Source of the DNA: Vicinamibacteria bacterium
GTDB lineage: Bacteria > Acidobacteriota > Vicinamibacteria > Marinacidobacterales > Marinacidobacteraceae
Direction of reading: 5' to 3'
Assembly: GCA_963555995.3 (NCBI GenBank)
Contig: OY821641.1
Location: forward strand, 384,001-448,000
Length of the DNA stretch: 64,000 bases
The position numbers were made by a program, and so were the translations under genes. Below are positions 1 through 64,000 of this stretch, piece by piece. Numbering within the stretch: position 1 is the first letter of the stretch; the number at the start of each line of letters is the position of its first letter. The notes beneath the pieces were generated by a model. That model made no database searches. It was given only the letters and a program-made list of their open reading frames with translations, and was not told the DNA's origin.

Positions 1-1092
1 GGGCGGATGGATCCGGCGCTCCTCTTCGACCCCGGCAAGAGCCCGCCGAGCGGCTGCCTGCCGGGCGACCAGGTGCGGTTCCTGCCGGTGGACGAGTTGC
101 CCGAGCGTCCCGCCGGGGAGGCCGCCGCCCCGCCGCCCCCCGAGGGGCCGCCGGCCGTCGAGGTGGAGCGCGGCGGCCTGCTCACCACCGTCCAGGACCT
201 CGGCCGCCCCGGCTACCAGCGCTACGGGGTCCCCTGGTCGGGGGCCGCCGACCCGGCGTCGCTCCGCTTCGCCAACCGGGCGGTCGGGAATCCGGACGGC
301 GCCGCGGGGCTCGAATGCACCCTGATGGGCCCGGTGCTCCGCTTCCGCCGTCCCGTGCTGACCGCGCTCGGGGGCGCCGACCACCGGGGGGTCCTCCACC
401 TCCCGGGCGGCGGCCGCTGGCCGGTCCCGGTGGGGACCTCCTTCCTCGCGCCGGCGGGCAGCGTCCTCCGCTTCTCCGGTCCCCCGGCGGGGATGCGGAC
501 CTACCTGGCGTTCGCCGGCGGGGTGGAGGTTCCCGACGTGCTGGGGTCCCGGGCCACCTACCTCACCGCCGCCTTCGGGGGGTTCGAGGGCCGCGCGCTC
601 CGCTCCGGCGACCGCCTCCACGTCGGCCCCGCCCCCGAGGGCGCCCGCGAGAACCGGTTCGAGCCCGACGCGCGCCGCCCGCCGGCGGCCGGGCCGCTCC
701 GGCTCCGCATCAGCCTCGGTCCGCAGGAGTTCGCTTTCACCGAGGCGTGCGTGGAGCGCCTCTCCGAGCTGCGCTTCACGGTCTCGAACGACTCGAACCG
801 GATGGGCGTCCGGCTCGACGGTCCCATCCTCGAACACCGCGAGGGGATGAAGGAGATCGTCTCGGACGCGAACCCGCACGGCACGATCCAGGTGCCCCCC
901 GGCGGCCACCCCATCGTCATGGGCGCCGACCAGGGCATCACCGGCGGCTATCCCAAGATCGGAACCGTGGTGGCTCCGGATCTCGCCCGGCTCGCCCAGG
1001 CGCTCCCGGGGGCCGAGGTGGGGCTCGACGTCGTGTCGCTGGAGGAGGCGCGGGAGATCACCCTCGCCGACCTGGCGCGGCGGCGCGTCTGA
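1..1092 (+). CDS. pxpC: 5-oxoprolinase PxpB-PxpC fusion (urea amidolyase/allophanate hydrolase-like), 5' end outside window
   Basis: The frame is open from base 1. The N-terminal LFDP..PP....PGDQVRF resembles the PxpB C-terminus. It is followed by PxpC motifs GLLTTVQDLGRPGYQRYGV, LGSRAT, SNRMGVRL, GTIQVPP and TGGYPKIG. Confidence 0.85.
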   Translation, partial: GRMDPALLFDPGKSPPSGCLPGDQVRFLPVDELPERPAGEAAAPPPPEGPPAVEVERGGLLTTVQDLGRPGYQRYGVPWSGAADPASLRFANRAVGNPDGAAGLECTLMGPVLRFRRPVLTALGGADHRGVLHLPGGGRWPVPVGTSFLAPAGSVLRFSGPPAGMRTYLAFAGGVEVPDVLGSRATYLTAAFGGFEGRALRSGDRLHVGPAPEGARENRFEPDARRPPAAGPLRLRISLGPQEFAFTEACVERLSELRFTVSNDSNRMGVRLDGPILEHREGMKEIVSDANPHGTIQVPPGGHPIVMGADQGITGGYPKIGTVVAPDLARLAQALPGAEVGLDVVSLEEAREITLADLARRRV

Positions 1093-1114
1093 GTTCCCCT
1101 CAGGACCCGTTCAG

Positions 1115-1151
1115 CCTTGAAAATTGGACGCGCGACGTCCAATTTTCAAGG
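1115..1151. terminator. AT-rich perfect 16-bp inverted repeat between convergent genes (bidirectional terminator or operator remnant)
   Basis: ccttgaaaattggacg-cgcga-cgtccaattttcaagg. Confidence 0.5.
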
Positions 1152-1165
1152 TAGTTCAGCCTCCT

Positions 1166-1618
1166 TCAGGCGTTCCGTGGCGGTCCGATCTCCGCCGAGA
1201 CGCCGAAGAGTTCCCCGATCCTTTCCCTGAGCAGATCGCGGGTCTCCCGGAACCGGCCGAGCATCTCCTCCTCGCCCCAGGCTTCCGCCGGGTCGTCGAG
1301 CGGCCAGTGGAGGCGGCGGACCCGGCCGGGCGCCACCGGGCAGACCTCCTCGGCGCAGAGGGTGACCACCAAGTCGGCGCGCTCGAGGTGGATCTCGTCC
1401 ATGCCCTTCGAGCGCGCCCGGCTGATGTCGATGCCGATTTCGTCCAGCACCCGTACCGCCATCGGGTGGACCCGCCACGGGTTCGATCCGGCGCTCAGCA
1501 CGATGGTCCCGGCGGGCGCGATCCGGCGGGCGAGCGCCTCGGCGAGCTGGCTGCGGGCCGAGTTGGCGACGCAGAGGAACACGACGGTCCGGGGGACGCT
1601 CGGGTCGCGGTTGGCCAC
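1166..1618 (-). CDS. arsC: Arsenate reductase ArsC / LMW protein-tyrosine phosphatase family
   Basis: P-loop FLCVANSARSQLAEA plus VTLC..EVCP and HWPLDDP. The GTG start at 1618 was chosen over the longer ORF. Confidence 0.85.
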   Translation of the reverse strand: MANRDPSVPRTVVFLCVANSARSQLAEALARRIAPAGTIVLSAGSNPWRVHPMAVRVLDEIGIDISRARSKGMDEIHLERADLVVTLCAEEVCPVAPGRVRRLHWPLDDPAEAWGEEEMLGRFRETRDLLRERIGELFGVSAEIGPPRNA

Positions 1619-1703
1619 GGTCGGCGCGGATTCTACGGCGCTATCCTTCGCGCCTTCCCGGGACCGCTCGCGCCCGCAGTTGGCCCGGTTCGCTTCCCCG
1701 CCG

Positions 1704-2435
1704 ATGTTTCGTCGCGTTTCGTTGTTTCCCGCGTCCGCGCTTCTCCTGGCGTTGGCCGCCGGGCTCGCGGGCTGCGGCGAACCCGACGTCCGGGAGCGGC
1801 TCTCCGGAGCGCCGGAGACGGTCCCGCCGCCCGCCGCTCCGGCGGCGGACGACCCCCGTCCCGCGCTGGTCGCGTTCGGGGACAGCCTCACCGCCGGCTA
1901 CGGGATTGACCTCGACGAGGCCTGGCCGGCGCGGTTGCAGGAACGCCTCGACGCCGCGGGGTTCGCGTACCGCGTCGTGAACGCCGGGGTGTCCGGGGAG
2001 ACCACCTCGGGCGGGCTGCGGCGCCTCCCCTTCGTCCTCGACCGGAACCCGGACGCCGCACTGGTGGTCATCGCGCTCGGCGGGAACGACGGGCTCCGCG
2101 GCGTCCCCGTGGACGTGATGATGGACAACCTCGAGGCCATGATCCGGGAGGCCGAAGGACGCGGCCTGAAGGTGCTGCTGGCCGGGGTCCCCGCGCCCCC
2201 CGAGCTCGGCCGGGACTACGAGGACGGCTTCGCCGAGACGTTCCGGGACGTGGCCGGAGCCACCGGCGTGCCGCTGCTGCCGAGCCTGCTCGAGGGGGTG
2301 GCGGGCGTCGCCGAGCTGAACCAGCGCGACGGGATCCACCCCACCGCCGAGGGGGCGCTCCGGCTGGCCGATAACGCCTTCGCCGCCCTGAAGCCGCTCC
2401 TTGCGGAACCTCCCGCGGCGACCGCCGTTCCCTGA
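1704..2435 (+). CDS. tesA: GDSL arylesterase / acyl-CoA thioesterase I, lipoprotein
   Basis: FGDSLTAG, NAGVSGET, LGGNDGLRG and DGIHP blocks; lipobox LAGC; directly upstream of ybbA-ybbP. Confidence 0.9.
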   Translation: MFRRVSLFPASALLLALAAGLAGCGEPDVRERLSGAPETVPPPAAPAADDPRPALVAFGDSLTAGYGIDLDEAWPARLQERLDAAGFAYRVVNAGVSGETTSGGLRRLPFVLDRNPDAALVVIALGGNDGLRGVPVDVMMDNLEAMIREAEGRGLKVLLAGVPAPPELGRDYEDGFAETFRDVAGATGVPLLPSLLEGVAGVAELNQRDGIHPTAEGALRLADNAFAALKPLLAEPPAATAVP

Positions 2436-2443
2436 GAGAAGCG

Positions 2444-3151
2444 ATGATCCTGGCGACCGGCCTCGAGAAGACGGTCCGGAGCGGCGACCGCGACCTCACC
2501 ATCCTCAGCGGACTCGAACTGTCGGTCCCCGCGGGCGAGATCGTCTGCGTCCGGGGTCCCTCCGGCTGTGGAAAGTCCACCCTGCTCGGACTGCTCGCCG
2601 GGCTCGACCACCCGACCGCGGGCGCGGTGGAAGTGGCGGGCACCGACCTCACCGGCCTCGACGAGGAGAGCCTCGCGCGGTTCCGGTCGAAGAACATCGG
2701 CTTCGTCTTCCAGTCCTTCCACCTGCTGCCCAACCTGACGGCGCTCGAGAACGTGGCGGTGCCCCTCGAGATCGCGGGGGCCGGCGACGCGGTGGAGCGG
2801 GCGCGGGAACTCCTCGACTCCTTCGGGATCGGCGAACGGGCGCACCACCTGCCGTCCCAGATGTCCGGCGGCGAGCAGCAGCGGGTGGCCATCGCCCGGG
2901 CGGTCTCCAACGAGCCGCGGGTGGTGTTCGCCGACGAGCCCACCGGCAACCTCGACGAGGAGACCGGGGCCCGGATCGCGGAACTGCTGGTCGGGGTGCG
3001 CGACCGCACCGGGGCCACCGTGCTGGTCGCGACCCATGACACGGAACTCGCGGAGCGCGCCGACCGCCGGCTGCTGCTCCGCGGCGGCCGGCTCCACGAC
3101 GACACGCCCGCCGTGGAACCCGCCCCCGAGCCGGCGCTCGCCGGCGTCTGA
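2444..3151 (+). CDS. ybbA: ABC transporter ATP-binding protein (YbbA/LolD family)
   Basis: Walker A GPSGCGKS, signature MSGGEQQR, FADEPTGNLD, ATHD. Confidence 0.92.
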   Translation: MILATGLEKTVRSGDRDLTILSGLELSVPAGEIVCVRGPSGCGKSTLLGLLAGLDHPTAGAVEVAGTDLTGLDEESLARFRSKNIGFVFQSFHLLPNLTALENVAVPLEIAGAGDAVERARELLDSFGIGERAHHLPSQMSGGEQQRVAIARAVSNEPRVVFADEPTGNLDEETGARIAELLVGVRDRTGATVLVATHDTELAERADRRLLLRGGRLHDDTPAVEPAPEPALAGV

Positions 3152-3162
3152 CCGAACACACC

Positions 3163-5694
3163 ATGCGGTTCGCGGTCCGGATGGCCTTCCGGGAACTCCG
3201 GTCCTCCGCCCGCCGGCTGGCGCTCTGCTTCGTCGCGGTCGGCATCGGCGTGGCCGCGATCGTGGTGCTCCGGTCGGCGGCGGACAGCCTGCAGGCGGCG
3301 CTGACCGGCGAGTCGCGCTTCCTGATGGCCGCCGACGTGACGGTCTCCACCGGCGAGGGCTTCACCGACGAGACCGAGGTCCTCTTCGACGACGTGGCGT
3401 CCGGCCACCCGCTCACCGGCGTGTCGCGTTCGGTGCAGATCGCGACGCTCGCGCGCTCGGCCGACGACCCGCTCCGGGGCGCGATGGTCGAACTCAAGGG
3501 GGTGGACGGCGCCTTCCCGCTCTACGGCGCGATGGAGGTGGCCGGCGCGCGCTTCGGCCCGGAGCTGCTCGGCGGGCGGGGGGCGCTGGTGCGGCCGGAG
3601 GTTCGGGTCCGGCTGGGCCTCGAAGTCGGGGACCCGATCGTGCTCGGCGGCGAACCCTTCGAGGTGCGCGGGGATCTCCTCAAGGAGCCGGGGGCGGGGA
3701 TTGACTTCTTCCGGCGCGGGCCGCGGGTGCTGGTGGCTCTCTCCGACCTGGAGGCGACCGGGCTGCTCGACGTCCCGGAGCGCGCCCGCTGGGAGGTCCT
3801 GTTCGCGGTGGCGAACGAGGAGGCGGTGGGCGGGCTCGCGGCCGGTCTCCGGGCGGCGCTCGAGGACCAGCCCGTCCGGGTGCGGACGTTCCGGCAGACG
3901 GGGGACCGCCTCGCCCGGCGCATCCGGCGCGGCGAGGACTACCTGAGCCTCGCGGGCTTCGTGATCCTGCTGCTCGGCGGCATCGGGGTCTTCAGCGTGG
4001 CGCGGGCCTTCACCCGCCAGAGCCTGCCCTCCGCGGCCATCGAGCGCTGTCTCGGGGTGCCCTCGCGCACCATCCTCCTGATCGCGCTCCTGCAGATGGC
4101 GGTACTCGCGGGACTCGCGAGCGCCTTCGGCATCGCCGCCGGAGCGGCGGCGCTCCAGTTGTTCATCCCCGAGGTGGAGGTGGGGGGCCTGCAGGTCGCG
4201 GCGCGGCTCACCCCGGCGGCGGCGCTCCAGGGCGCGCTCACCGGCGGCCTCGTCTCGCTGCTCTCCGCGGTCTTCCCGCTGCTGCCGCTCCGCCGGGTCC
4301 GTCCGCTGGGGCTGCTGCGGAGCGGGGACATGCTGGACGAGCGGGGATCCCCGGCCGCCCGGCGGCTCGAGGGCGCGGTGGCGGCGGGGGCGGTGCTCGT
4401 GTTCTTCGGGTTCGCGGGCTGGCAGTCGGGATCGCTGCGGATCACCCTCGCGGTGACCGGCGGGTTCGTGCTGGTTGCGGTGCTGCTCTGGATCCTGGGC
4501 GGCCTGATCCTCCGCGGCCTGACGCCGCTCGCCGCCGCCCGCACCTTCGCGGTGCGCCACGCGGTGCGCACCGTGCTCCGCGGCGCGCGCCAGATCCGGG
4601 TGGTGCTGGTCGCGCTCGGGGTGGGGGTGTTCCTGGTGCTCGCCACCGTGGGCATCGAGCGGAACGTCCAGCGCGAGTTCAGCTTCCAGGAGGGCAGCGA
4701 CGATCCCGATCTCTTCTTCCTGGACATCCAGGCCGACCAGGCGGACGGGGTCCGCGCGAACGCGGCGGCGCGGGGGTTCCCCGACATCAACCTGATTCCG
4801 GTGCTCCAGACCCGGATCCACGGGATCTTCGGCCGCGAGGTGCACCTCGAGGACCGGGCCGCGGTGCGGCGCGCCGGGGGGCTGTCGCGGGAATACACGG
4901 TCAGCTCGCGCGACTGGCTCGAAGACAACGAGATCGTCACCGAGGGCGCGTTCTGGGGCGAGCGGCCCGCCGAGGGCGCCGAGGTGTCCATCGAGAACTG
5001 GGTGCAGGAGGACCGCGGCGTCCAGCTCGGGGACACGATGCGCTTCGAGATCATGGGCGAGACGCTCGACGCGCGGGTCACCTCGATCCGCGACGTGGAG
5101 TGGCGGAACGCCCGGAACGGCGGGTTCACCTTCCTCTTCCACCCGGACAGCGTGGCGCACTTCCCCATGTCCTACGCCGGCTTCGTCCGGGGGCCGGACG
5201 ACGTGGTGGAGCGGGCCCGCTTTCAGGGGGCGGTGGTGGGCGAGTTCCCGAACGTCTCGGTGGTGGACCTCCGCGACGTGCTGGACACCATGCAGCAGGT
5301 GGCGGACAGCGTCGCGCTCGCGATCCGCATCGTGGGCCTGATCGCGCTGGTCGGCGGCCTGCTGATCCTGATCGGCACCGTCGCGGTCCACATCGGGGCC
5401 CGCCGCCGCGAGACGGCGGTGCTCCGGGTGTTCGGCGCGGGCCGCAACCGGGTGGTGGCGATCACCCTGCTCGAACACAGCGTCATCGGCGCGGTGGCGG
5501 GCGCCGCCGCGGCGGTGGGGGCCTCGGCCACCGCGTTCTTCGTGGTGCGGGAGATCATGCAGCTCCCCTTCGAGGCCGACCCCTCGCTCATCCTGTTCGC
5601 GATCGGGCTCCCGGCGCTGGGCGCGGCGGGCGTGGGGGCGCTCGCGGCCGTGGACATCCTCCGGCGCAAGCCGCTCGGCGTCCTCGCTGACTAG
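3163..5694 (+). CDS. ybbP: ABC transporter permease (YbbP, FtsX-like)
   Basis: 843 aa with two clusters of hydrophobic helices, ELKGVD..FPLYG and FFLDIQ; synteny with tesA-ybbA. Confidence 0.88.
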   Translation: MRFAVRMAFRELRSSARRLALCFVAVGIGVAAIVVLRSAADSLQAALTGESRFLMAADVTVSTGEGFTDETEVLFDDVASGHPLTGVSRSVQIATLARSADDPLRGAMVELKGVDGAFPLYGAMEVAGARFGPELLGGRGALVRPEVRVRLGLEVGDPIVLGGEPFEVRGDLLKEPGAGIDFFRRGPRVLVALSDLEATGLLDVPERARWEVLFAVANEEAVGGLAAGLRAALEDQPVRVRTFRQTGDRLARRIRRGEDYLSLAGFVILLLGGIGVFSVARAFTRQSLPSAAIERCLGVPSRTILLIALLQMAVLAGLASAFGIAAGAAALQLFIPEVEVGGLQVAARLTPAAALQGALTGGLVSLLSAVFPLLPLRRVRPLGLLRSGDMLDERGSPAARRLEGAVAAGAVLVFFGFAGWQSGSLRITLAVTGGFVLVAVLLWILGGLILRGLTPLAAARTFAVRHAVRTVLRGARQIRVVLVALGVGVFLVLATVGIERNVQREFSFQEGSDDPDLFFLDIQADQADGVRANAAARGFPDINLIPVLQTRIHGIFGREVHLEDRAAVRRAGGLSREYTVSSRDWLEDNEIVTEGAFWGERPAEGAEVSIENWVQEDRGVQLGDTMRFEIMGETLDARVTSIRDVEWRNARNGGFTFLFHPDSVAHFPMSYAGFVRGPDDVVERARFQGAVVGEFPNVSVVDLRDVLDTMQQVADSVALAIRIVGLIALVGGLLILIGTVAVHIGARRRETAVLRVFGAGRNRVVAITLLEHSVIGAVAGAAAAVGASATAFFVVREIMQLPFEADPSLILFAIGLPALGAAGVGALAAVDILRRKPLGVLAD

Positions 5695-5715
5695 GAGCGC
5701 CGGAAACAGGAAAGC

Positions 5716-6348
5716 ATGAACTTCGATCCTTCCACCCACCTCTCTGCTCTCGAACGCGCCGTTTCCTCCGGCGAACGCGAGGGAGAGCCGGCCCGCGCCG
5801 TCACGCTGTCCCGCTGCTTCGGGGCGACGGCCCCGGACCTCTGGGACGCGGTGACGAACCCCGAGCGGCTGCCGCGCTGGTTTGCCCCGGTGAGCGGCGA
5901 CCTCGAAGCGGGTGGCCGCTACCAGATCGAGGGGAACGCCGGCGGCGTCATCACGGAGTGCGAACGGCCGTCCCACCTCGCCCTGACCTGGGAGTTCGGG
6001 GAAGACGTGAGCTGGGTCGAGGTCTCGGTCGCGGACGAGGGGGCGGGCCGCGCGCGGCTCACACTCACGCACACCATGCGACCTTCCGACCATTGGGACA
6101 CGTACGGGCCCGGGGCGACCGGTGTGGGCTGGGAACTGGGTTTTCTGGGGTTGGCGCTCCACCTCGCCGACCCCGCGGCGCCGAAGCTGGACGAGGCCGC
6201 GTTCGCCGCATCGGGCGACGGCAGGGCGTTCATCGCCGGGAGCGGCAAGGGTTGGGAACGGGCGGCGGTCACCGCCGGCGCCGACCCCGGCGCCGCGCGG
6301 ATGGCGGCAAAGCGCACGACCGCGGCCTATACGGGCGAGTCCGCCTAG
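5716..6348 (+). CDS. SRPBCC / Aha1-homologue family protein
   Basis: LWDAVTNPERLPRWFAPVSGDL..GGRYQIEGNAGG and YGPGATGVGWE. Confidence 0.85.
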   Translation: MNFDPSTHLSALERAVSSGEREGEPARAVTLSRCFGATAPDLWDAVTNPERLPRWFAPVSGDLEAGGRYQIEGNAGGVITECERPSHLALTWEFGEDVSWVEVSVADEGAGRARLTLTHTMRPSDHWDTYGPGATGVGWELGFLGLALHLADPAAPKLDEAAFAASGDGRAFIAGSGKGWERAAVTAGADPGAARMAAKRTTAAYTGESA

Positions 6349-6370
6349 CAGGCGGCCTCGTCGCGCAGCA

Positions 6371-6751
6371 TCAGACCCGGAAGCCGAGCTCGGCCGCGAC
6401 CGCCCGCTGCCGCTCGTTCAGCGTGACGAACGCCGTCTCGCGCGGGTCCGGTGCCGCAAAGAGAGCGTTGGCCAGATGCCACATATCGGCACCGCGTAGA
6501 TATCCGGCCTCCAGAACCGCCTCGATCTCTTCCGCGAGTGGCCGGAAGGGATACACCCAGCGAATCCGGGCAACGTAACGCGGAGCGAACGGAATGCCCT
6601 CCCGCGCAAGCACCGACCGCAACTCGGCTTCCAGAAGGTTCGACGAGCAGAGGGCGCCGTACCGCAGCAGACGCTCTCCGAGCGCCGCACTCCCCTCTTC
6701 CCGGAACGCGATCGCCACGATGGCCGAGGAATCCACGTAGGCAAGGCTCAC
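6371..6751 (-). CDS. vapC: PIN-domain toxin (VapC family)
   Basis: YVDSSAIV, EAEL and LRGADMWHLA; immediately downstream of a Phd antitoxin. Confidence 0.85.
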   Translation of the reverse strand: MSLAYVDSSAIVAIAFREEGSAALGERLLRYGALCSSNLLEAELRSVLAREGIPFAPRYVARIRWVYPFRPLAEEIEAVLEAGYLRGADMWHLANALFAAPDPRETAFVTLNERQRAVAAELGFRV

Positions 6752-6754
6752 CGG

Positions 6755-7030
6755 CTAATCCCGCTCGTCAAGGAATCGTTGTAGCGCCCCCGGCCGGTGA
6801 GCGATCGGTTCGAGGGGAGCATTGGGGTCCGCCGCGGGCGAAATGAGACCACGGCGCTCCATTTCCTCGAGGTGCTCTTCGAGCGTCTTCTTTTTCTTCT
6901 TCTCGATCGGCCGGATCTCGGCCACCGGTTTCCCGTGGTAGGAGATGTGCACGGTGCGTCCCTCGCGGACCAGTCGGATGACTTCGGAAAAGCGGGCTTT
7001 CGCCTCGTAGGTGGTGTAGGTCAAGGTCAT
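6755..7030 (-). CDS. Phd/YefM family antitoxin
   Basis: TYEAKARFSEVIRLVREG.TV.IS.HGKPVAEI motif. Confidence 0.88.
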   Translation of the reverse strand: MTLTYTTYEAKARFSEVIRLVREGRTVHISYHGKPVAEIRPIEKKKKKTLEEHLEEMERRGLISPAADPNAPLEPIAHRPGALQRFLDERD

Positions 7031-7041
7031 GGTCAATGTTG

Positions 7042-7058
7042 GACTAGTCAGACCAGTC
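7042..7058. promoter_or_regulatory. Tandem GACnnGTC palindromes, probable Phd autoregulatory operator
   Basis: gactagtc-a-gaccagtc just upstream of the antitoxin start. Confidence 0.5.
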
Positions 7059-7184
7059 TAACACCGGTGGTGAAACCCACGGGAGCGCCGAGACGCGCCA
7101 GTTGCCGTGAAGAGCGGTCCCGCCGGTCCGCGTCGGAGCGCCAGCCTCCGGCTGGCATCGCGCGGGAGCGCGAAACCGTCATGT

Positions 7185-7347
7185 GGGAGCGCCGGTCTTC
7201 AGACCGGCACGCGCTGCGCAAGCGCGCAGCGCACGGCACCACGCTGGCTGGGGGGATGGCGCTCCGTTCTCGGTTCATCACCGCAGACAGCGACACGACA
7301 TCCGCGGGCCTTCGGCACGCTGTGCCGCTCTGAAGAGCGGCGGTCCC
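7185..7347. repeat. REPIN-like inverted pair of REP palindromes
   Basis: gggagcgccggtcttcagaccggcac ... gtgccgctctgaagagcggcggtccc; the same family recurs through the window. Confidence 0.75.
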
Positions 7348-7351
7348 AGCC

Positions 7352-7855
7352 TCAGGTCTCCGCGCCCGATGCCAGGCTCTCCAGCCACGCCTCGGGGATG
7401 CGGACCGCGACCACCTCTCCCTCCGCCGTGACGACTCCGTCCGCCTCCACCCGCACCGCGACCCGCACCTTGCGGTCGCCGATCTCCGTCGCCCGGGCGC
7501 GGAGCACGAGTTCGACGCCGAGGGGCGTGGGCTTGCGGTAGTTCACCTGCAGCGACCCCGTCACGAAGCGGAGGGGCGGGTCGCTGTCCATGGGGCGCCC
7601 CGCCGCCCGGTACGCCTCCCAAGCCGCGGTGCCGGTGCCGTGGCAGTCCACCAGCGACGCGATCAGGCCGCCGTACACCGCTCCGGGGACTGCGGTGTGG
7701 AAGGGCTCCGGGGTGAAGCGGCAGACCGCCTCGTCGCCCTCGGCGAAGCTCCGGATTCGGTAGCCGTCCGGGTTGCGGGCGCCGCACCCGTAGCAGTGCT
7801 TCGTGGTGTCCGGGTAGTAGTCCTGAAACGCCTTCCGCTCGTCCGCCGGGCTCAT
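7352..7855 (-). CDS. PaaI/hotdog-fold thioesterase
   Basis: HCYGCG..NPDG, YGGLIASLVDCHG, FVTGSLQVNYRKPTP. The ATG at 7855 overlaps the upstream stop. Confidence 0.85.
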   Translation of the reverse strand: MSPADERKAFQDYYPDTTKHCYGCGARNPDGYRIRSFAEGDEAVCRFTPEPFHTAVPGAVYGGLIASLVDCHGTGTAAWEAYRAAGRPMDSDPPLRFVTGSLQVNYRKPTPLGVELVLRARATEIGDRKVRVAVRVEADGVVTAEGEVVAVRIPEAWLESLASGAET

Positions 7856-8217
7856 GCCGCGCGCACCAGCGCGACGAAGAGACAGCCCCAGGCGGCGATG
7901 AGGCACAGCCCGCCCAGCGGGGTCACCGGACCGAGCCACGACGGCCCGCCGAGCGCCAGCCAGTAGAGGCTCCCGGAGAACAGCACGATCCCGGCGGTCA
8001 TCAGCGCCCCGGCCAGCGAGGCGGGGGCGCCGAGGTCCCGCGCCACCAGCGCCCCGACCGCCAGCAGGCCCAGCCCGTGGATCAGGTGGTAGCGGACCGC
8101 GGTCTCGAACGTCTGGAGCGACTTCGCGTCCAACCGGGGCGCCAGCCCGTGCGCGCCGAAGGCGCCGGCGACCACCCCGAGCGCCATCGCGGCGGCGCCG
8201 ACCGCAAGCCACGGCAT
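7852..8217 (-). CDS. DUF423 (YgdD/TMEM256-like) membrane protein
   Basis: GAFGAHGL, FETAVRYH, FSGSLY, GPVTPLGG. Confidence 0.88.
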   Translation of the reverse strand: MPWLAVGAAAMALGVVAGAFGAHGLAPRLDAKSLQTFETAVRYHLIHGLGLLAVGALVARDLGAPASLAGALMTAGIVLFSGSLYWLALGGPSWLGPVTPLGGLCLIAAWGCLFVALVRAA

Positions 8218-8229
8218 CGGAAGCCCCGG

Positions 8230-9270
8230 TCAGCGCGCCGTCTGCCCCATCCGCAGCGCCTTCTGCGGGGTCATCGGCTCGTCCGGATAGAGCGAGGCCA
8301 CCTGGTCCGCGTAGCCGTTGAAGAGCGGGGTCGGGAAGTTGCTCCGGTCGTCCAGCCAGTAGGACTCCGCCTGGCTCCAGCGCGGGTGCGGGATGTTCGG
8401 GTTGATGTTCGACAGGAACCCGTACTCGTGCTGCTGCATCTCCCAGAAGAAGGGCGGCTGCCGCCGGGTCAACTCGATCTTCACCACCGCCTTCGGCCCC
8501 TTGTAGCCGTACTTCCAGGGGATCGCCAGCCGGATCGGCGCGCCGTGCTGGCGGACCAGCGGGTCGCCGTAGATGCCGGTGGCCACGAACGCCAGCGGGT
8601 GCATCGCCTCGTCCATCCGGAGCGCCTCGTGGTACGGCCAGGGGTACCAGTTGCTGGACGCGAGGCCCGGCATCTCCTCGGGCCGGTTCAGCGAGGTGAA
8701 CGCCACGAACCGGGCGTTGGCGTTCGGCTCCACCGCGTCCAGCAGCGCCGACAGCGGGAACCCGGTCCAGGGCACGTTCATCGCCCAGCGCTCCACGCAG
8801 CGGAAGTGGTAGATCCGCTCCTCGTGCTCGAACTTGAGCAGGTCGTCGAGATCGAAGGTGCGCGGCTTGTCGCACTCGCCGGTCACCTCGACGGCCCAGG
8901 GAATGGGCTGGTAGTCGCCCGCGAGCTTCCAGACCGCGCCGCCGCGACCCGCGAGGAACTCGTAGAAGTTGTTGTGCGAACCCGCCACCTCGCGCGCCGT
9001 CAGCTCCTGGCGCTCGATCATCTCGGGGATCCGGTAGGCCTCGTTCTTCTTCGCGGGGAACACGTCGGGCCGGGAATACGGAATCTCCAGCATCTCCGCG
9101 CCCTCGGCGTTCGTGCCGCAGGCGAGGGCGTAGGGACCCACGAGCGCGGCGCTCCCGAGCGTCTTCAGGATGGCCCGGCGGTTGAAGAAGACCGCGGGGT
9201 CGGTGACGGCGCCCCCGACGGGGCTCTTCTCGTAGCGAATCCGTTTCGAGGTCTTGACGAGGTGGCTCAT
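8230..9270 (-). CDS. msrP: Protein-methionine-sulfoxide reductase catalytic subunit MsrP (molybdoenzyme)
   Basis: Tat motif FFNRRAILK, HNNFYEF, FRCVERW, QHGAPIRL.IPWKYGYK, EYGF..N.NP..PHPRWSQA, FNGY. Confidence 0.93.
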   Translation of the reverse strand: MSHLVKTSKRIRYEKSPVGGAVTDPAVFFNRRAILKTLGSAALVGPYALACGTNAEGAEMLEIPYSRPDVFPAKKNEAYRIPEMIERQELTAREVAGSHNNFYEFLAGRGGAVWKLAGDYQPIPWAVEVTGECDKPRTFDLDDLLKFEHEERIYHFRCVERWAMNVPWTGFPLSALLDAVEPNANARFVAFTSLNRPEEMPGLASSNWYPWPYHEALRMDEAMHPLAFVATGIYGDPLVRQHGAPIRLAIPWKYGYKGPKAVVKIELTRRQPPFFWEMQQHEYGFLSNINPNIPHPRWSQAESYWLDDRSNFPTPLFNGYADQVASLYPDEPMTPQKALRMGQTAR

Positions 9271-9419
9271 TGGTACGCTCCCCCGGCTCCCGGCCGACGG
9301 CCCGGAAGCCGGCTCCCCAATGGTAGCCGGACGCCGGACGCCGGCGGGGGTCGCCGGGACCACGGAGCGTCCCGCTCGCGGGCCGATCCGCTCTCCCGAC
9401 TCTCCCACCGGCAAACACC

Positions 9420-11051
9420 ATGACCTGGAGCCTCTGGACCGCACGCGGCGGCGCACTTGCGGTGCGCCCGCTGGCGTCCCTTCCCGGCGACGAAGCGCCT
9501 CGCTGGACCGACCGGACGCCTCCGGGCGGGCTCGGGACGACCGGCTCGCGGGGCGCGGAAGACCGGCTCGGCTGGGTGGACCTGCCGCTCACCGCCGACG
9601 GGGACATCCCGAAGGCCGTCCGCCTCCGCGAGGAGCTGCTCGCCGAGGGGTTCGAGCGCCTCGTGGTGGTGGCGATGGGCGGGTCCGCCCTCTGCCCCCG
9701 GGCGCTCGTCCGGGGACTTTCCCGGGGACGCGGACTCGCCGTGGAGTTCCTGGACAGCCTCGCACCGGAAGCGGTGCGGGAGACCCTCCGGCCCGGCCGC
9801 CTGCCGCGGACGGTGTTCCTGGTCGCCTCGAAGTCCGGAACGACGGTGGAGACCCGCGCCCTCGAGGCCGTGATCCTCGGGGCGCTCGGGGACGCGGGCG
9901 CCGACCCCGGCAGGCAGCTCCTCGCGGTCACCGATCCCGGCACGCCGCTCCACCGGTGGGCGGACCGGGCCGGCTATCGGGTCTGCTTCGCCGGGAGGCC
10001 GGACGTGGGGGGACGGTTCTCGGCGCTCAGCGCCTTCGGGCTGCTGCCGGCGGCCCTCGCCGGCTGCGCGCTGGAACCCGAACTGGCCGCCGTCCGCCGG
10101 TTGCGCGAGGGGCTGGACCGGGACGGCGGCGCGGGGGATCCGGCCTTCGCGCTGGGCGCGCTGCTGGCCCGGCTGCGGGCGGCGGGCCGCTGGCGGGCGG
10201 ACCTCTCCGCGGCTGCCGACCGCGCCGCGATGCTCCCCTGGCTGGAACAGCTCTTCTCGGAGAGCACCGGGAAGGCCGGAACCGGGATCCTGCCGGTGGT
10301 CCTGCCGCCGCCGCCCCGCCCGGCGAGTTCGGGCGGCGCGACGCTGTGCATCCACCTCGGCGCCGCCGCCGGCGAAGACCGGGAGCGGCTGGAGGCCGCC
10401 GCCCGCGCCGGGGTCCCGGTCCTCCACTGCCCGGCGGGGTCCGGGCTGCTGCCGGACATGTACCGCTGGCAGGTCGCGGTCTCGGTGGCCGCCTTCCGCA
10501 TGGGGGTGGACCCCTACGACCAGCCCGACGTCGAGGGCACCAAGGCAGCGGCGCGCCGGCTCGCCGAGGATCCGGGGGCCGTTCCCCGGCCCACCGCCGG
10601 GTCCGCCATCGCCCTCCGGGATTTCCTCACGTCCGCCGCGCCGGACGGGCTCGCGGTGAACGCCTTCGGCCCCCGGAACCCGGCGGTCGAGGCCGTGCTC
10701 CACGACTTCCAGCGACAGGTCGCCGCGCGCTTCGGCGCCGCTCCCGCGGTGGGGTTCGGGTCGGCGCTCCTCCACTCGCTGGGCCAGATCGAGAAGGGCG
10801 GCCCGCCGGACGTCGCCGTCCTGATGCTCACCTGGGACTCCGGGGCGGACATCGCCATCCCGTCGAGCCCCGAACTGCCGTCCGCGCTCGCCGGACTCGG
10901 GACCGGCGCCTTCGCCCGGCTCCAGGCCGCCGCCGACTACGAGGAACTGAAGCGCCGCGGCCGCCGCGTGCTCTGGCTGGACGCCGCGCTCCCCGGCGAA
11001 GCGGGCCTCGCCGCCCTCACGGCCCGGCTCGCGGACGCACAATCCCCCTGA
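9420..11051 (+). CDS. pgi: Glucose-6-phosphate isomerase (PGI half of the Tal/PGI type)
   Basis: RLGWVDLP, MGGS, VASKSGTTVET, VTDPGT, VGGRFSALS, EQLFSESTGK, DQPDVEGTK. Confidence 0.8.
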   Translation: MTWSLWTARGGALAVRPLASLPGDEAPRWTDRTPPGGLGTTGSRGAEDRLGWVDLPLTADGDIPKAVRLREELLAEGFERLVVVAMGGSALCPRALVRGLSRGRGLAVEFLDSLAPEAVRETLRPGRLPRTVFLVASKSGTTVETRALEAVILGALGDAGADPGRQLLAVTDPGTPLHRWADRAGYRVCFAGRPDVGGRFSALSAFGLLPAALAGCALEPELAAVRRLREGLDRDGGAGDPAFALGALLARLRAAGRWRADLSAAADRAAMLPWLEQLFSESTGKAGTGILPVVLPPPPRPASSGGATLCIHLGAAAGEDRERLEAAARAGVPVLHCPAGSGLLPDMYRWQVAVSVAAFRMGVDPYDQPDVEGTKAAARRLAEDPGAVPRPTAGSAIALRDFLTSAAPDGLAVNAFGPRNPAVEAVLHDFQRQVAARFGAAPAVGFGSALLHSLGQIEKGGPPDVAVLMLTWDSGADIAIPSSPELPSALAGLGTGAFARLQAAADYEELKRRGRRVLWLDAALPGEAGLAALTARLADAQSP

Positions 11052-13876
11052 TGCCGTCCGACTACCCGGCGATCCGCCGGGAACACGAACGCCGCTACGG
11101 CACCGGGGTGGGGGAATACGGCGACACGCTGCTGCCGCACCGCTACGGCGACCGCACCCACTTCATCTACGAGCTGCTGCAGAACGCCGAGGACGCACTC
11201 GCGCGGCGGGAGGGCTGGACGGGCCCGCGCTCGGTCCGGTTCGAGGTGGGCCCGGCCGCGCTGCGGGTGCGCCACTTCGGCCTGCCCTTCGACGAGGCCG
11301 ACGTGCGGAGCATCTGCGGCATCGGGGAGAGCACCAAGGACCCGGAGCTGACCGAGATCGGCCGCTTCGGGATCGGCTTCAAGTCGGTGTACGCCTTCAC
11401 CGACCGGCCCGAGGTGCATTCCGGGCCGGAGGACTTCGCCATCGAGCACTACGTCCTGCCCGCGGCGGCGCCGGCCATCCCGCGCGACGCCGCAGAGACC
11501 GTGTTCGTGCTGCCGCTGCGGACGCCCGCCGACGCCGCCGAGATCCGGGAGGCGGTGCGGCGCCTCGCTCCCCGCGCCCTCCTCTTCCTCCGCGAGATCG
11601 AGGAGATCGAGTGGCGGGTCGAGGACGGCGCCTCGGGCCTCTACCTCCGGGAGACGGAGGACGCGGGCGGCGGCGCGCGGCGGGTCACCCTCGTCGGGGA
11701 GGCCGACGGCCAGCGCGAGACGCGGCAGACCTGGCTGGTGTTCGCCCGCGCGCTGCCGGTCCCGCCCGGCGGCGCGCCGCGGCATGTCGAGGCCGCCTTC
11801 CGCCTGGGCGAGGAGGGCCGCCCGGAGCGGGTCCCCGAGCGCGACGCGCCCCTCTACGCCTTCTTCCCCACCACGCTCCCGACCGGCCTCCGCTTCCGGG
11901 TGCAGGGGCCGTTCCGCACTACGCTGGCGCGCGACAACGTGCCCGCCGGGGACCCCTGGAACGAGCGCCTGATCCGGGAGACCGCCGGGGTCCTCGAGGA
12001 AGCGCTCCGCTGGCTGCGCGATCACAAGCTGCTGGACGCGGAGGCGCTCCGCTGCCTGCCGCTCGACCGGGACCGGTTCCCGGACGGGTCGCTCTTCGCG
12101 CCGCTCCGCGAGGCGGCCTCCCGCGCGCTCCGCGCGGAGCCCCTGCTGCCCCGCCTGGGCGGCGGGTTCGTCGCCGGGGAGGCCGCTCGCCTCGCGAGCC
12201 CCCGCTGGCTGCGCGAGCTGCTGGACCACGGCCAGTTGGAGGCGCTCTTCCCGGAGGCGGGAGGCGCGGGGTGGCTGACGGCGGACGTGCCGCTGGCGCG
12301 CACCGACGAACTGAGCCGGACGCTCCAGGACGAGGTCGGGGTGCGGCTGCTGCGGCTGGACACCGTCCTGCGCCGGCTCGACACGGCGTTCCTGGAGGCG
12401 CAGACCGACGCGTGGGTGCGGCGGCTCTACGAGGCGTTCGCCGAACACCGGCTGGTCGGGCGGCGGGTCGCCGGGATCCCCCTGGTCCGGCTGCGGGACG
12501 GCGCCCACGTGCCGCCGCTGGTGGTGGGGCGTCCCGCCGCCTTCCTGCCGGGACCGCCCGGCGGGGCGCCCCCCGACGTGCCCGTGGTGCGCGAGGCCGT
12601 CCTCGAGTCGGCAGCGGCCCGGAAGTACCTGCGCGAACTCGGCCTCGAGGAACTGGACCCGCTGGAGCTGGCGATCCGCCGGGTGCTGCCCCGCTACCGG
12701 TCGGGGGCCGCCGCGCCCGCGGACGCCGACTACGCCCGGGACCTCCGGGACCTGGTCCGCGCCCACCGGGCCGGGTCGCCCGCGGGCCGGCGGCGGCTGG
12801 AGGGCGAACTGCGGCGGTTGCCCTTCGTCCGCACGGTGCACGCCGAGAGCGGGGATCGAGCGCTCTCCCGGCCGGGGGACGCCCTGCTGGCGACGGCGGC
12901 GCAGCGCGCGCTCTTCGCCGGGCTGCGCGCGGTCCGTTTCGTGGACGACGACTGCGAGGCGCTCCGGGGGGAAGGGGCGCAGAACCTGCTCCGCGCCTGC
13001 GGCGTCCGCGCGCCGCTGGAGCCGTTCCCGGAGAAACCGGAGCTCACCCCGGCGGACCGGGAGGAGGTCCGCGGCCGGGCGGCGGGCGCGGACCCGGAGG
13101 GAGGGATCGCCTGCATCGAGGACTGGAACCTCCAGGGGCTCGACGCGCTGCTCGCCGGGGTGGCCGGGATGTCCCCGGCGGAGCGCGAGCGGCGGCGGGA
13201 CCTGCTGCGGAGCGAGCTCGAACGGCTCCGCGACGTCCACGATCTCGCCGTCCGCACCGGCAAGTACGAGTGCGACGGGCGGGACGGGAACCAGGTCGCG
13301 GTGCAGACCCCCGCCGCCTGGATGCGCCGCCTCACCGGCAGCGACTGGGCGCCGGAGGCGCGTCCGCTGGTCCAGATCGGCCCGCCGGACCCGGCCCGGA
13401 AGCCCGCGCCGGCCGCCGGGCGCGGCAGCCGCGCTGCCTCGCGGGGGCGTCGCGACGGACCGCCGGTCGCCGTTCGTCCCGGCGACGAGGCGCGGGACGC
13501 TCCCGACCCGGCCGAGCGGGGGCGGCGCCTGGAGGTGGAGGCGAAGGCCGTCGCCCTCATCCTGGAGCGCGAGTCCTGGCGCCGTGCGGAGGAGGACAAC
13601 CCGGGCTTCGACCTCTTCCGCGAGGACCCGGACGGAAGGAAGACCCTCTTCTGCGAGGTGAAGGGCCTGAGCGGCAGCCTCGACGACCACCCCGCGCGGC
13701 TCACCCCGGAGGAACTCCGCCGCGCCCTCGAACACGGCGAGAACTACTGGCTGTACATCGTCGAACACCTGGCCGGCGACGCGCCGCGGGTCGTCCGCAT
13801 CCAGGACCCGGCGCGCGCCGCCGCCCGCTTCGCCTTCGGCCCCGAGTGGCGGGCGCTGAGCCGGCCGCCTCCCTGA
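11051..13876 (+). CDS. Sacsin/NO VEIN-like protein: N-terminal GHKL-type ATPase plus C-terminal DUF3883 (PD-(D/E)XK-like nuclease)
   Basis: YELLQNAEDA, GESTK, IGRFGIGFKSVY, FFPT..TGL.F..QGPF; C-terminal GFDL...EVKG...LT.EE...A...YWLYIV. The ATG overlaps the pgi stop (TGATG). Confidence 0.8.
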   Translation: MPSDYPAIRREHERRYGTGVGEYGDTLLPHRYGDRTHFIYELLQNAEDALARREGWTGPRSVRFEVGPAALRVRHFGLPFDEADVRSICGIGESTKDPELTEIGRFGIGFKSVYAFTDRPEVHSGPEDFAIEHYVLPAAAPAIPRDAAETVFVLPLRTPADAAEIREAVRRLAPRALLFLREIEEIEWRVEDGASGLYLRETEDAGGGARRVTLVGEADGQRETRQTWLVFARALPVPPGGAPRHVEAAFRLGEEGRPERVPERDAPLYAFFPTTLPTGLRFRVQGPFRTTLARDNVPAGDPWNERLIRETAGVLEEALRWLRDHKLLDAEALRCLPLDRDRFPDGSLFAPLREAASRALRAEPLLPRLGGGFVAGEAARLASPRWLRELLDHGQLEALFPEAGGAGWLTADVPLARTDELSRTLQDEVGVRLLRLDTVLRRLDTAFLEAQTDAWVRRLYEAFAEHRLVGRRVAGIPLVRLRDGAHVPPLVVGRPAAFLPGPPGGAPPDVPVVREAVLESAAARKYLRELGLEELDPLELAIRRVLPRYRSGAAAPADADYARDLRDLVRAHRAGSPAGRRRLEGELRRLPFVRTVHAESGDRALSRPGDALLATAAQRALFAGLRAVRFVDDDCEALRGEGAQNLLRACGVRAPLEPFPEKPELTPADREEVRGRAAGADPEGGIACIEDWNLQGLDALLAGVAGMSPAERERRRDLLRSELERLRDVHDLAVRTGKYECDGRDGNQVAVQTPAAWMRRLTGSDWAPEARPLVQIGPPDPARKPAPAAGRGSRAASRGRRDGPPVAVRPGDEARDAPDPAERGRRLEVEAKAVALILERESWRRAEEDNPGFDLFREDPDGRKTLFCEVKGLSGSLDDHPARLTPEELRRALEHGENYWLYIVEHLAGDAPRVVRIQDPARAAARFAFGPEWRALSRPPP

Positions 13877-13878
13877 GG

Positions 13879-15282
13879 ATGTCCGATCTGTGTTCCGCCG
13901 CGGCGGGTGAGCTGGTCCGGCTCATCGCCAGCCGCGAGGCATCCGTGGTCGAGGTGATGAAGGCGCACCTGGCGCGGATCGAGGAGGGGAACCCGCGCCT
14001 GAACGCCATCGTCACACTCCTGCCGGAGGAGACGCTGCTCGCGGCGGCGGCGAGGGCCGACGCGGCGGTGGCCGCGGGCGACCCGCTGGGGCCGCTCCAC
14101 GGGCTCCCGGTCGCCCACAAGGACCTGACGCTCACCCGGGGCATCCGGACGACCTTCGGGTCGCCGCTCTTCGCGGACTTCGTCCCCGAGGAGGACGCGC
14201 TGCTCGTGGAGCGGCTGCGGGCGGCGGGGGCCATCACCATCGGCAAGACGAACACCCCCGAGTTCGGCGCGGGTTCCCAGACGTTCAACGCGGTCTTCGG
14301 CCCCACCCGCAACCCGCACGACGAGACGAAGACCTGCGGCGGGAGCAGCGGGGGCGCGGCGGTGGCGCTCGCCTCGGGGATGGTGCCGATCGCGGACGGC
14401 AGCGACTACGGCGGCTCGCTGCGGAACCCGGCCAGCTTCTGCGGGGTGGTCGGGTTCCGGCCCTCGCCCGGGCGGGTGCCCGTCTGGCCCGACGAGACCC
14501 CCTGGTTCCCGGTCCCGGTGCAGGGGCCGATGGCCCGGAGCGTCAGCGATGCGGCGCTGATGCTGAGCGCCATCGCGGGGCCGGACCCGCGCGCGCCGCT
14601 CTCGCTGGCGGACCCGGGAGAGGTCTTCCGGCGGCCGCTCGACCGGGACTTCGGGAGCGTCCGGGTGGCGTGGAGCGCCGACTTCGGCGGCGTGCCGTTC
14701 GATCCGCGGGTCCCGGCGGCGCTCGCCCCGGCGCGCGGCGCGCTGGAGCGGATCGGGTGCGCGGTCGAGGACGCCGAGCCGGACATGAGCGGAGCGGACA
14801 TCGCGTTCGACCGCTGGCGGGCGTGGTACTTCGAACTCAACTGGGGTCCGCTCCTCGACCGCCACCGGGAGTCCATGAAGGAAACGGTCATCTGGAACAT
14901 CGAGCGGGGCAGGGAGCTCGGTGCCTCGGACCTCGCCGAGGCCACCCGCCGCTGGACGGCGCTCCTGCGGCGGGCGGGCAAGTTCTTCGAGCGCTACGAG
15001 TTCCTGGCGCTGCCGGTCTCCCAGGTGCCGCCGTTCGATATCGGCATCGAGTATCCGACGGAGATCGCCGGGGTCCCGATGCGGACGTACACGGACTGGA
15101 TGGCGTCCTGCGCCTGGGTGTCGCTGCTCGGCTGTCCGGCCGTCTCGGTGCCGGCCGGGACCACGCCCGAGGGCCTCCCCGTGGGCCTCCAGATCGTCGG
15201 CCGGCCCCGCGACGATTTCGGGGTCCTCCAGCTCGCCCACGCGCTGGAGCGGGCGTTGCCGGGTTCTGGCAAGATGGCGTGA
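13879..15282 (+). CDS. Amidase signature family enzyme
   Basis: LHGLPVAHKDL, GKTNTPEFG, GGSSGGAA, GSDYGGSLRNPA, GLPVGLQ. Confidence 0.92.
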   Translation: MSDLCSAAAGELVRLIASREASVVEVMKAHLARIEEGNPRLNAIVTLLPEETLLAAAARADAAVAAGDPLGPLHGLPVAHKDLTLTRGIRTTFGSPLFADFVPEEDALLVERLRAAGAITIGKTNTPEFGAGSQTFNAVFGPTRNPHDETKTCGGSSGGAAVALASGMVPIADGSDYGGSLRNPASFCGVVGFRPSPGRVPVWPDETPWFPVPVQGPMARSVSDAALMLSAIAGPDPRAPLSLADPGEVFRRPLDRDFGSVRVAWSADFGGVPFDPRVPAALAPARGALERIGCAVEDAEPDMSGADIAFDRWRAWYFELNWGPLLDRHRESMKETVIWNIERGRELGASDLAEATRRWTALLRRAGKFFERYEFLALPVSQVPPFDIGIEYPTEIAGVPMRTYTDWMASCAWVSLLGCPAVSVPAGTTPEGLPVGLQIVGRPRDDFGVLQLAHALERALPGSGKMA

Positions 15283-15296
15283 CGGAGGAACGACAC

Positions 15297-16376
15297 ATGA
15301 CGGTTCGGAATCCGGAGCGGCTCGCTCCCCTCGCGCTCTTCGCCCTCCTGGCCGCCTGCGGCGCCCCGCCGCCCGCGGCAGACCCGCCGCCTCCGGGCGC
15401 CGCCGCCCACGAGGGCTCGGCCTTCGAGATCACCGAGGTGCGTCCCGGCATCTGGCACGCCGTCGGCGCCGGCGCCATGAACGTCGGCGCCAACGCGGCG
15501 ATCGTGGACCTCGGCGAGTCGCTGCTGCTGGTGGACTCGCACATCACCCCGGCGGCGGCGTGGGTGCTGCTCCAGGAGCTTTCGCCGCTGACCCCCAAGC
15601 CGGTCCGCTACGTGGTGAACACCCACTTCCACTTCGACCACATCCACGGGAACCAGGTCTTCGGCGACGAGGTGGAGATCCTCGGGCACGAGGCCACCTA
15701 CGACGTGGTCGCCGCCGGCGGCTCGAACTCCGGGACCGCCTGGGACGCGTTCGTGGGCACGCTCCCGGAGCAGATCGCGACGCTCGAGAGCCGGCTGGAG
15801 GCGGCAGCGGAGGCCGACCGCGCCGAGATCGCGGACGCCCTGGCGCGGACCCGGGCCTACCAGGAAGCGACCGCGAGCATCACCCCGGTACCGCCGACCA
15901 TCACCCTGGAGCGCCGGATGACCCTCCACCGGGGCGGCCACGAGATCCAGTTGCTGTTCCTGGGGCTCGGCCACACCGCCGGGGACGTGGTGACGTTTCT
16001 GCCCGAACAGAAGGTCCTCATCACCGGCGACCTGGTCCCCTTCGGCCTGCCCTTCATGGGCGACGGATACCCGGAATGGGGCGAGACCATCCGTCAGTTC
16101 GCCGAGCTCGACTTCGACCTGGTGCTCCCCGGCCACGGCCCGCCCTTCGAGGACAAGGCGAAGCTCGGGTACCTCGCCGCCTACCTCGACGACTTCTGGA
16201 CCCAGGCCGAGGCCGCCCACGCCGACGGCGTCTCCGCCGAGGAAGCCGCCGCGAACCTGGACCTCACCGCCCACGCCGAGCACTTCCCCTCGGTCACCGC
16301 ACCGGGAGCCCCCCAGATCGCCGTCGAGCGCGCCTACCGCCTCTTCAACGCCCGCGCCCTCACCCCCCAGCAGTAA
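15297..16376 (+). CDS. MBL-fold metallo-hydrolase, lipoprotein
   Basis: Lipobox LAAC; THFHFDHIHGN, GHTAGD, TGDL, PGHG; RBS ggagg. Confidence 0.88.
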   Translation: MTVRNPERLAPLALFALLAACGAPPPAADPPPPGAAAHEGSAFEITEVRPGIWHAVGAGAMNVGANAAIVDLGESLLLVDSHITPAAAWVLLQELSPLTPKPVRYVVNTHFHFDHIHGNQVFGDEVEILGHEATYDVVAAGGSNSGTAWDAFVGTLPEQIATLESRLEAAAEADRAEIADALARTRAYQEATASITPVPPTITLERRMTLHRGGHEIQLLFLGLGHTAGDVVTFLPEQKVLITGDLVPFGLPFMGDGYPEWGETIRQFAELDFDLVLPGHGPPFEDKAKLGYLAAYLDDFWTQAEAAHADGVSAEEAAANLDLTAHAEHFPSVTAPGAPQIAVERAYRLFNARALTPQQ

Positions 16377-16393
16377 CGACGCGCGGGACGGCC

Positions 16394-16611
16394 GGGAGCG
16401 CCGGCTTCAGCCGGCACAGCCCTCATCCGCCACGATGGCGCAAGGGCTTGGAGCGCCGGCTTCAGCCGGCACCCGCGGCGCGAAGCGCAGCGGACGGCAC
16501 GACGCTGGCGCGCCCGACGGCGTTCGGCTCTCCGTCCTTCACCGCGCACCGCGGCACGACATCCGCGAGCCTTCGGCTCGCTGTGCCGGCTGAAGCCGGC
16601 GCTCCAAGCCG
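16394..16611. repeat. Cluster of three REP palindromes (REPIN)
   Basis: ggagcgccggcttcagccggcac twice, then the inverted gtgccggctgaagccggcgctcc. Confidence 0.8.
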
Positions 16612-16627
16612 TTTCCGCCGTTCCCGG

Positions 16628-17320
16628 CTACGGTGCGCGGAACCCGGCCTCCCGGTGCGAGCCGTCGCAGAACGGCTTGTTCTTCGAGTGCCCGCACCGG
16701 CAGAGCTTCCCCCGGTCCAGCGTGACCCGCGCACCCCCGCGCCCCGAGATGGCGAGCGGACCGCGAAAAGCCAGCGGGCCGTTCGGATAGGGCGTGAAAC
16801 GAACCGGAGCCGCCTCCTCGGCGACCGCCGGCGCCGGTTCGGAGCGGGGCGCGACCGCGGCCTCGCAGCGGAATCCGACGCGGGCATGCGACTCGTCGCA
16901 GAGCGGCTTGTTCTCCGAAGCTCCGCACCGGCAGAACGCGACCCGCGTGTCCTTCACGACCTCCGCGCCCGGCGCCGCCTCGATCTCGAGGTCGCCGCGG
17001 ACGTAGTACGGACCATCCGGGGTGATGGAGGCCGAGTTCTTCTTCTGCGGTTCCTCGGGCAGGATGGTTGCAGCCGCCGCGGCGCCCTTCTCGATCTTCC
17101 GGTCGCTGGGCGGCGCCATGCGGAGCGCCCCGGTGGGACAGCCCAGCACGACCCGCTCGACACGTTTCGGATCGGCTTCGTCCGGGAGGATCCAGGGACG
17201 GCGCGAGACATCGAACACCTGCGGCAGCCCCCGCACGCAGACCTCGGAATGGATGCAGCGGTGGGCGTCGAACGTGACCGAAGCCCGATCGCCCCGGTAG
17301 TGGCGCACCTGACTCTTCAT
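16628..17320 (-). CDS. CDGSH iron-sulfur domain protein with N-terminal divergent 4Fe-4S (Fer4_19-like) domain
   Basis: CIHS..CVRG...CPTGAL, then two CRCG.S.NKP.CD.SH motifs. Confidence 0.9.
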   Translation of the reverse strand: MKSQVRHYRGDRASVTFDAHRCIHSEVCVRGLPQVFDVSRRPWILPDEADPKRVERVVLGCPTGALRMAPPSDRKIEKGAAAAATILPEEPQKKNSASITPDGPYYVRGDLEIEAAPGAEVVKDTRVAFCRCGASENKPLCDESHARVGFRCEAAVAPRSEPAPAVAEEAAPVRFTPYPNGPLAFRGPLAISGRGGARVTLDRGKLCRCGHSKNKPFCDGSHREAGFRAP

Positions 17321-17334
17321 GGGCCTCCCGGCTC

Positions 17335-17859
17335 TTAGCCGCCGAGGAGCGCCGCGGCCGCCCGCTCCAGGAGCGGCTGCAGCAGCGCCCCGATGACCAG
17401 CAGGCTGATTCCGGCGGCGACGGCGGCCAGCACCCGGCGGCGGGTCCAGGCGGCGGCCTCGCTCCGTTCCTGGATCCGGCTGACGATCGCGATGATCTGC
17501 CGATTCGACTCTTCGAGCGCGGCGAACCGGGCGTTCATCTCGGCGCGGAGTTGACGTTGCGATGCTTCGAGCCTGTCAAACCCTTGGTGCATCTCCTCAC
17601 GAAGGCGATCGAGTTCGGTCTTCTCGGCCAGTCTCCCCCGCTGCGCGGCTGCCTCCTTCAGGCCGTCCCACAACTCCTGCCGGAGCTGCTTGATGTCCCT
17701 CCGGTTCTCGCGGACGTCCTCGTGGAGGCCGTCGAGCCGTCCGTGGAGCAGGTTCAGCCCCTCGGTGAGCCGGCGGTCGAGCGCCAGGGTCGCCCCGTCC
17801 GCCGCCGTCCCGTTCACGGACCGGTCCCTGAACAGCCTGTGCCGAAAGTCACGCGGCAT
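17335..17859 (-). CDS. Hypothetical coiled-coil protein with C-terminal membrane anchor (start may be GTG 17817)
   Basis: Heptad-like R/E/L-rich helix followed by the hydrophobic stretch VLAAVAAGISLLVIGALL. Confidence 0.6.
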   Translation of the reverse strand: MPRDFRHRLFRDRSVNGTAADGATLALDRRLTEGLNLLHGRLDGLHEDVRENRRDIKQLRQELWDGLKEAAAQRGRLAEKTELDRLREEMHQGFDRLEASQRQLRAEMNARFAALEESNRQIIAIVSRIQERSEAAAWTRRRVLAAVAAGISLLVIGALLQPLLERAAAALLGG

Positions 17860-18199
17860 TCGAACGCCGATGCATCCCGGCTGAACCGGGCCGCTGGGCG
17901 GCCCTCATCGTTGCGCTTCAGTCGGAATACACCCGGTATTCCTCCCTCGCGCGCCTTGTCAGCCGGGCGCCTCGCCGCTCTCGGTGCTCGCGTCACTTTC
18001 ACCACAGGCTGTTTCCATCGCGAACCGCAGTGTAGGGCGCTTTGGGAGCCGCGGCAACGGTCGCGGAGATCGCGGGTTTCTTGTTGGGCTGGTTCACGTA
18101 GCAGTCCTCCATGGACTACAGACGTAAATCGCGCCGAATTTTTCCCACCCGGGCCCGGAATGTGGAAAAGTCGAAGCGAAGCGGCACTTCCGGAGGTGC

Positions 18200-18877
18200 T
18201 TATGTCGCCGCCGCCGCCTTCCGCGCCGCCCGCAGGGCGTGGATGTGCTCGTACATGTACCAGACGCCGATGCTCCGGAACGGCCGCCAGCCGTCGCTGA
18301 TCCGCGCGTACTCCGCGGGCGGCGCATCCTCCGGCAGCGCGTAGAGGTCCCGCATCGCGAAGAGCACTGCGGCATCCCCCGGCGCGAACACGTCCGGCCG
18401 GTTCTGCGTGAAGATGAGGTGCATGTCGGCGGTCCAGTTGCCGATGCCCTTGACGGCGGTGAGTGCGCCGCGCACCGCGTCGTCCTCCATGGTTTCGAGC
18501 GCCCGGAGATCCAGCTCCCCGCTCTCGACGCGCGAGGCCAGGTCGCGCAGGTAGGCGATCTTCTGTCGCGAGAGCCCGACCCGCCGGAGCGTCGCTTCCC
18601 GCCGCTTCAGGATGTCCCGCGGCCCCGGGGGCCGCCCCCGGGTCAGCGCCCAGAGCCGCTTGTGGATCGACCGGGCCGCCGCCGCCGAGATCTGCTGGGC
18701 CACGATGGCGCCCACCAGCGTCCCGAACACGTTGGGGCGGGGGACGAGGGTGCAGGGGCCGATCCGGCCGATCAGGGCGCGGAGGACCGGGTCATGACCC
18801 GACAGGTGGCGGGTCGCCCCGGACCAGTCGGGCTTCCCTTCGCGGCCGGAGGCCCACGGTCCGTCCTCGGTCGTCAT
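18200..18877 (-). CDS. alkA: DNA-3-methyladenine glycosylase II (HhH-GPD)
   Basis: IVAQQIS..AA, GLSRQK..YL, LTAVKGIGNWTADM, RPDVF..GD, WRPFRS. Confidence 0.88.
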   Translation of the reverse strand: MTTEDGPWASGREGKPDWSGATRHLSGHDPVLRALIGRIGPCTLVPRPNVFGTLVGAIVAQQISAAAARSIHKRLWALTRGRPPGPRDILKRREATLRRVGLSRQKIAYLRDLASRVESGELDLRALETMEDDAVRGALTAVKGIGNWTADMHLIFTQNRPDVFAPGDAAVLFAMRDLYALPEDAPPAEYARISDGWRPFRSIGVWYMYEHIHALRAARKAAAAT

Positions 18878-18920
18878 GGGCGGCGGAGTCTAGTAGCCGG
18901 GCGGTGCGATACTGCGGAAC

Positions 18921-20024
18921 ATGCGCCGCCGCGGGACCGCGATCCTCTTCACCGTCGTCGCGGCGGGCTGGGTGGCCACCCCGGCGAACGGCTACCGGTT
19001 CTTCGCGCGCCACGGCGGGCTGTACCGGATCGCTTCCGTCGCGGGGGCGGTCCGCTGGGACGCCTCGGCGTTTCCGCTGCGGTTCCGGCTCCTCGAGAAC
19101 GACAACCTGCCGGACGTCCCCGGATTCGACGCCGCGCTCTGGCGCGAGAGCGCGGAACGCGGAATCCGGGCCTGGACGGAGATCGGGACGGCGGACCTGA
19201 CGCTCGTGCTGGAGGAGGAGACGGTCGCCGCCGATGCCGGCCGGATGGGCGACGGGATCAACACCATCGGTTTCTCATCACTCGACATCGTCGCGGGGGG
19301 GCCGTTCGCCACCGCCGACGTGCAGTACACACGCGGCCGGGTGACCGGGTGCGACATCCACCTGAGTCCGGCCTACCTCGAGGGCCGGTCCCTCGACGCG
19401 CCGACCGCGTTCGAGGAGCTCCCGGACTACCTCGCGCGGACGGTGATGCACGAGGTCGGGCACTGCCTCGGTCTCGCCCACAGCGCCATGAACCCGACCT
19501 GGCTTGCCCGGCCCGGCGCGGTGGAACGGCCGCCGGGGCATTTCCCGGACGGCGTCGCCAGCCTCCAGCCCCACCCCCGGATGTCCTACGGCACGATCCG
19601 GACCGTCGCGCTGGAGCCGGACGACGCGGTAGGGGCGTCGCTGCTCTACCCGGCGCCGGGGTTCGTCGAGTCCCGTGGCGCGCTCACCGGCCGGGTGCTG
19701 CTCGCGAACGGCCGGCCGGCGCCCTTCGTCTACGTCCAGAGCGTCGCCTACACGGCGGAAGGCGCGGTCTTCGGAGCGGGGGCGTTCACCGACTCCTGGG
19801 GCCAGTTCCTCCTCGAGGGTCTCGAACCCGGCTTCCGCCACTTCTGGGTCCGGCCGCTGCACCAGATCCTCGCCCACTCGTTCATCGCCGACGCGGCCGC
19901 CGCCGGCTCGCTCGAACTCCAGCACGAGCAGCGCTGGTTCGAGATCCGCCGCGGCGAGATCACCCGGGCCCCGGACATCACGGTCCATCCCGCCCGCGAC
20001 CGCCGCCGGGAGGCGGGTCCGTGA
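18921..20024 (+). CDS. Secreted matrixin-family (metzincin) metalloprotease with C-terminal carboxypeptidase-regulatory-like domain
   Basis: Signal peptide; HEVGHCLGLAHS; Met-turn PRMSYG; LTGRV...G.P..F...TDSWGQF.LEGL.PG. Confidence 0.8.
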   Translation: MRRRGTAILFTVVAAGWVATPANGYRFFARHGGLYRIASVAGAVRWDASAFPLRFRLLENDNLPDVPGFDAALWRESAERGIRAWTEIGTADLTLVLEEETVAADAGRMGDGINTIGFSSLDIVAGGPFATADVQYTRGRVTGCDIHLSPAYLEGRSLDAPTAFEELPDYLARTVMHEVGHCLGLAHSAMNPTWLARPGAVERPPGHFPDGVASLQPHPRMSYGTIRTVALEPDDAVGASLLYPAPGFVESRGALTGRVLLANGRPAPFVYVQSVAYTAEGAVFGAGAFTDSWGQFLLEGLEPGFRHFWVRPLHQILAHSFIADAAAAGSLELQHEQRWFEIRRGEITRAPDITVHPARDRRREAGP

Positions 20025-20929
20025 AGCGGCTCGGGGCCGGGCTCCTCCTCGCTCTTCTGGCCCTCGCCGCTTGCGGGGAGGATGCGCCGGTCACGACGAC
20101 GCCGGACCCGCCGCGTCCGCGGCCGACGCCCGATCCGCCCCCGCCCCGACCGGGACCCGATCCGGACGCGATCCCGGTCGGGTTCGGAGGCGTGCTCCCC
20201 GCTCCGGGAGCGGCCCTGACCCTCCACCCGGGAACGGAGTTCGTGATCCCGGTGATGGTGGACGGCGACCTCGGCGAGGCCGTGCGCAACCCCGCCTGGA
20301 CCGGAGTCCCGGTCCGGGTGGTGACCGACGCGCCGCCGGATGTCCTGACGGTCCCCGGCGAACTGACGGTCGAGGGCCGGCGGGACCCCGACCTGCTGGC
20401 GATCCGGGCGCTCGCGGCGGCCGACTCCCGCCGTACCTACGAGGTCCGCCTCGAACCCCCGCCGGGGGGATTCCCGGAGCTGTCCGGCCTCTCGTTCCGG
20501 CTCGATTCCGAACCGGTCCTGGTCCGCGTCGCGGATCCCGGACCGGCGGACGCGCCGGACTGCCGCGGTCTCGCGCTCGCCGCCGGGACGGTCCGTTCCG
20601 GCGACGGGGGCCAGCTCGGGAGGAACTGGTTCGGGGACCTCGGCGGCGCCTACCGGTCCGCGGCGGTGACGCTGCGTTCGCCCGGCGCCCGCGCCGAACT
20701 CCGCCTGCTCGGGGACTACCAGCAACTGCCCTACGGCGACGTCGGGGACGCCTACAACCTGGTCCCCGTCCTGTTCGCCCACGGCCTCGGTCTCGAGGAA
20801 ACCCCGGCCGGTTTCGAGCAGACCCTCGCCCTCGCCTGGTTCGACGAACTCCGGCTGCGAGCGGTGCTCCCCGGCTGCGCCCCGATCGAGCTCCACTGCA
20901 CCGACCGCAGCCGGTGTCAGCCGCGCTGA
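20021..20929 (+). CDS. Hypothetical lipoprotein with Pro-rich linker
   Basis: GTG overlaps the protease stop (GTGA); MKR + hydrophobic stretch + LAAC lipobox; repeated PDPP. Confidence 0.7.
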   Translation: MKRLGAGLLLALLALAACGEDAPVTTTPDPPRPRPTPDPPPPRPGPDPDAIPVGFGGVLPAPGAALTLHPGTEFVIPVMVDGDLGEAVRNPAWTGVPVRVVTDAPPDVLTVPGELTVEGRRDPDLLAIRALAAADSRRTYEVRLEPPPGGFPELSGLSFRLDSEPVLVRVADPGPADAPDCRGLALAAGTVRSGDGGQLGRNWFGDLGGAYRSAAVTLRSPGARAELRLLGDYQQLPYGDVGDAYNLVPVLFAHGLGLEETPAGFEQTLALAWFDELRLRAVLPGCAPIELHCTDRSRCQPR

Positions 20930-23067
20930 GGGTGTGGCGCTCCGTCCACCTGCTCCCTGATTGCTTCGCCGACATCCTTTGCCACGTCCAGAACCTCGGC
21001 CGGTACGCGCACCGTCTCTCCCGTCTGGAGCCGCAGCGCGGCAACGAGCGGACTCAATGCTTCCGCTTTCGCCCGGTCGCTCGCCAGCACCTCCACCAGT
21101 TCCTGCGGCGATGCTCCCGCCGCCACCAGATCCGGCACGAGGTTCTGGATGTCGCCCAGCATCATGTCGTTCGCCGGGAGAAACACCTCGTAGGCCGACC
21201 TGAACTCGGCTACCGCCGCGTCCGTCCGCCCGTGTTCCGCGAGAGCCTGCGCACGAAACGAATGCGCGAGCCATTGCAGACCGGGCCGCAGCGCCTCGGG
21301 GACTCGATCCACACGAGCCGCCATCTCGTCGCACCGGGCCAGCGCGGCGGCGAGCGGTCCCATCGTGATCTCCAGGGTTACGTGACACATCAGCGCGACG
21401 ACCAAGTACGCCTGCACCTCTGGAGTCTCGTTCGCGCCGAAACGCTTCATCGCGAGTTCGCACGTTTTCCGCGATGCCCCGAAGTCATTTCTCTCGGCCT
21501 CGGCAAAGGCCCGGTCGCTCAAGTGCCTCGTGATGGCGACGGCAAGATCGCTCACTGTCCGTGCGGGAAGGCGCGACGTTGCCTCTTCGTAGGTGGCGAT
21601 TGCGGATTCGGCGTCGTCGAGTCGGAGTTGCATCCGTCCCGTTTCGACCATCAGGACGGCATGAAGGCGCGTCCGCTCCGAAGGTTCCACCTCAGGCAGG
21701 CTATCCACGGCATCGGACAGCATCTTCAGCGCCACCGTGAGCCGGCCACGGGTTTCCTGTTCCAGCGCCCGGAAGACCAGCGGGTGTTCCGTCCGCGCGG
21801 CCAGAAGCCCCTCTCGGACTTCTGGTGTGGTTCGCGCTTCGTCCAGAAGTCGGAGAAACCAGCCGAGCCGTCCGGTACTCGAGTAGAAGAGACCCATGAA
21901 CCGGATCAGATGGCGTATGACGCCGGCCTCGTTTTGCTCGCGCCGCAGCTTGTAGTAGATGCAGAAGAGACGCTCCGCGATGGCGTGGAGTTGCTTCTTG
22001 CGTTCCGGCCGCGCAATGACCGCGCCGCGTTTCCTGAGGCGACCGAGCATGACGGACACGGTCCGGATGTCCAGCCTTGCGCGGGCAGCGATCTCTCCCG
22101 CCTCGGAGGGTTGCCACAGGTCGGCCATCGCGAGGAACACCCGTCGCTCCAGCGCGGGTAGCGCCTCGATCTGAGTCCGAAAGTACTCGCTGTGGTCATC
22201 AATCAGGGCGGCTAGTCGTTCCATCAGCCCGCGTAAGGACAAGCGCTCCGCAGACTGCCCCAGGATCACCAGGAGCCGCGGGCTGCCCCCGGTGAGGATT
22301 TCGAGGGGCCGGATGTCCCGTCCTTCCAGGGACTCCCCGGACACACGCTCCCAGAGCCGCCGACAGTCCTCCGTGTGCAGCGAATCCAGGCTGACGGTGT
22401 GGAAGAGTTCGAAGAACGGCGCCCGTGCGTCGTCGATCGCCGCAAAGCGGGCGGTTGCGGTGGCGAGCAGGATGATGCGCGGCTCCGACTGAAGCGAGGC
22501 CCGTAGCTTCCACCCGAAGTCCTCTTTCCGGCGTCCGAAGAGCACGTGCAGGTTCTCGACCATCAGGACGAGCCTCCGGTCCATGCGTTCGGAAGCTGCC
22601 AGTACGGCGGCGCGGGCACTTTCTTCCAGTGGGGCGTCCTGCCAGCGCCGGATCACATCTGCCCGGGTCGCCCGTAGTTCGGCGGCGATTTCGGGCTGGC
22701 TCGCTTCGACTTCTCTGGCGACGTGAAACAGTGTCTCCAGCCAGAACGACGCGGCATCGAAGACCTCGGCGCTCTCGTCCGTAAACCGGACCGGCAGGAG
22801 CCTGGGAGCAAACTCGGGATTGGTCCGGATTTCCGCCGCCACGCGGGCGAGCAAGGTGGATTTCCCCTGGCCGCGAGGCCCGAGGATCAGCGCGTGCTGG
22901 CACGACGGTGAGTCCAGGTTCCCGCGCAGAATGTCGAGCACGATCTCCAGCTCAGGCTGCCGGACGGCGAACTGCCCGATGACCTGCTCGTCCGATTGGA
23001 GGAGCCCCGGATGGTGTTTGCGGAACACCTCACGGCTTTCCCGCGCGGGCTCGGGTACCGCGGTCAT
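20917..23067 (-). CDS. AAA/STAND-like ATPase with central winged-HTH and C-terminal helical (TPR-like) region
   Basis: Walker A GPRGQGKST, Walker B-like LVLMVENL, LTGGSPRL, HTH AGEIAARARLD...S..L.RL..RG, ERLFCIYY. Confidence 0.78.
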   Translation of the reverse strand: MTAVPEPARESREVFRKHHPGLLQSDEQVIGQFAVRQPELEIVLDILRGNLDSPSCQHALILGPRGQGKSTLLARVAAEIRTNPEFAPRLLPVRFTDESAEVFDAASFWLETLFHVAREVEASQPEIAAELRATRADVIRRWQDAPLEESARAAVLAASERMDRRLVLMVENLHVLFGRRKEDFGWKLRASLQSEPRIILLATATARFAAIDDARAPFFELFHTVSLDSLHTEDCRRLWERVSGESLEGRDIRPLEILTGGSPRLLVILGQSAERLSLRGLMERLAALIDDHSEYFRTQIEALPALERRVFLAMADLWQPSEAGEIAARARLDIRTVSVMLGRLRKRGAVIARPERKKQLHAIAERLFCIYYKLRREQNEAGVIRHLIRFMGLFYSSTGRLGWFLRLLDEARTTPEVREGLLAARTEHPLVFRALEQETRGRLTVALKMLSDAVDSLPEVEPSERTRLHAVLMVETGRMQLRLDDAESAIATYEEATSRLPARTVSDLAVAITRHLSDRAFAEAERNDFGASRKTCELAMKRFGANETPEVQAYLVVALMCHVTLEITMGPLAAALARCDEMAARVDRVPEALRPGLQWLAHSFRAQALAEHGRTDAAVAEFRSAYEVFLPANDMMLGDIQNLVPDLVAAGASPQELVEVLASDRAKAEALSPLVAALRLQTGETVRVPAEVLDVAKDVGEAIREQVDGAPHPQRG

Positions 23068-23949
23068 TCAGCCGACACTCCCGGACGTTTGCCCAGCATC
23101 CGGCGTTCAAGAGGCTCGTGGCTATCCCGGAACCGGGACGCCCACCAGTCTCTCAGGAGCCGCGAGCCGAACGTGTGTCCGCCCGCAGCCTGCTCCAGGT
23201 AGCCGTCGTGCATCAGCACATCCAGCGTGTCTGCGACCCGCTCGGGCAAGCCGGTCGAAGCACCGCACGCTCGTTTCCCGGTTCCAGGCGCCGAGACGAA
23301 CGGGGTAGAGATGGTTGATCCGATCCGGGATGCCGAGCCGGCGCGCCAGCGGTTCGAGTCCGATACTTCCGGAGACGATGAGACTGAGCGATCCGCCCTC
23401 GATCTCCTGGAGCGCGCCACGCAGCCAACTGAGAAAGACATCCACTCGGTCCCGACCGTCGGAATTCCGAAGCGTTCTCTTCAGGAAGATGGGCAGTTCA
23501 TCCAAAACGAGAAGGACCGGCTGTTCGTACTCGGCACAGTTTCGCAGGAGCTCGCGGCCGTGGCGCTTCCAGGTTCCCGCATTCAGCTCGGCGCGGATCC
23601 CGACCTTGAAATCACCGACGCCAACCTCGTTCAGGTTTTCGCCCACCCAACGTCCGAAGCGCTCGCCGAGCCGATCGCGCAGGGATCGCACCGAGTGCGC
23701 GGCGCGGGCGATGTCCGCGATCACGTCTTCCGCGTCGTCAGCCCCCTCCACGTCTGCGAAGAGGAACACCCATCCATCGGCTTCCAGGCGACGCCCAAGT
23801 TCTCGGGTGAGGCTGGTCTTCCCCATCCGCCGCTGGCCCGTGAGCAGCACGTGGTTGTGTTCGCGCGCCAGATTGTCGAGCAGTCGCAGCTCGGATTCGC
23901 GGTCGAAGAAGTCTTCGCCACTGACCCAGCGGCCCGTGGACACTCGCAT
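23064..23949 (-). pseudogene. P-loop ATPase (archaeal ATPase/AAA-like) disrupted by a frameshift, probably an internal deletion, near 23245
   Basis: FFDRESEL, GQRRMGKT, LVLDELP and SGSIGL lie in one frame up to CFDRLA. A plausible C-terminus (LDVLMHDGYL...F.SRLLRDWW..RF) is in another frame, whose stop overlaps the next ATG (ATGA 23067-23064). Confidence 0.72.
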
Positions 23950-23983
23950 CTGTCGGTTCCTCCTTTCTCGGCAATGCGCTTGG

Positions 23984-24024
23984 ACGATAGAGCACAACTC
24001 AAATGTTGTCAACTCACTTGTTGT
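23984..24024 (-). promoter_or_regulatory. Sigma70 promoter (TTGACA-17-TATCGT) overlapped by two 15-bp direct repeats
   Basis: Minus strand ttgaca acatttgagttgtgctc tatcgt; plus-strand repeats caactcaaatgttgt and caactcacttgttgt; RBS aggagg before ATG 23949. Confidence 0.65.
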
Positions 24025-24134
24025 TCTGAATCGGCTGCCCTGGATTCAACTTGCGGCCGGCGCCCAGACCCTTGAACAAGGCGCATTCGCTGCCGGATGC
24101 GGTAGCAGCCCGCAACCCGGGTGTCTCCCGGCCG

Positions 24135-24565
24135 AGCTACCGTCACTAACGCTGCCTCCGGGCGGGAGCTACCGTCACTAACGCTGCCTCCGGGCGGGAG
24201 CTACCGTCACTAACGCTGCCTCCGGGCGGGAGCTACCGTCACTAACGCTGCCTCCGGGCGGGAGCTACCGTCACTAACGCCGTCTCCGGACGGCAGCTAC
24301 CGTCACTAACGCCGTCTCCGGGCAGGAGCTACCGTCATTAGCGGTGTCTCCGGGCGGCAGCTACCGTCATTAGCGGTGTCTCCGGACGGCAGCTACCGTC
24401 ATTAGTGGCGTCTCCGGGCGGCAGCTACCGTCATTAGCGGTGTCTCCGGGCGCGGAGCTACCGTCATTAGCGCGATCTCCGGGCAGGAGCTACCGTCACT
24501 AACGGCGTCTCTGGGCGGGGAGCTACCGTCACTAGCGCGGCCTGCGAGCCGGAGCTCCCGTCAAT
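24135..24565. repeat. Tandem array, 13 units of 32 (occasionally 33) bp plus a degenerate 14th
   Basis: AGCTACCGTCA starts at 24135, 24167, 24199, 24231, 24263, 24295, 24327, 24359, 24391, 24423, 24456, 24488 and 24521; degenerate agctcccgtca at 24553. Confidence 0.95.
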
Positions 24566-24703
24566 CCCCCCGACTCCCGCGCCCGGTCGCCCCCCGCCGC
24601 TCTGGTAGATTCGCCGCCGTCCGCCGCGCCACCTCCCGACCCGGGGCCGCAGCACCGAAACCGGCGGCTCCCGCACCTTCTTGACCCCCGCGCCCCGTCC
24701 CGC

Positions 24704-27700
24704 ATGAACCCGCCCGGGAGCGTCGCGGGCGGTCTCTTCGCCGGCGAGTTCCTCGCCGAGTCCGTCCGCGAACTGCCCCAGTGGAAGGAGGCGCGGGCGG
24801 ACCTCGCCGCCGGGGTCGCCGCCCGCCTCCGGGACATCCGATCCGCGTTCCCCGCGCGCGAGGACTCGAACGAGGCGATCACCGAGGACGAGTTCATCTG
24901 GAAGGTGCTCGGCGCGCTCGGGTGGACCGCGGCCCTCCGCCAGCAGAACCTGAGCCTGCGCGGGCACTACGACATCCCGGACGGCCTCCTCTTCACCAGC
25001 GAAGCCGACAAGAATCAGGCGCTCGGTGTCCACGACGAGCCGCACCGCTACGCCGCCGGCGTCTGCCTCGTCGAGTCGAAGCGCTGGGGCCTCGACCTCG
25101 ACCGCGCCTCGGGCGCGCACCGGATCGCCCCCGCCACCCAGATGCTCCGCTATCTCGCGGAGGCGCGCGTGGTCACCGGTGGCCGGCTCCGCTGGGGGAT
25201 CCTGACGAACGGCGCCCGCTGGCGGCTCTACCGCACGGACGCCCGTTCGGTCGCCGACGAGTTCTTCGAGGTGGACCTCGAAGCGGCGCTCACCGGCGCG
25301 CCGACGCTCTTCGCGCCGACCCCGGAAGAGGCCGCCGACGCGCTCACGCTGTTCGTGCTGTTCTTCCGGCGGGACGCCTTCCACCGGCGCGATGCCGACT
25401 GGAAGAACGTCCTCGACCGCGCCGTCGAGGGCGGCCGCTTCCTCGAGGAGCGGGTCGCCGCCGACCTGTCGGAGGTGGTCTTCCGCGAGGTGTTCCCGTC
25501 GCTCGTCCGCGCCATCGCCGCCGAGGCCGGGGACGCTCCGCTCGGCGAGGTGCGCGACGCGGCGCTGGTCCTGCTCTACCGGCTGCTGTTCATCCTCTAC
25601 GCCGAGGACCGCGGCCTGCTCCCGGTGGACGACGCGAAGTACCGGGCGGTCGGCCTCCGCCACCGGGTGCGGAGCGACATCGCGGCGCGGCTCGACCGGG
25701 GGGAGGCGTTCTCGGCGAAGGCGACGGGCTACTGGCACGCGGTGGCGGACCTCTGCCGCGTCATTGACGAGGGCGACCCGGCGTTCGGGCTGCCGCCCTA
25801 CAACGGCGGCCTCTTCGATCCGGGACGCGCGCCGCTGCTGGACCGCATCGCGCTCGGGAACGCGGCGCTCGCCCCGGTGGTGGACGCGATGGCGTGCCGC
25901 CGGACGGCGGAGGGCCGGCGCTACATCAGCTACCGCGACCTCTCCGTCCAGCAGCTCGGCTCGATCTACGAGCGGCTTCTGGAGCACGAGGTGGCGCGCG
26001 ACGGGGCGGGCGTGGTCGTCCGGCCCAACGCGCTGGCCCGGAAGGACTCCGGCAGCTACTACACCCCGGAGAGCCTCGTCCGGCTCATCATCCGGGAGAC
26101 CCTCGGGCCGAAAGTGGAGGACGCGCTCGCCGGGTTCCGGCGGGCCGCCCGCGACGGCGCGGAGAGGGACGCGGCGGCGCTCGCCGAAGCCGACGCCGCC
26201 TCCCGGCTGCTCGACCTGCGGGTCTGCGATCCGGCGATGGGTTCCGGCCACTTCCTCGTGAGCCTCGTGGACTACCTGACGGACCGGGTGATCGAGGCGC
26301 TGGCGGAAGCGCACCAGGTCGCACCCGGCTACGAGTCGCCGGTCGCGGCCCGCATCGAGGCGATCCGCGAGACGATCCGCCGGAACGCCGCCGCCGGCGG
26401 CTGGACCGTCGCCCCGTCGCAGCTCGACGACCGCCACCTGATCCGCCGGATGGTGCTGAAGCGCTGCGTGTACGGCGTGGACAAGAACCCGATGGCGGTC
26501 GAGCTCGCCAAGGTGTCGCTCTGGCTCCATTCGTTCACGGTGGGCGCCCCGCTCGGCTTCCTCGACCACCACCTCCGCGGCGGCGACAGCCTCTTCGGCG
26601 CCTGGGTGCGGCCGGCGACGGCGCGGGCGCTGCGGGAGGGTGGCCCGCTCTTCGTGAGCGGGCCGCTGCGGGCGGCGACCGAGGCCGCCCGGCCGATGGA
26701 GGCCATCGAGGCGCTGACCGACGCCGAGATCGCGGAGGCGGCCGAGTCGGAGCGCCTGTTCCGGGGGGTGCAGGAGCGCATCCGGCCGTTCGAAGCGTTC
26801 CTGTCGGTGCTCCACGCGCTCGACTGGCGCGACGACCGCTCCACCGAGGCGCGGGCGGCGGTGCGCGCCTGGCTCGCCGGGAAGTTCGGGGACCCGGTGG
26901 CGATCGCCGCCGGCGAGGCGGAGGTCCCGGGGGACGGGAAGTTCGGCGAACTGCTCGCCGAGGCGCGGGAGCGGATCGCGGAGGATGGTTTCCTCCACTG
27001 GGAGCTGGCGTTCCCCGGCGTGTGGCCCGACTGGGAGGCGGAGGGCGAGCGGCAGGGCGGTTTCGACGCCGTGATCGGGAACCCGCCGTGGGACCGGATG
27101 AAGCTCCAGCAGGTCGAGTGGTTCGCGTTCCGCCGTCCGGAGATCGCGGGGGCGCAGCGCGCGTCGGACCGGAAGGCGCTGATCGCCGCGCTGGAGCGGG
27201 ACGGCGCCCCGCTGGCGGACGACTTCCGCCGGGCCGACGCGCGGGCGAAGCGCGCCGCCGAGGTGGCGCGGAAGGGCGGCGACTACCCGCTGCTGTCGGG
27301 CGGGGACGTGAACATCTACTCGCTCTTCGTAGAGCGGGGGATGTCGCTCGTGAAGCCGGACGGGGCGGTCGGGCTGCTCGTCCCGTCCGGGATCGCGTCC
27401 GACAAGACGGCGGCGCGGTTCTTCCGTTCAGTAGCGACGGAGGGGCGGCTCCGCGCGCTCTACGACTTCGAGAACAAGAAGGTCTTCTTTCCCGCCGTCC
27501 ACGCCTCGTTCAAGTTCTGCGTGTTTGTGGCGGGGAGGTCAGGCGCGGACAGCCCGGCCCGCTGCGCGTTCTATCTGCACGGCCTGTCCGAACTGGAGGA
27601 CCCGGAGCGGCGGCTCGAGCTCACTCCGGAGGACTTCCGGCGGGTGAACCCGAACACCGGGACCGCCCCGATTTTCCGAAGCCGCCGCGATCAGGAGATC

Positions 27701-28726
27701 ACCACCGCGATCTACCGGCGGCTGCCGGTGCTGGTGGACCGGTCCTCGGGAGAACCGGTGAGCGCCTGGCCGGTGCGCTACTCGACGATGTTTCACATGA
27801 CGAACGACTCCCACCGGTTCCGTACCCGCACGGAGCTGGAGGAGAAGGAGGGGGCTTGGCACGTCGGGGGCAACCTCTACGACAGCCCGTCGGGCCGTTT
27901 CGTCCCCCTCTACGAGGGCAAGATGGTCCAGGCCTTCGACCACCGCGCCGCCAGCGTGGTGGTGAACCCCGACAACGTGTATCGGCCCGGCCAGCCCGTC
28001 CCCGCTACCGGCGCGCAACACGGAGATGCCAACTGGGTGCCCGACCCCCAGTTCTGGGTCGCGGAGTCGGATGTCGAGGAGGCGCGGGACTACGCGCTCG
28101 CCTTCAAGGATGTGACCGCCACCACGAACGTCCGCACCATGATCGCGGCGCTGATCCCCCGCTCCGGCGTCGGCAACACCCTCCCGCTCATCCTGCCCGG
28201 CGCCGACGAGTCGCCGCCCGCCGCGTTCTGGGCGCTCGCCGCCGCCAACCTGAACGCCCTCGTGTTCGACTTCATCGCCCGCCAGAAGGTCCAGTCCCAA
28301 CACCTCAACTGGTTCATCGTCGAACAACTCCCCGTCGTCCCCCCCGACCTCGCCGACGCCACCTCATTCGGCCCCAAGACCGCCACCCAGATCATCACCG
28401 AGACCGTCCTCGAACTCACCTACACCGCCCACGACATGGCCCCGTTCGCCAAGGCCCTCGGCCACGTGGACGAAGCCGGGAACCCCCTCCCACCCTTCCC
28501 CTGGAACGAAGCCCGCCGCCTCCGCCTCCGCGCCAAGCTCGACGCCCTCTTCTTCCACCTCTACGGCATCACCGACCGCGACGCCATCCGCCACATCTAC
28601 TCCACCTTCCCCATCGTCGCCCGCCACGAAAAGGCGGCCTACGGCACCTACCGCTCCCGCGACCTCACCCTCGCCTACCTCAACGCCCTCACCGCCAACC
28701 ACCCCGACGCCAACCCCACCCCCTGA
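24704..28726 (+). CDS. Type IIG (Eco57I-like) fused restriction endonuclease / N6-adenine DNA methyltransferase
   Basis: N-terminal PD..LF...ESK nuclease motif, WGILTNG..WRLY, YNGGLF, LGSIYERLL, GSYYTP, motif I DPAMGSGHFL, motif IV IGNPPW, C-terminal PLYEGKM TRD-type region. Confidence 0.88.
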   Translation: MNPPGSVAGGLFAGEFLAESVRELPQWKEARADLAAGVAARLRDIRSAFPAREDSNEAITEDEFIWKVLGALGWTAALRQQNLSLRGHYDIPDGLLFTSEADKNQALGVHDEPHRYAAGVCLVESKRWGLDLDRASGAHRIAPATQMLRYLAEARVVTGGRLRWGILTNGARWRLYRTDARSVADEFFEVDLEAALTGAPTLFAPTPEEAADALTLFVLFFRRDAFHRRDADWKNVLDRAVEGGRFLEERVAADLSEVVFREVFPSLVRAIAAEAGDAPLGEVRDAALVLLYRLLFILYAEDRGLLPVDDAKYRAVGLRHRVRSDIAARLDRGEAFSAKATGYWHAVADLCRVIDEGDPAFGLPPYNGGLFDPGRAPLLDRIALGNAALAPVVDAMACRRTAEGRRYISYRDLSVQQLGSIYERLLEHEVARDGAGVVVRPNALARKDSGSYYTPESLVRLIIRETLGPKVEDALAGFRRAARDGAERDAAALAEADAASRLLDLRVCDPAMGSGHFLVSLVDYLTDRVIEALAEAHQVAPGYESPVAARIEAIRETIRRNAAAGGWTVAPSQLDDRHLIRRMVLKRCVYGVDKNPMAVELAKVSLWLHSFTVGAPLGFLDHHLRGGDSLFGAWVRPATARALREGGPLFVSGPLRAATEAARPMEAIEALTDAEIAEAAESERLFRGVQERIRPFEAFLSVLHALDWRDDRSTEARAAVRAWLAGKFGDPVAIAAGEAEVPGDGKFGELLAEARERIAEDGFLHWELAFPGVWPDWEAEGERQGGFDAVIGNPPWDRMKLQQVEWFAFRRPEIAGAQRASDRKALIAALERDGAPLADDFRRADARAKRAAEVARKGGDYPLLSGGDVNIYSLFVERGMSLVKPDGAVGLLVPSGIASDKTAARFFRSVATEGRLRALYDFENKKVFFPAVHASFKFCVFVAGRSGADSPARCAFYLHGLSELEDPERRLELTPEDFRRVNPNTGTAPIFRSRRDQEITTAIYRRLPVLVDRSSGEPVSAWPVRYSTMFHMTNDSHRFRTRTELEEKEGAWHVGGNLYDSPSGRFVPLYEGKMVQAFDHRAASVVVNPDNVYRPGQPVPATGAQHGDANWVPDPQFWVAESDVEEARDYALAFKDVTATTNVRTMIAALIPRSGVGNTLPLILPGADESPPAAFWALAAANLNALVFDFIARQKVQSQHLNWFIVEQLPVVPPDLADATSFGPKTATQIITETVLELTYTAHDMAPFAKALGHVDEAGNPLPPFPWNEARRLRLRAKLDALFFHLYGITDRDAIRHIYSTFPIVARHEKAAYGTYRSRDLTLAYLNALTANHPDANPTP

Positions 28727-28755
28727 CCAAGGCCCCAACCCAAGTCGCGCCGCCG

Positions 28756-28872
28756 GCTTGGAACGCCGGTCTCCAGACCGGCACCCGCTGCGCGCAGCGC
28801 AGCGGACAGCACAACGCGCCCCCAACCGGGATGGCGCTGCGCCTTGGGAGCGCCGGTCTTCAGACCGGCACC
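28756..28872. repeat. Two direct REP palindromes
   Basis: ttggaacgccggtctccagaccggcac and tgggagcgccggtcttcagaccggcac. Confidence 0.78.
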
Positions 28873-28905
28873 GCAGACCTCTGACCCGACACCCTCAACA
28901 TTTCG

Positions 28906-29079
28906 TCAGTTATCAAAAAAATCACAAACATCCTGCCATTTTCGGGCCACATCGCGGGCGATTTCGACGGTCTCCGAAACGGTGCGCCCCTGCGCCAGCA
29001 GGCCCTGGATGTCCTCGGACGTTGCGAGATACGCCCCTTCCGGCAGCTTGGCGATGTGCAATCGGACGATTCGTTCCAT
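28906..29079 (-). pseudogene. hicB: HicB/DUF1902-family antitoxin, 3'-truncated
   Basis: LHIAKLPEGAYLATSEDIQGLLAQGRTVSETVEIARDVARK, then an abrupt AT-rich tail; 57 aa; no HicA partner visible. Confidence 0.65.
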
Positions 29080-29212
29080 GGCGGCCACCGTTCTTCGGTG
29101 AGCGGGTGCTGGCGAGCATAGCGAAGCGCTCCGCTCCCGACGCTCACCCGGTCCGCGGCAAACCCGCTGAACCCCTCCCTCCCAACTCCCCCGACAAGAC
29201 CGTCTCCAACCC

Positions 29213-29268
29213 CCAAAGTGTCCAGTTTTCAGATCCCATTTCTGTCCACTTTTCGAATCCCATTGACA
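29213..29268 (-). mobile_element. Orphan IS21-family-like terminal inverted repeat (no transposase in window)
   Basis: Minus strand TGTCAATGGGATTCGAAAAGTGGACAG-AAATGGGATCTGAAAACTGGACAC: a TGT terminus and two ~23-bp internal repeats; it cuts a REPIN. Confidence 0.6.
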
Positions 29269-29440
29269 GGTCCGTCTCGCCGCCCGCCTTCGGCGGGCTG
29301 TGCCGGCTGAAGCCGGCGCTCCAAGCCGCTTCGCCGTTTTCGCGACCGGTGGGGTGTGCAGGAGCACCGATCATGGGCGTTTCGCGCTCCCGCGCGATGC
29401 CGGTCGGAGACCGGCGCTCCGAACCGGCGGCGCCATCCGG
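29269..29440. repeat. Truncated REPIN plus composite repeat, direct copy of 31919-32120
   Basis: ggtccgtNtcgccgcccgccttcggcgggctgtgccggctgaagccggcg..ccaagccg...accgatc.tgggcgttt.gcgctcccg.gcgatgccgg. Confidence 0.75.
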
Positions 29441-29598
29441 GCTGGTGGCGCAGCGCCTCGGCTACCTGCTGCATCGAGTCGGCGCGTCGGACCGGGAGCC
29501 ACCGCTTGACGGCCACATCGGCAGCCGGGAACTGTGGCCCCGGTCGGGGACCGTAGAATTCCCCGCGAACCGGAACAGGATTCGTAGGCGGTCCAGAG

Positions 29599-30786
29599 TT
29601 GAAGAACATCACCAGTATTCGCCTGAACGGGTTCCTTTCGTTCGCGCCGGAAACGACCGCCCTGGGCCTGGAGCGCCTCAACGTGTTGATCGGCCCCAAC
29701 GCGTCGGGGAAGTCCAATCTCATCGAGGCTTTCGAACTGCTCCGTTCGACGCCGACCGATTTCGCCGCCGCGATCCGGGACGGAGGAGGCCCCCGCGAAT
29801 GGATCTGGAAGGGGCGTCCGCGCGCGGGGTCCGCCACCATCGAAGTCGAGTTCTCCGACCGGAATCCGGCGGGGCGGCCGCTCCGCTACCGGCTGGAGTT
29901 CTCGACGGTCCAAAACCGCGTCGAGGTACTGGACGAGGCGATCGAGAACTGCACTCCCGACCCTGGGAAGACCGACGTCTTCTTCTACTACCGCTTCCAG
30001 CGTGGCGATCCGGTGATTAACGTCCGGGAGTCCGGCGGGAACGCGGCAGGAGCGACGCGCCGCCTGAAACGCGAGGATTTCCGGCCGAACCAGTCCGTGC
30101 TCGCCCAGCGAAGGGACCCGGACCTCTATCCCGAGGTCACCTGGGTCGGCGAGGAGTTCCGGCGCATCCAGATGTTCCGGGAATGGACGTTCGGACGATT
30201 TGTCAACTTGAGGACTCCGCAACCGGCCGATCTGCCGGGGGGCCTCCTGCTGCCCGACGCGAGCAATCTCGCCCTGGTGCTGAACGAGATCGAGCACCGC
30301 GACGGCAGTCGTTTCAACGAGTTGCTCCGCCGCTTCTTTCCCCGCTTTCAGCGGATGACCACGCGCGTCGAAGGCGGCACGGTCCAGTTCTATCTGCACG
30401 AGTCCGACTTCGACGCGCCCATCCCGGCCACGCGCCTTTCCGACGGGACGATCCGGTTCATCGCGATCCTCGCCACCCTGCTCGCCTCGTCCCCGCCCCC
30501 CTTCGTCTGCATCGAGGAGCCCGAACTCGGCCTCCACCCCGACGCCGTCGCCCAGGTCGGCGATCTGCTGATCGCGGCGTCCGAGCGGATGCAGCTTCTG
30601 GTGACGACCCATTCCGAGTCCCTGGTCTCCGCGCTCACCGGCTGTCCCGATGCGGTGATCGCGTGCGAACGGCCTGCCGGCGCCACAAAGCTGCGCCGCC
30701 TGGACCCCGAAGCGCTCCAGCACTGGTTTGACGACTACCGCCTCGGTGACCTGTGGGGCATGGGAGAGCTCGGGGCGTATCCGTGA
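29599..30786 (+). CDS. ABC/SMC-like AAA_21 (AbiEii-type) ATPase
   Basis: GFLSF, LIGPNASGKSN, signature LSDGT, Walker B IEEPELGLHP, VTTHS. Confidence 0.88.
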   Translation: MKNITSIRLNGFLSFAPETTALGLERLNVLIGPNASGKSNLIEAFELLRSTPTDFAAAIRDGGGPREWIWKGRPRAGSATIEVEFSDRNPAGRPLRYRLEFSTVQNRVEVLDEAIENCTPDPGKTDVFFYYRFQRGDPVINVRESGGNAAGATRRLKREDFRPNQSVLAQRRDPDLYPEVTWVGEEFRRIQMFREWTFGRFVNLRTPQPADLPGGLLLPDASNLALVLNEIEHRDGSRFNELLRRFFPRFQRMTTRVEGGTVQFYLHESDFDAPIPATRLSDGTIRFIAILATLLASSPPPFVCIEEPELGLHPDAVAQVGDLLIAASERMQLLVTTHSESLVSALTGCPDAVIACERPAGATKLRRLDPEALQHWFDDYRLGDLWGMGELGAYP

Positions 30787-31406
30787 GCGGAATCGCGGTC
30801 TATCTCGAAGGCGGAGGGGACGGTCGGGCGACGAAGGAGGCGCTTCGCCGGGGGATGGACTCCTTCCTGGGCGTGCTGCGCACCGAGGCGCGGGCGCAGG
30901 GATGGAACTGGAAGGTGGTGGCGTGCGGCGGACGGGAGCAGGCGTTCACCGCGTGGGCATGGCGCGGACCCGACGCCGGGTACCCGATTCGCCTGCTCCT
31001 TGTGGATGCCGAGGAGCCCGTCTCGGGGGGATTCGCCGATCACCTGGCCAACCGGCGGGAGGACCAATGGCCGGTTTCTGCCGCCGACGAAGACCGGGTG
31101 CACCTCATGGTGCAGGTCATGGAAACGTGGATCGTGGCGGATGCCTCGGCCCTGTCCTCCTACTACGGAAAGGGCTTCCGCCGGGAAGCGCTGCCCACCG
31201 ACGGGCAGCTTGAAGGCGTCCGGAAATACGACATCGCGGCGGCGCTCCGAAACGCGACCCAGGCGACGGGGCCGGGGCGCTATCACAAGACCCGGCACGC
31301 TCCGGACCTGCTCGCCGGGATCAATCCGGACGAGGTGCGCCGGCGCTGCCCCGCCTGCGACCGATTGTTCCAAACGATCCGTGCGCTCCTGCGCCGCCGG
31401 GGATGA
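30783..31406 (+). CDS. DUF4276 family protein (TOPRIM-like)
   Basis: GTGA overlap with the ATPase; YLEGGG, ACGGR, LLVDAE, HLMVQVMETWIVAD, YHKT.H. Confidence 0.82.
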   Translation: MSGIAVYLEGGGDGRATKEALRRGMDSFLGVLRTEARAQGWNWKVVACGGREQAFTAWAWRGPDAGYPIRLLLVDAEEPVSGGFADHLANRREDQWPVSAADEDRVHLMVQVMETWIVADASALSSYYGKGFRREALPTDGQLEGVRKYDIAAALRNATQATGPGRYHKTRHAPDLLAGINPDEVRRRCPACDRLFQTIRALLRRRG

Positions 31407-31471
31407 CCCCGGCGTAGAGTTGCCAGCACCGGCTGGACGCGGATGGGGCGTCCACGCGCGAGGAGCCACGC

Positions 31472-31735
31472 ATGAACACCGAGGAATCCATGGCGCTGGT
31501 GCTGGCGGCGGAGGAATTCCTGGAGGTGCATCGCGACGAACTGGTCCGGCGGTACGGGGACAAGATGCTGGTGATCCGGGACGCAAAGGTCCACGGCGCC
31601 TACGCCACGTTTGACGAGGCGGTCCGGGCCGGATACACGAAGTTCGATGCGGAACCGTTTCTGGTCAGGGCCGCCATCGCGGATCGGCCGTCCGTCGCGC
31701 CGCCCGCCCACCTGGAAGCGTTGGGGCTCCTGTGA
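31472..31735 (+). CDS. Small hypothetical protein (DUF5678-like)
   Basis: RBS gaggag; F...RDEL..RY.DK.LVI....V.G.Y.TFDEA..AG...F...PFLV pattern. Confidence 0.65.
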   Translation: MNTEESMALVLAAEEFLEVHRDELVRRYGDKMLVIRDAKVHGAYATFDEAVRAGYTKFDAEPFLVRAAIADRPSVAPPAHLEALGLL

Positions 31736-31811
31736 GCGGCCGGACGATCCGGTTCGAGTCGAGAGAGGACCTGCAGCAGCGGGGGCCGGAAACAGCCGTG
31801 ATGGCGCTATC

Positions 31812-32120
31812 GGCTTGGAGCGCCGGCTTCAGCCGGCACAGTGGCCAGCGGGGCCGCGGGCGGTTCGTTGCTGCCTCGGGTGGATTGGCGCGCGCACCCG
31901 CGCCATCCCGGCGAACGAGGTCCGTGTCGCCGCCCGCCTTCGGCGGGCTGTGCCGGCTGAAGCCGGCGTTCCAAGCCGTTTCGGCATTCTCATGACGGGC
32001 GGGTTCACAAGTGACCGATCGTGGGCGTTTGGCGCTCCCGTGCGATGCCGGCCCCGACCGGGAGGACCGGCCGGCGCTCCTGGCCACCGGTTCGGGTGCT
32101 GCCGACGGGGCCGCCATCTG
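31812..32120. repeat. REPIN (inverted REP pair 31812-31978) plus composite repeat tail
   Basis: ggcttggagcgccggcttcagccggcac ... gtgccggctgaagccggcgttccaagcc. Confidence 0.78.
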
Positions 32121-32300
32121 CACGCACCGCACCGCCCGGCTCGATTCAAGATAGTGCAATCTTTGGCGTCAAATCACCAAAAACGCCTTTTTGATTCAAA
32201 GATAGTGCTATCTTGAAATCCCCGCGGGTTCCCTTCCTGGAACCGTCCCGGCGCGAAGCCGGGACCGGCGAGGGCCACTTCCCGCTCGGCCCGTGCGGGG

Positions 32301-32810
32301 CTACTCGAAGAGGGTTGCGGCGGTCTGCAGCGGCAGGAAGAGGCGGTGTGGGGCGGACGGGAAACGACGGAAGCCGTAGCGCTCGTAGAACGTGCAGGCG
32401 GCGTCGTTCTTCGCGTCCACCACGACCGCGTAGGCCGCGATCGTGGCGCTCGCCCGCACGATGCGGTGGATCGCGTCGAGCAGCAGGGACTCTCCCAGCC
32501 CGCGTCCCTGGTAGGCGCGGGAGACCGCGAGACGGCCGATCACGACGGCCGGCACCGGGTAGTGCGGCAGCCGTTTCGCGAGGTTCGCCGGCAGGGCCGC
32601 CTTCTCGAAACCGGCCGCGCTGAGGGTGTAGTACCCGGCAATCGCTTCCGGGGTATCGCCGACGGCCACGAACACCCGCGCGACCCGGCGCCGCGCGTCC
32701 TGGGCTGCCCGCCGACGGAGGTAGTCGTCGAGCGCCGGCTCGCCGCACGCGAAGGACCGGCGGTCGTGGTGGCGGCCGAGAGGCTCGATCACGAGCCTCG
32801 GCTCATTCAC
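32301..32810 (-). CDS. GNAT acetyltransferase toxin (TacT/AtaT-like)
   Basis: HDR.SF.CG...LDDYL, GYYTLSA, VPAVVIGRLAV...YQGRGLG..LL.DA, VVDAK, FYERYGF. Confidence 0.9.
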   Translation of the reverse strand: MNEPRLVIEPLGRHHDRRSFACGEPALDDYLRRRAAQDARRRVARVFVAVGDTPEAIAGYYTLSAAGFEKAALPANLAKRLPHYPVPAVVIGRLAVSRAYQGRGLGESLLLDAIHRIVRASATIAAYAVVVDAKNDAACTFYERYGFRRFPSAPHRLFLPLQTAATLFE

Positions 32811-33117
32811 CGACGCGTTCCAGGTAGCGGCGGGCTGCCGCCCTCAACGCCGCATTCGGCTCCGGCGGATGGAGCAGCGCATCGTGGAAAGCGTCCCAGT
32901 CCGTCGCCGGCAGGACGACCCGCTCACGCGCTTCGATCACCCGCTCGGCGGCGGCGATGGCGTTGGTCAGGACGAAGCGGCTCACGGTCATTTCTTCGTA
33001 GGCCGCCGCCCGCTCCAGCGTGCGCTTGCTCGGCGCGTCCAGTCTCAGGTGGACGCGGGCGCGCGTTGCTCCGGCGGCGTCGGCTATGGGTCGGGATACG
33101 GCGTTCGTGGCTGACAT
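32803..33117 (-). CDS. DUF1778 RHH antitoxin (TacA/AtaR-like)
   Basis: RVHLRL....K..LERAA......VS.FV...A...AE.VI...DW.AF..AL..PPEPN.AL; upstream of the GNAT toxin. Confidence 0.9.
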   Translation of the reverse strand: MSATNAVSRPIADAAGATRARVHLRLDAPSKRTLERAAAYEEMTVSRFVLTNAIAAAERVIEARERVVLPATDWDAFHDALLHPPEPNAALRAAARRYLERVGE

Positions 33118-33216
33118 GGCGCCATTATGGCGTACAAAGCGGGATGGAGCCCGGAAGGGCGGCCAGCTTGAAGGGAAAGGTTACAATGCCTTACTTCTCG
33201 CGAAGGAGGGGAACGA

Positions 33217-33468
33217 ATGTCGCTCACGCTCACGGTCACTGCGAAAGGACAGATCACCCTGCGCAAGAAAGTGCTCGAACATCTCGGCATCCGCAAGGGT
33301 GACCGTGTTCAGGTGGACCTGCTCCCCGAGGGCGGGGTTCGGCTCGATTCCATCGCGAGGCCGCCCATGTCGTCGTGGTTCGGGCGGTTGGAGCATCTGG
33401 GGACGGAGTCCCTCTCGATCGAGGAGATGAACGAGGTCATCGCCGCGGGATGGGCGGGCGAGAAATGA
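33217..33468 (+). CDS. AbrB/MazE/SpoVT family antitoxin
   Basis: TVTAKGQITLRK.V..HLGI..GDRV; RBS aaggagg. Confidence 0.88.
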   Translation: MSLTLTVTAKGQITLRKKVLEHLGIRKGDRVQVDLLPEGGVRLDSIARPPMSSWFGRLEHLGTESLSIEEMNEVIAAGWAGEK

Positions 33469-33881
33469 GGATCACGGCCGACACCAATCTCCTCGCGCGG
33501 GCGCTGCTTCGCGATGACCCGGAACAGACCCCCATCGCCGAAGCGCTGCTCGGCACGGCCGATCTGGTGGCGGTGCCGGCGCCCGTTCTCTGTGAGCTCG
33601 TGTGGCTGTTGACCCGCCGCTACCGACGTCCCGGGCCCGAGGTGGCGATGGACGTTCGGGCGATCACCGAGAGCGCGGCGCTGGTCACGGACCGATCGGC
33701 GCTTGACGCTGGTCTCAGGTTTCTGCGTTCCGGGGGGGATTTCGCGGACGGCGCCATTGCGTTCCAGGGGCGGGATCTCGGCGGCCGGGTGTTCGCGAGC
33801 TTCGACCGGAACGCGGTGAGGATTCTGCGGGGGATGGGCCAGGAGGCTGCCGATCCGGGCGACCTGGTGTCCACGGGCTGA
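33465..33881 (+). CDS. vapC: PIN-domain toxin (VapC family)
   Basis: ATGA overlap; ADTNLL.R, VLCELVW.L, GGDFADG.IA, F.SFD..A. Confidence 0.88.
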   Translation: MRITADTNLLARALLRDDPEQTPIAEALLGTADLVAVPAPVLCELVWLLTRRYRRPGPEVAMDVRAITESAALVTDRSALDAGLRFLRSGGDFADGAIAFQGRDLGGRVFASFDRNAVRILRGMGQEAADPGDLVSTG

Positions 33882-34036
33882 CCCGCGAGCGCAGCGCGGG
33901 TGCGGTGAGATCCCCGTAGCGGCGCCGCTTGCCCGTGCACGGGCGACTTGGCCAGCCCGGGGAGAACGCACGCGTCGCTACGCGATCCTTGGCGGCGTCA
34001 TTTGACCCGATATGACTGGTCATGGATACTGGTCAT

Positions 34037-34276
34037 ATGGAAACGATCAACGCATCCGACTTCAAGGCGCGTTGCCTCGCGGTTCTCGACCGGGTCCACG
34101 CGACGGGTGAACGCCTGGTCATCCTGAAGCGCGGCCAACCGGTCGCCGAGCTCGGGCCGGTCACCCGCGACGGCCCGGAGTATCCGCAGTTCGAGCTTCG
34201 CGGGACGGTGACGGTGTGCGGCGACATCGTGGGTCCGGCCGTTCCCGAGGACCACTGGGAGAGCCTCGCACGGTGA
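34037..34276 (+). CDS. Phd/YefM family antitoxin
   Basis: INASDFKARCLAVLDRV..TGE.LVI.KRG.PVAEL. Confidence 0.88.
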   Translation: METINASDFKARCLAVLDRVHATGERLVILKRGQPVAELGPVTRDGPEYPQFELRGTVTVCGDIVGPAVPEDHWESLAR

Positions 34277-34671
34277 AGGCGCTCCTCGATACCCACGTGC
34301 TTGTCTGGTGGCTGAGCGACCCCAACTCTCTTTCTGACGCGCAACGGCGGGTTGTGGATGCGGCGGATGCCGCATCTCCGCTGCTGGTGGCGGACATTTC
34401 GCTCTGGGAGGTCGCCACGCTGCACAGCCTCGGAAGGGTTCGCATCCGAGGATCGCTGCGTCGGTGGCTCGAGAAGGCGGTGGCGCCTCCCCTGGTGAAG
34501 CTCCAGGGGATCACCCCCGCGATCGCCGCCGAAGTGGCTGCCCTGCCGGACACCTTTCACCGGGACCCGGCGGATCGCATCCTGGTCGCCACCGCGCGGG
34601 TCATGGACGCCGTGCTCGTCACCCGGGACCAGCGGATCATCAAGGCGGGGTTGGTTCCGACGCTGAGGTGA
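34273..34671 (+). CDS. vapC: PIN-domain toxin (VapC family)
   Basis: GTGA overlap; LLDTHVLVWW, ISLWEVA, FHRDPADRILVATA, LVTRD. Confidence 0.9.
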   Translation: MKALLDTHVLVWWLSDPNSLSDAQRRVVDAADAASPLLVADISLWEVATLHSLGRVRIRGSLRRWLEKAVAPPLVKLQGITPAIAAEVAALPDTFHRDPADRILVATARVMDAVLVTRDQRIIKAGLVPTLR

Positions 34672-34751
34672 CATCGCCTCGGAGACCGGCCGGCGCTCCC
34701 GGCCAGCCGGCCGCCCGGCTGGTTCTTGTCGCTCCGCTTGCCGCGAAGCCG

Positions 34752-34783
34752 TGCTAAAATATGCGACTGATTTCGTCGGATTT
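34752..34783 (+). promoter_or_regulatory. Extended -10 promoter (TGcTAAAAT) and IscR type-1-like box upstream of the suf operon
   Basis: ATATGCGACTGATTTCGTCGGATTT (34759-34783) compared with the consensus ATASYYGACTRWWWYAGTCRRSTAT. Confidence 0.65.
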
Positions 34784-34866
34784 AGGTTGACTTCTGGTTC
34801 TTCCGGGGCGCCGGTTGGCGCGCGGGACGTTCTTCGGGTGGTCGCCGGTCCGACGGTTTTTGCCCC

Positions 34867-35322
34867 ATGATCCGACTCTCGAAGAGCACCGACTACGCGC
34901 TGATGGCGCTGGCTGACCTGGCGCTGCTGCCGGAAGGGCAGACCGTGAGCGCGCGGCGGGTGGCGGCGAGCCACAACCTGCCTCCCGAGCTCGCCGCGAA
35001 GGTGCTGCAGGGGCTCAAGAAGAGCGGGATCGTGGAGACGCGGCAGGGGATCCGGGGGGGCTACCGGCTGGCGCGCGCGCCCGAGGAGATCCCGATCACC
35101 GACGTGATCGAATCGGTCGAGGGGCCGCTGGCGCTCGTCGAGTGCATGCTTGAGGACGGCAACTGCAACCTCACTTCGACCTGCTGCGTCCGCACCCCGC
35201 TCACCCGGGTCCACGAACGGGTGCTCGCCACCCTTGCGGACCTGACCCTGGCGCAGATCGTCGCCGACGCCGATCTTTCCGGGCCGCGCGCCAGCGGACC
35301 CGAACTTCCCGTCCTCCAGTAA
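34867..35322 (+). CDS. Rrf2 family (IscR-like) Fe-S regulator
   Basis: DYAL.AL, G..GGYRLAR.PEEI...DVIE.VEGP, Cys motif C-x6-C-x5-C; first gene of the suf operon. Confidence 0.9.
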   Translation: MIRLSKSTDYALMALADLALLPEGQTVSARRVAASHNLPPELAAKVLQGLKKSGIVETRQGIRGGYRLARAPEEIPITDVIESVEGPLALVECMLEDGNCNLTSTCCVRTPLTRVHERVLATLADLTLAQIVADADLSGPRASGPELPVLQ

Positions 35323-35328
35323 CCGCCC

Positions 35329-37553
<2,225 letters not shown>

Positions 37554-37557
37554 CGCG

Positions 37558-38895
37558 ATGGGCGCAGCGGCTCCGGCGACCGTCGAGGCGCACTACCTCG
37601 ACGAGATCCCGGTCCGGGAGGGCGACCGCTACGCCCTCCGGCGGCGCGAGGCGGTCCACGAGTTCTTCCAGGCCGGCGGCTTCCCGACCGCGCGCGACGA
37701 GGACTGGCGGTTCTCCGACCTGGACGCGCTGGGCCGGACGGGCTACCGGCGGTACCCGGCCCCCGGCGGGAGGCCCGCGCCCCCCGAACTGCCGGATTGG
37801 GTCTCGGAGTTCGAGCACCGGGTGCTGCTGTCGGACGGGATCGCGCGGAACGAGGACGCAATCCACGGCGGGAACGGCGTCCGGATCGGGGTCCTGCCCC
37901 CGGTCCCGTCCGCTGACGAGCCGGACGACTGGGGCTTCGTCGCCCCCCGGGCGGCGGCGAACGGCGCCGGGGTGGATCTCGACGCCCCGCTCCGCCATCC
38001 CCTCGAGGTCCTGAACGCCGGGCTCTTCGACTGCGGCTTCCGCGTGCGGGTGGAGCGGGGCCGGGACGCGGGTCCCGTCCTGCTCCATTCGGGGCGGCGG
38101 GACACCGGCCACCCGGCGATGCTCCACCCGCGGTCGGTGATCGAGCTCGCGCCGGGCAGCCGGCTGACGGTGGTGGAAGCCCACGACGGCGCGTCGGAAA
38201 CGGCCGGCTGGACGAACCCGAGCACCCTCTGCCGCGTGGGCGAGGACGCCGAACTCCGCTACGTGCGGGTCGAGCTGGAGACCGGGCACATCGCCCACAC
38301 CGGCCGGGTCACCTTCCGGCTCGGCCGCAACGCCCGGGTGCATTCGACCGTGCTCTCGCTCACCGGCGGGAAGTCCCGCACCGACACCACCGCCGTCCTC
38401 ACCGCCGAGGGCGCCGAGGTGGAGATGGACGGCCTCTTCCTCGGGGTCGAGAAGGCGAAGGCCGACCAGCACACCCTCGCCATCCACGCGGCCCGGCACA
38501 CCACGAGCCGCCAGCTCTTCAAGAACGTGCTCGCCGACGAGGCGAGCGCCGTTTTCGACGGCAAGGTGGTGGTGGCGCCGGGCGCCATCGGGACCGACGC
38601 CAGCCAGTCGAACCGCAACCTGCTGCTGTCGAAGCAGGCGGCGGTCCACACCCGGCCCCGCCTCGAGATCAACGCCGACGACGTGAAGTGCGCCCACGGC
38701 GCGGCCATCGGCAAGCTGGACGAGGACGCGCTCTTCTATCTTCGTTCCCGGGGGCTCGGGCGGATGGATTCGCACGAGATCCTGGTTCGGGGCTTCGCCG
38801 GCGAGGTCGTCGAGAAGGTCCCGGTGGAGGCGGTGCGGGCGCTGGCCGCCGCCGGACTCCAGCGTGTCCGGGAGAGCCGGAGCTTCGCCGCATGA
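37558..38895 (+). CDS. sufD: Fe-S cluster assembly protein SufD
   Basis: FPT.RDEDWRF, S.QLFK.VL, P.LEI.ADDVKCAHGA, LFYLRSRG. Confidence 0.93.
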   Translation: MGAAAPATVEAHYLDEIPVREGDRYALRRREAVHEFFQAGGFPTARDEDWRFSDLDALGRTGYRRYPAPGGRPAPPELPDWVSEFEHRVLLSDGIARNEDAIHGGNGVRIGVLPPVPSADEPDDWGFVAPRAAANGAGVDLDAPLRHPLEVLNAGLFDCGFRVRVERGRDAGPVLLHSGRRDTGHPAMLHPRSVIELAPGSRLTVVEAHDGASETAGWTNPSTLCRVGEDAELRYVRVELETGHIAHTGRVTFRLGRNARVHSTVLSLTGGKSRTDTTAVLTAEGAEVEMDGLFLGVEKAKADQHTLAIHAARHTTSRQLFKNVLADEASAVFDGKVVVAPGAIGTDASQSNRNLLLSKQAAVHTRPRLEINADDVKCAHGAAIGKLDEDALFYLRSRGLGRMDSHEILVRGFAGEVVEKVPVEAVRALAAAGLQRVRESRSFAA

Positions 38896-40127
38896 TCGCC
38901 GCCCCCGCCTACGACCTCGAAAAGGTCCGCAGCGACTTCCCGATCCTGTCCGAGGAGGTCCGCGGCCAGCGGATCGCCTACCTCGACAACGCCGCCAGTT
39001 CCCAGAAGCCGCGGGCGGTGCTTGACGCGGTGGACCACATCTACGAGACCGGCTACGCGAACATCCATCGCGGCGTCCACGTCCTCTCGGAGCGCGCGAC
39101 CGAGCACTACGAGCGCTCCCGGCGGCGGATGGCGAAGTTCATCGGGGCGCAGTCCAGCGACGAGGTGATCTTCGTGCGGGGCACCACCGAGGGGCTGAAC
39201 CTGGTCGCCTCGTCGCTCGGCCGCTACGCGCTCCGGGAAGGGGACGAGGTGCTGCTCACCGGGATGGAGCACCACTCGAACATCGTGCCCTGGCAGATGG
39301 TGGCGGAGCTGACCGGCGCGAAGGTGGTGGCCGCGCCGGTCACCGACCGGGGCGAGCTGGACATGGACGGCTTCGCGGCGCTGCTGAGCGACCGGACCCG
39401 GATCGTCTCGGTGGTCCACGTCTCGAACTCCCTCGGCACCGTGAACCCGGTGGGCGAGATCGCCCGGCTGGCGAAGGAACGCGGGGCCTACCTGGTGCTC
39501 GACGGCGCGCAGGCGGCGCCGCACCTCGCGATTGATGTGGCCGAACTCGGGTGCGACTTCTACTGCCTCTCGGGCCACAAGATGTACGGCCCTTCGGGGA
39601 TCGGGGTGCTCTGGGGGAGGAAGTCCCTGCTGGAGACGATCCCTCCGTACCAGGGCGGCGGCGAGATGATCCGCACGGTGAGCTTCGAGCGCACCACCTA
39701 CGCCGAACCGCCGGCCAAGTTCGAGGCGGGGACGCCCAACATCGCGGGCCCGGTGGGGCTGGCGGCGGCGGCCGACTACCTGGAGGGCCTCGGGATTCCC
39801 GAGGTGGCGGAGCACGAGTCGCGGGTCCGCGAGGTCGCGGAAGCGCGGCTCGCCGAGATCCCCGGCCTCCGCATCGTGGGGACCGCGCCCGAGAAGGCGG
39901 CGGTGGTCTCCTTCGTGGTGGACGGGGTGCACCCGCACGACCTCGGGACCGTGCTGGACCAGGAGGGGGTCGCGGTGCGCACCGGCCACCACTGCACCCA
40001 GCCGCTCATGGAGCGGTTCGGGGTGCCGGCGACCGCGCGGGCTTCCTTCGGCCTCTACAACACCGAGGCCGAGGTGGACCGGCTGGCTGCCGGGCTCCGC
40101 ACCGCGCTGGAGATCTTCCGCCCGTGA
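38892..40127 (+). CDS. sufS: Cysteine desulfurase SufS
   Basis: YLDNAASSQKP, MEHHSNIVPW, SGHKMYGP, RTGHHC.QP; ATGA overlap. Confidence 0.96.
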   Translation: MIAAPAYDLEKVRSDFPILSEEVRGQRIAYLDNAASSQKPRAVLDAVDHIYETGYANIHRGVHVLSERATEHYERSRRRMAKFIGAQSSDEVIFVRGTTEGLNLVASSLGRYALREGDEVLLTGMEHHSNIVPWQMVAELTGAKVVAAPVTDRGELDMDGFAALLSDRTRIVSVVHVSNSLGTVNPVGEIARLAKERGAYLVLDGAQAAPHLAIDVAELGCDFYCLSGHKMYGPSGIGVLWGRKSLLETIPPYQGGGEMIRTVSFERTTYAEPPAKFEAGTPNIAGPVGLAAAADYLEGLGIPEVAEHESRVREVAEARLAEIPGLRIVGTAPEKAAVVSFVVDGVHPHDLGTVLDQEGVAVRTGHHCTQPLMERFGVPATARASFGLYNTEAEVDRLAAGLRTALEIFRP

Positions 40128-40573
40128 ACGACGCGCTCCGCGACCTCTACCGGGAGGTCATCCTCGACCACAGCCGCCGGCCGCGGAACTACGGGGCGAT
40201 GGACGCCGCCAACCGGCAGTCGGACGGCTTCAACCCGCTCTGCGGGGACCGGCTGCGCCTCTTCCTGCAGGTGGAGGACGGCGCCGTCCGGCAGGCGTCC
40301 TTCGTGGGGGACGGCTGCGCGATCTCGACCGCCTCCGCCTCCCTGCTGACGGAGATGATGCGGGGCCGCCCCGAGGACGAGGCGCTGCGTCTCGTCGAGG
40401 ACTTCCGCAGCATGGTCTCCGGGGAGAGCGAGCCCGACGACGAGGCCCTCGGCAAGCTGACCGTGTTCGCCGGGGTGCGCGACTACCCGACGCGCGTCAA
40501 GTGCGCGACGCTCGCGTGGCACACCCTGCGGGCGGCCATCGAACAGACCGCAGAGACGGTCAAGACGGAGTAA
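40124..40573 (+). CDS. sufU: SUF system NifU-family protein SufU
   Basis: LYREVILDH...PRN.G, NPLCGD, GCAISTAS, RVKCATLAW; GTGA overlap. Confidence 0.94.
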   Translation: MNDALRDLYREVILDHSRRPRNYGAMDAANRQSDGFNPLCGDRLRLFLQVEDGAVRQASFVGDGCAISTASASLLTEMMRGRPEDEALRLVEDFRSMVSGESEPDDEALGKLTVFAGVRDYPTRVKCATLAWHTLRAAIEQTAETVKTE

Positions 40574-40577
40574 CCAC

Positions 40578-40916
40578 ATGACCGAAGAAGCCACCAACGG
40601 AACCGAGAACGGCGAGGGGCTCCGCGAGCAGGTCGTGGACGTGCTGAAGACCTGCTACGACCCCGAGATCCCGGTGGACATCTACGAGCTCGGCCTCATC
40701 TACAAGGTGGACGTGGACGATGGCGGCAAGGTGGCGGTGGACATGACGCTCACCTCGCCCGCCTGCCCGGTCGCGGGCACCCTGCCGCCCGAGGTGGAGC
40801 AAAAGATCAGCCGCCTCGACGGCGTCTCGAACGTCCGCGTGGACCTCGTCTGGGACCCCCCGTGGAACCCCGACCGCATGTCCGAAGCCGCCAAGCTCAA
40901 ACTCGGCTTCCTCTAA
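40578..40916 (+). CDS. sufT: DUF59 Fe-S assembly protein (SufT)
   Basis: YDPEIPVDIYELGLIY, MTLTSPACP, LVWDPPW..DRMSE.AKL.LG. Confidence 0.92.
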   Translation: MTEEATNGTENGEGLREQVVDVLKTCYDPEIPVDIYELGLIYKVDVDDGGKVAVDMTLTSPACPVAGTLPPEVEQKISRLDGVSNVRVDLVWDPPWNPDRMSEAAKLKLGFL

Positions 40917-40925
40917 GGACGCGCC

Positions 40926-41385
40926 GGCCTGGAACGCCGGTCTCCAGACCGGCGCGCGCGGTGCTCCGGACCGCGCCCGGCGCACCTTCCCTCCCCCCTC
41001 GCCACGCGAACGGCCTGAAACACCGGTCTCCAGACCGGCACACGCGGTGCTCCGGACCGCGCCCGGCTCACCTTCCCTCCCCCCTCCCCACGCGAACGGC
41101 TTGGAACGCCGGTCTCCAGACCGGCACGCGCGGTTCTCCGCACCGCGCCCGGCGCACCTTCCCTCCCCCCTCCCCACGCGAACGGCTTGGAACGCCGGTC
41201 TCCAGACCGGCACGCGCGGTGCTTCGCAACGCGCACGGCGCGACTTCCACACGCAGGGTGTTTCTTTCCTCCGCGTTCACCCGAACGAGCCGGATGTTGC
41301 CGTACTGCGTCCCCGTGGAGGCGGATAGCGTCACGTCGTCCGCGGGCCTTCGGCCCGCTGTGCCGGTCTGGAGACCGGCGTTCCC
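40926..41385. repeat. 86-bp tandem repeat (about 3.5 copies), each with a REP palindrome, plus one inverted REP (BIME-like)
   Basis: Units start at 40926, 41012, 41098 and 41184 (tggaacgccggtctccagaccggc...ccttccctcccccct); inverted copy at about 41360-41385. Confidence 0.88.
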
Positions 41386-41401
41386 GGCGCTCCCGGCCCG
41401 A

Positions 41402-42673
41402 TTACGCCGCGGCCAGCGCCTGGTCGAGGTCCTCGAGGATGTCGCTGATGTGCTCGATGCCGACGGAGAGCCGGATGGCCTCGGGCCGGACGCCGACGTG
41501 CAACTGCTCCTCTTCGGTGAGCTGGCGGTGGGTGGTGGACGCCGGGTGGCAGGCGAGCGACTTGGCGTCGCCGATGTTGACCAGCCGCTTGAAGAGCCCG
41601 AGGGCGTCGTAGAACCGCACCCCGGCCTCGTATCCGCCCTCGACGCCGAAGGTGAGGATGCCGGAGGCCGTTCCGTTCAGGTACTTGACGGCCAGGTCGT
41701 GGTACCGGTCGCCGGGCAGTCCCGCGTAGTGGACCCACGCGACTCTGGGATGGTCCCGGAGGTGCTCGGCCACCGCCAGCGCGTTCTCGCAGTGGCGTTC
41801 CATCCGCAGGCCGAGGGTCTCGATGCCCTGCATGATCTGGAACGCGTTGAACGGCGAGATGGCGGAACCGGTGTTCCGCAGCGGCACCGTGCGGGCGCGG
41901 CCGATGTAGGCGGCGGGGCCCAGCGCCTCGGTGTACACCACGCCGTGGTAGCTCGGCTCGGGGGTGGTGAACATTGGGTAGCGCTCCGCGAACTCCGTCC
42001 AGGGGAACTGGCCCGAGTCCACGATGGCGCCGCCGAGCGAGCTGCCGTGGCCGCCCATGTACTTGGTCAGGGAGTGGACGACGATGTCCACGCCGTGCTC
42101 GACCGGCTTCAGCAGCGCCGGGGTCGCCACCGTGTTGTCCACGATGGTGACGATGCCGTGGGCGCGGGCCATCGCGGCGACCGCCGCGAGATCCACGATG
42201 TTGCCCGCCGGGTTGCCGATGCTCTCGCAGAAGACGGCCTTCGTGCGGCCGTCAATCAGCTTGGCGAGGTCGTCCGGGCTGTCGCCCTCGGCGAACCGCA
42301 CCTCGATGCCCTGCTGGGGCAGCATGTGGGCGAAGAGGGTGTAGGTGCCGCCGTAGAGCTGCGGGACGGAGACGATGTTGTCGCCCGCGACCGCGAGGTT
42401 GAGGATCGAGTAGTTGACCGCGGCGCTGCCCGAGGACAGCGCGAGGGCGGCGACGCCCCGCTCGAGCTGGGCCACCCGCTCCTCGAGGACCGCCTGGGTG
42501 GGGTTCATGATGCGGGTGTAGATGTTCCCGGGGACCGCGAGATCGAAGAGGTCGGCGCCGTGCCGGGCATCGTCGAACTCGTAGGCCACGGTCTGGTAGA
42601 TGGGTACGGCGACCGCGTGGGTCGTCGGTTCGGATTCGTATCCGACGTGGATGGCGATGGTTTCGTCACGCAT
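41402..42673 (-). CDS. metY: O-acetylhomoserine aminocarboxypropyltransferase (sulfhydrylase)
   Basis: PIYQT, GNIYTRIMNPT, LYGGTY, VDNT, HSLTKYMGGHG, NIGDAKSL..HPASTTHRQL. Confidence 0.93.
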   Translation of the reverse strand: MRDETIAIHVGYESEPTTHAVAVPIYQTVAYEFDDARHGADLFDLAVPGNIYTRIMNPTQAVLEERVAQLERGVAALALSSGSAAVNYSILNLAVAGDNIVSVPQLYGGTYTLFAHMLPQQGIEVRFAEGDSPDDLAKLIDGRTKAVFCESIGNPAGNIVDLAAVAAMARAHGIVTIVDNTVATPALLKPVEHGVDIVVHSLTKYMGGHGSSLGGAIVDSGQFPWTEFAERYPMFTTPEPSYHGVVYTEALGPAAYIGRARTVPLRNTGSAISPFNAFQIMQGIETLGLRMERHCENALAVAEHLRDHPRVAWVHYAGLPGDRYHDLAVKYLNGTASGILTFGVEGGYEAGVRFYDALGLFKRLVNIGDAKSLACHPASTTHRQLTEEEQLHVGVRPEAIRLSVGIEHISDILEDLDQALAAA

Positions 42674-43781
42674 GGGGTCTCTCCTGGGGGTGGGGACGTT
42701 GCCGGCCCGGAGCGGGCGCGGGAGGAAGGGCGGCGGGATGCCGCGAAGGGGAAAAGAGGGGGTTGGCGGCCGTGCTCAGGCACAGCTCCGCGTTCGCGAG
42801 ACAGGCGCCCGCCGCGCCGCGCACGCCGTTGTGCGAGACGACGACGAGGGCGAGATCGTGCGGAGGGCCGGCGCTGCGGACCCTGCCGACGCTGACGGCC
42901 ATGCCGCCGGCGGCGTCGCGGTCGAGGCGCGGCTGCGGGCGGTCGGGTTCGGTGCGGACGACGAGGGGCCGGGCGGGAACGGAGGGCAGGACGGCGGCGG
43001 CGGGCGGGCGGAAGTCCCGGAGCGCCCGCGCCGCATCGCCGGCCGAGGCGGGACGGCGGAGCGAGGCGAAGACGTGCGCCAGGTGGCCGTCGAGAACGGG
43101 GACCCGGTTCACGGCGGCGGTGACGGCGAGGTCGGCGCCTAAGACCTTGCGGAGTTCGGGCCCCAGCTTCTCCTCTTCGCCCGGAATCCACGGGATCGCG
43201 TTGCCGACGACCGCCACGGCGCCCACGCCGTTCCGTCCCGCCCCGGAGACCGCCTGCAGGGTGACGACGGTCACCGCCTCGATCCCGAAGGCCCGGTGGA
43301 GCGGCGCGAGCGCCAGGGCGAGCCCCGCGACCACGCAGTTGGGGTTGGCGACGAGGGCGCCGCCCGTTCCGGCCCACGGCTGGGAGCGCGCGGCGTCCAC
43401 CGCCCGCGGGTTCACCTCCGGGACGACGAGCGGGACGTGGTCGTCCAGCCGGTGGGCCGACGCGTTGGTGCAGACGATGTGTCCCGCCCGGGCGAGGGCC
43501 GGCTCCGTCTCCTTCGCGGCGGACGAAGGAAGCGCCGACAGGACGAGCGGGCTCCGCAGCGCCGCTCCGGGACCCAGCACTTCGAGTTCGGCGGCGGGCG
43601 CCGGAGGACCCTCGCCGGCCCCCCACGCGACCGCTTCCCCGTAGCGCCGTCCCGCCGAGCGTTCGGACCCGGCCACCTCCGCCAGGCGGAACCACGGGTG
43701 CGCCTCCAGCATCCGCACGAGGCGCTGGCCGACGATGCCCGTGGCGCCGACCACCGCGGTGGGGATTCGGGCGGCGGTCAT
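42666..43781 (-). CDS. asd: Aspartate-semialdehyde dehydrogenase
   Basis: VGATGIVGQR, NASAHR...VPLVVPEVN, ANPNC, QAVSGAG, RVPVLDGH, DRPQPRLD, SHNGVRGAAG. Confidence 0.92.
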   Translation of the reverse strand: MTAARIPTAVVGATGIVGQRLVRMLEAHPWFRLAEVAGSERSAGRRYGEAVAWGAGEGPPAPAAELEVLGPGAALRSPLVLSALPSSAAKETEPALARAGHIVCTNASAHRLDDHVPLVVPEVNPRAVDAARSQPWAGTGGALVANPNCVVAGLALALAPLHRAFGIEAVTVVTLQAVSGAGRNGVGAVAVVGNAIPWIPGEEEKLGPELRKVLGADLAVTAAVNRVPVLDGHLAHVFASLRRPASAGDAARALRDFRPPAAAVLPSVPARPLVVRTEPDRPQPRLDRDAAGGMAVSVGRVRSAGPPHDLALVVVSHNGVRGAAGACLANAELCLSTAANPLFSPSRHPAALPPAPAPGRQRPHPQERPHA

Positions 43782-44638
43782 CGTGCTGCCGCCCTCTCGC
43801 CGGGGTAGCCCGACGCCGGCCAGCGCCCGGTTGGCGCGGCGTCGGCCGCCGGCGCTCCGACCCGGGTTCCCGCGCCCCCGGGTCCCGTGACCCGGAAGCC
43901 CAGCCGGCGGCGCTCCGCGTAGGCGAGCGCCTTGGGCTGCACCACCCCGCCGCCGACCCGGCGCGCCGCGTCCCAGGTCAGCGCCGCGTACGGCGCCCCG
44001 CCGTCGCGGCCGCGCGGGTCCTCGGGAAAGATGCCGTCCACGTCCTTGACGAGACGGATCTCGGAGGCCCCCAGCGCGTCGCCGAGGAACAGCGCGGTCA
44101 GGTCCGAGCCTCCCCGTCCCAGCAGGGAGGGAACGCCGGAGGCGTCCCGGCCGACGAAGCCGGGAAAGACCAGCGCGTCGCGCGTCCGGAGCGCCCGGCG
44201 GATCCGGGCGGTGTCCACGTCCACCGGCTCGGCGTCGTCGAGGGGGCCGCGCGTCCGCACCGGCAGCCGCGAGGCGCTGACCCCCGCCGCGCGCACCCCG
44301 TCGGCGACGAGCGCCAGGGTGAGCAGCGCCACCGACGCCTCCTCGCCCGTCGCGAGCAGCGCCCCGATCTGCGTTTCCGGCGGCGCCGCGGTGATCGCGC
44401 GGGCCGCCGCGAGCAGGGTGTCCGTGGTCCGGCCCATGGCGGAGACCACCGCGACGACCCGGCGGCCGCGGGCGATCTCGGCGGCGATCACCGCGGCGGT
44501 GTCCCGGTAGTCGTCCGGCCGCGCCAGGATCGAGGAGCCGAACTTCAGGACGGACAGCGGGGCCTCGTCCGAGGAGACCGTCGCTCGGTTCCCGTTGCGG
44601 GCCGCCGGGTGGATTCCGGCGGGACGGACTCCGTTCAT
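43778..44638 (-). CDS. lysC: Aspartate kinase (amino-acid kinase domain only, no ACT domains)
   Basis: VLKFGSS, VAVVSAMG.TTD, LGRGGSDLTA, KDVDG...DP; the protein ends shortly after the kinase domain. Confidence 0.8.
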   Translation of the reverse strand: MNGVRPAGIHPAARNGNRATVSSDEAPLSVLKFGSSILARPDDYRDTAAVIAAEIARGRRVVAVVSAMGRTTDTLLAAARAITAAPPETQIGALLATGEEASVALLTLALVADGVRAAGVSASRLPVRTRGPLDDAEPVDVDTARIRRALRTRDALVFPGFVGRDASGVPSLLGRGGSDLTALFLGDALGASEIRLVKDVDGIFPEDPRGRDGGAPYAALTWDAARRVGGGVVQPKALAYAERRRLGFRVTGPGGAGTRVGAPAADAAPTGRWPASGYPGERAAAR

Positions 44639-45000
44639 TGCAGGCGGCTCTCTTGGCGGGACGGACCGGTCGGCGCGCCGCCGTCCGCGGAGCAAGCCTC
44701 CTCCAGCAACCCGCGGGTCGCGGCGGTCGCCCCGTCCAGCGCCCAGCGGACGGATTCGAGCCGCGCCGCCAGCGACGCCGCGCCCTTCCGCCGTTCCGGA
44801 GTGGCGTGGCGCGGCCCGGCGACCTCAAGCGCGAGCCGGAGGTCCCGGAGCAGTTCCCCGAGATCGCTGATCGCCGCGCCGCAGGCGACGAAGCTCACCG
44901 AGGTCGCCGAGACGGACTCGGCGAGCGCCTCGTCCGGGTGCTTCTCGGGCGGACCCGGATGGCTGGCGGGCAGGACCGCGAGGTCGGGTTGGTGGGGCAT
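44635..45000 (-). CDS. Hypothetical protein, first gene under the SAM riboswitch
   Basis: RBS gaggag before ATG 45000; the stop overlaps the aspartokinase ATG (ATGA). Confidence 0.55.
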   Translation of the reverse strand: MPHQPDLAVLPASHPGPPEKHPDEALAESVSATSVSFVACGAAISDLGELLRDLRLALEVAGPRHATPERRKGAASLAARLESVRWALDGATAATRGLLEEACSADGGAPTGPSRQESRLQ

Positions 45001-45008
45001 GGCGTCTT

Positions 45009-45032
45009 CTCCTCGGAGTCACATCCGAGGAG
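45009..45032 (-). promoter_or_regulatory. RBS-sequestering hairpin (riboswitch expression platform)
   Basis: CUCCUCGGA-ugugac-UCCGAGGAG; the 3' arm contains the GAGGAG RBS. Confidence 0.65.
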
Positions 45033-45046
45033 GGCCGAGGCCCCGT

Positions 45047-45146
45047 GGGTCCGCTTGGTTGCCTGGCGGCCACATCTCCGGTCTTGGAACGCCACCTTGC
45101 CCGGACCGGGCAGGTTGGCGGGGGTTGCCCCCCTCTGGATGCTGGG
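45047..45146 (-). ncRNA. SAM-I/IV-type riboswitch
   Basis: Minus strand CAUCCAGAG-P2(ggggg caa ccccc)-GCCAACC-P3-AAGGUGGC-P4(ucc aagacc gga)-GAUG-P5(gcc gcca ggc)-cggacc, complementary to the P3 apex gguccg (PK2). It lies upstream of the methionine genes. Confidence 0.82.
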
Positions 45147-45257
45147 CGGCAGGTTAGCCCGCGCTCCCCCGGAACGCCAATTCCCCGCACGACGTCGGTC
45201 GGTGACGGAATCCCATTGAAGTAGGTAAATTCAATTTTAGATTTACAATCTGCATGG

Positions 45258-46427
45258 ATGATCCCCCGCCGAGCCCTTGCGGACGTGCGATCCGCCCTCC
45301 GCCGCCAGGCCGCCGTAGCCGTCCTCGGCCCGCGTCAGGCGGGGAAGACGACGCTGGCGCTCCAGATCGCCGAGGAGCGGGACGCCGTCTATCTCGACCT
45401 CCAGACGCCCGACGACCGCCGCCGGCTCGCCGACGCGACGGCGTTCCTCGAAGCGAACCGGGACCGGCTGGTCATCCTCGACGAGATCCATCGCGTTCCG
45501 GAACTCTTCGAACAGCTTCGCGGGATCATTGATCGCGGCCGCCGGACCGGACAGGGCAGGGGCCGCTTCCTGATTCTGGGGTCCGCTTCGCTCCTGCTGC
45601 TGAAACAGTCGGAAAGCCTCGCCGGCCGGCTCGCCCATGTGGAACTGCACCCGCTGGACGTTCTCGAGGTTGGAGGCGGCGCGGGCGAGGCAAGAAAGCT
45701 GTGGCTGCGCGGCGGGTTCCCTCTCAGCTTTCTCGCCGGGACCGACGAGGAGAGCGTCCGCTGGCGAAGAGAGCTCCTGCTGGCAACGATCCACCGCGAC
45801 GTTCCCGAGTTCGGCTGGAGCATTCCGCCTTCGACGCTGGACGACCTCTTCACCATGCTCGCCCACGGCCAGGGCGCGACCGCCAACGCCTCGAAGCTCG
45901 CCGCCAACCTCTCGCTCAGCGCGCCGACGATCCAGCGATATCTCAACCTGCTGTGCGACCTCCACCTCCTCCGCCTCCTGCGGCCGTACCGGCGCAATGT
46001 TCTCAAGCGCCTGGTCAAGGCCCCGAAGGCGTATCTGCGTGACAGCGGCCTCGTACATTCGCAACTCGGCATCCTCGACTATCACGGCGTCGCCGGCCAT
46101 CCCGTCGTCGGCGCGAGCTGGGAGGGATTCGTGATCGAAAACCTGCTCGCGGCCGCCCCCTTCGGCACGCGGCCGTTCTGGTACCGCACCGCCGGCGGGG
46201 CCGAAATGGATCTGGTCCTGGAGATTCCGGGCCGCGGCCGGCCCTGGGCGGTCGAGATCAAGTACGGACGCGCGCCGCGGCCGGCCCGGGGTTTCTTCAC
46301 CGCGCTGGAGGATCTCAAGCCCGAACGGGCGTTCGTCGTCCACTCGGGGGAAGACCGCTACCCGCTGCGGGAGGGCGTCGAGGCGATCGGCCTCCGGGAC
46401 CTCGCGGGCCTGCTCGCTTCCGGGTAG
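45258..46427 (+). CDS. AAA_14 ATPase with DUF4143 domain
   Basis: GPRQAGKTT, ILDEIH, LILGSAS, ESLAGR, LWLRGGFP, KRLVKAPK.YLRDSG, EMDLV, AVEIK. Confidence 0.9.
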   Translation: MIPRRALADVRSALRRQAAVAVLGPRQAGKTTLALQIAEERDAVYLDLQTPDDRRRLADATAFLEANRDRLVILDEIHRVPELFEQLRGIIDRGRRTGQGRGRFLILGSASLLLLKQSESLAGRLAHVELHPLDVLEVGGGAGEARKLWLRGGFPLSFLAGTDEESVRWRRELLLATIHRDVPEFGWSIPPSTLDDLFTMLAHGQGATANASKLAANLSLSAPTIQRYLNLLCDLHLLRLLRPYRRNVLKRLVKAPKAYLRDSGLVHSQLGILDYHGVAGHPVVGASWEGFVIENLLAAAPFGTRPFWYRTAGGAEMDLVLEIPGRGRPWAVEIKYGRAPRPARGFFTALEDLKPERAFVVHSGEDRYPLREGVEAIGLRDLAGLLASG

Positions 46428-46515
46428 CCGGCGCCGCCCGGATGGCCGCGGTGTTGGGTGACGATGAGGAGTACCGCTTCAGAGTGTCATGTCCCGGTCG
46501 GCGAATGCCGCCGGT

Positions 46516-47283
46516 TCAGTCGCGGTCCGGCGGCCCTTGCCTCGCCAGCCGCACCACCTCGTCGAAGATGAGCTGGTCGAGGGTGTGACCCATGCGCTCC
46601 GGGTGCCACTGCACCGCGAGACAGGGCCAGCCGGCGCCCGGCGCCGATCCGTTGTATTCCACCGCCTCGACGATCCCGTCGGGCGCGTGGGCGACCGGAA
46701 CGAGCCCCTGGCCGAGGCGGTCCACCGCCTGGTGGTGGATGCTGTTCACGTCGCGCTCGGTGGTTCCGAGGATGCGGCCCAACCGGCTCTCGGCCTGGAT
46801 GGTCACCGGGTGCCGGAAGGCGACGGCGTCGGCGGGCACGCCGGGGATGGGCGGGTGGTGCGCGCGGTCGGTGATGTCCTGGTGGAGCGTGCCGCCGAGG
46901 GCGATGTTGAGCGCCTGCATGCCGCGGCAGATGCCGAAGAAGGGCAGGCCGGCGTCGCGGGCGGCGAGGGTGAGCGCGACGTCCCAGGCGTCCTCCTGGG
47001 GATCCATGTCCGCGCTCACTCCTTCGTCGTGATCGGTGTACGCCGAGGGGGCGAAGTCGCCGCCGCCGGTGAGGACCAGCGCGTCCACGGAGGCGATGGC
47101 GTCGGCGGCGGCGTTGAGCGGGGCCGGGGGCAGGATGATGGGGATGCCGCCGGCGAGGCGGACGCAGTCCACGTACTCCTCGGCGAGGGTGAAGAGCTGC
47201 TCCGGGTCGCCGACGATGGTGTGCACCGGGCGCTTCCAGGGCGTGAGGCCGATGCGCGGGCGGATGGGTGTTGGGCGACTCAT
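46516..47283 (-). CDS. puuD: Gamma-glutamyl-gamma-aminobutyrate hydrolase family (peptidase C26)
   Basis: LTGGGD, FGICRGMQALN.A.GGTLHQD, VNSIHHQAV, VQWHPE. Confidence 0.88.
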   Translation of the reverse strand: MSRPTPIRPRIGLTPWKRPVHTIVGDPEQLFTLAEEYVDCVRLAGGIPIILPPAPLNAAADAIASVDALVLTGGGDFAPSAYTDHDEGVSADMDPQEDAWDVALTLAARDAGLPFFGICRGMQALNIALGGTLHQDITDRAHHPPIPGVPADAVAFRHPVTIQAESRLGRILGTTERDVNSIHHQAVDRLGQGLVPVAHAPDGIVEAVEYNGSAPGAGWPCLAVQWHPERMGHTLDQLIFDEVVRLARQGPPDRD

Positions 47284-48011
47284 CGCGCCGCCGCCCGCGG
47301 GGGACGGATCCCCCGGAACTCCCAGTCGCCGCCGAGCGCGGTGGAGCGGACTTCCTCGGATTCGGTGGGTTGGGCGCCGTAGCCCACGGGAATCCCCGTT
47401 TCGCCGGCCACGATGGGATTCACCAGGCGCCCGAGCCCGTCCACTTCGACCGCGACCTCGTCACCGGGCTCCACGGGCCGCGAACCGGCCGGCGTGCCGG
47501 TGAAGACCAGATCGCCGGGGAGCAGGGTGTGCGTCCGCGCGATGTCCGCGATCAGGTAGTGCGGATCCCACTGCATCTCGTCGGTGTTGCCCGACTGCCG
47601 CACCTCGCCGTTCACGAGCGTCCGGATCGAGCGCCCCCGGAAGTCCCAGCCCGACACCAGCTCGTCCAGCACGGGACAGAGGGTGTCCGCTCCCTTCACG
47701 CGAAGCATCGAACCGGCGTCGGTGTCCCGGAAGTCGTGCAGCCCGAAGTCATTGCCGACGGTGTAGCCGGCGACGAAGCGCCCGGCGTCCTGGGGCTCGA
47801 TTCCCCGGCAGCGCGCTCCGATCACCGCAACGATCTCTCCCTCGAAGTTCAGGTAGCGGCAGCCCCGCGGGCGGACCACCGGTTCACCGCTCCGGATCAG
47901 GGCGGAGGGCGGCTTCAGGAAGTAGGTGGGCGCTTTCGGAAGCCGTGCTCCGAATTCCTCGACGCGGCTGCGGTAGTTGAGATGAACACAAACGATCTTG
48001 CTCGGGTTCAT
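47280..48011 (-). CDS. Fumarylacetoacetate hydrolase family protein
   Basis: KIVCVHLNY, FLKPPS, FEGEI, GYTVGND, KG.DT..P, L.PGD...TGTPAG. Confidence 0.9.
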   Translation of the reverse strand: MNPSKIVCVHLNYRSRVEEFGARLPKAPTYFLKPPSALIRSGEPVVRPRGCRYLNFEGEIVAVIGARCRGIEPQDAGRFVAGYTVGNDFGLHDFRDTDAGSMLRVKGADTLCPVLDELVSGWDFRGRSIRTLVNGEVRQSGNTDEMQWDPHYLIADIARTHTLLPGDLVFTGTPAGSRPVEPGDEVAVEVDGLGRLVNPIVAGETGIPVGYGAQPTESEEVRSTALGGDWEFRGIRPPRAAAR

Positions 48012-48111
48012 CGGAACCGGGGAGCCTACATTAGGTGGGGAAGACGGCCCACGGCGTCTTTTGCGGTTTGGTCTTCCTGTGCGCTCCACCGGTCATGAAA
48101 GTGGCGGACAC

Positions 48112-48278
48112 GGCTGGGAACGCCGGCTTCAGCCGGCACAGCGGGCCGAAGGCCCGCGGATGTCGTACCGCTATTCGCGGTGATGGAGCGCGAGCCGAGC
48201 GTCATCGGGCAGGTCAGCGTCGTGCCGCGCGCTGCGCTTCGCGCAGCGGGTGCCGGCTGAAGCCGGCGCTCCAAGCCG
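48112..48278. repeat. REPIN (inverted REP pair)
   Basis: gggaacgccggcttcagccggcac ... gtgccggctgaagccggcgctccaagccg. Confidence 0.8.
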
Positions 48279-48305
48279 TACGCGCCACCTCGGCGTACCA
48301 TCCGG

Positions 48306-49577
48306 GTGGTGACGGCGAACGGGCGGAACGAGTCGCGGGACGGCTTCGAGGCGATCGTTTCGCACGACACCTACACGAAGGGGGTGCCGTGGGACCTGTT
48401 TGCCCGGATGCGGGAGCGCGGATCTCCCTGCTGGGTCGAGGAGGAAGACGGCGCCGGGTTCTGGGCGCTGACCCGCCACGCGCACGTCTTCCAGGCGAGT
48501 TCCACCCCGCGGGACTTCTCCTGCGCCCGCGGCATTCGCCTCGAAGAGCTGGACGCCGACGAGCTGGAAGCCCGGCGGACGATGATGGAGTACGACGGGG
48601 CCGAGCACGCCCGGCTGCGGCGACTGGTCGGGGCGGGCTTCTCGCGGAAATCCATCGCCGCCTACGAGACCTCGGTGCGGGGGTTGGCCGCGCAGGTGCT
48701 CGACCGCGCGCTCGAACTCGGCGAGCTGGACTTCGTCGAGGAGGTGTCCCGCGAGCTGCCGATCCGGATGCTCTGCCGCATCCTGGGGGTACCGGAGGAG
48801 GACGCCGGGGAGCTGGTGGAATGGGGGGACGCGCTGATCTCGAACGCGGACCCCGAGTTCTCGATGGCGGTCATTGACCAGGTGGACACCGAGGAGTTCC
48901 GCCTGCTGCCCTTCCGGAGCCCGGCGGCCCGCGCCGTGTTCGACTACGCGAGCCGGATCCGGAAGGAGCGTCTCCGCCGGCCCACCGACGACATCCTCTC
49001 CGGGATGCTGGCCGAGGACGCCGGGGGCCAGCCGCTCACCGAGCTGGAGTTCCAGAACTTCTTCCTGCTGCTCATCGTGGCGGGCAACGAGACCACCCGG
49101 CACACCATCTCGCTCGGGTTGCTCGGGCTACTCGACCATCCGGCGGCCTACGCCGCTCTCAGCGCCGCCGCCGGGAATCGGGCGCTCTTCGAGTCGGCCA
49201 CCGAGGAGATCCTCCGCTGGACCTCGGTGACCATGCACTTCCGGCGCACCCTGACCCGGGACCTCGATCTCGACGGGGCTTCCCTGCGCCGGGGCGACAA
49301 GGCGGTCCTCTGGTACATCGCCGCGAACCGCGATCCGGACGCCTTCCCGGAGCCCGAGCGGTTCGACATCCGCCGGAGCCCGAACCCGCACCTGGCCTTC
49401 GGCGCCGGCCGGCACGTCTGCCTCGGCGCCTGGCTCGCGCGGCTCGAAGTCCGGGTCACCTTTGAGGAACTCTTCCGCCGGGTGTGCGCCGTCGAACGCA
49501 CCGGCCCGCCCGACCGTCTCCGTTCCAACTTCATCCACGGGATCAAGCACCTGCCGGTGCGCCTCCATCCCAGGTAA
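48306..49577 (+). CDS. Cytochrome P450
   Basis: I-helix AGNETTR, EEILR, ANRDP..F..PERFD, heme motif HLAFGAGRHVCLG. Confidence 0.95.
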   Translation: MVTANGRNESRDGFEAIVSHDTYTKGVPWDLFARMRERGSPCWVEEEDGAGFWALTRHAHVFQASSTPRDFSCARGIRLEELDADELEARRTMMEYDGAEHARLRRLVGAGFSRKSIAAYETSVRGLAAQVLDRALELGELDFVEEVSRELPIRMLCRILGVPEEDAGELVEWGDALISNADPEFSMAVIDQVDTEEFRLLPFRSPAARAVFDYASRIRKERLRRPTDDILSGMLAEDAGGQPLTELEFQNFFLLLIVAGNETTRHTISLGLLGLLDHPAAYAALSAAAGNRALFESATEEILRWTSVTMHFRRTLTRDLDLDGASLRRGDKAVLWYIAANRDPDAFPEPERFDIRRSPNPHLAFGAGRHVCLGAWLARLEVRVTFEELFRRVCAVERTGPPDRLRSNFIHGIKHLPVRLHPR

Positions 49578-49588
49578 GGAGCGTTCCC

Positions 49589-51649
49589 ATGCGACGCATC
49601 GCGATCTTCCTCTGGCTTGCCGTCTTCGCCGCCTCCGGAGCCGCGGCCCAGTTCACCCTCGAGCAGGTCTTCTCGGTCCCGTTTCCGACGAGCCTGACCG
49701 CGTCCTCCGACGGCTCCCGGGTCGCCTGGGTGTTCGACGAACGGGGCGCGCGGAATGTCTGGGCGGCCGACGCCCCCGGCTTCGAGGGACGCCGCCTGAC
49801 CTCCTTCGAGGGCGACGACGGGACAACCATCCACAGCCTGGCGTTCAGCCGCGACGGGCGTCGCCTCGCCTTCATCCGGGGCGACGGCCCCAACCGGGCG
49901 GGCGAGCTGCCGAACCCGACGAGCGATCCGGCGGGAGTGGAGCAGGCGCTGTGGGTCATCGGGGGCGACGGCGAGCCCCGCCGGATCACCGAGCCGGCGG
50001 CCTCGCCCCTCTTCACGGCCGCCGGGGACGCGATTCTGTTCGTCCGTCGGGGCCGGGTCTGGCAGGTGGGCCTCGAAGCCGATGCAGCACCCGAACAGCT
50101 CATCCACGGCCGGGGCTCCTTCGGGAACCTGCGCCTCTCCCCCGGCGGCGACCGGCTGGCGTTCGTGTCCTCGCGGGGGGCGCATTCGTTCGTCGGGGTG
50201 TACGACTTCGGCGCCAAGACCGTCCACTATCTCGACCCGGCGGTGGACCGCGACGGCTCGCCCGCCTTCTCGCCCGACGGGAGCGAAGTGGCGTTCCTGC
50301 GCACGCCGCCGGTGCTCGAGCGGTTCCTGTTCGTCCCGAGCCGGGAAGGCCCGCCGTGGAGCATCCGGGTGGCTTCCCTGGAGAACCCGGCGACCAGCCG
50401 GGAGCTCTTCCGCGCGGAGTCCGGAACGGGAAGCGTCTTCTCCGGGACAGCCTCCGCCGACCAGCTCCACTGGACGAACGACGGCCGCATCCTCTTCCCC
50501 TGGGAGCGCACCGGCTACCGGCACTTCTACGCCGTTCCCGCCGCCGGCGGCGAACCCGAAGCGCTCACCGCGGGATCCTTCGAGATCGAGTACGCCGTCA
50601 GCGACGGACACGGAGGCCTGATCGCCGCCACCAACCAGGACGACGTGGACCGGCGCCACCTCTGGCGGCTCACGGCGGGATCGGCCGCCGAAGCGCTGAC
50701 CTCCGGGACCGGCGTCGAGACGCTGCCGGTCGCCGTCCAGGGAGGCGTCGCCTTCCTCGGGGGCGACGGGCGCCGCCCGCTCCAGCCGATGGTCCGGACC
50801 GGCGGTGCTGTGCGCGCCCTCGCCCCGGACGCCTTCCCGGCGGACTTCCCGCTGGAGCACATGGTGGACCCGGAACCGGTGGTCTTCGCCTCCGCCGACG
50901 GCATGAAGATCCACGGCCAGCTCTTCCGGCCCGCCGCCGGGTCGGAGTCTCCCGGCCCCGGGGTCCTCTTCCTGCACGGCGGCTCCCGCCGGCAGATGCT
51001 GCTCGGCTGGCACTACATGGGCTACTACGCGAACTGCTACGCCTTCCACCAGTACCTGGCGAGCCGCGGGTTCACGGTGATCTCGGTGAACTACCGGAGC
51101 GGCACCGGCTACGGGATGGAGTTCCGCGAGGCGCTGAACTACGGGGCGAGCGGCGGGTCCGAGCACCAGGACGTGCTCGGGGCGGGCCGCACCCTCGCCG
51201 ACATGGCGGGCGTGGACGGGGACCGGATCGGCCTCTGGGGCGGCTCCTACGGCGGCTACCTGACCGCGATGGGACTCTCCCGGGCGTCCGACCTCTTCGC
51301 CGCCGGGGTGGACATCCACGGCGTCCACGACTGGAACCGCACCATCCAGGGCTTCAACCCGAGCTACGAGCCGGAGCACCACCCGGAGGCGGCGCGCCTC
51401 GCGTTCGAGTCCTCACCGCTCGCCACCGTGGACGGCTGGCGGTCTCCGGTGCTGCTCGTCCACGGCGACGACGACCGGAACGTGCCCTTCAACGAGACCG
51501 TCGAGCTGGTGGAGAAGCTGCGCGAACTCGGCGTCGAGCACGAACTCCTCATCTTCCCCGACGAGGTGCACGGTTTCCTCCGCCACGAGAACTGGCTGGA
51601 GGTATTCCGCCGGAGCGCCGCCTTCTTTGAGCGCCACCTGGGGAAGTGA
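49589..51649 (+). CDS. Secreted S9 prolyl oligopeptidase family peptidase (beta-propeller plus alpha/beta hydrolase)
   Basis: Signal peptide; repeated SPDG motifs; HGG, NYRSG.GYG, GGSYGG, HGDDD.NV, DEVHGF. Confidence 0.9.
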   Translation: MRRIAIFLWLAVFAASGAAAQFTLEQVFSVPFPTSLTASSDGSRVAWVFDERGARNVWAADAPGFEGRRLTSFEGDDGTTIHSLAFSRDGRRLAFIRGDGPNRAGELPNPTSDPAGVEQALWVIGGDGEPRRITEPAASPLFTAAGDAILFVRRGRVWQVGLEADAAPEQLIHGRGSFGNLRLSPGGDRLAFVSSRGAHSFVGVYDFGAKTVHYLDPAVDRDGSPAFSPDGSEVAFLRTPPVLERFLFVPSREGPPWSIRVASLENPATSRELFRAESGTGSVFSGTASADQLHWTNDGRILFPWERTGYRHFYAVPAAGGEPEALTAGSFEIEYAVSDGHGGLIAATNQDDVDRRHLWRLTAGSAAEALTSGTGVETLPVAVQGGVAFLGGDGRRPLQPMVRTGGAVRALAPDAFPADFPLEHMVDPEPVVFASADGMKIHGQLFRPAAGSESPGPGVLFLHGGSRRQMLLGWHYMGYYANCYAFHQYLASRGFTVISVNYRSGTGYGMEFREALNYGASGGSEHQDVLGAGRTLADMAGVDGDRIGLWGGSYGGYLTAMGLSRASDLFAAGVDIHGVHDWNRTIQGFNPSYEPEHHPEAARLAFESSPLATVDGWRSPVLLVHGDDDRNVPFNETVELVEKLRELGVEHELLIFPDEVHGFLRHENWLEVFRRSAAFFERHLGK

Positions 51650-51713
51650 CGCCGGCGCTTCATCCCTGAAGTCGGCCACGCCTATAGAACTCGCCTGAGA
51701 CAGGAGGAACGGA

Positions 51714-53399
51714 ATGAGAAACACCCTGCGATGCGGCCTCGCGCTCGCCGCGCTGCTGGCAGCGCCGGCGTCCGCTCTAGCCCAGCCGGATTCCCGCGAT
51801 CCGCTGCTGAACCAGGGGCCGAAGGCGGTGGCTACCTCGGAGGGAGGGATGGTGGCGACCCAGCTCCCGAACGTGACCCGCGCGGCGGTCCGGGTGCTGG
51901 AGGACGGCGGGAACGCGGCGGACGCTTTCGTCACCGCCGTCTTCCTCCAGCACGTCGAGGACTTCCACCAGGTCTCGCACTTCGGGGCGATGTCCGGTCT
52001 CTACTACGAGGCGGCAACCGGGACGACCTACGCATTCAACGCCTTCTCGGAACGGCCCCGGGCGGACCGCTGCGGGGATGGCAAGCAGGTGGGACGGCTC
52101 GCGATCGGCGGCACCGTGCGCGGGCTCGAATCGGTCGCGGAGCGGTTCGGCACGAGGCCGTGGGCCAGCTACCTGGAACCCGCGATCGCCGCCGCCGAGC
52201 AGGGCGTCCTGGTCACGAACTTCCAGTACGCGAACAACTACAGCCTCTGGGAGAACGGGGACCTGATCCGGGAGAACGAGGAAGCGCAGGCCTTCTACAT
52301 GCCTGACGGCCATCTCGTCCCGGTGGGTGGGACCTGGAAGATGCCGGCGCTCGCCCGGACCCTGCGCGCGGTCGCCGAGCACGGCGCCGATCATCTCTAC
52401 ACGGGCGAATGGGCGAAGAAGTTCGTGGAGCAGGCGACAAGGCGCGGTTTCTGCGTCACGCTCGAGGATCTCGCCGAGTACGAGACGCGCTGGCTGGAGC
52501 CGGCGCGCTTCACCTACCGGGGCCACGAGATCCTCGTCGAGCCGCCCCCGAACAAGGGGGGCCTGCTGGTCGGGCAGAACCTGAACGTGCTGGAGCAGTT
52601 CGACCTCACGGCGACGGGCCATTTTGCCGAGTCCCCGGAAACCCTCGAGATCATGGTCCGGAGCTTCGGCAAGGTCGAGTCGGACATGAAGTGGTCCATC
52701 CAGGACCCGGCCGCCTACCGGAACCCGTACGAACTCTGGAACTCGAAGGAATACGCCCGGCTCAGCGCCGAGTTCGTCCGGCAGACCATGCCGCAGCCGG
52801 GGGTGGACCTGACGGCCATGATGGCGAGCGAGGCGGACGGAACGAACGTCGCCGCCTCGATGACCCTCGGCAGCAACCACAACGTGATCGTGGACGCCGA
52901 GGGCAACTGGGTCAGCTCGCTCCACACCGGGCACGGCGGGGCCCCGGGCATCTTCATCGACGGCGTCCGGGCGACCGGGAGCGGCGTGAAGGCCGAGACG
53001 ATGGGGCCGGGACGCCGCATTCTCGCCGAGGTCACCGGGGTGTTCGTGATGCGGGACGGCAGGCCCTGGCTCACGCTCGGAACCCCCGGGTTCCCGCCGC
53101 AGCCGGTGACCGAGGTCCTCGTGAACATCCTGGACTTCGGGATGCATCCGAAGGACGCGGCGGATGCACCGCGCTTCTGGGCGTTCCTCTACGGCCAGAC
53201 CGAGCGGCGATTCCTGCGCATCGAGTCCCGGATCTCCGACGAGGTCCGGCGGGGAATGGCGAGAAGCGGAATCGCGATGGAGGAACTCGGCGACTACAAC
53301 TGGCACACCGGCTCGATGCAGATCATCTGGCGCGGTGACGACGGAAAACTTTACGGGGTCAGCGACCCGAGACGACTCGGACTCGCTGCCGGACACTGA
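51714..53399 (+). CDS. Gamma-glutamyltransferase-family Ntn hydrolase, divergent (paralogue 1)
   Basis: Signal peptide; GMVAT, GGNAADA, LARTL, LEDLAEY, YRG, GTPG, AADAPRF, G.SDPRR; nucleophile position S-N-H. Confidence 0.85.
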   Translation: MRNTLRCGLALAALLAAPASALAQPDSRDPLLNQGPKAVATSEGGMVATQLPNVTRAAVRVLEDGGNAADAFVTAVFLQHVEDFHQVSHFGAMSGLYYEAATGTTYAFNAFSERPRADRCGDGKQVGRLAIGGTVRGLESVAERFGTRPWASYLEPAIAAAEQGVLVTNFQYANNYSLWENGDLIRENEEAQAFYMPDGHLVPVGGTWKMPALARTLRAVAEHGADHLYTGEWAKKFVEQATRRGFCVTLEDLAEYETRWLEPARFTYRGHEILVEPPPNKGGLLVGQNLNVLEQFDLTATGHFAESPETLEIMVRSFGKVESDMKWSIQDPAAYRNPYELWNSKEYARLSAEFVRQTMPQPGVDLTAMMASEADGTNVAASMTLGSNHNVIVDAEGNWVSSLHTGHGGAPGIFIDGVRATGSGVKAETMGPGRRILAEVTGVFVMRDGRPWLTLGTPGFPPQPVTEVLVNILDFGMHPKDAADAPRFWAFLYGQTERRFLRIESRISDEVRRGMARSGIAMEELGDYNWHTGSMQIIWRGDDGKLYGVSDPRRLGLAAGH

Positions 53400-53421
53400 A
53401 ACACCAACAGGGGGGAGCGTC

Positions 53422-55119
53422 ATGAAAAAGAGCTCTACAACCAAACAACTTCTGGTCGCGGTGGGGATACTTGCCCTCGCCGCCACCGGGATGGCCCAGA
53501 ACGGACCCGATCCGCAACTGAACCAGGGGCCGAAGCCGACGGTGACCGGCGACTCGGTCATGGTGGCCACCCAGCTTCCGGTGGTCAGCGAGGCGGCGCT
53601 CCAGGTGCTGAAGGACGGCGGCAACGCGGTGGACGCCATGGTGACCGCCGTCTTCGTCCAGCACGTCCAGGACTTCCACCAGGTCTCGCACTTCGGGTCG
53701 ATGTCGGTGATCGGCTACGACGCCGCGAGCGACACCTACTGGTCGCTGAACGCGGTCTCGGAGCGTCCCCGCGCCGACCGGCACGACCACGGCGACGTGT
53801 CCAAGGTCGCCATCGGCGGCGTGGTGCGCGGCCTTGAAGCCATCGCGGACCGCTACGGCAGCGGGACCATGGAGTGGTCGCAGTACCTGCAGCCGGCCAT
53901 CGCCTCCGCCGAGGAGGGCGCCATCGTCACCTCGTTCATGTACGGCATCAACTACAACCTGATGGAGCAGGGGGACCTCGTCAAGAACCCCGAGGCCCGC
54001 GAGGCCTACATGGCGAACGGCCACCTGGTGCCGGTGGGCGAGCGCTGGAAGCGGCCGGCGCTCGCCGAGCACCTGAAGATGGTCGCCTCCGAGGGCGCCG
54101 ACTACATGTACACCGGGGCCTGGGCCGAGAAGTTCGTGAAGGCCGCGAACGCGAAGGGCTACGCGGTCAGCATGCAGGACATGGCGGAGTACAGGCCGCA
54201 CTGGGACGACCCGACCAAGTTCACCTACCGAGGGCTCGACTTCTACGGCTCGCCGCCGCCCGATACCGGCGGCGTCATCGTCGGCAGCAACCTCAAGATC
54301 CTCGAGAACTTCGACCTGAAGAGCCTGGGGCACTACAGCGAGTCGCCCGAGGCGCTCGAGATCATGATCCGGGCCTTCGGCCGCGTCTCCGACGAGACCC
54401 GCTGGGTCATCAAGGATCCGCTCAACTTCCGGATGCCCACCGATCTCTGGCTCTCGGACGAGTACGGAAAGCTCGGCGCCACCTTCGTCGAGAACACGAT
54501 GCTGCTGGACGGCGTGGATCTCTCGAACAGCGAGACCCCCGAAATGACGGCTTCTCTCTTCCCGCCGGGAGCGGGCGGGGCGGACACCGCGGATCTCGGG
54601 AGCAACCACAACGTCATCGTGGACTCGCACGGCAACTGGGTCTCCATGCTCCACACCGGGCACGGCGGGGCGCCGGGCATCTTCATTGACGGGGTGCGGG
54701 CCACGGGGAGCACCGCGCGCGCCGCCACCGCGGGTCCCGGCCGCCGCCTGGTGCTGCCCATCACCGGGATCATCGTGGCGAAGGACGGCAAGCCCTGGCT
54801 CGCGATGGGCACCCCGGGCTCGCCGCCGCAGCCGGTCACCGAGGTGCTCGTGAACATCATTGACTACGGCATGCATCCGAAGGACGCCGCCGCCGCGCCG
54901 CGCTTCTGGGCGTTCCGGGGAGGCGAACGGGGCGTGCAGATCGAGTCCCGCATCTCCGACGCGGTCCGCAAGGGCATGAAGAAGAGCGGGATCGGGATCA
55001 CCGATCTCGGCGCCTACAACTGGCACACCGGCTCCATGCAGATCATCTGGATGGGGGACGACGGCAAGCTCCACGGAGCGACGGATCCGCGGCGCCTCGG
55101 CGTCGTCGTCGGTTACTGA
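53422..55119 (+). CDS. Gamma-glutamyltransferase-family Ntn hydrolase, divergent (paralogue 2)
   Basis: Collinear with paralogue 1; GGNAVDA, SPPP, SNHNVIVD, GATDPRR. Confidence 0.85.
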   Translation: MKKSSTTKQLLVAVGILALAATGMAQNGPDPQLNQGPKPTVTGDSVMVATQLPVVSEAALQVLKDGGNAVDAMVTAVFVQHVQDFHQVSHFGSMSVIGYDAASDTYWSLNAVSERPRADRHDHGDVSKVAIGGVVRGLEAIADRYGSGTMEWSQYLQPAIASAEEGAIVTSFMYGINYNLMEQGDLVKNPEAREAYMANGHLVPVGERWKRPALAEHLKMVASEGADYMYTGAWAEKFVKAANAKGYAVSMQDMAEYRPHWDDPTKFTYRGLDFYGSPPPDTGGVIVGSNLKILENFDLKSLGHYSESPEALEIMIRAFGRVSDETRWVIKDPLNFRMPTDLWLSDEYGKLGATFVENTMLLDGVDLSNSETPEMTASLFPPGAGGADTADLGSNHNVIVDSHGNWVSMLHTGHGGAPGIFIDGVRATGSTARAATAGPGRRLVLPITGIIVAKDGKPWLAMGTPGSPPQPVTEVLVNIIDYGMHPKDAAAAPRFWAFRGGERGVQIESRISDAVRKGMKKSGIGITDLGAYNWHTGSMQIIWMGDDGKLHGATDPRRLGVVVGY

Positions 55120-55138
55120 CGATGTAACGCTCACCAGG

Positions 55139-55163
55139 GGGAGCGCCGGTCTTCAGACCGGCA
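55139..55163. repeat. Single REP palindrome
   Basis: gggagcgccggtcttcagaccggca. Confidence 0.7.
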
Positions 55164-55229
55164 CCGCCCGCCGGAGGCGGGCGAGACTTGCGCGCCGCCG
55201 ACCAGCGGCGAGCGCGCAGAGGTTCAACC

Positions 55230-56927
55230 ATGCGATTCTTCACTCCAACAGCCTGTCTATTGCTGGCCGCCGGACTCGCATCCGGCCAGCACCCGCCCGA
55301 CGCGCGGGACGCGCTCTACAACCAGGGACCCAAGCAGGAGGCGGTCGGCGACTCGGTGATGGTGAGCACCCAACTCCCCATCGTCACCGAGACCGCGCTC
55401 GAGGTGCTCCGGAACGGCGGGAACGCGATTGACGCCTTCGTCACCGCGGTCTTCCTCCAAAACGTCGTGGACTACCACCAGGTGAGCCTCTTCGGCGCCA
55501 TGGGCGGCCTCTACTACGAGGCCGCGACCGGGAAGTACCACGTGTTCGAGTCCTACTCGGAGCGGCCCCTCGCGGGCCGCTGCGGCGAGGGGGATCCCTC
55601 CCAGGTCGCTATCGGCGGCAAGGTCGCGGGCCTCGGCGCCCTCGCCGACCGCTTCGGGACGATGGAGTGGGCCGATTACCTGGAGCCGGCCATCAAGGCG
55701 GCGGACGAGGGCGTGCTGGTCACCTCCTTCATGTACGCGAACAACTACAACAGTTGGGAGACGGGCGACCTCATCCAGCAGAACGACGAGGCGCGGGCGC
55801 ACTACATGCCGGACGGCCATCTCGTCCCGGTGGGGCACCTCTGGAAGATGCCGGCGATGGCGAAGACGCTCCGCGGGATCGCTTCGGAGGGGGCGGACTA
55901 CCTCTACACCGGCGCCTGGGGGCAGAAGTTCGTCGAGAAGTCCCGCGAGAAGGGCTACTGCGTGAGCCTCGAGGACATGGGGGCGTTCGAGGTGCGCTGG
56001 TCGGATCCCGTGCGCTCCACCTACCGCGGCTACGAGGTCCTGAGCGAGTCCCCGCCCAAAAAAGGCGGCATCCAGATCGGCTACAACCTGAACATCCTCG
56101 AGAACTTCGATCTGGCGAGCATGGGCCACTTCGCCGAGTCGGTGGACACCCTCGAGATCCTCACCCGCACGCTCGGCCGGGTGGAGACCGACATGCGCTA
56201 CGGAGTCACCGATCCCCTGGCGTTCCAGATCCCGACCGCCGTCTGGCTCTCGAAGGACTACGCGAAGTTCGGCGCGGAGTTCGTGCGGACCACGATGGTC
56301 GTGCCGGGCGTGGACCTGACCCCGCCCACCGCCACCGCGGCGCTCCGGCGTCCGGAGCCGGTGCGGATCGCGCGGTCAGCGGACGCCCCGTCCATGGTGG
56401 ACGAGAGCAACCACAACGTCATCGTGGACGCGGAGGGGAACTGGATCACCTCGCTCCACACCGGGCACGGCGGCGCGCCGGGGATCTTTCTCGACGGTGT
56501 GAAGGCGACCGGCAGCGGCTTCCCCGGCCGGACGGTCGGGCCCGGCCGCCGGGTCAGCCCGAACAGCACCGGCACCATCGTGGCGAAGGACGGGGTGCCC
56601 TGGCTCTCCCTCGGCTCACCGGGGGTGCCGCCCCAGCCCGTCACCCAGGTGCTGGTCAACATTATCGACTTCGGGATGACGCCGGGCGACGCGGCTGACG
56701 CGCCGCGCTTCTTCGCCTTCCGGGGCGGCGAGCAGGTGCTCGCCATCGAGTCCCGGATCGCCGACGAGGTGCGGAAGGGGCTCAAGGCCCGCGGCATCCG
56801 GATCCAGGACCTCGGGCCCTACAACTGGCACACTGGCTCGATGCAGATCGTCTGGCGCGACCCGGACACCGGCAAGCTCCACGGGGTCACCGACCCCCGC
56901 CGCCTCGGCCTCGCCAAGGGGTACTGA
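55230..56927 (+). CDS. Gamma-glutamyltransferase-family Ntn hydrolase, divergent (paralogue 3)
   Basis: Collinear with paralogues 1-2; GGNAIDA, SNHNVIVD, GSPG, GVTDPRR. Confidence 0.85.
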   Translation: MRFFTPTACLLLAAGLASGQHPPDARDALYNQGPKQEAVGDSVMVSTQLPIVTETALEVLRNGGNAIDAFVTAVFLQNVVDYHQVSLFGAMGGLYYEAATGKYHVFESYSERPLAGRCGEGDPSQVAIGGKVAGLGALADRFGTMEWADYLEPAIKAADEGVLVTSFMYANNYNSWETGDLIQQNDEARAHYMPDGHLVPVGHLWKMPAMAKTLRGIASEGADYLYTGAWGQKFVEKSREKGYCVSLEDMGAFEVRWSDPVRSTYRGYEVLSESPPKKGGIQIGYNLNILENFDLASMGHFAESVDTLEILTRTLGRVETDMRYGVTDPLAFQIPTAVWLSKDYAKFGAEFVRTTMVVPGVDLTPPTATAALRRPEPVRIARSADAPSMVDESNHNVIVDAEGNWITSLHTGHGGAPGIFLDGVKATGSGFPGRTVGPGRRVSPNSTGTIVAKDGVPWLSLGSPGVPPQPVTQVLVNIIDFGMTPGDAADAPRFFAFRGGEQVLAIESRIADEVRKGLKARGIRIQDLGPYNWHTGSMQIVWRDPDTGKLHGVTDPRRLGLAKGY

Positions 56928-56936
56928 CGGCGCGAC

Positions 56937-57136
56937 GGCCTGGAGCGCCGGCTTCAGCCGGCACGCGGCCCGCAGAGCGCGTCGGGCTGCTCTACCGCAT
57001 GGCGCGACGGCTTGGAACGCCGGCTTCAGCCGGCACAGCCCGCCGAAGGCGGGCGGCGAGACGGACCTCATGCGCCGGGATGGCTCGGCAGCGCGCGCCA
57101 ACGCACCCGGGGTGCCGGCTGAAGCCGGCGTTCCCA
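56937..57136. repeat. Cluster of three REP palindromes (REPIN)
   Basis: tggagcgccggcttcagccggcac, ttggaacgccggcttcagccggcac and the inverted gtgccggctgaagccggcgttccc. Confidence 0.8.
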
Positions 57137-57252
57137 GCCGGCGCCGCCCTCATGGCTCCTGGAGAAGGCGCGGGACTGCATTTTCACAGCAACGGCTTCA
57201 GCCGCCACGCGGCCCGCAGGGTGGCAAGGTATGTAACCCTCCCGGTGGGATT

Positions 57253-57288
57253 GTATATGGATTTCCATACGTATATGGTTCTCCATAT
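57253..57288. promoter_or_regulatory. Tandem TATGG-N4-CCATA palindromes, probable antitoxin operator
   Basis: gtatatggatttccatac gtatatggttctccatat abutting the ATG. Confidence 0.6.
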
Positions 57289-57571
57289 GAAGACGACCCT
57301 GAACATTCCGGACCCCGTAATGCAGCGTTTGCGCGAAGAGGCCGCGCGGCGCGGAACCACCATGTCCTCCCTGGTGGAAGCCGGACTGCGGCTGATCCTC
57401 GCCGAGTCCGGCGATCACTCCTCCGACAAGGAGTTGCCGCCGCTTCCTCGCTGGCATGGAGGCCGTCCCTTGGTGGACATCACGGACCGGGAGGCTCTGG
57501 ACCACGTGCTGAACGCGGAGCGTGACGAGCGGCTCTACGGCGTCCGACCGGCCGAGACTTCGGAAACGTAA
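57287..57571 (+). CDS. vapB: VapB/CopG-type RHH antitoxin
   Basis: MKTTLNI.D.VM.RLR.EAARRG.TMS.LVE.GLR; upstream of a PIN toxin. Confidence 0.82.
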   Translation: MKTTLNIPDPVMQRLREEAARRGTTMSSLVEAGLRLILAESGDHSSDKELPPLPRWHGGRPLVDITDREALDHVLNAERDERLYGVRPAETSET

Positions 57572-58018
57572 TTGCTCGTCTTCGATTCGAACGTTCTGGT
57601 GGACGCCGCCAACCAGGACTCCCGATTTCACGACCCTTGCCGCCGGCAACTCGCCGCCGCCCGGAAGAGCACCTCTCCCGCTTTTCTTCCTTGGAGCGTG
57701 TGTTATGAGTTCCTGCGGGTCACGACGCACCCGAACGTGCTGCCGTCGCCATGGACGTCGCGGCGAGCGCTTGAGTTTCTGGAAGCGGTACTCGCATCAC
57801 CGGCCTTCGACCTTCTCGTTGCGACGCGACGCCACGCCGCAGTATTGGCCCAGACGGTTGCGGAAATCCCGGATCTCCGCAGCAACGTGATGCACGATGT
57901 CCACATCGCTGTTCTCATGCGGGAACATGGCCTGACCCGAATCTGCACCCGGGACGGGGACTTTCGCCGCTTTTCTTTCCTGACGGTGCTGGACCCCACG
58001 TATGAAACCCGCTGGTAG
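57572..58018 (+). CDS. vapC: PIN-domain toxin (VapC family)
   Basis: VFDSNVLV.A, YEFLRV.THP, N.MHD.HIA.LM.EHG, TRD.DF.RF. Confidence 0.88.
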   Translation: MLVFDSNVLVDAANQDSRFHDPCRRQLAAARKSTSPAFLPWSVCYEFLRVTTHPNVLPSPWTSRRALEFLEAVLASPAFDLLVATRRHAAVLAQTVAEIPDLRSNVMHDVHIAVLMREHGLTRICTRDGDFRRFSFLTVLDPTYETRW

Positions 58019-58072
58019 ACGCGGTGCGATCACGGCGGCCGACGTTGCCGCGCCAAGCGCTCCAACACCCCC

Positions 58073-58969
58073 TCAGTTGATCGGTTCGCCCTCCGCGTAC
58101 GCCCGCTCGCGGTGGAGCTCCTGAAGCCGCAGGGTGAGCGGGCCGGGTGATCCGCTGCCGATTCGACGCCCGTCCACCTCGAGCACCGGGGTCAGCGCGC
58201 CCGCGGTGCCGGTCGTGAACATCTCGTCGGCGGTATAGACCTCGGTCAGCGAGAGGTTCTTCTCGCACACCCGAAGGCCGTCTTCGTGGGCCGCCTCGAT
58301 TACGGTCGCCCGGGTGACGCCGGGGAGGCATGCGTGGGTGTGCGGCGTCTCCAGCGCCCCGTTCCGGACAAAAAAGACGTTCGTGGCGTTCGTTTCGGAG
58401 ACGAAACCGTCGAGATCCAGCATGAGCGCGTCGTCCACGCCGGCGTGGTTGGCCTCGATCTTGGCCAGGATGTTGTTGATCAGGTTGGCGTGGTGGATCT
58501 TCGAATCAATGCACTGGGGACTGTTCCGCCGGATCGAGGAGGTGATCAGGCGGATGCCCTCGGGGTCGTAGACCAGCGGCTTCCATTCCGGCAACACGAT
58601 GAGCGTGCAGCCCGACCGGTTCCATTCGGGGCTCATTCCGGACGTGACCTTCTCCCCGCGCGAGAGGGTCAGCCGAACGTGCACGCCGTCCGTCATGCCG
58701 TTGGCCCGCAGCGTCTCGAAGAGTGCGGCCCGCACCGTTTCCCGGAACGGCGCCTGCCCGAAGTCCATCGCGTGCGCGGACCCGAACAGCCGGTCCAGGT
58801 GCCGGTCGAGGTCGGCGACGCGCCCCCGATAGACCCGCAACCCCTCCCAGACCGCGTCGCCACCCTGCACCGAGCTGTCGAAGACGGACACCTTCGCCTC
58901 CGAACGGGGCTTCAGCTCGCCGTTGATCGAAACCAGAATGTCGGCGTTTCGCGGGTCCGGAAGTTCCAT
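58073..58969 (-). CDS. Class IV PLP aminotransferase (branched-chain/D-amino acid aminotransferase-like)
   Basis: SVFDS....GDAVWEGLR, HLDRL, KIH..NL.NNILA, SETNATNVF, LPGVTR, ADE.FTTGT. Confidence 0.9.
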   Translation of the reverse strand: MELPDPRNADILVSINGELKPRSEAKVSVFDSSVQGGDAVWEGLRVYRGRVADLDRHLDRLFGSAHAMDFGQAPFRETVRAALFETLRANGMTDGVHVRLTLSRGEKVTSGMSPEWNRSGCTLIVLPEWKPLVYDPEGIRLITSSIRRNSPQCIDSKIHHANLINNILAKIEANHAGVDDALMLDLDGFVSETNATNVFFVRNGALETPHTHACLPGVTRATVIEAAHEDGLRVCEKNLSLTEVYTADEMFTTGTAGALTPVLEVDGRRIGSGSPGPLTLRLQELHRERAYAEGEPIN

Positions 58970-58985
58970 GTTCGACCGCGGCGCT

Positions 58986-59276
58986 TCACGCCGCCTCCAG
59001 GGGCGTGATGTCCGAGAGGTCCGCCGTCTTCCGGGCGCTGGCGAGGTCGTACGCCCGCTGCAGGTTCACCCAGAACTCCGCAGTGTTGCCGAAGAACTTC
59101 GAGAGCCTCATTGCAGTATCAACGGTCAATGCGGTCTCACCCCTGACCAGCCGTTCGATGCGGGTTCGGGGCACGTTCAGTCGCCTGGCGAGTGTGATGG
59201 CGCTCATGCCGAGCGGGTCCAGATACAACTCGACAAGTACTTCGCCCGGGTGCGAGGGGTTCTCCATCAAGGTCAT
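58986..59276 (-). CDS. higA: HigA family antitoxin
   Basis: HPGEVL...YL.PL, LA..L.VPRTRI, DTA.RL..FFG...EFW.NLQ..YDL. Confidence 0.92.
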   Translation of the reverse strand: MTLMENPSHPGEVLVELYLDPLGMSAITLARRLNVPRTRIERLVRGETALTVDTAMRLSKFFGNTAEFWVNLQRAYDLASARKTADLSDITPLEAA

Positions 59277-59288
59277 TTCTCTGCTCCT

Positions 59289-59570
59289 TCAGTGATAGTC
59301 CACGATTTCGACATCTGCCGGCCCTTGATCGGTCCACACGAAGCAGATGCGCCACTGGTCGTTGATCCTGACCGAGTACTGGCCGGCTCGATTCCCTTTG
59401 AGTGCCTCGAGCCGGTTCCCGGGAGGAAACCTGAGGTCGTCCACAACGACCGCGGCTTCCATGGCGCTGAGAATGGCCCGGGTCCGTCGGGCCAGGTCGT
59501 GCGGGAATCCCTTGCCATAGAGATTCCGGACAGCCCCGGCCGCGAGTTTCCCCTTCGTGCTCACGATCAT
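59289..59570 (-). CDS. higB: HigB (RelE/ParE family) toxin
   Basis: DLRFPPGNRLEALKG.R.GQYSVRINDQWRICF.W...VEIVDYH. Confidence 0.93.
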   Translation of the reverse strand: MIVSTKGKLAAGAVRNLYGKGFPHDLARRTRAILSAMEAAVVVDDLRFPPGNRLEALKGNRAGQYSVRINDQWRICFVWTDQGPADVEIVDYH

Positions 59571-59573
59571 GAC

Positions 59574-59602
59574 CGATATGTATCATAGCATGATACATAT
59601 CG
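59574..59602. promoter_or_regulatory. Perfect 13-bp inverted repeat, probable HigA operator
   Basis: cgatatgtatcat-agc-atgatacatatcg directly upstream of higB. Confidence 0.65.
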
Positions 59603-59671
59603 CGGTGCTCCGTCGAAGATCGAATCCGGAAACGGTGTCTGGCGCCGTTCCCGGCTCTCGGTGCTGATTCC

Positions 59672-61093
59672 CTACTGGCTCCCCCCGATCAGCAGCAGCT
59701 CCGTCTGCTTGGGCGCGAAGTACTCCACGTCGCCCTCGGGGAGCACGCGGGCGTTCTCCTCGATGCGGATCGGGAGCACCAGGCCGTCCCACTCCGGAAT
59801 CGGGGTGCTCACGTGCAGCTCGACCGAGTACCACGCGTCGGCCCGCAGGGGATACCGCACCCGGTCCCCGTAGGCGAAGGGCCAGTCCACCGCGACCCGC
59901 GCCCCGATGTCGTGGGTGGAATTCCCGACCGAATGGGAATAGACGCCGACTTCGGCCTGCCGGGGGTCCACCTCCTCGTTGCCCCCCGTCTTCGGCTGAC
60001 CGGACTGGTACCCCAACTCCCCGACGTCTTCCATCGTCGCCTCCCAGACCTCGTGGGCGATGGCTCCCGGCTTCCAGTGGCTGGTCAGGATGTCGGTGAC
60101 TTCGAGCGCCTTCTGGAACGCGTTCCGGATGCTCTCCGGGGCCTCGGTCTCTCCGGGCCGCAGCACGTAGGCGGTCCGCTTGATGTCGGTGCGGTAGTCG
60201 AGGTAGCCGACCCCGGCGTCCACCGACAGGATGTCCCCCGGCATCACGACGTGGGCCGCGCTGTTGATCGGCAGGTTCTCCCCGTTCCGGGTGATGCGTA
60301 CTCCCGGAAGGAACTCGTTGATGAGCCCGAGCTCCATGGTCCGCTGCCGCATCCACCAGTGGATGTCGGCGATGGTGGTCTCCCCCACGGTGATCACCGC
60401 GTCGGAAAAGGCCTCCTCCTCCCAGGCGACCGTCCAGGCGCAGAGGTCGCTGAAGACCGGAATCTCCTCGGGGATGTGCATCTCCCGGAAGTCGCGAATC
60501 ACGAGCTCCGCCGACACCATGCGGGACGAGTACTTCTCGCCGAGCGTCTCCTCGAGGAAGTTCCGGAGCGTCCAGGTGAGGCCGTCCGCCATCGGCAGGG
60601 TGGGAGAGACGTTGAGACCGATCCGCTGCGGGTCGCGTTCCTCGATCACGCGCCGGAGATGCGGGCGGACGCCCTCCTCGGTGTAGCCGTAGAAGATGTG
60701 AACGTCGTAGGCGTCGCTGATCGTGGGGTCGCGGAGCGAGTGGGACCCGATGAAGATCTTCTCCGGCGAGTCTTCGCCGCGGTCGAAGAAGATGTAGGCG
60801 TTCCGCACCCCTCCCCAGCCGCCGCCGATCTCGGAAAGGATCGGGTCCACGTGGTGCTCGCGGCTGAAGGTCAGCCACATATCAATGTCGTGCGCCCGCA
60901 TCGCCGGGAGCACGACGGTGTCCAGCCGCTTCGTGATGAGGTCCTTCCGGATCTGGGCGCGTTCGCGGGCGTCGGGGATGTCGAGGACCTCGGTGGGGCG
61001 CGCGTCGGCATCACCGGCCGTGTCGGCGCCCATCGGGCCGCAGCCGGCGGCCACCGCCAGCGCCGTGGTCAGTAGCAGGCTTGTTCGAATCAT
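59672..61093 (-). CDS. M24 family metallopeptidase (Xaa-Pro aminopeptidase-like), lipoprotein
   Basis: Lipobox AAGC; metal ligands in SVDAG, RTDI.R, YSHSVG..TH, SVE and IRIEE. Confidence 0.82.
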   Translation of the reverse strand: MIRTSLLLTTALAVAAGCGPMGADTAGDADARPTEVLDIPDARERAQIRKDLITKRLDTVVLPAMRAHDIDMWLTFSREHHVDPILSEIGGGWGGVRNAYIFFDRGEDSPEKIFIGSHSLRDPTISDAYDVHIFYGYTEEGVRPHLRRVIEERDPQRIGLNVSPTLPMADGLTWTLRNFLEETLGEKYSSRMVSAELVIRDFREMHIPEEIPVFSDLCAWTVAWEEEAFSDAVITVGETTIADIHWWMRQRTMELGLINEFLPGVRITRNGENLPINSAAHVVMPGDILSVDAGVGYLDYRTDIKRTAYVLRPGETEAPESIRNAFQKALEVTDILTSHWKPGAIAHEVWEATMEDVGELGYQSGQPKTGGNEEVDPRQAEVGVYSHSVGNSTHDIGARVAVDWPFAYGDRVRYPLRADAWYSVELHVSTPIPEWDGLVLPIRIEENARVLPEGDVEYFAPKQTELLLIGGSQ

Positions 61094-61097
61094 CGCG

Positions 61098-63086
61098 TCA
61101 CCTCCGTCTCTCTCTCGGTGGAAGTTCCCCGATCCGGGAGAGCAGTTCCCGCGCCTCCCGGTGGTCGGGTTCGAGTTGAAGTAGCTGTTCGAGTGACCGC
61201 GCCGCCTGGTCCGTCTCGCCCTGACGGGCCAGCACCGCCGCCCGGTTGAAGAGGGCGGGCGCCAGGTCCGGCTCTGCCGCGAGGGCGGCGTCGTAGTGGC
61301 GGACCGCGGCGTCGCCGTCGTCCGTCCTCGCCAGCAGGTTGCCCAACCGGAAGTGGGCAAGCGCGAAGTCGGGCTTCACGGAGGCGGCCCGCCGATAGTG
61401 ATCGAGGGCTTCTGCGGGTTCCCCCCGGGCTTCCAGCGCCTCCCCGAGTCCGTAGTGCGCTTCGGCGAACTCCGGCCAGTCCTCGAGCGCCCGGCGGAAA
61501 TGCGCCTCCGCCTCCTCCGCGTTCCTTTGCGCGAGCCGGACCGTCCCCAGGTTGTGATGCGCCTGCGGAAGTTCCGGGCTCGCCGTGATGGCCCTGCTGA
61601 AGAGCGCCACGGCCCTATCCACATCGCCGTTCAGGAAGTGGAGGCGGCCGAGGTCGCTGAGCGCCAGCGCGAAATCCGGCCGGACGCGCACGGCTTCGTC
61701 GAGGTGACGGATCGCTTCGCCCCGCTCGCCGAGCGCGGCGAGCATCCCCGCCAGGCTGAAGAGGGCCTTCGCGTCCTCCGGGTTCCGGTCCAGCTTGAAC
61801 CGGTAGCCGGCGAGCCGCGCGGCGGTCTCCTTCCGCGCGAAGTCCAGCTTCAGCGCCGCGAGGTCCTCTTCCCGTTTCGGTACCACCTGGACCCAGAGGT
61901 CCCCCATCTCGTCCGAGGACTCGGGTCCGTAGAGCACCCGGCGGGGCGGATGGTGTGGGTTCTGGGGGTTGCCTGCGGTGTTGTCGTAGCTGAACTCCAT
62001 CGCCAGTTCGGCGCCCGCCGGCAGGGACACCGGCCGGGCGAAGCGGTACTCGGCCTGCCAGTTGAAGTCCCAGTCGGGGATGTGCAGTAGCGAGCGGCGC
62101 CTGCCGTCTTCGAACTCGGCCCAGGCCCGCATCTCCTTGCCGAGGTAGTGGGCGTGCGGGTAGAGGCCCACCAGTTCCACGTCCACGGGCAGCCGATAGG
62201 CGTCCCGGATGCGGTAGTTCGCCTCGCCGGCGGGGATCGTCATCGCCTTCGCGCCGAGCCGCAGCCGGGTGGAGGTGCGGGTGGGCGCGTCGCCGAAGTG
62301 GAAGCCCACCTGGACCTGGACCGGGGCCGCGTCCGGACGGGGGAGGAGGTGCAGTTGCAGCACCAGGTCGCTCGCGCGGGGTAGCCGCCAGGCCATGCCG
62401 TCGGGGACTTCGAGCGACGTCTTGCCGGGGGTCCAGCCGAGGAAGTGTCCGTCCGGGCTCTCCGCGAGGCCGGCCTGCATGCCGGCCCAGCCGGGGCCGG
62501 GGTCGAGGGCGTCGAGATGGCGGGTGGAACGGGCCGCGTCCACCAGCAACACGGCGTGGTGGACCACCTCGTGGTTGCCGGGCCGGAACTCCATCGCCTC
62601 GACGAAGCGGTCGCGCCCGGTCGGGACCGGAACCACGAAGCTCCGGAAGACGTCCCGGCCGGATTCCGGGACGATGTAGGGCTCGGCCATGGTCACCACC
62701 AGCTCCGGTTCACCGAGCCGCCAACCGGCTGCGAACCGCGGGGAGGCCGGCAGCACCGCCGGATCGCCTTCGGGCGCGCCGCCGTCGGCCCAACGCCGAA
62801 GTGTCCCGATCGCCTCCTCGGAGAGCCGGCGTTCGCCGACGAAGGGCTCCGGCCCCGACTCTGGGAGCCAGGGCGGCATGTGCCGGGCCGCGGTCATTGC
62901 GGCGATCCGTTCGGCCCGCTCCCGCGCTCCGGGGTACATCTCGAGGCTGAAGGGACCGATACCGCCCTCGCGGTGGCAGGCGACGCAGTGCTCGAAGAGG
63001 ATCGGGGCGACGTCCCGGGTGAAGGTGACGGGTTCCTGGGTGGCCGTCAGGCCGGTCGCTATCGAAAGTGCGGCGAGGAGTGACAC
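61098..63086 (-). CDS. Cytochrome c (CxxCH) / copper type-II monooxygenase-like / TPR multidomain protein
   Basis: CVACH, MPPW; VHHAV; PHAHYLG, WDFNWQ, YDN...NP, SDEM; C-terminal TPR repeats (P..A.AH..LG). Confidence 0.8.
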   Translation of the reverse strand: MSLLAALSIATGLTATQEPVTFTRDVAPILFEHCVACHREGGIGPFSLEMYPGARERAERIAAMTAARHMPPWLPESGPEPFVGERRLSEEAIGTLRRWADGGAPEGDPAVLPASPRFAAGWRLGEPELVVTMAEPYIVPESGRDVFRSFVVPVPTGRDRFVEAMEFRPGNHEVVHHAVLLVDAARSTRHLDALDPGPGWAGMQAGLAESPDGHFLGWTPGKTSLEVPDGMAWRLPRASDLVLQLHLLPRPDAAPVQVQVGFHFGDAPTRTSTRLRLGAKAMTIPAGEANYRIRDAYRLPVDVELVGLYPHAHYLGKEMRAWAEFEDGRRRSLLHIPDWDFNWQAEYRFARPVSLPAGAELAMEFSYDNTAGNPQNPHHPPRRVLYGPESSDEMGDLWVQVVPKREEDLAALKLDFARKETAARLAGYRFKLDRNPEDAKALFSLAGMLAALGERGEAIRHLDEAVRVRPDFALALSDLGRLHFLNGDVDRAVALFSRAITASPELPQAHHNLGTVRLAQRNAEEAEAHFRRALEDWPEFAEAHYGLGEALEARGEPAEALDHYRRAASVKPDFALAHFRLGNLLARTDDGDAAVRHYDAALAAEPDLAPALFNRAAVLARQGETDQAARSLEQLLQLEPDHREARELLSRIGELPPRERRR

Positions 63087-63158
63087 GACCGTGGATGCCC
63101 GGTTCGGAACCTACCCGCTCCCCGGCAGCCGCCGCAAACGCAGCCGGGGTCGTTTCGG

Positions 63159-64000
63159 TCAGACCTTCAGGTAGATCCGCTTGCGGTCGAGGAACACGGC
63201 GATCGCCGTCCAGACGGCCACGTTCGCGAGCGCGAAACCGAGCGACCCGTTCAGCGGCCCGAGCCAGGAGGCGAAGAAGACCTCGTAGGTCCGGGTGTAG
63301 GCCGAGCCGTCGCCCCGCTCCGGGAAGAGGAGCATGGTCTTGATGACCAGCCCGGACCCGACGAAGACCCCGATGGCGTTCTTCCCGAGCGACTCCAGCG
63401 GGGCGGTCCAGCGCGGCGGCTGCCGCAGGTCCATGAGCAGTACGCAGCACGCCAGCATCGAGAGCGCGATCCCCGCGGTGAAGAGCACGTAGGAACTGGT
63501 CCAGAGGTTCTTGTTGATGGGCAGCCAGAAGCTCCAGATCCAGCCCAGGGTCAGGAGCGCGAACCCGGCGGTGAGCAGGCCGGTCGTCTTCTGCGACGGG
63601 AGGTGCGCCGACCGCAGCCACTGCCCGGCGAAGATGCCGAGGAGGGCGGTCGCGACCGCCGGGACCGTGGAGAGCACTCCCTCCGGATCCCAGGCGCCCT
63701 GGTAAAGGGTTCCGGGCAGCAGGACGCGGTCGAGGAAGGCGGCGATGTTCGTCCCGGGTTCCAGGTCGCCGGCCACCCCGCCCGGCGCCGGCACGAACCG
63801 CATCACGGCCGCGAAGCCGGCGAGGCAGACGGCCGTCAGGGCGGCGAGCCCTCGCCGGCCCAGCCACAGGAACGCCGCTCCGGCCACGAGGTAGACCACC
63901 CCGATCCGCTGCAGCACGCCGGGCAGCCGGAGCGATCCGAGATCCAGGAACGGCCAGGCCGCCAGCAAGAGCCCGAGCCCGATCAGGATGGCGCTCCGCC
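63159..64000 (-). CDS. Heparan-alpha-glucosaminide N-acetyltransferase-like (NagX/DUF5009) membrane protein, 5' end outside window
   Basis: RLPGVLQRIG, DPEG.LST.PA, PINKNLWTSSYVL, LG.NAI, C-terminal KRIYLKV. Confidence 0.85.
   Translation of the reverse strand, partial: RSAILIGLGLLLAAWPFLDLGSLRLPGVLQRIGVVYLVAGAAFLWLGRRGLAALTAVCLAGFAAVMRFVPAPGGVAGDLEPGTNIAAFLDRVLLPGTLYQGAWDPEGVLSTVPAVATALLGIFAGQWLRSAHLPSQKTTGLLTAGFALLTLGWIWSFWLPINKNLWTSSYVLFTAGIALSMLACCVLLMDLRQPPRWTAPLESLGKNAIGVFVGSGLVIKTMLLFPERGDGSAYTRTYEVFFASWLGPLNGSLGFALANVAVWTAIAVFLDRKRIYLKV

Follow-up and report, generated by a model that had tools for sequence, protein, structure and literature searches.

A tandem trio of GGT-fold genes with serine on the nucleophile column and differing pocket signatures in a Vicinamibacteria genome

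Three tandem genes of a Vicinamibacteria bacterium (assembly GCA_963555995.3, contig OY821641.1) encode proteins of the gamma-glutamyltransferase (GGT) fold with Ser on the column of the catalytic Thr and with three different, fixed pocket signatures. The genes lie in a stretch of 64,000 nucleotides that was analysed as a whole and is called the window. The proteins are probably exported and self-cut just before the Ser; they would then act as hydrolases of amide bonds other than gamma-glutamyl ones, most likely in small food peptides that carry an acyl or other blocking group. We infer this export, processing, catalysis and substrate class from the sequences, their register, conservation and clade, the match of a model to a solved fold, and the gene neighbourhoods. 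Within peptide scavenging, each paralogue probably serves a substrate of its own.

Feature coordinates are given in Table 1. All three open reading frames are uninterrupted, and paralogues 2 and 3 are 59-62% identical to paralogue 1. Judging by spacing alone, the S9 peptidase gene and paralogue 1 would be co-transcribed. No sigma-70 site was found in a promoter scan, and terminators were at no more than chance level. A gene of the C26 gamma-glutamyl-hydrolase type is located 4.4 kb upstream of the cluster on the opposite strand; apart from the window, L030/L048 (two loci with one arrangement) are the only places where it adjoins the cluster.

Table 1. Features of the tandem cluster, in positions of the window
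Feature	Position	Strand	Remarks
Paralogue 1 (P0001), GGT-fold precursor, 561 aa	51714..53399	+	Signal-like N-terminal segment
Paralogue 2 (P0002), 565 aa	53422..55119	+	AlphaFold2 model, pLDDT 91.3
Paralogue 3 (P0003), 565 aa	55230..56927	+	GGT-fold ORF
Ser387 codon AGC, paralogue 1	52872..52874	+	Predicted N-terminal nucleophile of the 175-residue small subunit
Ser394 codon AGC, paralogue 2	54601..54603	+	Predicted nucleophile
Ser393 codon AGC, paralogue 3	56406..56408	+	Predicted nucleophile
S9 (prolyl oligopeptidase family) peptidase	49589..51649	+	Signal-like N-terminus; 64 bases upstream of paralogue 1
REP-like inverted repeat cluster	56932..57144	.	Directly 3' of the paralogue 3 stop codon

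The paralogues matched the PF01019 profile at 230-247 bits, above the curated cut-off of 27, and this was their sole Pfam match; scores against the gamma-glutamyltransferase equivalog TIGR00066 were 209-215 bits, below its cut-off of 357.85. A predicted model matched the E. coli GGT precursor 2e0w with a Foldseek E value of 2.5e-37 and superposed on it with Z 45.1 and an rmsd of 2.5 Å over 470 aligned residues. In the model of paralogue 2, Ser394 is the first residue of the strand E394-400, and a linker with pLDDT <50 (residues 374-390) is placed just ahead of it. The same genome also holds two canonical GGTs with TTH, Arg114 and Ser-Ser.

Studied members of the GGT family use a catalytic Thr. 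A preliminary description, made from the letters of the DNA, had reported S-N-H-N-V-I-V-D in all three paralogues with Ser in place of this Thr; the motif was found in each, with the AGC codons exactly at the positions in Table 1. The register is no alignment accident, since the three Ser residues share profile HMM position 369 with E. coli Thr391; that position is also the small-chain start in the bacterial GGTs 2dbu_B, 5xlu_B, 3a75_B, 2nqo_B, 5zjg_B and 3g9k_S and in human 4gg2_B. The Ser is preceded by Leu-Gly, but by Asp-Glu in paralogue 3. In a family set of 123 proteins (the best 120 of 1172 matches plus the three paralogues), Ser was found on the Thr391 column in 122, the second Thr (Thr409 column) in 122, His at nucleophile+2 in 114, and the first oxyanion Gly in 122, with the second oxyanion Gly replaced by Ser, Phe, Met, Val or Asn. 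Across this set of the best 120 and the three, a variable linker of 39-66 residues between anchors stands before the Ser in 90 of the 123, and a signal peptide-like N-terminus, judged by eye and a hydrophobicity heuristic, was present in 104 of the 107 evaluable members (16 of the 123 were not evaluable).

The donor pocket was compared by alignment only; the MAFFT alignment used for the pocket columns shifts the register of 408-412 by three, and there the register was taken from the profile HMM alignment. The loss of the gamma-glutamyl pocket residues that had been proposed earlier was borne out, by alignment, for Arg114, Asn411, Ser462/463 and Gly484. The Arg114 column holds Phe111, Val112 and Tyr109 in paralogues 1, 2 and 3; the Asn411 column holds His; the Ser462-463 columns hold Ala-Glu, Leu-Pro and Pro-Asn; and the Gly484 column holds Phe, Ser467 and Val, in the same order. 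The donor-pocket columns are mostly hydrophobic and differ from one paralogue to another, and the three have no binder of carboxylate or amino groups in common. His86, His411 and His414 are conserved and may form a metal or anion site. The segment after the nucleophile is short, as had been stated, with 72 residues to the Gly483 column vs 92 in E. coli; the stretch that holds Gln430/Asp433 is about 20 residues shorter than in E. coli. Likewise, PGRR is followed by ILAEV, LVLPI or VSPNS, and the variants of the glycine motif are GTPGF, GTPGS and GSPGV; the motif SxLHTGHGG, given for all three, holds except in paralogue 3, which reads TSLHTGHGG. Among 50 proteins in three orthologue sets, 18 of 529 columns are fixed within and different between all sets, and of the six pocket columns that the preliminary description had named and that could be aligned, four are in this group (p 1.4e-5, or 3.2e-4 with Ser462/463 counted once), in agreement with the claim that the copies differ at the substrate-facing motifs. 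As far as an alignment can indicate, this concentration of divergence supports distinct substrates for the paralogues.

A distinct subfamily had also been suggested, and the proteins form a single clade with support of 100 in two trees, which left out LmbA/Ant6, HpxW, 2nlz and 2i3o. The three genes are part of a wider GGT-fold branch, whose nucleophile column (n=113 rows) holds Ser in 93, Thr in 19 and Gly in 1, a hydroxyl residue thus being present in 112 of 113, and the second-Thr column holds Thr in 83 and Ser in 30; outside the branch the nucleophile is Thr in 62/62. The Ser codon is AGY in 102/102 core genes and TCN in 23 sister-group genes. As the two codon families are more than one base apart, the route to Ser probably went through Thr on more than one occasion; 10 Ser/Thr changes are needed in one tree and 5 in the other. 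The use of both codon families favours a working nucleophile over decay, on sequence grounds. That pocket loss arose together with Ser was rejected, because Thr-bearing sister groups (TNH...HT) also carry both the pocket loss and the short small-subunit segment; both are traits of the wider branch and are untied to Ser.

With 11 branch members tested against NCBIfam, no model was found beyond GGT models below their cut-offs, the ESM Atlas gave PF01019 clusters only, and plasmid searches with three branch members as query gave only generically named genes. The literature searched yielded no paper that treats a naturally Ser-type GGT homologue, or DUF885 together with GGT, although absence from print is unproven for either. 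Among solved structures, no natural member of the Ser type was found, and none of the PDB sequences was closer than ~27%.

For a mechanism by analogy, the Ser hydroxyl would attack the preceding peptide bond after export, and cleavage would yield a large subunit and a small subunit of 172-175 residues. The freed N-terminal Ser, with its amino group and the second Thr (Thr412, equivalent to E. coli Thr409) assisting, would form an acyl-enzyme, the G-T/S-P-G loop being the stabilising site, and water would release the acid. The acyl pocket would be rebuilt by the replacements at the Arg114, Asn411, Ser462-463 and Gly484 columns and by the shortened Gln430/Asp433/lid region; the rebuilt pockets differ, and the preferred acyl group is therefore proposed to vary from paralogue to paralogue.

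A peptidase, DUF885 or TonB receptor gene was directly adjacent at 48 of 79 loci, and at 28 of 57 when trio loci were set aside (29 of 57 had no such neighbour), counts in which the loci are mutually related and the BLAST sets labelling the neighbours were drawn from the same neighbourhoods; the figure for comparison is 4.9% of genes in this genome. The neighbours that recur across lineages are S9, M16, M20 and M28 peptidases, DUF885 proteins and TonB receptors, and sister-group genes in Pseudonocardia and Lichenicola have similar neighbours. The adjacent DUF885 proteins have no Glu in their His-Glu motif. The peptidase-neighbour signal is not specific to the Ser type, as Thr-type paralogues of this genome have a peptidase adjacent in 2/8 and within two genes in 3/8, which weakens such a specificity. 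A P450 and an amidase were also seen among the neighbour genes, and close relatives were present in a sponge metagenome run. One metatranscriptome held contigs ~92% like the genes, one of them across the gene 1/2 junction, with depth in all 30 bins; such contigs cannot show transcription.

E. coli Ggt (b3447; PDB 2e0w, 2dbu; TIGR00066) is ~27% identical to the paralogues; like them it is one precursor protein with a signal peptide, predicted in their case, and it agrees with them in fold, in the place of the nucleophile and in the His+2, second Thr and G-x-P-G loop. Its Thr391 (by Ser), Arg114, Asn411, Ser462/463 and Gly484 are all replaced in the paralogues, which have a stretch from nucleophile to glycine loop that is shorter by 20 residues, no Gln430/Asp433/lid, and a two-residue deletion after the glycine loop. 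LmbA/Ant6 (6j3a, 6j3i), HpxW (5hft), B. halodurans 2nlz and T. acidophilum 2i3o have the same fold (Z 39-43, full chains) and, like the paralogues, an altered donor pocket, with other or unclear substrates. The nucleophile of HpxW and 2nlz is Thr. These four groups score 161-336 bits against the branch profile, lower than canonical GGT precursors (402-406), so none of them appears to be a branch member. LmbA/Ant6 hydrolyse a non-glutamyl bond after self-cleavage and use Thr (D429-T430 in Ant6; PMC5519988), unlike the Gly-Ser or Glu-Ser of the paralogues. The S45 Ser-Ntn acylases (penicillin G acylase, cephalosporin acylase, PvdQ, MacQ) are exported amide hydrolases, and export is predicted for the paralogues too. 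The large beta chain of S45 acylases has the Ser at its N-terminus; the Ser of the paralogues starts the predicted small chain. The catalytic chain of S45 acylases begins with Ser then Asn, like the S-N of the paralogues (PMC11241749 for the acylases). No S45 members were among the sequence or structure matches listed, a distant fold link could remain, and the likeness is resemblance, not membership.

It is unlikely that the proteins are still gamma-glutamyl hydrolases, acting on glutathione, glutamine, gamma-Glu-amides or isopeptides, in which the glutamyl group sits in a rebuilt pocket and the leaving group differs. The fold and Pfam family are the same, the C26-type gene lies upstream, and extremophile GGTs, still studied as GGTs, also lack Arg114 and Ser462/463 (PMC8062742), so that this loss alone does not exclude gamma-glutamyl hydrolysis; against it stand donor-pocket columns that vary without a common binder, the shortened Gln430/Asp433 stretch, scores well below the TIGR00066 cut-off, the canonical GGTs already in the genome, and the restriction of the C26 neighbour to one arrangement. 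Non-catalytic or barely active periplasmic binding proteins, with Ser as a weakened remnant of Thr, are quite improbable, although another residue stands in for the second oxyanion glycine, the Glu is missing from the adjacent DUF885 proteins, TonB receptors are frequent neighbours, and engineered Thr-to-Ser enzymes are impaired. Engineered GGTs of this kind are still processed, with ~8-11% of activity left (~90% lost in H. pylori and B. licheniformis GGT; PMC8062742), and Ant6-T430S is processed and active, but LmbA2991-T421S is neither (PMC5519988), so Ser is not tolerated everywhere in the GGT fold. The hydroxyl residue kept almost throughout the branch, from both Ser codon families and as Thr in several sister groups, the retained second Thr, His+2 and first oxyanion Gly, and the flexible linker of cleavable type all argue against a binding role.

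Active Ser-Ntn hydrolases of non-peptide-derived substrates (lactams, esters, small-molecule amides from a host or the environment, or a C-C bond of the LmbA type) are likewise a poor prospect. C-C cleavage is a task for which GGT homologues have been recruited (PMC5519988), relatives occur in a sponge run, a P450 and an amidase are among the neighbours, and about half of the non-trio loci have no peptidase neighbours, but no biosynthetic or xenobiotic cluster recurs, and what recurs across lineages is the set of peptidases, DUF885 proteins and TonB receptors. The hetero-oligomer suggested in the preliminary description is, in its obligate form with the three paralogues as subunits, very improbable: the order 1-2-3 is fixed in 15 related genomes besides this one, but one copy was found in G024 (94% complete), two in G009, seven in G026 and eight in G028, many loci hold a single gene, and each paralogue has the full catalytic set, with differences concentrated on pocket columns.

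Tentatively, and with more doubt than for the peptide amidase reading itself, the three genes may belong to a large unstudied Ser-nucleophile branch of the GGT fold in which Thr and Ser switched several times and which would work with TonB receptors, S9 peptidases and DUF885 proteins lacking the Glu as a system for unblocking peptides in the periplasm; the tandem trio would then be a natural specificity series, with acyl preference set by about four pocket positions, on an amide-bond class without an assigned enzyme.

A natural branch run by Ser would, if true, show the GGT fold adapting to another nucleophile and change the catalytic type for part of the family. GGT-fold enzymes and Ser-Ntn acylases serve as biocatalysts, and three predicted soluble paralogues, distinguished by a few pocket positions, offer a direct test of specificity. 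Database names, where given, are mostly gamma-glutamyltransferase or glutathione hydrolase; this naming is probably wrong and would inflate the glutathione metabolism inferred for Acidobacteriota and other peptide feeders.

The three tandem paralogues (the trio) are separated by gaps of 22 and 110 bases, paralogues 2 and 3 are 59-62% identical to paralogue 1, and PF01019 was the sole Pfam match of all three. The N-termini carry a basic-hydrophobic, signal peptide-like segment, and a simple hydrophobicity heuristic was passed by 104 of the 107 evaluable family members (16 of 123 were not evaluable). SNHNVIVD is present in each paralogue, as are the other motifs quoted in the preliminary description, apart from SxLHTG in paralogue 3, which reads TSLHTG. 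With 76 members of the branch combined into a profile, Ser387, Ser394 and Ser393 were aligned with Thr391 of E. coli GGT at profile position 369, the first residue of the small chains in solved GGTs, which puts Ser at the nucleophile position as had been proposed; no gap interrupts the register through His+2 and the Asp-x-x-Gly-Asn turn to the second Thr. Paralogue 2 was modelled with AlphaFold2 from an alignment of 94 sequences (pLDDT 91.3); the linker at 374-390 has low confidence and is followed by a strand opening at residue 394, and the model matched the E. coli precursor 2e0w (Z 45.1, rmsd 2.5 A, 470 residues), also with Foldseek. Alignment places four highly conserved His of this protein (86, 396, 411 and 414; E. 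coli 88-89, 393, 408 and 411) close to the active site, where they could conceivably form a metal or anion site.

Coordinates of the trio and of other features in the window
Feature	Position	Strand	Remark
Paralogue 1 (P0001) ORF	51714-53399	same as paralogues 2 and 3	intact
Paralogue 2 (P0002) ORF	53422-55119	same as paralogues 1 and 3	intact
Paralogue 3 (P0003) ORF	55230-56927	same as paralogues 1 and 2	intact
Nucleophile-position Ser codons	52872, 54601, 56406		AGC
S9-paralogue 1 interval	51649-51714
C26 peptidase and fumarylacetoacetate-hydrolase-family gene, divergent from cytochrome P450	46516-49577	- (first two), + (P450)	directly upstream of the S9 gene; same layout in loci L030/L048
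Two toxin-antitoxin-like pairs	57257-58018, 58986-59570		behind the trio; RHH + PIN domain, HigB/HigA-like by appearance
REP-like palindromic repeats	48101-48288, 56932-57208; also near 16403-16588, 29305, 31825-31955
suf-type iron-sulfur cluster assembly operon	34867-40913		Rrf2 regulator, SufB/C/D/S/U-like, DUF59-like; from ORF starts only

All pocket statements for the paralogues are alignment-based, and the roles of the E. coli GGT residues are those described in section 11 of PMC8062742. The claimed loss of the gamma-glutamyl pocket motifs is borne out by substitutions of Arg114 (Phe/Val/Tyr in paralogues 1/2/3), Asn411 (His in the trio), Ser462-Ser463 (Ala-Glu/Leu-Pro/Pro-Asn) and Gly484 (Phe/Ser/Val); the trio retains Gly483 and Thr409, and its stretch from the nucleophile to Gly483 has 72 residues versus 92 in E. 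coli GGT. The paralogues scored 209-215 bits against the TIGR00066 equivalog cut-off of 357.85. The trio proteins fall within the GGT fold family but do not pass the tests that define gamma-glutamyltransferase. Nine more GGT-like genes are found in this genome: eight are Thr-type, two of these canonical, and one is Ser-type. The latter (L021:8562-10250, contig C1 ~3565561-3567252) has GSNH, Ser for the second Thr, a twin-arginine-like signal and flanking amidohydrolase genes, and belongs to another subclade of the wider branch.

A homologue search with paralogue 2 gave 1172 matches from 7998 scored candidates, and the best 120 of these were aligned with the trio; Ser occupied the nucleophile column in 122/123 (a gap in the remaining one, which is truncated), and 122/123 also kept the second Thr. 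Trees were built from 123 of 150 profile matches (those of 490-700 aa), 35 core-family sequences (close Ser-type relatives of the trio), nine paralogues of this genome, seven proteins from loci and E. coli GGT, with the nucleophile columns removed; the outgroup was what the search and genome supplied, with HpxW, LmbA and CapD absent. FastTree recovered the core as one clade (support 100) within a larger, 113-row clade (also 100), and a quick IQ-TREE run of 51 rows recovered both, in agreement with the distinct subfamily suggested earlier. In the 113-row clade, Ser stands at the nucleophile position in 93 rows, Thr in 19 and Gly in one; all 62 remaining rows have Thr. The Ser codon is AGY in 102/102 distinct core genes, and of the 47 non-core genes of the fetched loci, 23 have Ser as TCN, 6 have it as AGC and 18 have Thr. 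A single base change links AGY, and likewise TCN, to a Thr codon, but not the two to each other, so Ser likely arose more than once in the wider branch. Thr-bearing sisters also have the short segment and the His that precedes the second Thr; pocket remodelling therefore characterises the branch and does not hinge on Ser. A third paralogue split into two frames in one relative's assembly (L047, L097, L011) and a frameshifted sister gene on a Pseudonocardia plasmid (L089:10001-11624) represent either decay or assembly error.

Orthologues at 91-97% identity were, among named records, labelled Acidobacteria or Vicinamibacteria, and members at 55-68% were in records labelled Aminicenantes, Gemmatimonadetes, Wenzhouxiangella, Deferribacteres and Bathyarchaeia. 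The core family was present in 19/31 related genomes, with the trio in 15 besides this genome (the third gene is split in one of them, and in another the trio is spread over contigs); copy number was one in G024, two in G009, seven in G026 and eight in G028, and the family was not found in G001, G004, G013 and G017, which are 89-92% complete and belong to the same genus or family. Of 401 genomes sampled evenly across the phylum, 8 had a match at E <=1e-90 and 3 reached core level; no more than three candidates were scored in each genome. Given this uneven presence and the few matches in the phylum, the family is patchy.

Orthologue sets were compiled from 50 proteins of the window and 16 loci (n=17, 17 and 16; 82-97% identity within a set), and 18/529 columns were fixed within each set and different in all three. 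Among these are four of the six alignable pocket columns named beforehand (Arg114, Ser462, Ser463 and Gly484; p 1.4e-5, or 3.2e-4 with Ser462/463 counted once; Gln430/Asp433 were unalignable and left out), and the other two, His for Asn411 and Gly483, were invariant across sets. The finding as a whole is real, well beyond chance, and at these four columns the paralogues do differ in the substrate-facing motifs as first described. Proteins of other origin group with each paralogue in the tree, which makes the subtypes old and not the product of recent tandem copying.

In most close relatives the gene order is S9 peptidase, TonB-dependent receptor, TPR protein, DUF885 and trio. Here the S9 gene adjoins paralogue 1, and orthologues of the receptor, TPR and DUF885 proteins were not found in this genome (93% complete; best identities 29%, 41% and 35%); by comparison with L060 and L034, they are missing from the S9-paralogue 1 interval here and in G009. 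Core genes in other loci adjoin TonB receptors and M16 pairs, S9 and M28, M20, Met-zincin or DUF885, and sister-group genes adjoin S9, amidohydrolases, peptide ABC transporters and DUF885. Neighbours were labelled from our own ORF calls and BLAST in 83 loci; 79 were counted, since the other four offered no usable flank or match. A peptidase, DUF885 or TonB-type gene was directly adjacent in 48/79 loci (28/57 without the 22 trio loci) against a background of 141/2875 genes in this genome, the loci being interrelated and the labels seeded from these same neighbourhoods; an adjacent peptidase also occurs at 2/8 Thr-type paralogues of this genome. The context suggests peptide scavenging, without naming a substrate. 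The Glu of the DUF885 metal-type motif has catalytic meaning. DUF885 proteins beside the trio (L038:4638-6269, L052:4648-6264, L052:11545-13167 and relatives) have no Glu after the first His (HAVIPGH, HATIPGH, HSDWPGH, HDGIPGH; versus HE..PGH in L085, L086 and L090) and are possibly non-catalytic or altered. The slot of the toxin-antitoxin-like pairs holds different small modules in relatives, and the REP-like repeat core GCCGGCTTCAGCCGGC has 153 exact copies on one strand of C1 and 169 on the other, in intergenic inverted pairs.

The most likely reading, which we consider probable, is that the trio encodes three predicted exported, self-cleaving Ser-Ntn amidohydrolases with differing non-glutamyl acyl preferences that would serve peptide scavenging. 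Retained gamma-glutamyl hydrolysis is unlikely given the substituted pocket; extremophile GGTs without Arg114 and Ser462/463 are described in PMC8062742. The same paper reports that Thr-to-Ser mutants of GGT process slowly and lose 89-92% of activity, and PMC5519988 reports that Ant6 tolerates Thr-to-Ser and LmbA2991 does not. The nucleophile column alternates between two hydroxyl residues to the near exclusion of any other, for which a working nucleophile is the best interpretation; non-catalytic binding proteins are quite unlikely. Non-peptide substrates seem about as improbable beside the recurring peptidase, DUF885 and TonB receptor neighbours; a GGT homologue that cleaves a C-C bond is described in PMC5519988. 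Where the preliminary description left a choice between a substrate panel and a hetero-oligomer, the fixed pocket-column differences support a putative panel, and an obligate hetero-oligomer is highly improbable because copy number varies.

S45 acylases have a catalytic chain starting with Ser-Asn, as given in PMC11241749. A natural Ser-type member of the GGT fold was not found among the papers listed in searches of openly available literature. Ser-type GGT-fold enzymes would surprise Ntn-hydrolase specialists, yet Thr to Ser is a conservative chemical change with precedent in mutants.
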